DNA from: a virus
Taxonomy: Duplodnaviria; Heunggongvirae; Uroviricota; Caudoviricetes
Reading direction: 5' to 3' (one strand)
DNA length: 42,002 nucleotides
IMG/VR virus record: IMGVR_UViG_2563366918_000005
The translations under genes and the position numbers were made by a program. This document shows positions 1 to 42,002 of this stretch, piece after piece. How positions within the stretch are numbered: the stretch's first letter is position 1; each line of letters opens with the position of its first letter. The notes below the pieces were generated by a model. It saw nothing but the letters and a program-made list of their open reading frames with translations, was not told where the DNA came from and made no database searches.

Positions 1-516
1 ATGAAATTTAAAAAATGTCTTCTGCCTGTGGCAACGTTAGCGTCATTCACTCTGGCAGGATGCCAGTCAAATGCTGATGATCATGCCGCCGATGTTTATC
101 AAACCGATCAACTGAATACCAAACAAGAAACTAAAACCGTTAATATTATTTCCATTCTTCCCGCAAAAGTTGCCGTAGACAACTCCCAAAATAAACGAAA
201 CGCACAAGCCTTCGGCGCGCTTATTGGTGCAGTCGCTGGCGGTGTTATTGGCCACAACGTCGGGTCTGGCAGCAATTCCGGAACGACGGCAGGTGCAGTT
301 GGCGGCGGAGCTGTTGGCGCGGCAGCGGGTTCTATGGTGAATGATAAAACCTTAGTGGAAGGTGTTTCTTTAACGTATAAGGAAGGCACCAAAGTGTATA
401 CCTCCACCCAGGTGGGTAAAGAGTGCCAGTTTACGACAGGTTTAGCCGTTGTTATTACCACGACGTATAACGAAACGCGTATTCAGCCAAATACGAAATG
501 TCCTGAAAAGAGCTAA
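1..516 (+). CDS. yfgH: Outer-membrane lipoprotein with glycine-zipper segment (YfgH-like), host gene
   Basis: ATG at position 1; signal peptide with lipobox LAGC; Gly/Ala-rich GxxxG repeats (GALIGAVAGGVIGHNVG...); 171 aa. Symbol assigned from size and synteny with the following 179-aa gene and the guaA remnant, not from remembered sequence. Confidence 0.55.
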   Translation: MKFKKCLLPVATLASFTLAGCQSNADDHAADVYQTDQLNTKQETKTVNIISILPAKVAVDNSQNKRNAQAFGALIGAVAGGVIGHNVGSGSNSGTTAGAVGGGAVGAAAGSMVNDKTLVEGVSLTYKEGTKVYTSTQVGKECQFTTGLAVVITTTYNETRIQPNTKCPEKS

Positions 517-531
517 TGATCAGGAGGAGTC

Positions 532-1071
532 ATGAAGAAAGTTTTTCTTTGCGCCATCTTAGCCTCCTTAAGCTATCCGGCTATCGCCTCATCATTGCAG
601 GATCAACTCTCTGCTGTCGCAGAAGCGGAACAGCAAGGTAAAAATGAAGAGCAAAGGCAGCATGACGAATGGATCGCGGAGCGCAACAGGGAAATCCAGC
701 AAGAGAAGCAACGTCGCGCAAACGCCCAGGCCGCCGCTAACAAAAGAGCGGCAACGGCAGCGGCAAATAAGAAAGCTCGTCAGGATAAACTGGATGCCGA
801 AGCCACTGCGGACAAAAAACGCGATCAAAGTTATGAAGATGAGCTACGCAGCTTAGAGATTCAGAAACAAAAACTGGCGCTGGCGAAAGAAGAAGCCCGC
901 GTTAAGCGCGAAAACGAATTTATCGATCAGGAACTGAAGCACAAAGCTGCGCAAACCGATGTGGTGCAATCTGAAGCTGACGCAAACAGGAATATGACTG
1001 AGGGCGGTCGCGATCTGATGAAAAGCGTGGGCAAAGCAGAAGAGAACAAATCGGACAGCTGGTTTAACTAA
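532..1071 (+). CDS. yfgI: Secreted/periplasmic coiled-coil protein (YfgI-like), host gene
   Basis: RBS AGGAGG at 522-527, ATG 532; N-terminal signal peptide (…AIASS); charged, K/E/Q/A-rich body; 179 aa. Symbol from size and context only. Confidence 0.5.
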   Translation: MKKVFLCAILASLSYPAIASSLQDQLSAVAEAEQQGKNEEQRQHDEWIAERNREIQQEKQRRANAQAAANKRAATAAANKKARQDKLDAEATADKKRDQSYEDELRSLEIQKQKLALAKEEARVKRENEFIDQELKHKAAQTDVVQSEADANRNMTEGGRDLMKSVGKAEENKSDSWFN

Positions 1072-1118
1072 GCGATGTCAGTAACTTCAAGCCTATGATT
1101 CGTGAGTATAATAAATAT

Positions 1119-1142
1119 CCTCCGGCATAGCCGGAGGTTTTT
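1119..1142 (+). terminator. Rho-independent terminator after yfgI-like gene
   Basis: Stem CCTCCGGC / GCCGGAGG with ATA loop followed by TTTTT. Confidence 0.6.
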
Positions 1143-1850
1143 CAAATGCGCCTATAAGGCTCTCTTACCAGCCGCGCCCTAACAGGCGCACACGATCTGA
1201 CATTTGCATCCAACTTCGTTACTTACGGCCCGTAAACGGGCTGCCCGGATAGGGAATCGATAACTGCTCTCCCATTTTATCCTCTTCAAGCTGGTGCTTT
1301 ATGTAATCCTGTATCTTCGCCGTGTTCTTACCCACTGTATCGACGTAGTACCCTCTGCACCAGAACTCCCTGTTCCTGTATTTGAATTTCAAATCACCAA
1401 ACTGCTCGTAAAGCATCAGACTGCTTTTCCCTTTCAGATATCCCATAAACCCGGATACGCTCATTTTAGGCGGGATCTCCACAAGCATATGGATATGATC
1501 TGCACAGCATTCAGCTTCCAGAATCCGTACGCTTTTCCACTCACACAGCTTTCTCAAAATACTGCCTATTGCTCTACGCTTCTCTCTGTAGAACACCTGT
1601 CTTCGGTATTTTGGCGCAAAAACTATGTGATATTTACAGTTCCATCGGGTGTGCGCTAAGCTCTTTTCGTTCCCCATTGGGACCCCCTTTTGATTTCTTG
1701 TTTGACACTTGCAGTTGCCAGACCGCAAGGTGTTTTAACAAATCAAAAGGGGTTTTAATAACTGGCTCAAAGCTGAAAGCTTTCCGGAACCCCCAGCCTA
1801 GCTGGGGGTTTTCTGTGCACAAAAAACCCTCTGTAGTAACAGAGGGTTTT
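1143..1850 (-). mobile_element. IS200 insertion sequence (about 708 bp)
   Basis: Contains IS200-type tnpA. Boundaries inferred from IS200 geometry (about 172 nt left end before tnpA start, about 77 nt after stop); left-end hairpins seen at 1823-1850 (AAAACCCTCTGT-AGTA-ACAGAGGGTTTT) and 1788-1810. Confidence 0.65.
1219..1677 (-). CDS. tnpA: IS200/IS605-family transposase TnpA (HUH Y1 type)
   Basis: 152-aa product MGNEKSLAHTRWNCKYHIVFAPKYRR…HIHMLVEIPPK… matches IS200 TnpA; start at the internal Met of track ORF 1219..1728. Confidence 0.85.
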   Translation of the reverse strand: MGNEKSLAHTRWNCKYHIVFAPKYRRQVFYREKRRAIGSILRKLCEWKSVRILEAECCADHIHMLVEIPPKMSVSGFMGYLKGKSSLMLYEQFGDLKFKYRNREFWCRGYYVDTVGKNTAKIQDYIKHQLEEDKMGEQLSIPYPGSPFTGRK

Positions 1851-1874
1851 GTTCATTCATAGTGCAGGGTCAAA

Positions 1875-1889
1875 TCATTCCCACTCAAT
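1875..1889 (-). other. Prophage-host junction core: remnant of guaA 3' end (…IEWE-stop)
   Basis: Minus strand reads ATT GAG TGG GAA TGA (I-E-W-E-stop), the conserved GMP synthase C-terminus; the upstream in-frame codon is a stop, so only the last codons remain, as expected at an att junction. Confidence 0.45.
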
Positions 1890-1999
1890 TATTTACGGAT
1901 ACCATAACCAATTGAGTGATAACATTTTTCCAAATCTCAATTTTTACCGTACCGTTTTATATACCGTCACCGGAAATCAGTACCATGAAAAATGCCATG

Positions 2000-2482
2000 C
2001 TATCTGGTCAGGGTGTCGTACTGTTTTTCACAGACTCTTCCGGCTTCGGCTGCCCGGTCAGCATACTCTGCCAGTTGTCTGTTTCTCTCGAGAGATTTAC
2101 TGAGCACGTCGGCAAGCAAAACTCCGGTGTCTGCGGCTGACGTCCCAGCGCCGACAATGGCGTTATACTGCCTGAGCTGCTCACGGATGGCAACGAGCTG
2201 TTGCTGCAACCGGCCAGCGCGAGCGGCAGCATCAAGAGCATCATTGCGCGCCTGGTCGATCCTCTGCTGCGCTTCACGTTCATTGATCGATTTCTCCTGT
2301 TCGTAGTGCTGACGAACTCTCTCATCTTCGGTTTTGCGGTCTTCTTTCGCCTGTGCATACCCGGCGTCGTACTGACGACTACCGTGTACATTCCAGGCAA
2401 CAACCCCTGATATGACCAGAACAGCAAGCACCGCCACGATAAGCAACTGTTTCCAGTATGCTTTTACGAATGCCCAGATCAT
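2000..2482 (-). CDS. i-spanin (Rz-like): N-terminal TM helix plus coiled coil
   Basis: 160 aa; TM segment [18 protein letters not shown] then charged coiled coil; start ATG overlaps endolysin stop (ATGA); last gene of the lysis cassette. Confidence 0.65.
2008..2244 (-). CDS. o-spanin (Rz1-like) lipoprotein, nested in the +1 frame of the Rz-like gene
   Basis: Internal start in track ORF 2008..2427 gives [13 protein letters not shown]… with lipobox LAGC; Pro/Ser-rich 78-aa product; fully embedded in the i-spanin gene. Confidence 0.6.
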   Translation of the reverse strand: MMLLMLPLALAGCSNSSLPSVSSSGSITPLSALGRQPQTPEFCLPTCSVNLSRETDNWQSMLTGQPKPEESVKNSTTP

Positions 2483-3108
2483 ACCGCCAGCACCTTACTG
2501 GCAGTGATGTACCGCGCTCTCCGGTCGTCGATGCCGTTCCTGCCACCATTGATAATCAAAGTTACACGTGCAATATCGCCGGTATACTTCATGCAACCTT
2601 TGCTGGAGAAGAACCACGCCGCGCTACGAGCCGCATATTCGTCCTGCGCTAACAGTTCAGGATTCTCCAGCAGGTCCACTTTCAGGCCGTTTCCGCAGTC
2701 ACGATAGTTATTCAAACCGGTAATCTGGATAAGTCCACGGCCTCGGTAATTCCAGCCGTCACCAGGGGAATTGTTCCCCATGCGTTTGCTGTACACCAGA
2801 TTGGCGATCGCTCGCTGGCGCTCGAGTGGCAATGGTGGTTCACCAGCACGGCGACCCAGTGCATTAGCCTGCCCCTGAGTGAGACGCCCAGCCCGAACGA
2901 AGTTAGCCAGACCGCTGACACTGTAGTTGAAATTCTCCTGCAATCTGGTGAAGCCCACAGATTCATGCCCGACCTGAGCAATAAACATTGCCAGATCTTC
3001 TGGTTTGCTGATACCAAACTCTTTCATCGCAGAAGTTATATGCGAGAACCAGCGTGCGGCCAGCGCCTCGCTAATACCAGCAGCTCGCTGGAATTGTTTA
3101 ATCTCCAT
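2479..3108 (-). CDS. Endolysin, glycoside hydrolase family 19 (chitinase-like lysozyme)
   Basis: Start at internal Met ([12 protein letters not shown]…) of track ORF 2479..3339; motif [10 protein letters not shown] typical of the GH19 catalytic region; sits between holins and spanins. Confidence 0.7.
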
Positions 3109-3406
3109 GTTTAGACCTCGATATTTTGAAAATCTGAACAACGTTACCGCGTGTTTTAATAACCGCGGCAAGCATGACAGCGTTGATAATGACCTCAGAT
3201 AAATCCACAGCCATTGGCGTGCGTAACCAGATTGCATAGACGACACGAACAGGAATACTGGCCGCAGCAACAATAAGGAAATAAGCAAGCCACCCTCCCC
3301 ATCTTCGATGTTGAGAGCCGTTACGCCGGAATGTGACAACGCGAATTGCTATGCCAGTACAAATAACTGCATTGGTGATAAGCAAAAAAAACTCATGCGT
3401 TACCAT
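3098..3406 (-). CDS. Second holin/antiholin-like small membrane protein
   Basis: 102 aa with about 3 hydrophobic helices; overlaps holin stop and endolysin start. Confidence 0.5.
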
Positions 3407-3809
3407 CGTCTTTTCTCCCCGGAATTAAATCGCGTGGATTGTCTGAACGGTGGTAGAGCCATATACCAATACGCACAGCGACAATTGCTGACACGAATGC
3501 GCCAGCAGAGAAAACAATACCTTTTTCAAAAGAGTCCTGCGTGATGGTAGGGATCAGGCTGGCTATGCCGATAAGAATTGATGCTGCTGGTTTGTAGAAA
3601 AGAAGTCCGCAGAGAAAGCTGAGCATCGACAAGAGTACGCGACGACGAATTGGATACTCTACCGCAGAGGTAACAAAAATTACCGCGCCAGCAAGAGCAC
3701 CGAGCGCCACCTCTGGCGGAACGCCTACGATAACCGCAGCAAGAGAGCTCACACTAAGCCATTGATTTAAAGACTCAGTTGTTATGTTAACCGACATAGC
3801 ACACACCAT
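3393..3809 (-). CDS. Holin
   Basis: 138 aa with 3-4 TM helices and charged C-terminus; possible dual-start motif M-V-C-A-M; first gene of the lysis cassette. Confidence 0.6.
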   Translation of the reverse strand: MVCAMSVNITTESLNQWLSVSSLAAVIVGVPPEVALGALAGAVIFVTSAVEYPIRRRVLLSMLSFLCGLLFYKPAASILIGIASLIPTITQDSFEKGIVFSAGAFVSAIVAVRIGIWLYHRSDNPRDLIPGRKDDGNA

Positions 3810-3972
3810 TTTTTTTGTACATATCGAACCTCTTCACTTACAGATCACCACACACAACAAACCATATATGTTTAACCATCAGATATTCTGAAATAACTAT
3901 CAATTCATTGGTTTTTGATGACAATATTCATAAACAACCATAAATGTAAGGCGGTTTATTAGTTGCCAAAAT

Positions 3973-6579
3973 TTATTTCCTGCAAACTCCAGATGATGTT
4001 AATCCATCAAAAATAACCTGCACTCTGGCAATAACAACATCAACTCCAGAAGTCGTTTCACTTGCATAACCAAGTTTTATTTTAGATACAATATCCTGAG
4101 TAAGTTCAGATATTTCAGTTTCTGCAATGTTACCAGAGGCCATGTGATTATCGTATGCCATAGAATGAATTCCATTATTGACATCGATTGAACTAGTATG
4201 TTTGTGAAAAATAGATGGGTTTACCTGAAACGAATTTGAACCGATAAGATCAGAATATACTCCATTCATCACTGCAGTACAGCGTGGAATATTATTATCG
4301 GTTATTGTCATATGCAGACGGTTACCAGTTAACCCCTCACCAAGTGTGACATAATACGCCAATTCTCCACCTGCATATTGTTTCCCCTCAACAATAACAG
4401 TAATCCCTCTTAATTTCTGATTAGCTAGCAAAAACTTATTACTGTCTATATAGCATTTATTTGCGGAACCAAAAACAGCCCCTTCTAAAATATCTGATGA
4501 ATAGGAATAAATAAGGTCACCTGAAACAAAGGAAAGAATATCAGATACGTTTCCTTTTTTAGATAAGTTAGGAGAATAGCTATTAACTATTTCATATTGT
4601 CCTGTGATAAAATCAAGGTAAACGCCATCAGTTTTCATCTCTTTAAAGAAAATGCTATTAAAGCATCCATCAAGAACCGGTGGATATATTCTAGAGCTTG
4701 CATAAGCTGTTGGGTGATTCTTATTATTACCACTACCAGGCGAATAAACATCTTCGTTAGTCATTGACTTTTTAAGCTTAACAGGAATCATCGGCTGCAT
4801 ATCAATTTTGCAGTTCCCTGAACCACCGATGCGAGGATAAAATAAACCACCAAACCTTACAATATTACTACTGAATAGTATTTCGTTATCGTTAAGTGTT
4901 ATCTCAACGAAGTTTCCAATAAGTTTAAATTCAACTGAAAACAAACCAAGTGGAGCAGATAATTTAACAATATTGCGCATAAAAACACCTACAGTCCCTG
5001 TTGATGCAGTATAGTGTGTGGTTTCAAAGGCAGAGCCTGTATATTTCAAGTTAATGAAATTATTATGGTATGAAGACAATTGAAATTGAATCCCAGAACT
5101 AAGGATTTCAATATCTACAAATTGAATCCTTACGGAGTAAGCATATGATAAATCTTCATATTCATAAGGCAATGTAACATCTTTTGAAATAGTTGCCCTC
5201 ACATAATTACCAGAAACCACATCAATCCCATCACGTACAGCATTAAAGTAACGATTAAAATCAATAAGCCCAGCGCCAACATACTGCGCATATGACCGAG
5301 TCCATCCTGCCATTGCGTTTCGTCCATTCTGAGCTTCTAAACTGCTAAATTCAGAGTCACTTGTGGTACTTGATGGGAGGATATTTGTACAAAAAATAAT
5401 TTCAGGCATTGAAGTAATATCATTCAGTTCAGCCATCAATTTAAAAAAAGTTTTCTGCGGGAAGTTACCAACATCCCAACCATCTCCGTCATTCATGCCA
5501 AAAGCAATAATAACAACATCAGGGTTAATATCACGAATGTAATCAATCCAGCGTCTGTTCGTGTCTGAATACCATGGGTACTGTGAGTTATAAGAAGTAA
5601 TTGCTGGTGTATCTTTTCCAAGGTCATAGTACCTCATTCCACCAATTGCTCTGTTAAATAAAGTAGAACTTGGGAATTTCTCTTGCAAAACTCTCTTAAG
5701 ATGAGCGGCAAAAATGCTTGATCGATCCACTGTGCTTATATTATATGGGGCACTTAAGCTGTCACCAACTAACACTATTTTTGAGTTAGGCCTTGATAAT
5801 CTCTCAAGTGTTTTAGATGTGACTAAACTGCAGGAATTAATGAACTGAGTACTATTTAGCATCTGTTCAAGTGTATCACCAAATCTGGTACCAACGTATG
5901 ATGATCCGTTGACACTTGCTAGCTTAAGGCATAAATCAGCAGTATCTGTAATTGAAAAAATAGGAACAGGACGTCCTAAACTGTCATACCCCTGAATTGA
6001 GTTTGCCCTAGAAGATGCTGATGCCATTTCGCTTACTATCTCAGGGAAGCGGAGTGTTTTAGATATGTTGCTGTTAATAACTCCTTTGATAGATGAGTCT
6101 GTATATTTCTTCGTGGAAGCGTCCTGAGGAAATAATGGATCATCAAGGTTACGAATACGATTGCCGAGTGCATCGTAGTAAGTGGCACTAAATGATGGTT
6201 TACGAAGAGCCAGCCGAGCCATGCTTTTGACTAACTGGATCAGCATCGTTAGCTTATCAAAAGCATCCTCATGCACTTCCGCAAAGAACTTACCCTGATT
6301 GCGCAGATCAGTTTCCTGTGTAACCGGTAGCTCTCGTGATATAGAAATCTTATAGCCATTGGCCAACGCCTTCGACAATATTACATTTCCACCATTGTAT
6401 CCTCCGGCCCCGGTAACTATATAATCAGTATCAAGAGTCAGTACGGTGATATTTTCATGAATATCAACAACCTGCACAATCAAATCAGATTTATTGAAAA
6501 CCCTAAAGGCATACGGAAACGATGTCGTAACGCCGTTACCGGTGTATTCGTTGTGGTCAACTTCGGTTGAGACCGTCAT
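3973..6579 (-). CDS. Tailspike/tail fibre protein with central SGNH (GDSL) esterase-like domain
   Basis: 868 aa; RBS GGAG 7 nt before ATG 6579; N-terminal motif YTGNGVTTSFPYAF; central KIVLVGDSLSAPYN and VIIAFGMNDGDG blocks of SGNH hydrolases; C-terminal Ser/Asn/Gly-rich region; distal two thirds look AT-rich. Confidence 0.7.
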   Translation of the reverse strand: MTVSTEVDHNEYTGNGVTTSFPYAFRVFNKSDLIVQVVDIHENITVLTLDTDYIVTGAGGYNGGNVILSKALANGYKISISRELPVTQETDLRNQGKFFAEVHEDAFDKLTMLIQLVKSMARLALRKPSFSATYYDALGNRIRNLDDPLFPQDASTKKYTDSSIKGVINSNISKTLRFPEIVSEMASASSRANSIQGYDSLGRPVPIFSITDTADLCLKLASVNGSSYVGTRFGDTLEQMLNSTQFINSCSLVTSKTLERLSRPNSKIVLVGDSLSAPYNISTVDRSSIFAAHLKRVLQEKFPSSTLFNRAIGGMRYYDLGKDTPAITSYNSQYPWYSDTNRRWIDYIRDINPDVVIIAFGMNDGDGWDVGNFPQKTFFKLMAELNDITSMPEIIFCTNILPSSTTSDSEFSSLEAQNGRNAMAGWTRSYAQYVGAGLIDFNRYFNAVRDGIDVVSGNYVRATISKDVTLPYEYEDLSYAYSVRIQFVDIEILSSGIQFQLSSYHNNFINLKYTGSAFETTHYTASTGTVGVFMRNIVKLSAPLGLFSVEFKLIGNFVEITLNDNEILFSSNIVRFGGLFYPRIGGSGNCKIDMQPMIPVKLKKSMTNEDVYSPGSGNNKNHPTAYASSRIYPPVLDGCFNSIFFKEMKTDGVYLDFITGQYEIVNSYSPNLSKKGNVSDILSFVSGDLIYSYSSDILEGAVFGSANKCYIDSNKFLLANQKLRGITVIVEGKQYAGGELAYYVTLGEGLTGNRLHMTITDNNIPRCTAVMNGVYSDLIGSNSFQVNPSIFHKHTSSIDVNNGIHSMAYDNHMASGNIAETEISELTQDIVSKIKLGYASETTSGVDVVIARVQVIFDGLTSSGVCRK

Positions 6580-6682
6580 GTTAAATCTCCAGATAGTCGC
6601 AGCACCCGTTGCGCCGCATATCTGGTTATTCTATTACCTGAAAAACCATATATGTATAGAAAGACTATAAATACCAATAGAT

Positions 6683-6699
6683 ATTACCTTTATGGTAAT
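6683..6699. promoter_or_regulatory. Operator palindrome ATTACCTTTATGGTAAT
   Basis: Perfect 6-5-6 inverted repeat in the divergent tailspike / ant-like intergenic region. Confidence 0.5.
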
Positions 6700-6735
6700 T
6701 TGCAAAACGTGCTGGATAGCAAACAAATTATTTGA

Positions 6736-6755
6736 TACTGTATAAATATACAGTT
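6736..6755. promoter_or_regulatory. LexA (SOS) box TACTGTATAAATATACAGTT
   Basis: Perfect CTGT-N8-ACAG with AT-rich spacer; about 20 bp upstream of RBS GGAG (6763-6766) and ATG 6775. Confidence 0.7.
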
Positions 6756-6774
6756 ATTGCATGGAGAAGATAAG

Positions 6775-7032
6775 ATGCAGCGGTATCACTATCCACTGGA
6801 AGACGGATTTACCGAAAGGATTCACACGCCGGGAGGCGTCAGGTCACTGGTGGAGGGATCGCACTTGATGAAATTACTCCGGGATCTCGATAAGGATGGA
6901 TTTAATGTCGATGGCCCACTTGCCGAACTGACTGCACTGATTAACTACGTCACCAGCTCACAGATGTCTATGCGGGATCTGCAAACACATCTCGACTATT
7001 GTGCCGAACAATTACGAAAACAAACCAGATAA
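6775..7032 (+). CDS. Small antirepressor-like protein (standalone homolog of Ant C-terminal domain); SOS-controlled candidate
   Basis: 85 aa from ATG 6775; aligns by eye with the C-terminus of the 7347..8039 product (HTPGGVRSLVEGSHLMKLL…LRDLQTH versus HSPSGVLGLTENSLLMNLL…LRDIQTH); preceded by the LexA box. Confidence 0.6.
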   Translation: MQRYHYPLEDGFTERIHTPGGVRSLVEGSHLMKLLRDLDKDGFNVDGPLAELTALINYVTSSQMSMRDLQTHLDYCAEQLRKQTR

Positions 7033-7062
7033 GGTTTGCAATTACCAAGTGGAGTGCTTATA

Positions 7063-7079
7063 TTTACCTTTGAGGTAAA
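7063..7079. promoter_or_regulatory. Operator palindrome TTTACCTTTGAGGTAAA
   Basis: Perfect inverted repeat of the same family, between the two ant-like genes. Confidence 0.45.
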
Positions 7080-7171
7080 TTTACATCGCACTCCTCTTGT
7101 GCCATAGTAATCGGGCACTGGCAAAATCCAGTGCCGGGATTGGTCTCCCGGATTACTACAGAGGCACATAT

Positions 7172-7192
7172 GCCGCATAAGCGGTTTTTTTT
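7172..7192 (+). terminator. Putative rho-independent terminator
   Basis: CCGC-ATAA-GCGG stem followed by a T8 run; a further hairpin lies at about 7112-7144. Confidence 0.4.
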
Positions 7193-7346
7193 ATGTGTAA
7201 AGCGCACCTATTCTATGGTGGGCTGTGTGGGGGCACCGAAAGGTGCGCCGGGTTCCTTTGTAGCCGGTAAGACCAACTCTGCACAGTTCACCACCATCTG
7301 ATTGGTCTCAGCGGTGGTGATTAACCTAACTACAAAGGTGATCGCC

Positions 7347-8039
7347 ATGAATACCAAACCTTCCATCTTTTCCTTTGAGTCATCCTGCCAGATCCGTATG
7401 TTCATGATTGACGGAGAACCTTGGTTTGTCACCAAAGATGTGTGCAATGCTTTGAATATTGATGTTACACAAGCGAGAAAACTTGATAAAAAAGGCTGGA
7501 ACAAAAAGGGGCTGTATTCAATACAGACCCCTGGTGGAATACAAGAACTATCCATCGTTTCAGAATCAGGTCTCTACATCCTTATTCTGCGTTGCAAAGA
7601 GGCAATGACTGAGGGAACGAGAGCATTCAGATTTCTTGAATGGGTTACAGGCGAGGTTCTTCCTCAGATCCGCCGCACCGGAAGTTACATTAAAAACTCG
7701 CTACCGCAGGAAGAACGCATAAAGATGGTTGCCGACCAGGTAGCCAACGCCACGGCGTCAGCAGTAATGCAGGCGATGAAGATAGAGAACAAAACCTACA
7801 ACGCCCCGCTGAAGCCCGGCTACCGCAGCCTGATTCATTCCCCGTCTGGTGTTCTCGGCCTGACGGAGAACTCACTGCTGATGAATCTGCTGAACCAGTT
7901 ACAGGAAGACGGGCACGACGTATCGGGCGCGGCGGCGGAGCTGACCACCATGTTCTGCTACATCGTCGGTGTGAGCAAATGCCTGCGTGATATCCAGACG
8001 CACGCGGAGTACATCAACGACAAAGCAGGGTTCTTCTGA
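7347..8039 (+). CDS. Antirepressor (N-terminal BRO-N domain, C-terminal Ant/KilAC domain)
   Basis: RBS GGTGA 5 nt before ATG 7347; N-terminus FSFESSCQIRMFMIDGEPWFVTKDVCNALNI matches the BRO-N pattern; C-terminal domain paralogous to 6775..7032. Confidence 0.7.
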   Translation: MNTKPSIFSFESSCQIRMFMIDGEPWFVTKDVCNALNIDVTQARKLDKKGWNKKGLYSIQTPGGIQELSIVSESGLYILILRCKEAMTEGTRAFRFLEWVTGEVLPQIRRTGSYIKNSLPQEERIKMVADQVANATASAVMQAMKIENKTYNAPLKPGYRSLIHSPSGVLGLTENSLLMNLLNQLQEDGHDVSGAAAELTTMFCYIVGVSKCLRDIQTHAEYINDKAGFF

Positions 8040-8103
8040 CGGGCGGCGGCACAGGGATGTGCCTTTAAATAATTCTGTACAGATTGCAGGTGAATAGCTT
8101 ACT

Positions 8104-8120
8104 ATTACCTCACGGGTGAT
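8104..8120. promoter_or_regulatory. Operator-like imperfect palindrome ATTACCTCACGGGTGAT
   Basis: Left half perfect, right half GGTGAT; lies upstream of the mini-ORF and the 8249 gene. Confidence 0.3.
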
Positions 8121-8156
8121 CCATAGCGATTAGGCACCGATACAGGAGGAGCCCAC

Positions 8157-8189
8157 ATGAGAAAATTTGACGAGTACGAAGGCGTTTAA
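8157..8189 (+). other. 10-codon mini-ORF (MRKFDEYEGV) with strong SD; leader-peptide candidate
   Basis: AGGAGG at 8144-8149, 7 nt before ATG 8157; stop at 8187-8189; followed by the hairpin at 8208-8231. Confidence 0.3.
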
Positions 8190-8207
8190 CATTCGGATAG
8201 TTTAATG

Positions 8208-8231
8208 ACGGGGCCATTAGGCCCCGTTTTC
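8208..8231 (+). terminator. Rho-independent terminator / attenuator hairpin
   Basis: ACGGGGCC-ATTA-GGCCCCGT stem followed by TTTT. Confidence 0.55.
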
Positions 8232-8248
8232 ATGTCTGGAGACAGTTT

Positions 8249-8788
8249 GTGTTAAGTGAAGAAATGCAATTTGCCATGGCTGTGGCTCAAATCGTAAGTG
8301 CAGTCGCGGTTTCGCTTGGCTTGTTCATAGCTATCGCTACTATTATTTATAATGTAAATACAGCGAGAAAAGTACACACTTCAGTATTCCTTGGTGAAAG
8401 CAGGTTTGATGTAGATTATAAGAAAGGCCTATCTACTATGCGCCGCATTCACGAATCGAACAAATCATTCCGCTCTTATATGTATCCAAGCAATGGGCAG
8501 GCTGATCTTACGGATGAAGAAAAGACAGAGAAGAGAGAAATAATTTACTGTCTAGGTTTCTACGAACGCATGGCTGTGAGCGTGAAGCGGAAAACTTATG
8601 ATGAGACCATGATTAAGGAAGTATTTTACAGCTCCGTTGTAAATAACTATCAGATTGCGCTACCTCTTATACAAGCCATTAGAGAAAAAGAAAACATAAA
8701 CACATATTTTAAAGAATATGAATGGTTGGCCACACGATGGAAGGATTGCCCATTGAAGGATAAATCCCCGTGGTACAAGTTTTGGTAA
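8249..8788 (+). CDS. Hypothetical membrane-anchored protein (AT-rich accessory gene; exclusion/defence candidate)
   Basis: RBS GGAGA 6 nt before GTG 8249 (alternative ATG 8264); N-terminal TM helix AVAQIVSAVAVSLGLFIAIATIIY then about 140-aa soluble domain; visibly AT-rich; followed by a terminator-like T-run at about 8789-8811. Confidence 0.55.
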   Translation: MLSEEMQFAMAVAQIVSAVAVSLGLFIAIATIIYNVNTARKVHTSVFLGESRFDVDYKKGLSTMRRIHESNKSFRSYMYPSNGQADLTDEEKTEKREIIYCLGFYERMAVSVKRKTYDETMIKEVFYSSVVNNYQIALPLIQAIREKENINTYFKEYEWLATRWKDCPLKDKSPWYKFW

Positions 8789-8882
8789 GCCAGCGCTGCG
8801 GGCTTTTTTTGTGGACGAAACAAAAGTCAGTGCTACACTCATTGACGCCACATTGAGGTGGCTTATAGATGGAAATTTCACA

Positions 8883-9044
8883 ATGAAAAAAGCATTTGCT
8901 GCACTGTTCGTTTTGTTGTCTCTGGTAGCTTCAACTCAGGCTTTTGCCGGTCGTTGTCAGCACGACAGCGATACTGCCGCTGACGGCTCCCGCTGCGGTG
9001 GGCGTTCTGCGGATTCCCGCCCGGGTGGCGGTGGCATTCGTTAA
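8883..9044 (+). CDS. Small secreted Cys-containing peptide (hypothetical)
   Basis: Internal start of track ORF 8811..9044: MKKAFAALFVLLSLVASTQAFA then a 31-aa Gly/Arg/Asp-rich region with 2 Cys; weak RBS. Confidence 0.3.
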   Translation: MKKAFAALFVLLSLVASTQAFAGRCQHDSDTAADGSRCGGRSADSRPGGGGIR

Positions 9045-9046
9045 AA

Positions 9047-9066
9047 ACAAGGCCGCGAAAGCGGCC
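9047..9066 (-). terminator. Terminator at end of late virion operon (between convergent units)
   Basis: GGCCGC-GAAA-GCGGCC hairpin with T-run on the minus strand. Confidence 0.5.
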
Positions 9067-9075
9067 TGTGACATG

Positions 9076-9372
9076 TCACGTCCCTTTTCTGAATGATAGC
9101 CATTCGAAAAATGATGACATTCCACCGCAGACAACAGCAAAGATGATCCCACCAAAGAAGAGAATGCCAGCCTGCCACCACTCCCACCGCCATACATCCA
9201 CAGCGCCAACCATACCAACAATCGCTCCAACAAATGGAATATAGCTCACGATGAAAGCAATGGGGGCTGCAATTATCCAGTGCAATCCCCACCATGATTC
9301 AAGCCCAGCCATAATTGCTGCCAACTGAAAAAGACCAACGACGATATAAACAATGAATCCTATAGCTTGCAT
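9076..9372 (-). CDS. Small Trp-rich integral membrane protein
   Basis: 98 aa, 3 hydrophobic helices; RBS AGGTGA before ATG 9372; stop codon sits inside palindrome GTGACATGTCAC. Confidence 0.55.
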   Translation of the reverse strand: MQAIGFIVYIVVGLFQLAAIMAGLESWWGLHWIIAAPIAFIVSYIPFVGAIVGMVGAVDVWRWEWWQAGILFFGGIIFAVVCGGMSSFFEWLSFRKGT

Positions 9373-9384
9373 GTAGTCACCTAT

Positions 9385-9558
9385 TTACCCAGTAAAAATC
9401 AGAGGCCTCCCCTCAATAAGGCTTGCAACAAGAACTATTCCCTGCACAACAAAGATGAACCAGCAAATAGCTTGAGTCTGAGGGTTAAGAAAATATTTGT
9501 AGCGGTCAATAAATAACAACCCACCAAAAATTATCACACTCAAAATAATTAAAAACAC
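9385..9558 (-). CDS. Possible small membrane protein (57 aa, not in ORF track)
   Basis: GTG start with AAGGAAG 4 nt upstream; product VFLIILSVIIFGGLLFIDRYKYF… with two hydrophobic segments. Confidence 0.3.
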   Translation of the reverse strand: MFLIILSVIIFGGLLFIDRYKYFLNPQTQAICWFIFVVQGIVLVASLIEGRPLIFTG

Positions 9559-9567
9559 AACACTTCC

Positions 9568-12042
9568 TTATTGCGGAGTGACATCCTGAGGTCGCCACCA
9601 GTATGTCTGGTTAAACTCTTTCTTCGAACGTTGCTCCATTTTACGCAAATAACCTGGTGAAAAATACTCCTGCATCTGGTTAAAGATCATGTGATCGAGA
9701 GCCGCCTTTAAGTACCAGAGATTCGCACCTGGCATCAGACCTTTCCCCAGCTTGACCAGATCACCACCAGTCTGCTCATTCTTCCCTTCCACAGCATTTA
9801 ACGGTATGCCCTGAGCAATCTTCACTACGTCATCAACCAGACCAGCTACCGGGCCAAGCATCGACGCCAGCGCGCCGCTTCCGTACCTAGTGTGATCTGA
9901 CAATAAAAAGTCACCGTAAAGGCCAAGACCACCACCTTTCAGTAGAGCACCAAGCCAAAATTTAGCAGCATCTTCTCCTGTCATCTCACGAGGATTACGA
10001 CCAGACGCAAGGTCGTTAAGTTGCTGCGACAAAGCGCCAAGAATGGTCGTACTGGCAATAAACGTCGCAATATATGCCGCACGCCCACCAGCAGACGGCA
10101 TACCCATAGCGCGTGACCAGTGACGCATAACCACCGAGATAGGGAACGATTTAAACAGGAAAACACTTCTCGTTAATTCACCTTTCCATGTTCCACGCTG
10201 AATACCAGAACCGGTTATCAGTTGCTCACGTGCTCCCGGTGTAATAACAGCCATATCAACTTCTTCAGTTACGGCACCGAGCAGTTTACGCATTGCCTCA
10301 AATTTCACGCGTTCAGGCTCACCAAGATGTTTAACTGCTGAATCAGGGATACGCATAATGCTTTCCGGTGTCAGCATCGTATTATTACCGTTCCCCCAGT
10401 CCTCCTGTTGCGCCAGCTTCCATACGCTCCAGTCTGTGTCAGTAATTCCTTTGCTTTTCAGGATACGAAAATCAGAGTCATCGAGGCTACGAAGGTCTGG
10501 TGTCCGTGACACTACTTCTCCCAGGCTTCCCATCATGGTTACGCCATAGGCGCGCTTGTGCGCATCTGACCATGCTGTAAGCCCACTGGCACGCATTACC
10601 GCCGTTGCCGCCCAGCGAGACACTGACGGCCCCATATTATCCATCGCCCAGCGGTTAACGCTGCCAAGTAGAGATTCCATCGCCAGACCAGCGCGGCGCG
10701 CCCGCGCAAGTTCTGTACGGTTCGTTGGGTCCATAGCTTCAAGCTGGTTGCGGAATAACTGGTTCATTGGAAGGTTGGTAACCTTCGCAGACAGATACAT
10801 GGTTCCAAGATCAGAGAACGATGACAGCAACGCGGATCCGAGTCTGCTGGCAACCAGCCAGTTGCGGATATTGTCAGACCATCGCGCGATGTGCGGATTT
10901 GCTACAGGCTGTGTCTTTCCGGAAATAAAGTTGTACAGATTCTCTGTGTTGTTCGCCAGCCGCTCGACTTTACCGGTTTTACTCGGGTTAGCTGTTGCCG
11001 TTTCTGCCTTCACCTGATCAAGAAGAGAGCGGAAAACATGATCTGGGTTTGGGCCATATGTTTCCACCAGTGCAATATCTTTACTGATACCTTCCAGGTG
11101 ACCGACCATGATTTCCCATAGAGAGCGATCGCCATAAAGTTGCTGATATTGCAGATAGGAATCTGCATCTTTGAAATGTATCTGTCGTGATGCATTACCA
11201 CGGTTAGCACGTGCGCCGGAAATTCGCATTCCGGTATCAGTAAGCTTATTCAGCCCACCAGTAGCGATCGTGTTATAAGCCTCTCCAAGAAATGCAGACA
11301 ACTCGGCATCGTTCATCAGTTGTCCATCGGCTCGGATATAATATTTGCGATCCAGCTTACCTATAACATCGCTAACCCACTTATCCTTTGATACCGCCCC
11401 AACCTTTTCCATAGAATGATGTTGAGGGATCCCCCAGTTTTCGAGATAGCCAATGTCCCCGCCAGCATCATTAAACCGGCGGCGCAGTAGATCTGTCACT
11501 TCTCTCCACGCCTTAGCACCTTTTCTTGCTTTAGCATTGCCAGTATTTTGTCCTCGCATTTCATATACCAGGTCACGCACGCCAGCTTCATCTTCAAACA
11601 GGCCAAAAAAGCGAGGATCAACTGCTTCAAATGCCTCCTGCAATTGACTCAATGCATAATCACGAGTGGCTTTTGTTCTGGACTCAACAGAGAGGAAATT
11701 CGATTTACCGTCTGCATTAAAAGCAATAGTACGGTTAAGAGCGCCAAGTTTCCCATCAGCCCCTTGATAGCTATTGATAAATTTATCCAATCTCTGACGT
11801 GCGGCTATAGTGAGGGCCACACGACGTTTCTTTAATGCCGCTTCTCGCTGTAATTCTTCAGATGCCAATTGTGCTGCTCGATATAGCCGCTCTGATTCGG
11901 AAAGTTGTCTCCACGACATCGGGTCATCACGAGCAATGGAGCGCATATTTCGATAAATGCGGTCTTCAATGTTCTGTATTTCTCGCGCCGTTAACGTGCG
12001 CTGCGCCGCCTGCTGAACCGCTTGTATACATTCCTGTCTCAT
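9568..12042 (-). CDS. Large internal virion / ejection protein (T7 gp16-like position)
   Basis: 824 aa; last large gene of the virion operon; assignment by position and size only. Confidence 0.5.
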   Translation of the reverse strand: MRQECIQAVQQAAQRTLTAREIQNIEDRIYRNMRSIARDDPMSWRQLSESERLYRAAQLASEELQREAALKKRRVALTIAARQRLDKFINSYQGADGKLGALNRTIAFNADGKSNFLSVESRTKATRDYALSQLQEAFEAVDPRFFGLFEDEAGVRDLVYEMRGQNTGNAKARKGAKAWREVTDLLRRRFNDAGGDIGYLENWGIPQHHSMEKVGAVSKDKWVSDVIGKLDRKYYIRADGQLMNDAELSAFLGEAYNTIATGGLNKLTDTGMRISGARANRGNASRQIHFKDADSYLQYQQLYGDRSLWEIMVGHLEGISKDIALVETYGPNPDHVFRSLLDQVKAETATANPSKTGKVERLANNTENLYNFISGKTQPVANPHIARWSDNIRNWLVASRLGSALLSSFSDLGTMYLSAKVTNLPMNQLFRNQLEAMDPTNRTELARARRAGLAMESLLGSVNRWAMDNMGPSVSRWAATAVMRASGLTAWSDAHKRAYGVTMMGSLGEVVSRTPDLRSLDDSDFRILKSKGITDTDWSVWKLAQQEDWGNGNNTMLTPESIMRIPDSAVKHLGEPERVKFEAMRKLLGAVTEEVDMAVITPGAREQLITGSGIQRGTWKGELTRSVFLFKSFPISVVMRHWSRAMGMPSAGGRAAYIATFIASTTILGALSQQLNDLASGRNPREMTGEDAAKFWLGALLKGGGLGLYGDFLLSDHTRYGSGALASMLGPVAGLVDDVVKIAQGIPLNAVEGKNEQTGGDLVKLGKGLMPGANLWYLKAALDHMIFNQMQEYFSPGYLRKMEQRSKKEFNQTYWWRPQDVTPQ

Positions 12043-12047
12043 TTAAT

Positions 12048-13850
12048 TTAACCTCTCAAGAAACACGCCACAGCGACATCAAACAGGCTGGAATCCTGTA
12101 TTGCCTGCTCACTTTCCATGTTCGCTTCATCCAGTACTTCACGCGCACTGCGCGATTGTGGATTACCATCATCATCCAGCACGGTGATTATCATGTCAGG
12201 TGATTCAAGCAGCGAGTCTTCAGCTATGCGCAGATCAATATCTCCTGCCTGATCTGACATCATTTTTTGTTCTGCCTGTTGCAATATTTTATCAGCCTCA
12301 AAAGGAGCTACTTCGTCTGGCGTCCTGACCTCTGCTGTTTTATAGAATGAAACAGCCTGAGCATTAAGTTCACTTTCAGCCTGCTGTCTCCGTGCCAGTT
12401 CTGCTCGAGCTTCAAAAAACTGACCGCCAGGCTCATGCGGTGCCAACACGTTACGGGAAAATTCCAGGCGTTCTTGTGCCTGCCGGATTCGTTGGTCAAT
12501 ATCGCGAAGTCTGGCCTGTTTATCTGATCGAGCACGAGATAAAGCCTTACCGCTACCGGTTGGCTCTTCTGCAAGAATTTGTGCGCGCTGTTCAGTGAGA
12601 TTTTCAATAATTCGTTGGCTATTAGCGATTTCAGACTGGTAAACCTGTCTATCGCCACGCGACAAAAGCTGCGCGGCCTGTTCTTCAAGCAACCGATTTT
12701 CTATAGCGCGCGCCGTTACTCCATCATCTACAGATGACAGAGCCTCATTAACTGCCTGAGACAGCAGACTCTTGCGCCCAGGAATTTCACTGAAAGATGC
12801 AGACTCAACAATGCTGGCAACGTCTACAGGTCTCCCCTGGCTAACATCAGACATGGCTTTTCGCAGAGCCTGAATGTGCGAATTACGCGAAAGCACGTTG
12901 ATCGGAACGCCGGGAGCAATATCAATTTCAGCATGATGAGCGGCATTCGCCGCCAGTGCAGCATCAATATCAACTGGTGAAAAATTTGGTGCGCTTGTAG
13001 ACTCGCCGCGAGAGTTAATAAATCTGCCGACACCACCAAACGCCACCCCAAGAACAGCATCAATAGCAATTGCCTGTCGATCCAACACATCATACTGGTT
13101 AGCCATTTCGCTATAGCCACCATCACGAAGCGTTTTTGCAGTAAGCCCACGCTGTGCCATACCGAACGCAATATTTGTACCTGCGGCATAGGCAATATCT
13201 GGCGTTGCACGTACTGCTGTTGCTGCGGCGCGTCGCACTGAACTTTCACCCGTCCGCGCAAGCTGAGCCGCCACACCTTCCGCCAGCGCACCACCAGCAC
13301 GTAACCCGAGGCTCATAGGGATCAGTGTTCCGGCACCAGCAGTAATACCCTGCACTAATCCCGCTTCCTGCGCCGTCCTGAAATCAACACCCTGTGCTGT
13401 CAGCCGTTCAAACTCAGAAAAACCCTGTAGAGAAGTTACCGCCGCAGCACCTCCGACCGGACCACCGAGCGTTGTACCGACAACAGCCTGCCCGCCCATA
13501 TCGAACAACCCATAAAGGACCTGCCCGGCGGTTCCGGTTGTCGCGGCATCAGGCGTCAGCCGCTTAACCTGCTGCTCTGCTAGTTTTCTCTGCTCAGCAA
13601 TGTATGAAACTGAAGTGTCATTGAGCGAGGTGTTTTCGTTAACAAGCTGAGCAATCGGGGATACGATTTTATCCATCCCTGCCCATAGCAACTGATCTGG
13701 CTTTGCCACCAGCCCGGAGTACAAACCAGACAATGCCGCTCCTACAGCATTGTCGAAAAAACCAACATCGCTGTTAAAGCCAGCTGGATTTGATGCTGCT
13801 TCGTCAAGCTGCTGATTCTGGTTTACTGGATTAAGGCCAAAGTAACTCAT
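12048..13850 (-). CDS. Virion structural protein (Gly/Ala-rich, internal protein candidate)
   Basis: 600 aa; coupled to neighbouring genes in the late operon. Confidence 0.5.
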   Translation of the reverse strand: MSYFGLNPVNQNQQLDEAASNPAGFNSDVGFFDNAVGAALSGLYSGLVAKPDQLLWAGMDKIVSPIAQLVNENTSLNDTSVSYIAEQRKLAEQQVKRLTPDAATTGTAGQVLYGLFDMGGQAVVGTTLGGPVGGAAAVTSLQGFSEFERLTAQGVDFRTAQEAGLVQGITAGAGTLIPMSLGLRAGGALAEGVAAQLARTGESSVRRAAATAVRATPDIAYAAGTNIAFGMAQRGLTAKTLRDGGYSEMANQYDVLDRQAIAIDAVLGVAFGGVGRFINSRGESTSAPNFSPVDIDAALAANAAHHAEIDIAPGVPINVLSRNSHIQALRKAMSDVSQGRPVDVASIVESASFSEIPGRKSLLSQAVNEALSSVDDGVTARAIENRLLEEQAAQLLSRGDRQVYQSEIANSQRIIENLTEQRAQILAEEPTGSGKALSRARSDKQARLRDIDQRIRQAQERLEFSRNVLAPHEPGGQFFEARAELARRQQAESELNAQAVSFYKTAEVRTPDEVAPFEADKILQQAEQKMMSDQAGDIDLRIAEDSLLESPDMIITVLDDDGNPQSRSAREVLDEANMESEQAIQDSSLFDVAVACFLRG

Positions 13851-16360
13851 TGCGGAATATCTCCGGAGAATCTCTGACGCTTCTGTGTCAGATCAAGAAC
13901 AACAGGAGAACCATCATCTTTCAGCAGATAACCAGTACCAAGTTTCACCAGGTACTGACTATCGCCGTAACTTTGCAAACCATACTGACCAGGCGGTGTT
14001 TTTATCCCGGTGCCGACAACTTGTTCATTCCAAGCCTGATTAACCTGCTTATCGAATTGCTCTGCAGACATTCCCCACGGCAAAAGAACATTCCCCATTC
14101 CGTTATAGTCATGCACGCCACCTGTAGCTACGTTAACAGCCTGTTTCCAGATATCATTGTCAATTTCGCCTGATACCACGCCTTTTTTCGCCATCACACC
14201 AGCGTAATAGTCCTTTGCGATCTCGTATGCCATTGATGCCCCCTGAGCATCACCAGCAAATGCATCCTTCACCATGTCAGAAAACTCAAGGCGAAGATCA
14301 GCATCTTTAGGCATCGGAATACCTTTCGCGTCATCAGTACCTTTACGAGCCGCCGCGCCAGCAAGAATTGTCTGCGCAGCGGTTTCAGGAGACACGGAAA
14401 CATCCGGATTAAACCAGTTTTTTTCTGCCAAAATACCACCAGGCTTGTCCATCAGTATCCCGGCAACGGCAGCAGATGGAGCGTTGGCACTGATCTGCTG
14501 TAGTGCTGACATATACACCTGCCCACCACCAGTGCTCTGCCTGATGGTATCGAGATATGCTGCCTGTTGGGAAACGGGCGCATCACGAAAGAAAACACCG
14601 ATCTGATTGGCCTCGTCTTTGGAAAAGAACGTCAGTGGAGTGCCATATGACTTAGCAAGGTCACTGACCTGAGCAGCACGCAAGGCAACGCTCTGTCCAA
14701 AGTTATCCTTATTGCTCATGTCGATAGGCTTTGCCTGTCCGGCGGCAAGAGAGAACTGTACAGGATCAGCCTGTCTCTGCTTTATCACCTGACTTGCAGC
14801 CGACACAACGTTGTCATAAAGAGCGGCTCGTGCCGCATAACCCTCCCCTGTCTCACCAGTATCCGGGCGTAATTGCTCAACATATGCTGTAATGCTGCTT
14901 GTCGGCATGTTGCGGAAAGAGCCTATATACTGTCCGGCGATTTGCGTATTTCTGAACTCGGTATATCGCAGGTTTCCTTCTCTGACTCCATAAGCTGCAA
15001 TAAAATCAGCCTCACCAGGTGGGTTAGGAAATTCAACGCCACGCATATACGCAGCTGTCGCATCGCGAACTTGGCTGTCAATCATCGTTTTATATTCAGC
15101 CTGCTGCTGCCGACGCAGTTGATCCGCCTGTCGCATAAAACTTGCCTGCGCCTCAGGAGATGCCGCATCGAATGCTGCATTACCGGTATAGCGTTTGGTG
15201 TTGGTTGGAATTGTTGATAAACCAAGTGCTGCACTGACACCAGCAGTTAACTGCTGATCACTGTATGGCTGGCTACCGTTCTCATGATGGATAATGGCTG
15301 CACAAAGCGCCTTCAGGGTATCAGGATTAGATGCATCGAGAGGCTCATCAGCAGAAACGCCAAGTTGTTCGCACACTGCTTTGATATACGACATAGTGTC
15401 ATTTTTATCAGTAGGCGGTGCCCAGCGATTAATTATCTCGCTGACGGTATCAATACCCTGCCTCTGATACGACATCAGGTTCCGCCCTAATGCACGAATC
15501 CCGTGTTCAGGTGTTTCGAATTTAGCAAATCGACCATCATCACCGGTCTGGCCTACCCACGGATTGGTTTTGCTGTATTCGAGATTTCCTGGGTTATTGT
15601 TGCGTATGCCACGGGCACGCTCGGAAGAATCACTATCTGCTACAGCACGGCGAGCTCCAGCAGCAGTATCACTTAACTCGCCATTACTTTGGATGAATGC
15701 GGTCGCATTGTTTGCCGACCACTGGGACAATGCTGCATCAGCAACCTTCTCTTTAAACTCGATTTTCTTGGCCTGGATTTGCTCGTCGCTCCAGCCATGC
15801 GCAATGCCGTAATCCTCAATTTGCTGGAAAGTTTGCTTATTAGCCAATACGTATGCGGCGTTGTCGCCATACAATGCTGCGGCATTTTTACCATTGTTCA
15901 GCAGCGTCGCCTGAAACTGGCCTTCTTCGTAGGCATTTATTTGCCATATCTCGTGCCGCCCGGCCTGCGTAGTGAACTGAATGCGCTGCTGCTGCGCCTG
16001 CTGCATGAAAGCATTACGAGCCTGTTCATCCGGCAGCGACATAGCCAGTTGCTCGACCTGGGCATCAAACTGCTGCGTATACTCCTGACCTTTTCCAATA
16101 GCATTTTTCCCTTTCAGGTTAAGCAAACCTGTTTCAGGGTTATTCAGCAGATCGCTGCTTATCTGACTGAGGTTAAGGGATGCCTCCTGTGCCAGAGCGA
16201 TATTGGCACGCTGTTTTGCCTGACCAAAAACATCAATTGCCTCTGTCCCTGCCCGAACAAAAGCATCACCAATACCAGGCTGAGAAAACGTCTGCAAGCC
16301 TGCTGACTGAACGCCACGGCTCTGAACCTGACGGCCGGATACTGTTGGTACGACTGGCAT
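13847..16360 (-). CDS. Large internal virion protein (T7 gp15-like position) with conserved RGIRNNNPGNL…RWAP motif
   Basis: Start moved to ATG 16360 (RBS GGAGG 6 nt upstream), overlapping the upstream stop; 837 aa. Confidence 0.5.
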   Translation of the reverse strand: MPVVPTVSGRQVQSRGVQSAGLQTFSQPGIGDAFVRAGTEAIDVFGQAKQRANIALAQEASLNLSQISSDLLNNPETGLLNLKGKNAIGKGQEYTQQFDAQVEQLAMSLPDEQARNAFMQQAQQQRIQFTTQAGRHEIWQINAYEEGQFQATLLNNGKNAAALYGDNAAYVLANKQTFQQIEDYGIAHGWSDEQIQAKKIEFKEKVADAALSQWSANNATAFIQSNGELSDTAAGARRAVADSDSSERARGIRNNNPGNLEYSKTNPWVGQTGDDGRFAKFETPEHGIRALGRNLMSYQRQGIDTVSEIINRWAPPTDKNDTMSYIKAVCEQLGVSADEPLDASNPDTLKALCAAIIHHENGSQPYSDQQLTAGVSAALGLSTIPTNTKRYTGNAAFDAASPEAQASFMRQADQLRRQQQAEYKTMIDSQVRDATAAYMRGVEFPNPPGEADFIAAYGVREGNLRYTEFRNTQIAGQYIGSFRNMPTSSITAYVEQLRPDTGETGEGYAARAALYDNVVSAASQVIKQRQADPVQFSLAAGQAKPIDMSNKDNFGQSVALRAAQVSDLAKSYGTPLTFFSKDEANQIGVFFRDAPVSQQAAYLDTIRQSTGGGQVYMSALQQISANAPSAAVAGILMDKPGGILAEKNWFNPDVSVSPETAAQTILAGAAARKGTDDAKGIPMPKDADLRLEFSDMVKDAFAGDAQGASMAYEIAKDYYAGVMAKKGVVSGEIDNDIWKQAVNVATGGVHDYNGMGNVLLPWGMSAEQFDKQVNQAWNEQVVGTGIKTPPGQYGLQSYGDSQYLVKLGTGYLLKDDGSPVVLDLTQKRQRFSGDIPQ

Positions 16361-16905
16361 TATAATCCTCCGGGTAATCTGGTTCCTGCTGCTGCCCCGA
16401 TTGGCGCAGGGGTGCTTTGAGTAAACGGACTCCACGTCCCACCAAACATCTGGTACGCACCGTATGCCTTCAGAGGCGCAGTGAGCAATGTTGTTGCTGC
16501 TCCCACATTCCCCTGTTTACGGGCTGAACTGGCTTCTGCTTTATAGTTGGCAGCCTGAACCTGATAACCGTAAGCCTCGCGTTGCGCGTTATTCGCCGTC
16601 GTCAGAGAATCAAGAGCGCCAAACTGGGCAGTGTCGCCAAATATATCCAGCGCGTTACCTGTAGATAAATCAGCGCCGGTAGCCCCCATTGTCGCCGCCT
16701 GTGTACCAAGCCGCTGTCGGGTCTCTCTGCGCCGTTGCTCAGCTTCAGCGTTACCTCTGTTTATTGCATCATTTGCCTGAGCTGTGGCTATATCTGCGTT
16801 CGCTTCTGCAACCTTCGAGGCATACTTTCCCTGTTGGTACTGGGTGTATGCCTGAATGCCACTCATGGCGAGCATTGCGCCACCAGCAATAACCGGATCG
16901 CACAT
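16360..16905 (-). CDS. Virion protein (T7 gp14-like position)
   Basis: 181 aa, Ala/Gly/Gln-rich; coupled within the late operon. Confidence 0.45.
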   Translation of the reverse strand: MCDPVIAGGAMLAMSGIQAYTQYQQGKYASKVAEANADIATAQANDAINRGNAEAEQRRRETRQRLGTQAATMGATGADLSTGNALDIFGDTAQFGALDSLTTANNAQREAYGYQVQAANYKAEASSARKQGNVGAATTLLTAPLKAYGAYQMFGGTWSPFTQSTPAPIGAAAGTRLPGGL

Positions 16906-17369
16906 TATTTTCTCTCCATGTGAAATCTGTGGAAATTAAGACCAAGAGCACCATAAGGCGCGGCTTCTTCAAGCCTGAATCCAAGCCAGTGCAGCCATGC
17001 TTTGGCAACATGGTTTCGCTCGTCGACATAGTTTTCCAGGCGCGGATAAACTGCCAGCATCTGCTGCAATACAGGGCGGCAGTGGCGAAGAAATGTCTTC
17101 TGATATTTTTCGATACGGCTGGTTCCGACCAGCCATGGCGTACCATTGCCACCGATCATTGACGCCGGAGATACGCCAAACATGGTTACCAGTTCTCCGT
17201 TCGCGAACCCTGACCAGGCCATAGTCGCAGTGCGAAGACCAACACGCAGCGCATCTTCGGTAGTCATCAGCGATACCGCATACAGTTCGTCAATATCAGC
17301 CTGACGAACATCCGGCAAAATCATCTGAAGATGCTCTTTGGTGGCGGGAATAATTCGAACATCGATCAT
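16905..17369 (-). CDS. Virion protein (T7 gp13-like position)
   Basis: 154 aa; start/stop overlap with both neighbours. Confidence 0.45.
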   Translation of the reverse strand: MIDVRIIPATKEHLQMILPDVRQADIDELYAVSLMTTEDALRVGLRTATMAWSGFANGELVTMFGVSPASMIGGNGTPWLVGTSRIEKYQKTFLRHCRPVLQQMLAVYPRLENYVDERNHVAKAWLHWLGFRLEEAAPYGALGLNFHRFHMERK

Positions 17370-27055: not shown

Positions 27056-27249
27056 CCAACGCCATTCATGGCCATATCAATGATTTTCTGGTGCGTACCG
27101 GGTTGAGAAGCGGTGTAAGTGAACTGCAGTTGCCATGTTTTACGGCAGTGAGAGCAGAGATAGCGCTGATGTCCGGCGGTGCTTTTGCCGTTACGCACCA
27201 CCCCGTCAGTAGCTGAACAGGAGGGACAGCTGATAGAAACAGAAGCCAC
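26974..27249 (-). CDS. insA: IS1 InsA
   Basis: 91 aa, [42 protein letters not shown]… matches IS1 InsA. Confidence 0.85.
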
Positions 27250-27304
27250 TGGAGCACCTCAAAAACACCATCATACACTAAATCAGTAAGTTGGCAGCAT
27301 CACC

Positions 27305-27313
27305 TGCTGCCTA
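27305..27313. repeat. IS1 target-site duplication TGCTGCCTA (right copy)
   Basis: See left copy. Confidence 0.8.
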
Positions 27314-27864
27314 TTACCATGGGTAAACAATATCATTAACGTATGGCAAGCAAAGCCTCTTGATAATAATGACTCAATCGAAAATCACCTGAAGGCAAGA
27401 AAAATCCAGCGTGAAACAAGACTGCAGAGGTTATTGGCTAAAAAAGATGTTACATACGACAAAGTTAAGACTGGCGCGGAAAAAGACATCCAAGAGATGA
27501 AAGAAGAGATTATTCGATCAAAGAATAGTATGGGGGAATTGACTGCCGAGTTGAAAGCTAAAGATGACGAATTGAGATCCGCCAGTGCTCAGTTAGCAGC
27601 TCTAAATCATTCATTAAAAGAGATATCGGAAACTCTTGGAAGAATGAATGAGGCATATAAGACCCTCCAAAATGATTTCGACGAATACAAACTCAAATAC
27701 CCTGAAAAATCTCAAATAAAAAGCCTTGAACTTGGCAACGGCCAAACAATTAGCAACTTTTTGGAGCAACACAACTTATCCGGATTAAAATCTGGTAAGC
27801 CAAACGTTTTTAATAACTTTGGTGTTCTATCTGGATTATCAGGTTTCGAGGATAAAAATAAAGA

Positions 27865-29340
27865 CTAAGCATATGGATCGTACTCGGTAAGCGCCTTGCC
27901 TTGCTGGTTCTGCTGCCCGGGAAGTCGCAGGCGCTTTGACACCGGGAAAGCAAACGTCAGCAGTAGCGCATCGCCTTTACCAGGCGAACGCCCAAGTCGT
28001 TCTTTGATATCTTCCTTCGGTTCGATAACGATTTTACCGTCCACGCGAACTTTGTACTCTGCCGCCGACAGATCGTCCGCTGTTTCCTGGTCATCCAGCA
28101 TCCCGCCCAACCTCAGCCATGTCTTGCATGAGTTGAACATCTCCCCGCGCTTGTTGAGCATCTGAGGGTCAGTTGACGCACCACCGAACGGAACAAGTTG
28201 CCATGTGCGCCCCCAGCCGTCACCGATTGACTTCAGACCGGTTCCGTAACCGAAGTCGATGAACACCGCGTCAGCCTGATACTGGTCTTCAAAGTCAGCG
28301 ATACGCTTCGCCATAATCAGATCGTCAGTGGTCTTGTTGCCAGTCCATAGCACCTTACTATGCAACCCCTGCCGCAGGTATATCACCGCGTCATCAACGC
28401 CTGAATATGCCGGGTCAACACCGATTATCACCGGAGCATGTGCCACCTGCGCAGCGGTTACCACCCGTTTCATTGCCTCATCAGTAAGACCGGTAGGGAT
28501 AAACTGCAATTCAGATGCATCAGGGAATATGCCGCGCACACGGATTTTAACGAAGTCGCTGTCTTCCCCGTAGTCATCAACCCATTTCTGCAACTGCTGT
28601 TTGTTAGTACCTTCCACCGTCCGGCTGTCAATCTGCGCAGTTTTCCAGCGGTGTTTGTATTTGCGGAAACATTCGCGAAAACGCCCGGTATTACGTGTAG
28701 GGTTTCCGAACGCCACCCAGATAATCTCAGTGTCTTCGTCCGTAAGCGCACCCTCAGCAACTTCCCACACCAGATCCGCAATGTTCGACGCTTCATCGAA
28801 TACCACGATGATGCGTTTGCGCTCGTTGTGTAGTCCGGCGAATGCCTCAGTGTTGTGCTCAGACCAGGGGATTGCGTCAGCTCGCCACCGCTTGTCGTGC
28901 CCAGGATCATTGCTGTACATCGCGGTAGCGGTACAGGTAAACCAGTCTTTCGTGATAGCAAGGTTCGACCACTTGATAATTTCCGGCCAGGTCTTCGTTC
29001 GTAGCTGGTTGTCGGTGTTGGCGGTCACCACGACCTTACAATCCTCGCAAGTGGACATGCCCCAGTTGATCAGCATTGAGATGAATGCGGATTTACCAAT
29101 ACCGTGACCAGAAGCACGTGCCAGCATAAGCGGCTGATAACGCGTCTCTGGATTCTGCAGGTGATCACGTATCTCTCGGAACGCATCGGCCTGCCACTGA
29201 CGTGGGCCGGTAGCATGTGCCAGTTCAGTCCCCTCTTCCCCCCACGGGAACGCATAGAGGGCATAGCCAAGCGGATCGTGAGTGAACCCTGCAATATCCT
29301 CGATTAACTGCTCTTCAGGAGATAACGCTGTATCTGTCAC
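27865..29340 (-). CDS. Terminase large subunit
   Basis: 491 aa; Walker A-like ARASGHGIGKS; GTG start overlapping terS stop; convergent with the accessory gene (4-bp stop overlap). Confidence 0.85.
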   Translation of the reverse strand: MTDTALSPEEQLIEDIAGFTHDPLGYALYAFPWGEEGTELAHATGPRQWQADAFREIRDHLQNPETRYQPLMLARASGHGIGKSAFISMLINWGMSTCEDCKVVVTANTDNQLRTKTWPEIIKWSNLAITKDWFTCTATAMYSNDPGHDKRWRADAIPWSEHNTEAFAGLHNERKRIIVVFDEASNIADLVWEVAEGALTDEDTEIIWVAFGNPTRNTGRFRECFRKYKHRWKTAQIDSRTVEGTNKQQLQKWVDDYGEDSDFVKIRVRGIFPDASELQFIPTGLTDEAMKRVVTAAQVAHAPVIIGVDPAYSGVDDAVIYLRQGLHSKVLWTGNKTTDDLIMAKRIADFEDQYQADAVFIDFGYGTGLKSIGDGWGRTWQLVPFGGASTDPQMLNKRGEMFNSCKTWLRLGGMLDDQETADDLSAAEYKVRVDGKIVIEPKEDIKERLGRSPGKGDALLLTFAFPVSKRLRLPGQQNQQGKALTEYDPYA

Positions 29341-29933
29341 TGATTACCATCCTGACGTTCTTTGAGTCGCTTCCTGGCTGCTGCTATGCGATCAGCAATT
29401 GTCACATTCACATTAACATCCAGACGTTCTTTGAACGCGTTGACATCAACATGCTTACCAATCAGCTCAAGGTTCTTCACCTTGTCAGGCCATTTAATTT
29501 TTTTGAGGATTGTCTCTATCGAATCCTCGTTCATGTTCATGATGGTCGATGACAAATCAAAGCCACTAAGCGTAGTGCGCCAGATTTTCGGCCACTCACG
29601 GATTGGTTTAAGGCTCCCATCGTCGTTGAGGATGTCGATCACGTCCATCTGGTCGATCTGCACCAGGCGCATGAGAACGTAATCAGCACTGACGCGCATT
29701 CGTTTGTTGCGCTCCTCCATCAACTCGGCAATCCGTTTTTGAATGCGTTCATCGCGCATCATGACACTGGCTTTAACTGCCGCTGTATTTGGGGAGAATC
29801 CTGCGTTAATCGCTGCCTGAGTCTGGTTTTCAGGCGTTTTGATGTATGACTGGCAATAAGCCTCCTGCATTGCTGTTAGTGGCTTAAATTGCGTTGATTT
29901 GCGTTTATAGGTTTTAGGTTCAGCAGGCATCAT
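29337..29933 (-). CDS. Terminase small subunit
   Basis: Start placed at the MMPAEPK Mets (29933/29930, RBS GGTGG); the longer track ORF (to 30011) would read through an upstream terminator and repeat region; about 198 aa. Confidence 0.6.
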   Translation of the reverse strand: MMPAEPKTYKRKSTQFKPLTAMQEAYCQSYIKTPENQTQAAINAGFSPNTAAVKASVMMRDERIQKRIAELMEERNKRMRVSADYVLMRLVQIDQMDVIDILNDDGSLKPIREWPKIWRTTLSGFDLSSTIMNMNEDSIETILKKIKWPDKVKNLELIGKHVDVNAFKERLDVNVNVTIADRIAAARKRLKERQDGNQ

Positions 29934-29940
29934 AACCACC

Positions 29941-29969
29941 GTGGTAATAGTTACCGTTGTGGTAATAGT
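29941..29969 (-). promoter_or_regulatory. Two direct repeats GTGGTAATAGT just upstream of terS (late control region candidate)
   Basis: Copies at 29941-29951 and 29959-29969, between terminator and terS start. Confidence 0.3.
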
Positions 29970-29976
29970 ACCATGC

Positions 29977-30002
29977 AAAATAAAGCCGCCATAGTTGGCG
30001 GC
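29977..30002 (-). terminator. Terminator between nin-like operon and late (terminase) operon
   Basis: GCCGCCA-ACTA-TGGCGGC hairpin followed by TTTATTTT on the minus strand. Confidence 0.5.
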
Positions 30003-30051
30003 AGTATTCAAAACCCATCAAATTCATCATGCATAATCTACTCGTGACATG

Positions 30052-30390
30052 TCACACTATTAATTTCGTTTCATGCCAGCCTTTAGTCACCCAGCATTGC
30101 GAGTCACCATTACACGGGCATGAATTAACTGGAACTCTCTCGCCGCACTTACCGCAACATTTTCTGCTGATCGATTTTATACGCCCGCGCACGCGTGCAT
30201 CATCCTGGCGGATCAGTAACGCTATATACTCACCAAATTCGTAAGGCGCACGCCCGGGGCGACGCGTGGCACAGTTACGCTCCAGCATTTCAATTTCCTG
30301 AGCATCAAGCACAATTTCCAGCTTACGCACACCAGATGCAGCTTGTCTGGCTCTCTGAGCGGCTTTGCGCTCTGCTGCTGATTTAGCCAT
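30052..30390 (-). CDS. Hypothetical Cys-rich (zinc-binding?) protein; late-regulator candidate
   Basis: 112 aa; RBS AGGAAA before ATG 30390; C-terminal CCGKCGERVPVNSCPCNGDSQC cluster; last gene before the late operon. Confidence 0.45.
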   Translation of the reverse strand: MAKSAAERKAAQRARQAASGVRKLEIVLDAQEIEMLERNCATRRPGRAPYEFGEYIALLIRQDDARVRGRIKSISRKCCGKCGERVPVNSCPCNGDSQCWVTKGWHETKLIV

Positions 30391-30736
30391 TCTGATTTTC
30401 CTGCATCATGAGGAAGACAATCATGGCGGCGCGGAGAACATTTTCATGCTCATGCTCCCAAATATGGTTGGCAGAAGCACCGTGCAAACCGCTTTCGTTC
30501 CAGTCCCAGAGAATGTTAACTCCGTTATCAGCAATAATCGGCCATGAGGCGCTCGGATCATTGCAGTAGTCAGGTAAAGGGTTTAATGGCTCGAAAGTTG
30601 TATCAGCATTTCCGTAATACCATTTGTTGGTGTTATTCCCTGACGTTTCCGGTTTACATGCCCAAAGGCCTTTAAAAATTATGTCTCCTACCATTCTGTT
30701 AATTTCAAAATCACTTAACTGTGAATAGTCCATCAT
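30383..30736 (-). CDS. Hypothetical protein
   Basis: 117 aa; RBS AAGGTGG; coupled to neighbours. Confidence 0.45.
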   Translation of the reverse strand: MMDYSQLSDFEINRMVGDIIFKGLWACKPETSGNNTNKWYYGNADTTFEPLNPLPDYCNDPSASWPIIADNGVNILWDWNESGLHGASANHIWEHEHENVLRAAMIVFLMMQENQNG

Positions 30737-31437
30737 TTCGCCACCTTCGGAGGTTCTGGTAGCGGCATCCAGTGGGTTACACCGCCAATTGGCTCATCGT
30801 CGTCGTACTCCAATGCGGCTATATAGAACCCGTCACGACGAGAATAAGAAATCCCTGACATTACAATGCCATCCGAAACAACAATAATGTCACCCGTTTC
30901 TTCCGGCATTCTCTCACTACAGCTTATCCAACCATCCGGAGTTACCGGAGAGTTGCCCGACAGCTTGTTCAACTTGTAAGTCTGGCTTACAGGTTTGGCA
31001 CCATGAAGCATGGCGTCGCTCCGCTCTATGCCATCCAGCGCGATTCGCAGTGCCTGAATTGTGGTAATGCTATCGTTTGGGGCTATTCCATATCGCTCGA
31101 ATACAGCGATATGACCGCGCATAATCTCAGGCGTAAGCTCTTTGTAAGCATAAGCAAGCGACCCTGATGCCTCATCCGGCACAACCGACGCAGGCGCGGC
31201 AGCATAAACAGGAATAACGTCCGCTTGCTCTTTATTGCTTTCATCCGTTAAAGCCCAGAATAATTTCCCGGCCGGATGTTTGAAAATATAAGCAACTGGT
31301 TCTGCTTCCAGCGATGCCAGAGCAATTCGTGCCAGTTCTTCCGCTTCTTCTGCTGGCAGTACAACGTTGCTACCAGGTCCGTATGTTTCGCGCCACTGTT
31401 TGATTGTCAGTAGTCGCTCTTTGGTAATAGTGGTCAT
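30733..31437 (-). CDS. Hypothetical protein with DUF551-like C-terminal domain
   Basis: 234 aa; C-terminus …THWMPLPEPPK typical of DUF551 as remembered. Confidence 0.45.
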   Translation of the reverse strand: MTTITKERLLTIKQWRETYGPGSNVVLPAEEAEELARIALASLEAEPVAYIFKHPAGKLFWALTDESNKEQADVIPVYAAAPASVVPDEASGSLAYAYKELTPEIMRGHIAVFERYGIAPNDSITTIQALRIALDGIERSDAMLHGAKPVSQTYKLNKLSGNSPVTPDGWISCSERMPEETGDIIVVSDGIVMSGISYSRRDGFYIAALEYDDDEPIGGVTHWMPLPEPPKVAK

Positions 31438-31439
31438 AG

Positions 31440-31631
31440 CTATTTCACCTTAATCTCAACATTTCGCAGCTTTAGCTCTACTGGCAGGTCTGACTTTCCG
31501 GTTAATGCTAATGCGAGATTTTCTGGAGTAATGAGAGCCGTTATTGTTTTCCCCATCGCCAGACGAATAGTCATTCGTATCTCGCGATCGTCACATGCTC
31601 CCGGTCGAACAATTGAGATTTGTCCGTTCAT
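31440..31631 (-). CDS. Hypothetical small protein
   Basis: Start at ATG 31631 with strong RBS GGAGAG; 63 aa. Confidence 0.4.
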   Translation of the reverse strand: MNGQISIVRPGACDDREIRMTIRLAMGKTITALITPENLALALTGKSDLPVELKLRNVEIKVK

Positions 31632-31632
31632 A

Positions 31633-32118
31633 TCACTCTCCTTTGATGCGAATGCCTGTTGCAATGCTGTTTATGATGCTGTCAGTGCATGGGGTAGAAA
31701 GCTGGGCATCTCCAACAATTTTCATGACCTCAACATCTGCATATCGAATACCGAGGTGTATCAGACCGGCTATGCCTGACTTAAGCCGAGCATTTTCCAT
31801 AAATAGAACTTTTGCCCGCTGTTTTTCTGCTTCAAGCTCAACGCGCAGCTTCCCTACCGTTAGCGCAATTTCCTCGTTCTCCTGGTCGCGGCGTTTGATG
31901 TATTGCTGGTTTCTTTCCCGTTCATCCAGTAGTGCCAGCACGGTTTCTGGTCCGGCCAGAAATTTGAAGGCGTTGAGCGCATCAATATCCACACCGTAAT
32001 CTTTAAGTTCCTGTTCGCTTATCAGATCATCATCAACTGGCAACATTAACAGGCGTTCCATTGCCGGAATTGCACGTTCTGCCGCCTCACGCAGTGCCTG
32101 ATAGTTAATTTTGGTCAT
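31633..32118 (-). CDS. Hypothetical coiled-coil protein (Ead/Ea22-like?)
   Basis: 161 aa, N-terminus MTKINYQALREAAE…; early region. Confidence 0.4.
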   Translation of the reverse strand: MTKINYQALREAAERAIPAMERLLMLPVDDDLISEQELKDYGVDIDALNAFKFLAGPETVLALLDERERNQQYIKRRDQENEEIALTVGKLRVELEAEKQRAKVLFMENARLKSGIAGLIHLGIRYADVEVMKIVGDAQLSTPCTDSIINSIATGIRIKGE

Positions 32119-32119
32119 A

Positions 32120-32419
32120 TCACATCACCCTGAAGCCGTTGCATTTACGTAAAAAATCGCAGATATAGCCCTTCATTTTTTTATGCCAATCTCGATCATT
32201 CCCATTGCACCAACCATCAGGTGGAGTCCAGTTTTCTATCAGAGCAGCCATTTTCTTTGCTTTCGCCGGAGTAGCTGTTGCGGTATCGCAGTAATGACGA
32301 GTGTCAACCAACGCATCCATACCATCGATATCAAGTACGCAAAACCATGTGTGATTCGGAATTCCTACAGGTGGTATTTGTTGCCCACGTCGGCGTTTAT
32401 CAATGAGATATACACTCAC
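32120..32419 (-). CDS. Hypothetical protein
   Basis: 99 aa; coupled. Confidence 0.4.
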   Translation of the reverse strand: MSVYLIDKRRRGQQIPPVGIPNHTWFCVLDIDGMDALVDTRHYCDTATATPAKAKKMAALIENWTPPDGWCNGNDRDWHKKMKGYICDFLRKCNGFRVM

Positions 32420-33000
32420 TGGTTGCCTCCTTTGCGAAGCTGGGCAGCAAAGTCACGGATAGTGTCATCAAGGTCTGGGCACAACAGATGGTCAGCAAAC
32501 ATCTCTACCCCCTGCGCACGTACTTCAGCCAGAAAAGTGTCGGTGGCTGGGGTTTCGATATTAGGTAGAAGCGCATAATCGCAAATCGTATCGATCGCAG
32601 GATCACAACAGTCATCCTCGTTGCGTGGTCGTTCGCCAACCTTCGTTGACGATTGCATGATGATTCCCCAGCAAATACTATCGACCTCTTCGCTCCATCC
32701 ATCGCAAGCATCACCGCGATAGTCGTCGATTGCAGCCTCAGCCGATTCGATAGCTTCCTCAGCAGTTTTGTGCCATTCGAAATTATGCTCAGAGCCATAT
32801 GAGAAATATGAATGTCCCGCCTTCAGCCCCGCATTCTCCGCTGCCATCGCATTAGCACGCACCAGTTGCACTTCCAGTTGCGTTGCCAAATCGCTGATCA
32901 GCTTTGCCACACTACGCATATCAACGGCACCACATTCTGCTTTCAGTTCCGAAGCCATCTCATGCCCGGCGGCAACTAACCCTTTGATATTACTTTCCAT
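32416..33000 (-). CDS. Hypothetical acidic protein (Ead/Ea22-like?)
   Basis: 194 aa. Confidence 0.4.
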   Translation of the reverse strand: MESNIKGLVAAGHEMASELKAECGAVDMRSVAKLISDLATQLEVQLVRANAMAAENAGLKAGHSYFSYGSEHNFEWHKTAEEAIESAEAAIDDYRGDACDGWSEEVDSICWGIIMQSSTKVGERPRNEDDCCDPAIDTICDYALLPNIETPATDTFLAEVRAQGVEMFADHLLCPDLDDTIRDFAAQLRKGGNQ

Positions 33001-33061
33001 CTTTACCCTCGCTTATCCACATAACTTATTGATTACATTGATAACTAAAAAGATCGTCGAT

Positions 33062-33406
33062 TCAGAACTCTTCGATGTTCCAGCCACCACCTGCTTTCTT
33101 TGGTTTAACCGTTACCCCGATGATTCGGAACGGATACTGATCTGCGGCGACTTTGGTTTTCACCCTGGCGTCGTCGGTCCAGAAACCTTTCACTTCGTGC
33201 AGTTCCATCTCGCCGGTGGCGAGCATCACAGCAAAATCGGGCGTATAGAACGTGTTGTCAGCTAACCGCAGCTTGATACCCTCAAATCGATACCAGACGA
33301 TTTCTCCTGCACGTTTACGCAGCTCAAGGTGCTGGCAATACGCAGATTCTGTTTTGTTCATCTGTCCTGTTTTGAGTCGACCAAGAGCCTGTATCTGTTT
33401 TCTCAT
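33062..33406 (-). CDS. Putative PD-(D/E)xK-type nuclease
   Basis: 114 aa; motif …YTPDFAVM…EMELHEVKG fits a D…ExK signature; operator pair immediately upstream. Confidence 0.4.
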   Translation of the reverse strand: MRKQIQALGRLKTGQMNKTESAYCQHLELRKRAGEIVWYRFEGIKLRLADNTFYTPDFAVMLATGEMELHEVKGFWTDDARVKTKVAADQYPFRIIGVTVKPKKAGGGWNIEEF

Positions 33407-33408
33407 GA

Positions 33409-33425
33409 TTTACCCCTGAGGTAAT
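33409..33425. promoter_or_regulatory. Operator palindrome TTTACCCCTGAGGTAAT
   Basis: Abuts the ATG (33406) of the nuclease-like gene. Confidence 0.45.
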
Positions 33426-33470
33426 TAAAAACCACATAAGACACGAAATCAATAGATTTTAGAATATTTT

Positions 33471-33487
33471 ATTACCTAACAGGTAAT
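33471..33487. promoter_or_regulatory. Operator palindrome ATTACCTAACAGGTAAT
   Basis: Perfect 6-5-6 palindrome 62 bp from the previous site. Confidence 0.5.
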
Positions 33488-33523
33488 TATCGAAACGTAA
33501 AAAAATGCGCTATCGCGCTGGTA

Positions 33524-34324
33524 TTACTTGATAAATCCTGCCGCCTTTCCTCGCCTGTATTCCTCCATCAGCCACTGCGCCGGTGTTATTCCCCCAAGGG
33601 TGGCGGCGTTAGGCATGCACCCGAAACTTCGCCCTGGTGGATGGTAAACGTCTCTCCCTGTGTCCGGAGGCGTACTCATGGGTTCTGGCTTTGCCTGTAT
33701 GCTGATCACCGGATCGGGTATCTGCTGTCCGGAAGCCACCTTTTTCGCCCAATCATCGAGCAGCCTGCGCGCGTGTTTCTCAACCTCTATCTCGCTAAGC
33801 TGGCGCTGATACATTGCACGGCGGGTATCACATACGACCCAGTACATAACCGGATGCCGCCACGGGAATCTTTCGGGACCACCAGGATATAAACTTTTTT
33901 CCTTGCTGTACCGGTGAAACTCCGTCATCACATCGTCAATGGTGACGCCAAGAACCATCTTGCTGTCTTTGCACCACTTGATGAATTGCCCTGGCGACGG
34001 CCAGAACGGAGAATCACTGGCGCGGGCGTGGCGCATACCAGCAGAAACCTGTTCACGGGTTCGGATCCCCCCTTCGGCAAACGCAGCAATCCACTGCTGT
34101 TTTGCAGCAACTTCCTGCTCTGGCGTCTTCAGGTTGGTTACCACTGCCGCCGGAAACAGTTGTTTCAACTGTTTGAAAAGGGCATCAACAAGCCTCTCTG
34201 CTGACATGTTCACTACGTTGTCATTGTTGACGTACTGATGCTCATAACCTGACATGCGAGAAAGGGCTTCTCCGTCACGGTTTTGTATTGCGGTAAAAAC
34301 GTTGTTCACAAGAAATCCTCCCAT
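33524..34324 (-). CDS. Replication protein P-like (helicase loader)
   Basis: Block …KQQWIAAFAEGGIRTREQVSAGMRHARASDSPFWPSPGQFIKWC… parallels lambda P (…RRQWVLAFRENGITTMEQVNAGMRVARRQNRPFLPSPGQFVAWC…) as remembered; start may be at an internal Met (34255). Confidence 0.7.
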   Translation of the reverse strand: MGGFLVNNVFTAIQNRDGEALSRMSGYEHQYVNNDNVVNMSAERLVDALFKQLKQLFPAAVVTNLKTPEQEVAAKQQWIAAFAEGGIRTREQVSAGMRHARASDSPFWPSPGQFIKWCKDSKMVLGVTIDDVMTEFHRYSKEKSLYPGGPERFPWRHPVMYWVVCDTRRAMYQRQLSEIEVEKHARRLLDDWAKKVASGQQIPDPVISIQAKPEPMSTPPDTGRDVYHPPGRSFGCMPNAATLGGITPAQWLMEEYRRGKAAGFIK

Positions 34325-35097
34325 GCTTCAGGGCTGTTCCAGTGCGGAACGTTGTTATCAGGTAATGTTGATTGCTTCTGTCTGCTAATCTGCAGCCGCC
34401 TTGCCAGCTTCTGCTCCCACTGCGCCTGATGGTATGCCTTACCCTCAGCCATCCAGTAAATTCTGAACTCTGCAAGTTCCTGTGCCGTTGGCAGACTGTC
34501 CAGGTAGATCCCCTGCAATGAGCTTTTCCGAAGAAAGTCATCTGATGGTTGCCATTGTTCATGCATGACAAATTTGCCTAATTGCCCTGGCCCACCAGGA
34601 GGAACAAAGTTATTCATCACGGCGTTGTTTGCGCCGGGGTCATGAGGCACAGAATCCCCGCTTTTTGTCCTGCTCTCCCTCTCTTGGTTAAATGACTGGT
34701 TATATGACTGGTTCTGGATCCCGTTTTTGGGATCATTCAACATCCCGTTTTTGGGTATATTCCCGTTTTCGGTAACATTACCGTTTTCGGGTTCATTACC
34801 CCCTTCCCGGTTGCCTTTAATGTTCCCGTTTTTGGTTATATTAAGAGAGAAAACCCGCACTCTTTTCGTCGCTCCCTTTCTCTCTCCGGTATCTGAAATA
34901 AGCCCCATTTTCATGAGCGATATAAGCCCGGCCTGCACGGTTTTTTTATTCAGGCAAGTGTCTTTAACGAGGCGTTCTATGCTGGGGTAGCAGAGGTTAT
35001 ATTCATCGGCTCTGTCAGCCATCGAGAGCAGTATGAGCTTTAATGACGAGCTACCTGGATCTGTCTCCCAGGCCCAATCTGTTGCATGTCTGCTCAT
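34306..35097 (-). CDS. Replication initiator (lambda O-like) with origin iterons inside the gene
   Basis: N-terminal wHTH-like domain; central repetitive linker (ENGN repeats) encoded by iterons; directly upstream of P-like gene. Confidence 0.6.
   Translation of the reverse strand: MSRHATDWAWETDPGSSSLKLILLSMADRADEYNLCYPSIERLVKDTCLNKKTVQAGLISLMKMGLISDTGERKGATKRVRVFSLNITKNGNIKGNREGGNEPENGNVTENGNIPKNGMLNDPKNGIQNQSYNQSFNQERESRTKSGDSVPHDPGANNAVMNNFVPPGGPGQLGKFVMHEQWQPSDDFLRKSSLQGIYLDSLPTAQELAEFRIYWMAEGKAYHQAQWEQKLARRLQISRQKQSTLPDNNVPHWNSPEAWEDFL
34692..34839. repeat. Origin-like iteron array (five or more ~17-bp repeats TCCCGTTTT(T/C)GGG, 18-bp period) plus 2x ATGACTGGTT
   Basis: Repeats start at 34718, 34742, 34760, 34778, 34823; flanking AT-rich segment; inside O-like gene as for ori-lambda. 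Confidence 0.6.
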
Positions 35098-35112
35098 GAT
35101 TAATCTCCGCTA

Positions 35113-35376
35113 TCAGCTTGAATGTTGTGGGGAGGAATTAATCATGATCTGCTTAATCTCTGCCCTGATACGACGGTTTGATTCCATGGTGCACTCAACA
35201 CAGTGTCCGTTGTAAACCCAGCGTTCACTGTCATGTCCGTGCTTACATGTTTTTCCGGTGTAGTAGCGTTTAAGTCCGCGCTTTGCGGCATCAATACGTG
35301 TAATGATTTCCATGGTAAGCCCTGTTATTAGTATTGGGATTACGGTCATTTTGTGCTGACACAAAAAAAATATCAA
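35113..35376 (-). CDS. Small Cys/His zinc-ribbon-like protein (hypothetical)
   Basis: …YYTGKTCKHGHDSERWVYNGHCVEC…; start uncertain (35376 or internal Met at 35313). Confidence 0.4.
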   Translation of the reverse strand: MIFFLCQHKMTVIPILITGLTMEIITRIDAAKRGLKRYYTGKTCKHGHDSERWVYNGHCVECTMESNRRIRAEIKQIMINSSPQHSS

Positions 35377-35392
35377 CCAGATTTGGTTTTTT

Positions 35393-35409
35393 ATTACCTT
35401 TGAGGTACG
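35393..35409. promoter_or_regulatory. Operator-like site ATTACCTTTGAGGTACG
   Basis: Left half perfect, right half GGTACG. Confidence 0.35.
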
Positions 35410-35463
35410 AATAGATATGAAAAGACCGCCGGGTGGCGGTCTACAGAGGGTTGTGGCTGGATA

Positions 35464-35694
35464 TCATGAGTAGAAGAAGTATGCCAGTTCTGCTTTTGAG
35501 CGCAGCCATTGTCTTGTTTTACAGGCTTTAAAAAGCCCATTCATCAATACTTTACCTGGCATTTTGCGCTTACCTGTTAAGTGAGTCTGGATATAGTGAC
35601 TCGTCGTTCCGGCTTCCTGTGCGAAGGCTTCACGCTCATCCGGAGTAAGTGCAAGCCAGTGCTTTTTGAAATCGAAATGTCCGTTATCGCTCAT
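35464..35694 (-). CDS. Cro-like small DNA-binding regulator (first gene of leftward early operon)
   Basis: 76 aa; divergent from repressor gene across the three-operator region. Confidence 0.5.
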   Translation of the reverse strand: MSDNGHFDFKKHWLALTPDEREAFAQEAGTTSHYIQTHLTGKRKMPGKVLMNGLFKACKTRQWLRSKAELAYFFYS

Positions 35695-35729
35695 AGCTAT
35701 TGCCTGATATTTATTTCAGATAATAAATA

Positions 35730-35746
35730 TTCACCCATAAGGTAAC
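35730..35746. promoter_or_regulatory. Operator (weak) TTCACCCATAAGGTAAC
   Basis: One mismatch in left half. Confidence 0.3.
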
Positions 35747-35760
35747 AAAAATCAAGGATA

Positions 35761-35777
35761 GTTACCTATGAGGTGCA
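35761..35777. promoter_or_regulatory. Operator GTTACCTATGAGGTGCA
   Basis: Left half matches family; right half degenerate. Confidence 0.35.
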
Positions 35778-35794
35778 TTTACCTGTTGGGTAAT
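35778..35794. promoter_or_regulatory. Operator palindrome TTTACCTGTTGGGTAAT
   Basis: Near-perfect; with the two adjacent sites forms an OR-like triple operator between cro-like and repressor genes. Confidence 0.5.
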
Positions 35795-35848
35795 ATTGCT
35801 TTAAATTGAATCATCTACTGATTCATATATGAGGCGATTTTCCAGAAA

Positions 35849-36433
35849 ATGAAAAGTATCCAGGACGTCCGCAGGCAAAATCTCAACGACTTGATCGACC
35901 GTGAATTCAATGGTGTTCAGACGCGGATGGCAGAAAAACTTGGAACTCAGGCAAATCTGGTAAACCGCTGGGCTCTTGGCAAGAAGGTTATCGGCGACCA
36001 GGTTGCACGAAAAATTGAAGCTGCCGCCAATAAACCCCGTAACTGGCTTGATATTGATCGCTCGCTTTCTCAGGAGGGTTTTCAGCCTGTCGGCCCGAGC
36101 GATATAGGTCAGCTGGCGGCTCACAACCTGGAACGCTGGATGAGCGAAAGCCGCGACCTTTCAACGCAGGGAAAACTACACCGCGCATCCGGCGTCGCCC
36201 AGGTGACAATCAGCCGCCTGTTAAACAATGAGGTCAGCGTTTCCATTTCCACCCTGGAGAATGTTGCATCCGCATTCGGGCGTCACGGCTATGAATTACT
36301 GATTCACCCGCACGACCCTGCGACCATCAACTATGATCGCTCGCGCTACGCATTGTTACCCGAAACCGAGAAAGCAAAGATCGAAAGTTACATTGAATTT
36401 GTCATCAACCAGAACGAAAAAAACAAACAATAA
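35849..36433 (+). CDS. Immunity repressor candidate with two HTH domains, no peptidase domain
   Basis: 194 aa; HTH-like segments (…QTRMAEKLGTQANLVNRWALGKK… and …LHRASGVAQVTISRLLNNE…); no Ala-Gly / Ser-Lys autocleavage module seen; sits between operator clusters. Confidence 0.6.
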   Translation: MKSIQDVRRQNLNDLIDREFNGVQTRMAEKLGTQANLVNRWALGKKVIGDQVARKIEAAANKPRNWLDIDRSLSQEGFQPVGPSDIGQLAAHNLERWMSESRDLSTQGKLHRASGVAQVTISRLLNNEVSVSISTLENVASAFGRHGYELLIHPHDPATINYDRSRYALLPETEKAKIESYIEFVINQNEKNKQ

Positions 36434-36453
36434 AATCATATTTTTCAGTAAGT

Positions 36454-36478
36454 AAGCCGCCAGAAGGCGGCTTTTTTA
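36454..36478 (+). terminator. Rho-independent terminator after repressor gene
   Basis: AAGCCGCC-AGAA-GGCGGCTT followed by TTTTATT. Confidence 0.7.
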
Positions 36479-36489
36479 TTGCCTATTCG

Positions 36490-36506
36490 ATTACCTAATG
36501 GGTAAT
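36490..36506. promoter_or_regulatory. Operator palindrome ATTACCTAATGGGTAAT
   Basis: Perfect 6-5-6 palindrome upstream of -35 TTGACA. Confidence 0.5.
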
Positions 36507-36524
36507 TTTTTTAACTCATATCTA

Positions 36525-36552
36525 TTGACATCAAACCAGATACGCATAATTA
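36525..36552 (+). promoter_or_regulatory. PL-like early promoter (TTGACA-16-TAATTA)
   Basis: -35 TTGACA 36525-36530, -10 TAATTA 36547-36552, bracketed by operators. Confidence 0.5.
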
Positions 36553-36568
36553 TTACCTCAACGGTAAC
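36552..36568. promoter_or_regulatory. Operator ATTACCTCAACGGTAAC
   Basis: Overlaps the -10 / +1 of the PL-like promoter. Confidence 0.45.
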
Positions 36569-36586
36569 AGACCGAGGTAACAAGTT

Positions 36587-36739
36587 ATGCAGTGGAAAAT
36601 CATCAACGGTTGGTACTGCGTTACTGCATGCGGATTCATGAGCTGGAAGTTCCGCACCTTACAGGAAGGCATTAAGTGGGCTTTCGTCAGCAAAGAAGCT
36701 CGCGATGTGGCCAACGATAACGAGATATGGGAGGGCTGA
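36587..36739 (+). CDS. Small Trp/Cys-rich protein (50 aa; not in ORF track), first gene of early operon
   Basis: RBS GAGGT 8 nt before ATG 36587; product MQWKIINGWYCVTACGFMSWKFRTLQEGIKWAFVSKEARDVANDNEIWEG. Confidence 0.4.
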   Translation: MQWKIINGWYCVTACGFMSWKFRTLQEGIKWAFVSKEARDVANDNEIWEG

Positions 36740-36741
36740 TA

Positions 36742-37041
36742 ATGAACGTTAATCAGCAGAAAAATCTTCAAAAAATCATGCTGGCATTCGACAAGGACTA
36801 CCGCCTGTCAGAACAGCTATATGACCGACAAGTTGAACTGATTGAGAGTATCCGGCTTCATCAACTGGCATCAACTTTCGACGTTGTAACAGTTAAAGGC
36901 GTTCGCCAGGAAGTACTGGAGGCCGCTAAAGACAGCCCTGAGTTCGAAGAACTAATGGATGCCTACCGGCGCGAGGCAATGGCAATTATCGCCCGCTGGG
37001 ATCTGGCTGATCAGATTGATGGGCAGAGGGACGCGGCATGA
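36742..37041 (+). CDS. Hypothetical protein upstream of exonuclease
   Basis: RBS GGAGGG 6 nt before ATG 36742; 99 aa; stop overlaps exonuclease start. Confidence 0.5.
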   Translation: MNVNQQKNLQKIMLAFDKDYRLSEQLYDRQVELIESIRLHQLASTFDVVTVKGVRQEVLEAAKDSPEFEELMDAYRREAMAIIARWDLADQIDGQRDAA

Positions 37042-37859
37042 ATCCGGGAATTTATTTCGATATCAGCAACGAGGACTACCACGCCGGTGACGGCGTGAGT
37101 AAGTCGCAGCTAGATATGGTGGCTAAGAACCCTGCCCTTCTGAAATGGGTGAAGGCTGCTCCGGAAGACGAAGAGAAGAAGTCTGCACTGGACATGGGTA
37201 CTGCTCTGCACTGTCTGCTTCTGGAACCTGGAGAGTTTGACAAACGCTTCATCGTTTCACCGAAATTCGATCGTCGGACAAAACAAGGTAAAGCTGACGA
37301 AGAGGCATTTATTCGTGATGTAGCGGATATGGGGATTTCGGTACTTGATGCAGAGCAGTGGCGAAAACTGGAGCTGATGCGTGATAGCGCAATGGCTCAC
37401 CCGGCGGCACGCTGGATGTTGGAAGCACCTGGTTACTGCGAAGCATCAATGTACTGGAACGATGAAGATACGGGTGAGTTGTGCCGAATTCGTCCAGACA
37501 AATGGCTGAACGAGCACAACGTGATCGTCGACGTGAAAAAGGTTGCAGATATGGACCGTTTTGCACGCCACATCGAGGAGTTCCGCTACCACGTGCAGGA
37601 CGCAATGTACCGCGAAGGCGCAATGAGGGTTACTGGTCAGCCACATGGTTTTTTCTTTCTTGCCGTGAGCGAAAGCATTGATTGTGGTCGGTATCCGGTA
37701 CGCGTGTTCGAGCTGGATGCGCCGGATGTCGATGCCGGGCACGCTCTGTTCCGCCGGGATCTGAATACCTATCACGAATGCCGCATCAACGATGAGTGGG
37801 GCGGAGTGGAAATTATTAAACGCCCTGACTGGGCACGTAAACAGGATATGTACGTATGA
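37038..37859 (+). CDS. PD-(D/E)xK exonuclease (RecE-like)
   Basis: 273 aa; N-terminus MNPGIYFDISNEDYHAGDGVSKSQLDMV… and …VIVDVKKV… / …RYHVQDAMY… blocks resemble prophage exonuclease VIII-type proteins as remembered. Confidence 0.6.
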   Translation: MNPGIYFDISNEDYHAGDGVSKSQLDMVAKNPALLKWVKAAPEDEEKKSALDMGTALHCLLLEPGEFDKRFIVSPKFDRRTKQGKADEEAFIRDVADMGISVLDAEQWRKLELMRDSAMAHPAARWMLEAPGYCEASMYWNDEDTGELCRIRPDKWLNEHNVIVDVKKVADMDRFARHIEEFRYHVQDAMYREGAMRVTGQPHGFFFLAVSESIDCGRYPVRVFELDAPDVDAGHALFRRDLNTYHECRINDEWGGVEIIKRPDWARKQDMYV

Positions 37860-38737
37860 GCAATGATATCGCAATCACATCACAACCAGGCGCAACTGTA
37901 GGTACTGCTGCGGCAATCTTCAGCCCGGAGGGCATGAATCAACTGGTGCGTTTCGCGGAGTTGATGTCACAAAGCAAAGCGACTGTACCGAAACATCTTG
38001 AAGGCAAACCTGCCGATTGTCTGGCGGTGACCATGCAGGCGGCACAGTGGGGAATGAATCCTTTCGCCGTGGCGCAGAAAACGCATGTGGTAAACGGAAC
38101 GTTAGGCTACGAAGCACAGTTGGTAAACGCGGTCGTATCCTCTTCCAGCCTGCTAGCGACACGCCTGAATTATCGCTGGAGCGGTGACTGGTCGAATGTT
38201 AACGGCAAAACAGATAAATCACCGAATCTGACGGTAACTGTGTCAGCAGTTCTTAAAGGAGAAGCAGAACCCCGTGAGCTTACCATCAGTATGGCGCAAG
38301 CCGGAGTGCGTAACTCTCCATTGTGGGAACAGGATCCGCGCCAGCAGCTTGCCTATCTTTGCACGAAACGATGGGCTCGCCTGCACGCTCCTGATGTACT
38401 TCTCGGTGTTTACACCCCTGACGAATTACAGGAAACGGCACCGCGCGTTGAGCGAGACATTACTCCGCAAACGACCACTGCTGCGGGAATGAACAGTCTG
38501 ATCAACGCTAAACCAGCGAAAAAGCCTGATGAGCAAACGCGTAAAGCGGATAGCCGTGATCCAGAAGAAATGCTGATGGCCTTTACCAGCGCAGCGATGA
38601 ATTACAGCACTGTCTCCGAACTGGATAAGGCTTACAAATACATTGCACAAAAACTTTCAGATGATGACGAACTGCTGGCAAAAGCCACCGACGTTTACAG
38701 CGTTCGTCGGGAAGAATTAAACGAAACATCTATGTAA
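37856..38737 (+). CDS. Single-strand annealing recombinase (Bet/RecT superfamily)
   Basis: 293 aa; …AAQWGMNPFAV… and …ERDITPQ… resemble lambda Bet (…ANQYGLNPWTKEIYAF…, …ERDITPV…) as remembered; start coupled to exonuclease stop. Confidence 0.65.
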   Translation: MSNDIAITSQPGATVGTAAAIFSPEGMNQLVRFAELMSQSKATVPKHLEGKPADCLAVTMQAAQWGMNPFAVAQKTHVVNGTLGYEAQLVNAVVSSSSLLATRLNYRWSGDWSNVNGKTDKSPNLTVTVSAVLKGEAEPRELTISMAQAGVRNSPLWEQDPRQQLAYLCTKRWARLHAPDVLLGVYTPDELQETAPRVERDITPQTTTAAGMNSLINAKPAKKPDEQTRKADSRDPEEMLMAFTSAAMNYSTVSELDKAYKYIAQKLSDDDELLAKATDVYSVRREELNETSM

Positions 38738-38786
38738 CCACCACCGCGGCGCCACGCGCGCCGCACTGCAACCAAGAGAGGTATTT

Positions 38787-39035
38787 ATGAAAGGTGCATT
38801 AGGTAAGAAGGAACTCCTGGCGGTGGTGCCACTGTCATGGAGCACTATCGACCGTATGGAGCGCGCAGGGGAATTTCCTAAACGCTGGTATATCACCGAT
38901 AAACGCTGCGCATGGAACCGTGATGAAGTTGAGCGTTGGCTTGATGAACGTCAGGCAGCAAGCCCGGCAGAGTTCCAGGGTAAAAAACCTCCTGTTCAGC
39001 AACGTGTATATCGTCCCGTGAGCAACGCGGCATGA
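38787..39035 (+). CDS. AlpA-family regulator / excisionase-like protein
   Basis: 82 aa; RBS AGAGAGG; …LSWSTIDRMERAGEFPKRWYITDKRCAWNRDEVERWL… fits AlpA/Xis-type pattern. Confidence 0.55.
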   Translation: MKGALGKKELLAVVPLSWSTIDRMERAGEFPKRWYITDKRCAWNRDEVERWLDERQAASPAEFQGKKPPVQQRVYRPVSNAA

Positions 39036-39144
39036 GTGTGCTGCTAAGGCACTGGAGCAAATGGTCAGGATGGTACTTATTCCTGGCCTCTGTTTCTGCA
39101 TGGCTTTATCTGCTGGCATTAATTTTCAGAGAGGGTTGGATTAA

Positions 39145-39444
39145 GTGAGAAAGTTAAGCCGACTTGAAAAATATCACATGAACAAGGTTTCAATGCGCAG
39201 CCCTTCAAAGGTTGTTGCCGTTACTCCTGCGGCGATAGAGATCGAAAAACGCGCGATTGAAAGAGAGAAAAAAGGGCAGTTCCGCATTGCCGCCCACCTT
39301 TGGCTTCAGTGTATGGATGTTGCTTCTGGTGATGTTGAGCGTGCAAGGATCGCGGTTCGCAGGGACCAATGTATCACAAAAGGTAACGGCCTTCGCCGTG
39401 GCGACTATAGCGGCATAGGATGTTGCGGGGTGGTTTATGACTAA
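39145..39444 (+). CDS. PerC/ANR-like small regulator (hypothetical)
   Basis: 99 aa; …AAHLWLQCMDVASGDVERARIAVRRDQC… resembles PerC-family pattern; GTG start. Confidence 0.4.
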   Translation: MRKLSRLEKYHMNKVSMRSPSKVVAVTPAAIEIEKRAIEREKKGQFRIAAHLWLQCMDVASGDVERARIAVRRDQCITKGNGLRRGDYSGIGCCGVVYD

Positions 39445-40087
39445 GAAATACACACTAATCTATGCAGATCCACCCTGGGTATACCGGGACAAAGCCGCAG
39501 ATGGTAATCGCGGTGCCGGTTTTAAATATCCGGTTATGAGTGTGCTGGATATCTGCCGCCTTCCTGTGTGGGATTTGGCCGATGAAAACTGTCTGTTGGC
39601 CATGTGGTGGGTGCCAACACAACCACTCGAAGCACTAAAAGTTGTTGAAGCCTGGGGATTCCGTCTGATGACCATGAAGGGCTTCACGTGGATAAAATGT
39701 GGTAGTCGACAACCAGATAAACTGGTTATGGGTATGGGACACATGACTCGCGCCAATAGTGAAGATTGCCTGTTTGCAGTAAAGGGAAAACTACCTCCGC
39801 GCATTAATGCAGGGATCGTTCAGTCATTTACCGCACCGCGGCTTGAGCATTCAAGAAAACCAGATGTCGTTCGTGAAAAACTTGTGCAATTGTTAGGCGA
39901 TGTTTCTCGCATTGAACTGTTCGCCCGCCAGTCGTCTCATGGCTTCGATGTTTGGGGTAATCAGTGCGAAGACCCGGCAGTGCAACTACACCCTGGATAC
40001 GCATTGGATATTGCCAGATTAACAAATGCATTCAGCAATGCTCAGGTGTCACCAATAGACAACCAGGGGCGGGAGCGTGCAGCATGA
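39437..40087 (+). CDS. DNA N6-adenine methyltransferase, MT-A70 family
   Basis: 216 aa; catalytic DPPW motif (…[10 protein letters not shown]…). Confidence 0.7.
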
Positions 40088-40743
40088 ACCTATATCAACG
40101 CATCAATGGCGCTGACTGGTGCAATATCTTCGTCGTCGGCGATCTGCATGGGTGCTACACGCTGCTGATGAACGAACTCGACAAAGTTTCATTCGACCCG
40201 GCGCGCGATTTACTTATTTCCGTTGGTGACCTTGTTGACCGCGGCGCTGAAAACGTCGAATGCCTGGATTTGATTACTATGCCGTGGTTCCGAGCTGTTC
40301 GTGGCAACCATGAGCAGATGATGCTGGATGCACTGGTCAACGGCGGAAGTTTCGGACATTGGATGTCAAACGGCGGTGGATGGTGGCACCAACTTGATTC
40401 TGAGCAGGATGTGCAACTCAAATACCTTCTGCCAAAGATTACCAACCTCCCGATGATTATCGAACTGGTTACCGGCAATAAGAAGGTCGTCATCTGTCAC
40501 GCAGACTACCCGCACAACGAATACGCATTCGATAAGCCAGTACCAGAAGAAATGGTGATATGGAATCGTGAGCGGGTTAGCGACGCGCAGGACGGTATTG
40601 TCTCGGAGATAACCGGTGCCGATTTGTTCATCTTCGGTCATACGCCAGCACATCACCCACTGGTGTATGCAAACCAGATGTACATCGACACCGGCGCAGT
40701 GTTCTGCGGAAATCTGACGCTTACCAAAGTCCAGGAAGGATAG
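40084..40743 (+). CDS. Ser/Thr protein phosphatase, lambda-type metallophosphoesterase
   Basis: 219 aa from ATG 40084 (RBS GGGAG); motifs GDLHG, GDLVDRG, GNHE; start overlaps methyltransferase stop. Confidence 0.75.
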
Positions 40744-40745
40744 AA

Positions 40746-42002
40746 TTATTTATTACTGTCTTCCATCCACCTCTCAAACTTCGACGGGGAGAACGGAATC
40801 AGATCCGTATGCTCCCCGTTAATCCAGGAATCAATCATATCGGCCCACTGCTGCAACATGTAGGCGCGCTGTCTGGCGTATTCCGCTTTGTTATATACGG
40901 CGCGCACACCTTTCTGCTCATGTGCCAGAGCCTTTTCAATCCAGTCTGAAGGATAACCAGCCTCATGCAACAACGTACTGGCTGTACGGCGCATATCATG
41001 TACGGTGAAGTCCTGAATATGCTCACCATCTTCATTTATTATTTTCACCGTTCTGTCGATCAGAGAGTTCAGCGCGGCATTAGATAATGGCTTCCGGAAG
41101 TTGTAACGACCAGGAACCAGATATTCACTTCCACCAGCGCACATCTGCAACCCGACCAATATATCCTGTGCCTGTTTAGGCAGGTAAATAACATGCGCCC
41201 GGCTTCCCTTCATGCGGTCTGAAGGAATTGTCCATGTCCATTTTTTAAAATCTATTTCGTCCCACGTTGCATTGGTGAATTCGCCTTTACGAACCATAGT
41301 GATAAGCACCAGCTTTAAAGCCATTTTCATAGTGCCCATAGCACCAATGGCATCCAGCGTGCGGAAGAACAGGCCAATTTCTTCTGGTGTCAGTGTTCGC
41401 TCTCGTGGTTTAAATATGGCGATAGACGAAGGTTTAATGTCAGCCGCAGGATTAAACAAACCATGACCACGGTCATTGGCGTGACGGTATACGCTGCTGA
41501 TGATCTCCCTGGCCTGCACTGCTGTTGCCCGACCACCGCGTTCGACAATCCGGTCACACAAATCACGAACCATCGATGTGGTAATTTCAGTCATCATTTT
41601 GTTGCCAAGAAACGGAAGTATGTCACGGTCGATCACCGCCTGCTTCATTGCGCGGGTACTGTCAGCCAGGATGACATGTTTCATATAACTGTCGGTATGT
41701 ACCGCAAACGTCTCGGCACCACGAATCTTTTTGATACCGTCACGTTTAGCCGCAGCCGGTGACTGGCCTGCTTTAAGCAGCTTCTTTGCAGCAATCAGTT
41801 CTTCTCGCGCTTCTGCCAGGCTGATACCGTCACGCCCATACTGCCCGATTACCAGTGTTTCGCGGCGACCGTTGATACGGTAGTCATAGCGAAACGAGAC
41901 CGTGCCTGACGTAAGCACAGCTACATACAGCCCGTCACGATCGGAGACCTTGTACAGTTTGTCCTGCGGCTTGAGGTTTTTTAATTTTGTATCGGTAAGC
42001 AC
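40746..42002 (-). CDS. Tyrosine integrase (P4-like N-terminal domain), truncated by window edge
   Basis: N-terminus …LTDTKLKNLKPQDKLYKVSDRDGLY…; C-terminal catalytic region with …HDMRRT…; ORF open at 42002 so the true start may lie beyond the window. Confidence 0.85.
   Translation of the reverse strand: MLTDTKLKNLKPQDKLYKVSDRDGLYVAVLTSGTVSFRYDYRINGRRETLVIGQYGRDGISLAEAREELIAAKKLLKAGQSPAAAKRDGIKKIRGAETFAVHTDSYMKHVILADSTRAMKQAVIDRDILPFLGNKMMTEITTSMVRDLCDRIVERGGRATAVQAREIISSVYRHANDRGHGLFNPAADIKPSSIAIFKPRERTLTPEEIGLFFRTLDAIGAMGTMKMALKLVLITMVRKGEFTNATWDEIDFKKWTWTIPSDRMKGSRAHVIYLPKQAQDILVGLQMCAGGSEYLVPGRYNFRKPLSNAALNSLIDRTVKIINEDGEHIQDFTVHDMRRTASTLLHEAGYPSDWIEKALAHEQKGVRAVYNKAEYARQRAYMLQQWADMIDSWINGEHTDLIPFSPSKFERWMEDSNK

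Follow-up and report, generated by a model that had tools for sequence, protein, structure and literature searches.

A probable vegetative replication origin within the initiator gene of a phiV10-like temperate phage

On sequence grounds, we assign the DNA analyzed here (42,002 bases, referred to as the window) to a temperate phage of the phiV10 type (genus Uetakevirus) that very likely resides in E. coli as a prophage. The replication initiator gene shares 94 to 99% DNA identity with the genes of phages phiV10, phiv142-3, PAS61, and EC.W1-9, and the gene order of the window agrees with the phiV10 annotation. The module is arranged as an early operon next to the immunity region:

35849-36433, plus strand: repressor gene with two HTH motifs, oriented opposite to the replication operon
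35720-35748, minus strand: candidate pR-like promoter preceding the cro-like gene, with 9 of 12 positions matched in a consensus scan
35464-35694, minus strand: cro-like gene, upstream of the replication genes
35423-35442, minus strand: terminator-like hairpin at a tR1-like position, after the cro-like gene and ahead of the replication genes
35113-35376, minus strand: small gene
34306-35097, minus strand: replication initiator gene (open reading frame of 263 amino acids), with the putative origin in its interdomain linker
33524-34324, minus strand: lambda-P-family helicase loader gene (PF06992, E = 1.7e-56; PHROG 109, "P-like helicase loader," E = 1.5e-91; also annotated in phiV10)
33062-33406, minus strand: DUF1064 gene with a match to PHROG 190, "Holliday junction resolvase"

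Transcription from the promoter candidate would head toward the putative origin, although evidence for this promoter is weak because promoter-like sites in the region occur only in the number expected by chance. The hairpin at 35423-35442 corresponds in place to an annotated rho-independent terminator of phiV10. Both Pfam and PHROG profiles put a P-type loader gene immediately downstream of the initiator. The real start of the loader is probably the ATG at 34309, which overlaps the initiator stop by 4 nt, as in phiV10.

Within the initiator gene, the gene strand (minus) carries a series of short dyad repeats (iterons) with the core TCCCAAAAACGGGA, in which the arms TCCC and GGGA flank an A-tract and from which the copies differ by 0 to 3 mismatches. 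From the start of the gene to its end, the relevant elements are as follows:

34837-35097, minus strand: N-terminal winged-helix domain (amino acids 1 to 87), the presumed iteron-binding module
34824-34837, minus strand: iteron 1, AACCAAAAACGGGA, promoter proximal, two mismatches to the core
34793-34823, minus strand: nonrepeat spacer of 31 bp between iterons 1 and 2, reading ACATTAAAGGCAACCGGGAAGGGGGTAATGA on the gene strand
34779-34792, minus strand: iteron 2, ACCCGAAAACGGTA
34761-34774, minus strand: iteron 3, TACCGAAAACGGGA
34743-34756, minus strand: iteron 4, ACCCAAAAACGGGA
34719-34732, minus strand: iteron 5, identical to the core, with arms TCCC/GGGA
About 34692-34714, minus strand: two tandem 12-bp units, GAACCAGTCAta and TAACCAGTCA, directly 3' of the last iteron
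34661-34685, minus strand: purine-rich tract AAGAGAGGGAGAGCAGGACAAAAAG, after the 12-mers, weakly AT rich
34327-34581, minus strand: C-terminal DnaT-like domain (amino acids 173 to 257), matching the solved DnaT structures 9zbt, 6aep, 4ou6, and 4ou7 (E = 6e-21 to 2e-19)

The array is nonrandom and confined to this one place in the window. The pattern CCRAAAACGG occurs five times in the 42,002 bases (minus-strand positions 34721, 34745, 34763, 34781, and 34826), always within 34719-34837, with 0.18 occurrences expected by chance; none of 100 shuffled sequences had five copies. A repeat search recovered the same array as a 24-nt family of five copies (34715-34738, 34739-34762, 34757-34780, 34775-34798, and 34820-34843) with start-to-start spacings of 24, 18, 18, and 45. 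The iterons lie 263 to 381 nt from the start of the initiator gene. A preliminary description of this DNA had placed origin-like repeats inside the initiator coding sequence, and the repeat search, the pattern scan, and the open reading frame all locate them there. That description counted "five or more" copies. Five are clear, but the 45-bp gap holds no sixth, degenerate one, as 34793-34823 gave no match at up to 3 mismatches. This spacer is also the most variable stretch among close relatives (alignment columns 93 to 105). The proposed 18-bp periodicity applies to the middle copies, whereas the others are 24 and 45 bp apart. Tandem Repeats Finder, the check suggested at the time, reported period 18 at 34745-34800 and period 12 at 34685-34713. 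The two additional short copies were also there, as an exact AACCAGTCAT pair (ATGACTGGTT on the plus strand) at 34692-34701 and 34704-34713; the window has no further tandem pair of this motif class. The predicted ENGN-type repetitive linker reads TKNGN/PENGN/TENGN/PKNGM/PKNGI (amino acids 88 to 127), followed by QNQSYNQSFNQ, of which QNQSYNQSF is encoded by the two 12-mers. GATC sites overlap both ends of iteron 5 (34717-34720 and 34731-34734).

The initiator protein consists of two domains. Pfam profiles identified HTH_36 at amino acids 18 to 67 (E = 1.7e-10) and the DnaT DNA-binding domain at amino acids 176 to 244 (E = 1.1e-15), and the protein as a whole matched PHROG 1032, "replication initiation protein" (E = 1.5e-102). 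The five dyad repeats (TCCC...GGGA) fall between these two domains and are therefore situated in a linker, as in lambda O. An AlphaFold2 model of amino acids 1 to 87 is a winged helix-turn-helix (mean pLDDT of 87) with the element order H-H-(bridge)-H-H-strand-wing-strand. Foldseek matched this model to the winged-helix DNA binders MarR, Fur/PerR, and TFE and to 4pql, with E values of 3e-3 to 3e-2 that indicate the fold class only. The Foldseek label of 4pql is just "N-terminal domain of DNA binding protein"; we take this structure to be the N-terminal domain of a plasmid RepA. The C-terminal DnaT-like domain probably contacts single-stranded DNA and/or the loader.

Databases name the whole protein for its C-terminal domain, as "primosomal protein I" or "DnaT-like ssDNA-binding domain-containing protein," and the phiV10 homologue is a "putative primosomal protein." The C-terminal 85 residues do match the C-terminal domain of E. 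coli DnaT (E of about 1e-20), but the match is confined to that domain. The NCBIfam DnaT equivalog NF002770 scored 85.1 bits against a cutoff of 201, with the match limited to amino acids 173 to 256. The N-terminal domain, the iterons, and the P-like neighbor point to origin-specific initiation and not PriA-dependent restart, and for this reason the DnaT-based name is misleading.

To trace the array beyond the closest relatives, we compared homologues that have only the N-terminal domain in common with the window's initiator. About 30 such homologues, with 35 to 87% identity and hosts ranging from Desulfovibrio to Acinetobacter, were available; nearly all had a repeat array at the equivalent position in the gene, mostly with the window's motif. 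A tblastn search of phage records gave lineages sharing the N-terminal domain only (35 to 49% identity), namely, PPompW prophages (E. coli), Vibrio anguillarum phages H20 and H2, Edwardsiella phage GF-2, Acinetobacter phage AP22, and Burkholderia phage Bcep176. In-gene repeats were present in six phage lineages. Every N-domain lineage found by tblastn had a related array about 270 to 450 nt into the gene, with the motif variants CCCAAAAACGG, CCGAAAACGGTAC, TCCCAAAATTGGGA, ACCCAAATTTGGGT, and GTCCCAAAnnnn. The same search also returned lineages sharing the C-terminal domain only (SPN1S, Tyrion, and others), and the motif was absent from SPN1S and Tyrion. A scan of one genome per species, with a three-sequence alignment of the N-terminal domain as the query, added 27 further loci, whose hosts included Superficieibacter, Marinobacterium, Vibrio, Wohlfahrtiimonas, Providencia, Proteus, Pseudoalteromonas, Desulfovibrio, Acinetobacter, Sphingobium, Zoogloeaceae, and Methylotenera. 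Repeats were also sought de novo in 21 homologous genes of different species. The copy number of the most repeated 10-mer had a median of 5, compared to a median of 3 (maximum of 4) in flanks of equal length. This 10-mer was mostly located 260 to 480 nt from the gene start and was usually a CCCAAAAACGG variant.

The repeats also changed together with the presumed reader. In a qualitative comparison, every homologue that has the wing motif DTG(E/K/R)RKG also had CCCAAAAACGG-type repeats. Only in three loci, L116 (Sphingobium), L117 (Zoogloeaceae), and L119 (Methylotenera), was the wing motif DTGERKGxT missing, owing to a deletion of 4 residues, and the recognition helices of these loci were altered. 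L116 has repeats of the type TCGGAAAAATCCGA, L117 has repeats of the type GTGCCAAAAGTGGCAC, and L119 has a repeat of its own, all with the arm-A-tract-arm design retained. Such a joint change of repeat and wing would follow naturally from recognition of the repeats by the winged-helix domain. In GF-2, a window-type N-terminal domain and its iterons are joined to a lambda-O-type C-terminal domain, and the origin-bearing linker therefore appears to be a joint for module exchange.

A second element follows the array. In nearly all homologues examined, including members with different iterons, the last iteron is followed by short tandem GAAC-type units, usually GAAYCWRTCA in two or three copies 12 to 13 bp apart. 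PPompW has two copies of GGAACCCAAA, Bcep176 has four copies of GAACAGTAG, and phiV10 has three of the 12-mer units. Across homologues, these units are read in different frames (QNQS, EPVI, and ESIS) and are therefore a DNA element. Neither the IHF consensus WATCARNNNNTTR nor a DnaG CTG priming site accounted for the 12-mers, as neither is kept in the family variants GAATCTATCA or GAACCTATCA (compared by eye). The 12-mers occupy the place of the unwinding region of lambda, which by analogy suggests a site of unwinding or loading. At the position of the window's purine-rich tract, many relatives have an A-rich tract after the 12-mers. In the window, the AT content adjoining the array reaches at most 62.5% in 40 bp (87th percentile of the window), compared to 80% in lambda. 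The most AT-rich 40-mer of the initiator gene (70%) is found immediately upstream of iteron 1, which makes any placement of the unwinding site tentative.

The anatomy and domain content of this region, and selection on its DNA instead of on the encoded peptide, are established here directly. We consider it likely, from sequence comparison, that 34661-34837 is the vegetative replication origin of the phage, lying in the linker of its own initiator gene and working by a mechanism like that of the lambda O-some. Dimers of the N-terminal winged-helix domain would bind the five dyad iterons (TCCC-AAAAAC-GGGA), and the bound iterons would form an O-some-like nucleoprotein complex, with the A5 tracts probably aiding DNA bending. 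This complex would destabilize the adjacent DNA, presumably at the two GAACCAGTCA 12-mers and the purine-rich tract, and the C-terminal DnaT-like domain may then recruit the lambda-P-like loader with host DnaB to the opened region. The lambda mechanism is transferred by analogy, since no homology of the initiator to lambda O could be detected.

In lambdoid phages, the origin is located midway in gene O and is made up of iterons and an AT-rich tract (PMC7466680). The four annotated iterons of lambda (TCCCTCAAAACGAGGGA) are 349 to 433 nt into O and are followed by a tract of 80% AT. In common with lambda and Stx phages, the window has direct repeats with an internal dyad and an A-tract center, situated in the initiator linker at a similar distance from the gene start; the G/C dyad arms around the A-tract are seen in TCCCTCAAAACGAGGGA as in the window core. 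The initiators of both have two domains with the DNA-binding domain at the N terminus, a P-family loader is encoded directly downstream, and the module is in an early operon adjoining the immunity region. Related phages vary by whole iterons, which add residues to the protein, as with the Stx phages, where six iterons instead of the four of lambda add 13 residues to O (PMC7466680). The ori-lambda-like arrangement proposed in the preliminary description was thus supported, as far as sequence can tell, by the dyad repeats in a linker, the N-terminal winged helix, the P-type loader next door, and the cro-like/repressor context. The term "O-like" used there suits the function and architecture of the initiator but not its family membership. 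The N-terminal domain is HTH_36 instead of Phage_rep_O/TIGR01610, and the C-terminal domain is DnaT-like. The initiator had no match to PF04492 at an E value of ≤0.01 and none to TIGR01610, a profile on which lambda O scored 132.6 bits. Direct homology was not supported either by BLASTP (E = 0.07 over 17 residues) or by hhalign (probability of 3.5%). A remote relationship is hinted at by PHROGs 678 and 345, to which each of the two proteins matches with its N-terminal part, but this link is only indirect. Further differences from lambda are the length of the iteron core (14 bp versus 17 to 19 bp), the lack of a strong AT-rich tract, and the two conserved 12-bp GAACCAGTCA units, which are absent in lambda.

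In theta plasmids, short tandem repeats of 12 to 13 bp beside the iterons are the usual layout of the unwinding element. The window resembles such iteron origins in its winged-helix initiator, tandem iterons, and adjacent short tandem repeats. It differs from them in that the origin would lie inside the initiator gene, the loader is phage encoded, and a single winged-helix domain precedes a DnaT-like domain in the initiator. There is also no DnaA box near the array: the pattern TTWTNCACA occurs three times in the window (4.25 expected), and the nearest perfect match, at 33013, is 1.7 kb away.

The iterons might instead be initiator-binding sites used mainly for autoregulation, copy control, or exclusion of related phages, with replication starting elsewhere in the phage. 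Plasmid iterons also act in control by handcuffing, and the lack of a strong AT-rich tract beside the window array would agree with such a role. Exclusion has a parallel in lambda, as cloned lambda origin fragments reportedly can inhibit related phages (PMC3349717). However, the motif does not recur anywhere else in the 42-kb window to provide a separate origin, and the lambda origin is matched both in its location within the gene and in the loader that follows. In relatives, the conserved 12-mers and the A-rich tracts that come right after the array also resemble an unwinding region. We therefore regard a mainly regulatory array as unlikely.

Could the repeats be a feature of the protein only, an Asn/Gly-rich flexible linker that arose by recent in-frame duplications? 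All five copies in the window are read in one frame as (T/P)(K/E)NG, and changes in copy number preserve the frame. Among homologues, however, the reading frame of the motif varies both from gene to gene and within single genes, and all three frames occur (PKNG, TQKR, and PKTE), with 14 of 67 copies in the minority frames (TQKR and PKTE), and spacings of 17 and 22 bp occur. Synonymous positions are also frozen. In motif copies read as (P/T/S)(K/E)NG, Asn was encoded by AAC in 52 of 54 cases, compared to 168 of 383 elsewhere in these genes (P = 7e-15 by Fisher's test), and Lys was encoded by AAA in 31 of 31 cases, compared to 347 of 543 (P = 2e-6 by Fisher's test). For Pro, the codon CCC was used in 42 of 42 cases in the motif and in 72 of 346 elsewhere. 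The pattern extends across 25 genes from different taxa, although these statistics overstate the number of independent events, as copies within one gene are not independent. The motif moreover persists at 35 to 60% protein identity across bacterial orders while its peptide context differs, and the repeat sequence shifts together with the wing of the DNA-binding domain. Given the three reading frames and the frozen synonymous sites, selection acts on the repeat DNA and not on the peptide. The frame and synonymous-site analysis largely rules out a repeat of the protein only, which we consider very improbable.

Copy number is variable among close relatives. Our sample was 80 near-identical phiV10-like loci in IMG/VR (the only kind of locus returned by a scan of viral contigs), in which the iteron counts were distributed as follows:

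3 iterons (open reading frame truncated): 1 locus
4 iterons: 1 locus
5 iterons: 16 loci
6 iterons: 57 loci
7 iterons: 4 loci
9 iterons: 1 locus

The differences were always whole units of 18 or 24 bp. The window represents the minority five-copy form, and most phiV10-like phages have the 24-bp unit of iteron 4 duplicated once more. Iteron 3 of PAS61 is TCCCAAAAACGGGA, the result of two changes toward the consensus. Within the array, many database proteins are cut short or shifted in frame, and a protein homologue search with the N-terminal domain alone returned only short or truncated proteins. Polymorphic copy number, broken reading frames, and a domain swap point at this place (GF-2, with its lambda-O-type C-terminal domain) could all be read as signs of a slippage-prone, hypervariable tract with no sequence-specific role, either a contingency locus or a joint for recombination between the N- and C-terminal domains. 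Such a tract would leave unexplained an 11-nt motif that is kept from Desulfovibrio to Acinetobacter and that tracks the wing motif, and the array could be a recombination joint and an origin at once, the one role not replacing the other; we give this reading marginally less credence still than the protein-only one. That the repeats act in the mRNA as small dyad hairpins, for example, by slowing translation or coupling O/P expression, is the least credible of the explanations: a 4-bp hairpin is possible at each dyad and the RNA fold of 34680-34850 (minus strand) had a z score of -1.98, but 7 of 200 shuffles folded equally well, the centroid has two tiny hairpins only, Rfam gave no match, and perfect DNA palindromes such as ACCCAAATTTGGGT in AP22 better fit dimer binding to duplex DNA.

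The reading of the array as an origin had been tied to conservation of the repeats in relatives, and the array is indeed kept at the DNA level down to about 35% protein identity. The repeats are very probably the replication origin of the phage. An origin inside the initiator gene is an expected arrangement, being already known from lambda, and one left unmarked in the annotated records that we examined, which have gene annotation only over the region. A full-text literature search for the motif strings returned nothing relevant, and an earlier description in the phiV10 or epsilon15 genome papers is possible. The Uetakevirus paper (PMC9782041) makes no mention of an origin, an iteron, or a replication protein. 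More tentatively, and with clearly less confidence than we place in the origin itself, the GAAC-type units may be an undescribed origin element that replaces the AT-rich tract of lambda as the strand-opening site. In nearly all members examined, they are kept regardless of iteron specificity, C-terminal domain, loader type, and host (Desulfovibrio, Sphingobium, Methylotenera, Acinetobacter, Vibrio, and enterobacteria). Under that reading, a universal host factor or some conserved portion of the initiator could recognize them, as single strands or as duplex. There is little conceptual gain beyond the lambda paradigm unless the GAAC-type units prove to be a new signal for unwinding or loading.

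The replication module is common: 422 of 5,426 complete E. coli genomes contain the 301-bp segment of the putative origin. Recognizing the origin corrects an annotation that has been limited to genes. A defined fragment becomes available for phiV10-based vectors or reporter phages. An origin array at this place would also explain the frequent breaks and frameshifts of the initiator gene in assemblies. Domain swaps seem to be located exactly at the origin. The winged-helix family, its iterons, and the change of specificity that accompanies the wing deletion together form a compact natural system for the coevolution of initiator and origin.

The iterons inside the initiator gene are followed directly by a second set of repeats, and the sites noted in the window are as follows.

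34693-34714, (-) strand: tandem GAAC-type units, directly after the last iteron
34717-34720 and 34731-34734: two GATC (Dam) sites, overlapping both ends of the final iteron, which matches the core perfectly
33013-33021, (+) strand: one perfect DnaA box, TTATCCACA, located between the DUF1064 gene and its neighbour
25974-26050, (+) strand: a tRNA-Arg gene (anticodon TCT) within the phage region

The GAAC-type units usually take the form GAAYCWRTCA and are arranged in tandem with a spacing of 12 to 13 bp. They follow the iterons in nearly all examined members of the initiator family (the window and the homologous loci L096-L119 and L007-L012), with variants in PPompW (GGAACCCAAA) and Bcep176 (GAACAGTAG). 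The units persist across differences in iteron sequence, C-terminal domain, and host, and their reading frame varies among family members. The sequence TGATCCC is found again at the origin-proximal iterons of enterobacterial relatives and is absent from the iterons of Vibrio relatives, a pattern that, together with the GATC sites, hints at a possible influence of Dam/SeqA. The DnaA box lies 1.7 kb from the iterons, and DnaA boxes were not enriched, their count across the window being at chance level.

The longest open reading frame of the P-like loader, the gene downstream of the initiator, shares 19 nt with the initiator gene (34306-34324). The loader start implied by the phiV10 annotation (34309) reduces this to a 4-nt ATGA-type overlap, an arrangement that suggests translational coupling.

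Copies of this temperate-phage replication module with 96 to 99% identity were also present in two records of large lytic-type phages, namely, Escherichia phage BP9 (Vequintavirus, 138 kb; PP488543.1, 134937-135728, near the record end) and phage PH444 (115 kb; PP350014.1). These copies appear to reflect a chimeric assembly or contaminating prophage DNA and not true gene transfer. Separately, many database versions of the initiator (among them proteins P0005, P0009, P0025, and P0032 and locus L004, YDC107_2) carry a truncation or frameshift in or beside the repeat array, which could stem from mistakes in assembling or sequencing the repeats or from prophage decay.

SPN1S and Tyrion, which belong to the same genus as the window phage (Uetakevirus), have only the DnaT-like C-domain in common with the window initiator, and their short linker repeats are quite unlike those of the window.

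SPN1S (L013), 988-1308: linker repeats of GTCCGC...GCGGAC units
Tyrion (L014), 1180-1500: linker repeat GGATCAGG in three copies

These repeats may be the phages' own origins. The initiator of Edwardsiella phage GF-2 (L009, 1201-2043), compared with that of the window (34306-35097), has the same N-domain and iteron type, whereas its C-terminal domain is of the lambda O type and a lambda P homologue comes next after the gene. The origin-bearing linker is evidently the point at which the N- and C-domains of the initiator are swapped.

What the first reader, a model, noticed from the sequence alone, without database searches (positions are those of the whole stretch)
35730..35794. Triple-operator switch region between divergent cro-like and repressor genes
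Three adjacent 17-bp sites (one strong, two weaker) fill the 154-bp gap between the divergent genes, mirroring lambda OR1-3 logic with an unrelated operator sequence and a double-HTH repressor. The repressor ATG has no nearby SD (GAGG is 14 nt upstream), which may mean a leaderless maintenance transcript.
Basis: partly seen in the sequence, partly recalled or inferred. Interest (0 to 1): 0.5.

Follow-up and report, generated by a model that had tools for sequence, protein, structure and literature searches.

The report
Known phage repressor operators, phiV10-like prophage
The three palindromic sites are real repressor-binding sites in the immunity switch of a phiV10/epsilon15-like E. coli prophage, but the system is already described: a non-cleavable tetrameric repressor, switched off by a LexA-controlled antirepressor, with about 15 such sites across the phage genome.

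Summary
Three 17-bp sites of the form (A/T)TTACC-N5-GGTAA(A/T) lie at 35730-35746, 35761-35777 and 35778-35794, in the 154-bp gap between a cro-like gene and the repressor gene. They have 1, 2 and 0 half-site mismatches. The same three-site layout is conserved in four phage lineages. In a population sample the half-sites are almost invariant while the N5 spacers vary.

The lambda analogy is only partly right. The window is a phiV10-like (Uetakevirus) prophage. Its repressor is a full-length homologue of the crystallised SPC32H Rep, and only its N-terminal HTH is the DNA-binding domain. It has no RecA-cleavable domain. A homologue of the SPC32H antirepressor Ant sits at 6775-7032 behind a perfect LexA box. 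The motif occurs 9 times perfectly (0.02 expected), about 15 times in all, at nearly every transcription unit. The epsilon15 GenBank record already annotates such sites as repressor-binding.

The perfect site is next to rep, not cro, which is the reverse of lambda. The displaced Shine-Dalgarno sequence is real and conserved. Leaderless transcription is untested and, in this lineage, weakly disfavoured. Overall this is an ordinary, already-known system. Its fine operator geometry (17, 30/31 and 62 bp spacings) is not annotated in any source I could read.

The parts
35730..35746 (.). O1, a Rep operator (TTCACCCATAAGGTAAC) with 1 half-site mismatch. It lies within the core of the predicted cro-like promoter.
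   Evidence: Conserved in place in 6 phages, always with one TCACC-type half or worse. The only polymorphism is in the N5 spacer, at 35736.
35761..35777 (.). O2, a Rep operator (GTTACCTATGAGGTGCA) with 2 mismatches here. It is perfect in the Klebsiella and Salmonella lineages.
   Evidence: The polymorphisms at 35767/68/69/71 are all in the spacer and the half-sites are invariant.
35778..35794 (.). O3, a Rep operator (TTTACCTGTTGGGTAAT), a perfect match that abuts O2. The centre-to-centre distance of 17 bp is the same in all lineages.
   Evidence: No polymorphism in 80 copies.
35720..35755 (-). Predicted promoter of the cro-like gene. One reading is TTGTTA(35748-35743)-17-TATTAT(35725-35720). 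The alternative -35 is TTGATT (35755-35750), the reverse complement of the invariant AAAAATCAA block.
   Evidence: Consensus scans only. Searches (window; Tyrion; TTGATT-16-AATAAT in SPC32H and Klebsiella phage). AAAAATCAA is invariant in the alignment.
35464..35694 (-). Cro-like gene, the homologue of epsilon15 gp39. It encodes a 76-aa all-helical HTH protein.
   Evidence: PHROG 35 'transcriptional repressor', E 5.6e-13. AlphaFold model with pLDDT 81.6 and five helices. The best fold matches are YdaS, 434-repressor DNA-binding domain and C-proteins at TM 0.56-0.62, but with E>1. It is 58-84% identical across lineages, with an invariant AGTTSHYIQ-HLT motif.
35849..36433 (+). rep, the prophage repressor (194 aa). 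It has an N-terminal DNA-binding HTH, a middle HTH_3-like dimerisation domain and a C-terminal tetramerisation/Ant-binding domain.
   Evidence: PDB 5D50_A (SPC32H Rep), E 4e-42 over residues 1-190. Pfam. Identical to the phiV10 and ZX5 repressor, which blocked lytic transcription when overexpressed (PMC9782041). The recognition-helix motif NLVNRW is invariant.
35795..35816 (+). Conserved, non-polymorphic AT-rich block (ATTGCTTTAAATTGAATCATCT). This is the best candidate region for the rep promoter, for example TTTACC(35778)-18-TAAATT(35802-35807), which would give a leader of about 35 nt.
   Evidence: Inference only. TT-AATT-A is invariant across lineages. There are no polymorphisms at 35772-35816 against 7 at 35817-35841. 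The candidate was found in 4 of 6 lineages with relaxed criteria, and none reaches 9/12.
36454..36480 (+). Intrinsic terminator after rep.
   Evidence: Annotated in phiV10.
36490..36568 (+). PL-like early promoter module. It contains a distal operator at 36490-36506, TTGACA(36525)-17-AATTAT(36553), and a proximal operator at 36552-36568 covering the -10 end and +1. The operators are 62 bp apart.
   Evidence: The same promoter and the 62/63-bp operator pair occur in SPC32H, the Klebsiella phage, Tyrion and epsilon15. These sites are annotated as repressor-binding in epsilon15.
35393..35442 (-). Terminator after the cro-like gene (35442-35423) followed by a 1-mismatch operator (35393-35409), upstream of the gp40-like and replication genes.
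   Evidence: Equivalent sites occur in Tyrion and the Klebsiella phage.
33409..33487 (-). A second promoter module with two perfect operators 62 bp apart (33471-33487 and 33409-33425), paralogous to the PL-like module. It lies upstream of the DUF1064 gene.
   Evidence: The same 62-bp pair occurs in epsilon15 (35907/35969), SPC32H and the Klebsiella phage.
29932..29966 (-). Two abutting operators (centres 18 bp apart) directly before the likely true terS start (ATG 29930) and after a terminator.
   Evidence: the terminator is in the scan. epsilon15 has the same pair at 12 and 30, before terS at 47.
25636..25652 (.). Perfect operator upstream of the gp3/portal structural operon.
   Evidence: The epsilon15 equivalent at 2931-2947 is annotated as repressor-binding.
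6683..6699 (.). Perfect operator in the divergent tailspike/ant control region.
   Evidence: The epsilon15 equivalent at 19895-19911 is annotated as repressor-binding.
6736..6755 (+). LexA box (TACTGTATAAATATACAGTT) immediately upstream of ant.
   Evidence: A perfect CTGT-N8-ACAG, and the only intergenic perfect match.
6775..7032 (+). ant, a small antirepressor (85 aa).
   Evidence: PDB 5D50_E (SPC32H Ant), E 3.5e-46. phrog_450.
7063..7079 (.). Perfect operator downstream of ant, ahead of the isrK/C4-like RNAs and the BRO-N/Ant-fusion gene.
8104..8120 (.). Intergenic operator-like site with 1 mismatch, upstream of the DUF4760 gene.
26253..26269 (.). Intergenic operator-like site with 1 mismatch, overlapping a TATAAT before the IS1-disrupted moron gene.

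Best explanation
The region is the central immunity switch of a phiV10-like (Uetakevirus, epsilon15/SPC32H-type) prophage.

The three palindromes are operators for the phage repressor Rep. Rep reads TTACC-N5-GGTAA with its N-terminal HTH and, by homology, acts as a tetramer carrying two DNA-binding dimers.

O1 lies inside the core promoter of the cro-like gene. Bound Rep there shuts off the early operon that runs leftward in the window (cro-like, gp40, replication genes).

O2 and O3 form an invariant abutting pair, 17 bp centre to centre, just upstream of or overlapping the weak rep promoter. They most likely (a) anchor a tetramer that helps fill the imperfect O1, which is 30/31 bp (about 3 helical turns) from O2, and (b) autoregulate rep.

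The same repressor holds down nearly every other transcription unit through about 12 further operators. Several of these form pairs exactly 62 bp (about 6 turns) apart, which suits one tetramer bridging two sites.

The switch is thrown not by RecA cleavage but by the small antirepressor Ant. The ant gene is kept silent by host LexA, and Ant takes Rep tetramers apart.

The cro-like protein probably then keeps rep off.

Shown here: the sites, their conservation and selection, the homologies, the LexA box, and the genome-wide distribution.

Inferred: which protein binds which site, the promoter positions, cooperativity or looping, and autoregulation.
For: - The window is 98% identical to phiV10 and 100% identical to E. 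coli prophages.
- Rep matches SPC32H Rep (PDB 5D50_A) at E 4e-42 over its full length. The Rep protein is identical to ZX5 ORF21, whose overexpression cut lytic transcripts by more than 99.9%.
- Ant matches 5D50_E at E 3.5e-46 and has a perfect LexA box 22 bp upstream. No S24 domain is present.
- The motif gives 9 perfect hits against 0.02 expected. All are intergenic once the terS start is corrected.
- The epsilon15 GenBank record annotates the same 17-mers as 'repressor' binding sites.
- The three-site layout, with 17 and 30/31 bp spacings, is conserved in four lineages whose Reps are only 42-78% identical but share the NLVNRW helix.
- Half-sites are under selection and spacers are free.
- The predicted cro promoter overlaps O1 in every lineage.
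- The 62-bp operator pairs are conserved.
- The literature reports that Rep binds palindromic sites as a tetramer, with DNA-binding-domain pairs formed across dimers, and that Ant breaks the tetramer (PMC9638917). It also describes the domain order DBD-MDD-TetDloop (PMC9986798).
- Ant overexpression lowered rep mRNA by 75% in ZX5. This is consistent with Rep-dependent rep expression or with repression of rep by the cro-like protein.
Against: - No binding data for these particular sites could be read. The primary SPC32H and epsilon15 papers are not held.
- The rep promoter cannot be located from sequence. No candidate reaches 9/12 in any lineage.
- A 17-bp centre spacing puts O2 and O3 on nearly opposite DNA faces, and a 62-bp loop is very tight. 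Which pairs share a tetramer is therefore speculative. The conserved spacings could simply reflect promoter geometry, with one site at +1 and one near -62.
- Consensus match is only a proxy for affinity.
- It is unknown whether the cro-like protein binds these sites at all. Its HTH differs from Rep's, and the profile comparison is not significant (E 0.06).
Confidence: 0.8

Rival explanations
1. This is a true lambda-type OR1-3 bistable switch. Rep and the cro-like protein compete for the same three sites with opposite affinity orders. Rep at the middle site activates its own promoter and at high concentration represses it.
For: - Three operators lie between divergent repressor and cro-like genes, with one in the lytic promoter.
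- No strong rep-strand promoter is found, as expected for an activator-dependent PRM-like promoter.
- Inactivating Rep with Ant lowered rep mRNA by 75% in ZX5.
- The cro-like HTH is even more conserved than Rep, as expected if it reads the same conserved DNA.
Against: - The perfect site is rep-proximal, and the site in the lytic promoter is imperfect in all lineages.
- The spacings (17 bp abutting, 30/31 bp) differ from lambda's.
- Rep is a tetramer without a cleavable domain.
- The sites belong to a dispersed regulon of about 15 sites.
- There is no evidence that the cro-like protein binds them.
Confidence: 0.3
2. The rep maintenance transcript is leaderless, or nearly so, starting at or within a few nt of the ATG at 35849, like lambda cI from PRM.
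For: - No SD at working distance exists in any of six lineages.
- A -10-like hexamer with A2 and T6 lies 4-7 nt before the ATG in several lineages. These are GATTTT in the window, TATTTT in Tyrion, TACAAT in SPC32H and epsilon15, and AAAAAT in the Klebsiella phage (read from the alignment; TACAAT is listed).
- The coding start is A-rich (ATGAAAAGT).
Against: - Matching -35 elements are very poor, and nothing passes the scan.
- In BUCT554 the hexamer lacks T6.
- In the window lineage the hexamer positions 35840 and 35841 are polymorphic, and the whole 35817-35841 stretch is the variable part of the gap. By contrast, 35795-35816 is invariant and holds an alternative -10 (TAAATT) that would give a leader of about 35 nt.
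- The cro-like and gp40-like genes also have weak SDs, so a poor SD is not special to rep.
Confidence: 0.18
3. The palindromes are bound by a regulator other than Rep, such as the cro-like protein alone, the AlpA-like or PerC-like regulator, or a host factor. Rep would then act elsewhere.
For:
- The prophage encodes several other HTH proteins.
Against: - The epsilon15 annotation assigns the sites to the repressor.
- The sites bracket rep and sit on the early promoters that a prophage repressor must silence.
- Rep's recognition helix is invariant across lineages that share the invariant half-site.
- A 17-bp palindrome suits the dimeric DNA-binding-domain pairs described for SPC32H Rep.
Confidence: 0.06
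4. The three sites are chance palindromes in AT-rich intergenic DNA.
For: O2 has two mismatches, and such matches occur about 12 times per 42 kb by chance.
Against: - Three sites within 154 bp, against about 0.04 expected.
- 9 perfect copies, against 0.02 expected.
- Positional conservation in four lineages.
- Half-site versus spacer polymorphism, p = 7e-5.
Confidence: 0.01

Closest known systems
Salmonella phage SPC32H Rep/Ant lytic switch (Kim & Ryu 2013, J Virol; Kim et al. 2016, PNAS; PDB 5D50, 5D4Z)
   Same: - Rep is a full-length homologue (E 4e-42).
- Ant is a close homologue (E 3.5e-46).
- A LexA box precedes ant.
- The gene order is the same: cro-like, then rep, then a PL-like promoter.
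- The operator consensus and the three-site layout are the same, at L084 1885/1915/1932.
   Different: - Rep is only about 42% identical overall, and the C-terminal and linker regions diverge.
- O2 is degenerate (GGTGC) in the E. coli/Enterobacter lineage but perfect in SPC32H.
- O1-O2 spacing is 31 bp here against 30 bp.
- The window phage carries an extra BRO-N/Ant-fusion gene behind isrK/C4-like RNAs.
Salmonella phage epsilon15 repressor (gp38) and its annotated 17-bp 'repressor' binding sites (GenBank AY150271.2; Kropinski et al. 2007)
   Same: The consensus ATTACC-N5-GGTAAT is identical. Sites occur at the same places: terS, gp3, tailspike/ant, the PL region, and downstream of the replication genes.
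   Different: The epsilon15 record does not annotate the three sites in the rep/gp39 gap, only an IHF site there, although they are present at 33341, 33358 and 33388. epsilon15 has three PL-region sites and the window has two.
Lambda OR1-OR2-OR3 with CI and Cro
   Same: - Three tandem 17-bp palindromic operators lie between divergent repressor and cro-type genes.
- One operator is in the lytic promoter.
- The repressor promoter is weak.
- The repressor gene lacks a usable SD.
   Different: - Operator and repressor are unrelated in sequence.
- Rep has no S24 autocleavage domain.
- Rep is a tetramer inactivated by an antirepressor.
- The best site is repressor-proximal.
- Two sites abut at 17 bp.
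- The operators are dispersed over the whole genome, not just OL and OR.
Dispersed-operator repressors: P1 C1 and mycobacteriophage L5 gp71 'stoperators' (from general knowledge)
   Same: One repressor has many sites spread over the genome, including at late or structural operons.
   Different: Those sites are asymmetric. These are symmetric palindromes placed at promoters, often in phased pairs.
pLS20 Rco / p53-type TetDloop tetramerisation and DNA looping (PMC9986798)
   Same: SPC32H Rep shares the architecture of an N-terminal DNA-binding domain plus a C-terminal TetDloop. The conserved 62-bp and 30/31-bp in-phase operator pairs found here would suit looping by a tetramer.
   Different: Looping by Rep has not been shown. 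The loops would be far shorter than in pLS20.

Membership tests
Uetakevirus (epsilon15/SPC32H-type) Rep-Ant immunity system | Repressor homologous over its full length to SPC32H Rep (DNA-binding domain, dimerisation domain, Ant-binding/tetramerisation domain) | tested here: met
   phmmer against PDB gives 5D50_A at E 4e-42 over residues 1-190. The alignment has invariant NLVNRW and conserved C-terminal motifs.
Uetakevirus (epsilon15/SPC32H-type) Rep-Ant immunity system | Small antirepressor Ant encoded next to the tailspike gene | tested here: met
   Window 6775-7032 matches 5D50_E at E 3.5e-46. Its position is next to the tailspike gene.
Uetakevirus (epsilon15/SPC32H-type) Rep-Ant immunity system | ant under a LexA box (SOS control) | tested here: met
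   A perfect CTGTATAAATATACAG lies at 6738-6753, 22 bp before the ant ATG. Binding by LexA was not tested.
Uetakevirus (epsilon15/SPC32H-type) Rep-Ant immunity system | Repressor lacks a RecA-stimulated autocleavage (S24/LexA-like) domain | tested here: met
   Pfam, NCBIfam and PHROG scans show only HTH families.
Uetakevirus (epsilon15/SPC32H-type) Rep-Ant immunity system | ATTACC-N5-GGTAAT operators at the early promoters and several late operons | tested here: met
   There are 9 perfect and about 6 near-perfect intergenic sites, at positions matching the annotated epsilon15 sites.
Uetakevirus (epsilon15/SPC32H-type) Rep-Ant immunity system | Rep binds DNA as a tetramer and is disassembled by tetrameric Ant | not testable with these tools
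   Known for SPC32H only, as summarised in PMC9638917. It is inferred here by homology.
Lambda-type tripartite OR switch (CI/Cro) | Three tandem operators between divergent repressor and cro genes | tested here: met
Lambda-type tripartite OR switch (CI/Cro) | Operators overlap both the lytic promoter and the repressor-maintenance promoter | tested here: inconclusive
   The lytic (cro) promoter prediction overlaps O1 in all lineages. No rep-strand promoter could be located.
Lambda-type tripartite OR switch (CI/Cro) | Highest-affinity repressor site lies on the lytic promoter (OR1>OR2>OR3) | tested here: not met
   By consensus match only. O3, next to rep, is perfect in all six phages. O1, on the cro promoter, has 1-2 mismatches in all six. 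Affinities were not measured.
Lambda-type tripartite OR switch (CI/Cro) | Repressor is a CI-type dimer with a RecA-cleavable C-terminal domain | tested here: not met
   No S24 domain. It is a homologue of the tetrameric SPC32H Rep.
Lambda-type tripartite OR switch (CI/Cro) | Cro binds the same operators with reversed preference | not testable with these tools
   The cro-like protein is an HTH protein, but its targets are unknown.
Lambda-type tripartite OR switch (CI/Cro) | Leaderless repressor mRNA from the maintenance promoter | tested here: inconclusive
   The SD is displaced (14 nt) or absent in all lineages. Weak -10-like hexamers lie 4-7 nt before the ATG, but that stretch is polymorphic and no -35 is present.

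The most novel reading that the evidence does not exclude
The conserved geometry may encode a switch logic different from lambda's. The geometry is an abutting 17-bp pair next to rep, an imperfect site 3 helical turns away on the lytic promoter, and 62-bp (6-turn) pairs at the other early promoters. In this reading, a p53-like tetramer anchors on the perfect rep-proximal site(s). It represses the lytic promoter only through bridging or looping to deliberately weakened sites. Removal of tetramerisation by Ant would then collapse repression at all roughly 15 sites at once. The whole genus, across E. coli, Enterobacter, Klebsiella and Salmonella phages, would share a single operator specificity. 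Finally, rep would be translated from an SD-less, possibly leaderless, mRNA.
Probability: 0.2. Interest if true: 0.45.

Novelty: already known. Interest (0 to 1): 0.2.

Why it matters
It matters little for discovery. The repressor, the antirepressor, SOS control through LexA and the operator consensus are all documented for this phage genus, and this exact repressor protein has been tested in phage ZX5.

Two things add modest value:

1. The phiV10-type records carry no operator annotation, and the epsilon15 record misses the three sites in the rep/cro gap. The map given here (about 15 sites, with conserved 17, 30/31 and 62-bp spacings) could guide annotation and experiments on how a tetrameric repressor with trans-paired DNA-binding domains engages DNA. 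[quoted passage not shown]

2. About 10% of complete E. coli genomes carry this immunity region (562 of 5426). Knowing its control sites is therefore useful for prophage-induction studies and for engineering phiV10-based reporter phages.

Tried and rejected
- **Primary papers.** Reading the epsilon15 genome paper (PMC2698709) and the SPC32H papers in J Virol (PMC3807360) and PNAS (PMC4983836) failed, because they are not held. Whether O1-O3 were footprinted there could not be checked, and only secondary summaries were used.
- **Related loci.** The search for related loci with Rep in viral contigs returned 80 loci that all encode the identical protein. This was useless for deep comparison but useful for polymorphism analysis. 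Diverse relatives came instead from tblastn against phage records.
- **Structure prediction.** The single-sequence model was adequate (pLDDT 81.6), but the fold matches are statistically weak, all with E>1.
- **Rep versus cro-like HTH.** The profile-profile comparison was not significant, E 0.06.
- **Search for a rep promoter.** The standard scan found none in four lineages. A relaxed scan gave several mutually exclusive candidates: TAAATT at 35802; AAAAAT at 35747; and GAAAAT overlapping the ATG, which is rejected because its start point would fall inside the gene.
- **TATATG/CATATA at 35824-35831 as a -10.** Rejected, because 35826 and 35830 are polymorphic.
- **Alternative in-frame start for rep.** Rejected. 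The ATG at 35829 is out of frame, and the MKSI N-terminus matches the crystallised protein.
- **Perfect site at 29951 as a coding-region exception.** Rejected. The annotated TTG start at 30011 spans a terminator and both operators, so the likely start is ATG 29930, as in epsilon15.
- **'Other intergenic' polymorphism count.** The count is inflated by a replaced segment at 35314-35363, so only the half-site versus spacer contrast is used.
Full report
**1. What is there**

The gap between the minus-strand ORF 35464-35694 (76 aa) and the plus-strand ORF 35849-36433 (194 aa) is 154 bp. Within it, at exactly the coordinates given, lie three 17-bp sites built on the palindrome TTACC-N5-GGTAA:
- O1, 35730-35746, TTCACCCATAAGGTAAC, one half-site mismatch.
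- O2, 35761-35777, GTTACCTATGAGGTGCA, two mismatches.
- O3, 35778-35794, TTTACCTGTTGGGTAAT, perfect.

O2 and O3 abut, with centres 17 bp apart. O1 is 31 bp from O2. The sites cover 65 of the 154 bp, so they do not 'fill' the gap. Otherwise the description is accurate, including GAGG at 35831-35834, 14 nt before the ATG.

**2. Is it more than chance?**

Yes.
- Matches with up to two mismatches occur 11.6 times per 42 kb in shuffles, so about 0.04 are expected in the gap.
- Perfect matches occur 9 times in the window, against 0.02 expected.
- An alignment of the homologous gap from six phages keeps all three sites in register, with O2-O3 at 17 bp in all and O1-O2 at 30 or 31 bp. The six phages are this window, Enterobacter phages Tyrion and BUCT554, Klebsiella phage BUCT711, and Salmonella phages SPC32H and epsilon15.
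- Eighty IMG/VR contigs encode the identical repressor. In them, every polymorphism inside O1 and O2 falls in the central N5 spacer (35736, 35767, 35768, 35769, 35771), and none falls in the 30 half-site positions of the gap.
- Over six operators in 64 colinear copies, 4 of 60 half-site positions vary against 13 of 30 spacer positions (Fisher p = 7e-5).

This is the signature of a dimeric HTH operator.

**3. What the element is**

The window is a prophage 98% identical to Escherichia phage phiV10 (genus Uetakevirus) and 100% identical to prophages in several E. coli chromosomes. About 10% of complete E. coli genomes carry this immunity region.

*The repressor.* The 194-aa protein is a full-length homologue of the crystallised repressor Rep of Salmonella phage SPC32H (PDB 5D50_A, E 4e-42). 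It is identical to the repressor of phiV10 and of phage ZX5. Overexpressing the ZX5 protein abolished free phage and cut holin and endolysin transcripts by more than 99.9% (PMC9782041).

*The 'second HTH'.* In SPC32H Rep the N-terminal domain binds DNA, a middle domain dimerises, and a C-terminal p53-like domain tetramerises and binds the antirepressor (PMC9986798). The significant Pfam HTH_3 match at residues 106-147 is therefore the dimerisation domain. It is not a second DNA reader.

*Mode of binding.* Rep binds palindromic DNA as a tetramer whose DNA-binding pairs form across dimers, and tetrameric Ant breaks the tetramer (PMC9638917).

*The antirepressor.* The window encodes the matching Ant (6775-7032; 5D50_E, E 3.5e-46). 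A perfect LexA box, CTGTATAAATATACAG at 6738-6753, lies 22 bp upstream. Rep has no S24 autocleavage domain.

Induction is thus by SOS, through LexA and then Ant, and not by RecA-stimulated repressor cleavage.

**4. The three sites are part of a genome-wide set**

All 9 perfect sites are intergenic. One, at 29951, appears to be coding only because the automatic terS start (TTG 30011) runs over a terminator and two operators. The likely start is ATG 29930, as in epsilon15. Four of the six 1-mismatch sites are also intergenic, and a fifth (29933) becomes so with that terS correction.

The sites lie at the following places:

| Position(s) | Location |
|---|---|
| 6684 | tailspike/ant control region |
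| 7064 | upstream of a second antirepressor gene |
| 8105 | upstream of a DUF4760 gene |
| 25637 | upstream of the gp3/portal operon |
| 26254 | upstream of a moron |
| 29933, 29951 (18 bp apart) | upstream of terS |
| 33410, 33472 (62 bp apart) | between the replication and nin-like genes |
| 35394 | after the cro-like gene |
| 35731, 35762, 35779 | the three sites in question |
| 36491, 36553 (62 bp apart) | at a PL-like promoter downstream of rep |

The epsilon15 GenBank record already annotates the equivalent 17-mers as 'repressor' binding sites. It omits the three in its own rep/gp39 gap, which are nevertheless present at 33341, 33358 and 33388. The 62/63-bp pairs recur in epsilon15, SPC32H, Tyrion, BUCT554 and the Klebsiella phage.

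**5. Promoters**

*Lytic side.* A sigma-70-type promoter for the cro-like gene is predicted in every lineage, and it overlaps O1. It reads TTGTTA-17-TATTAT in the window and Tyrion, and TTGATT-16-AATAAT in SPC32H and the Klebsiella phage. The TTGATT is the reverse complement of the block AAAAATCAA between O1 and O2, which is invariant in all six phages.

*PL-like promoter.* This promoter, TTGACA-17-AATTAT at 36525-36553, has one operator across its -10 end and start point, and another 62 bp upstream. The module at 33409-33487 is a paralogous copy of this design.

*rep side.* No promoter reaching 9 of 12 consensus positions is found on the rep strand in any lineage. A relaxed search gives competing weak candidates.

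The distribution of variation favours one of them. Positions 35772-35816 are invariant among the 80 copies, whereas seven positions in 35817-35841 vary. The invariant stretch covers O3 and the block ATTGCTTTAAATTGAATCATCT, whose core TT-AATT-A is invariant across lineages. This favours a promoter using the O3 region as -35 and TAAATT (35802-35807) as -10, which would give a leader of about 35 nt. That is inference, not proof.

**6. The Shine-Dalgarno / leaderless idea**

Most genes in the prophage have a GGAG-type SD 4-7 nt from the start. rep has GAGG at 14 nt. That GAGG is not conserved in the other lineages, none of which has an SD at working distance. The absence is therefore real and conserved.

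The cro-like and gp40-like genes also have poor SDs, so the feature is not unique to rep.

A -10-like hexamer with A at position 2 and T at position 6 lies 4-7 nt before the ATG in five of six phages. These hexamers are GATTTT, TATTTT, AAAAAT and TACAAT (the last in two phages). This keeps a leaderless or near-leaderless transcript possible.

Against that, the -35 regions are very poor, BUCT554 lacks the T, and in this lineage hexamer positions 35840 and 35841 are polymorphic. I put leaderless transcription at about 0.18.

**7. Most likely mechanism**

*Shown:*
- the operators, their conservation and the selection on them;
- the homology of Rep and Ant;
- the LexA box;
- the dispersed regulon.

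*Inferred:*
- Rep at O1 blocks the cro-like promoter.
- The invariant abutting pair O2-O3, of which O3 is perfect in all lineages, anchors a tetramer next to the weak rep promoter and autoregulates it.
- The imperfect O1 is filled cooperatively. It lies 30/31 bp from O2, about three turns and therefore on the same face.
- The 62-bp (six-turn) pairs at the other early promoters are bridged by one tetramer.
- DNA damage removes LexA from the ant promoter, Ant dismantles Rep tetramers, and all operons are released together.
- The cro-like protein then keeps rep down.

In ZX5, overexpressing its annotated anti-repressor (ORF4, a BRO-N-type protein rather than the small Ant) lowered rep mRNA by 75%. 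This fits either positive autoregulation by Rep or repression of rep by the cro-like protein.

The cro-like protein is an all-helical HTH protein. The evidence is PHROG 35 at E 5.6e-13; a model with pLDDT 81.6; and best fold matches to YdaS, the 434 repressor DNA-binding domain and C-proteins at TM about 0.6, all with E>1. It is more conserved across the genus (58-84% identity) than Rep (42-78%).

**8. Comparison with lambda**

The layout resembles lambda: three 17-bp operators between divergent genes, one in the lytic promoter, a weak maintenance promoter, and no usable SD. Several defining features fail:
- The best site is repressor-proximal rather than on the lytic promoter (consensus proxy).
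- The repressor is not a cleavable CI-type protein.
- The operators are dispersed over the genome rather than confined to OL and OR.

It works partly like lambda OR. It is a member of the epsilon15/SPC32H Rep-Ant family, and every sequence-testable defining feature of that family is met.

**9. Novelty and verdict**

The system is already known. What I could not find in any source available to me is an explicit description of two things: the three operators in the rep/cro gap, and the conserved 17, 30/31 and 62-bp spacings. [quoted passage not shown]

This is a modest annotation-level addition and not a discovery. Interest is 0.2.

Noticed in passing
window 7063-8039: A second antirepressor module. 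A perfect Rep operator (7063-7079) is followed by Rfam matches to isrK (7115-7191, 74.7 bits) and to the P1-type C4 antisense RNA (7211-7298, 78.6 bits). Next comes a 230-aa gene (7347-8039) that fuses a BRO-N domain to a C-terminal domain of the same family (phrog_450) as the small SPC32H-type Ant. The prophage thus seems to carry both a LexA-controlled Ant and a P1 immI-like, RNA-controlled Ant fusion.
   Followed up: partly
window 36490-36568 and 33409-33487; also L002, L084, L085, L086, L088: Operator pairs exactly 62 bp apart (63 in one Klebsiella case) flank paralogous promoter modules of the form operator - about 19 nt - cTATTGA(C/T) - 17 nt - operator over the start point. They are conserved across all lineages examined. 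The distance of six helical turns suggests bridging by one Rep tetramer.
   Followed up: partly
window 35849-36433 vs L002, L084, L085, L086, L087: Phages of E. coli, Enterobacter, Klebsiella and Salmonella have Reps only 42-78% identical. All keep the same recognition-helix motif (NLVNRW) and the same operator half-site. The genus therefore appears to have a single operator specificity, unlike lambdoid phages. The cro-like protein and Ant are each more conserved than Rep.
   Followed up: partly
window 26537-27304: A 768-bp IS1 element, with InsA and IS1 transposase domains, is inserted in a moron gene that starts at 26273. It is flanked by a 9-bp duplication, CTGCTGCCT. It is absent from the otherwise near-identical prophage of E. 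coli WP8-S17-ESBL-12.
   Followed up: yes
window 29930-30011: The RefSeq-style terS start (TTG 30011) runs across an intrinsic terminator (30002-29985) and two Rep operators. ATG 29930, directly after the operators as in epsilon15, is the more likely start.
   Followed up: partly
window 26253-26271: A 1-mismatch operator-like site (ATTACCTTAAAGGTATA) overlaps a consensus TATAAT that ends 1 nt before the annotated ATG (26273) of the moron gene. Either the start codon or the promoter call is off, or this gene also has an unusual 5' end.
   Followed up: no
window 1219-1810: An IS200 transposase gene (1219-1677) and an adjacent STnc490 Hfq-binding sRNA match (1687-1810, 146 bits) sit between the host genes yfgH/yfgI and the prophage lysis genes, at the prophage/host junction.
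   Followed up: no
window 25974-26050: A tRNA-Arg gene lies inside the prophage between the gp3 and terL regions. A strong terminator follows at 26094-26129.
   Followed up: no
window 35747-35755: The 9-mer AAAAATCAA between O1 and O2 is invariant in all six phages. It reads as a -35 (TTGATT) on the cro strand. It also resembles an A-tract plus WATCAA IHF core, and it could be a -10 (AAAAAT) on the rep strand. Its role is unresolved.
   Followed up: partly
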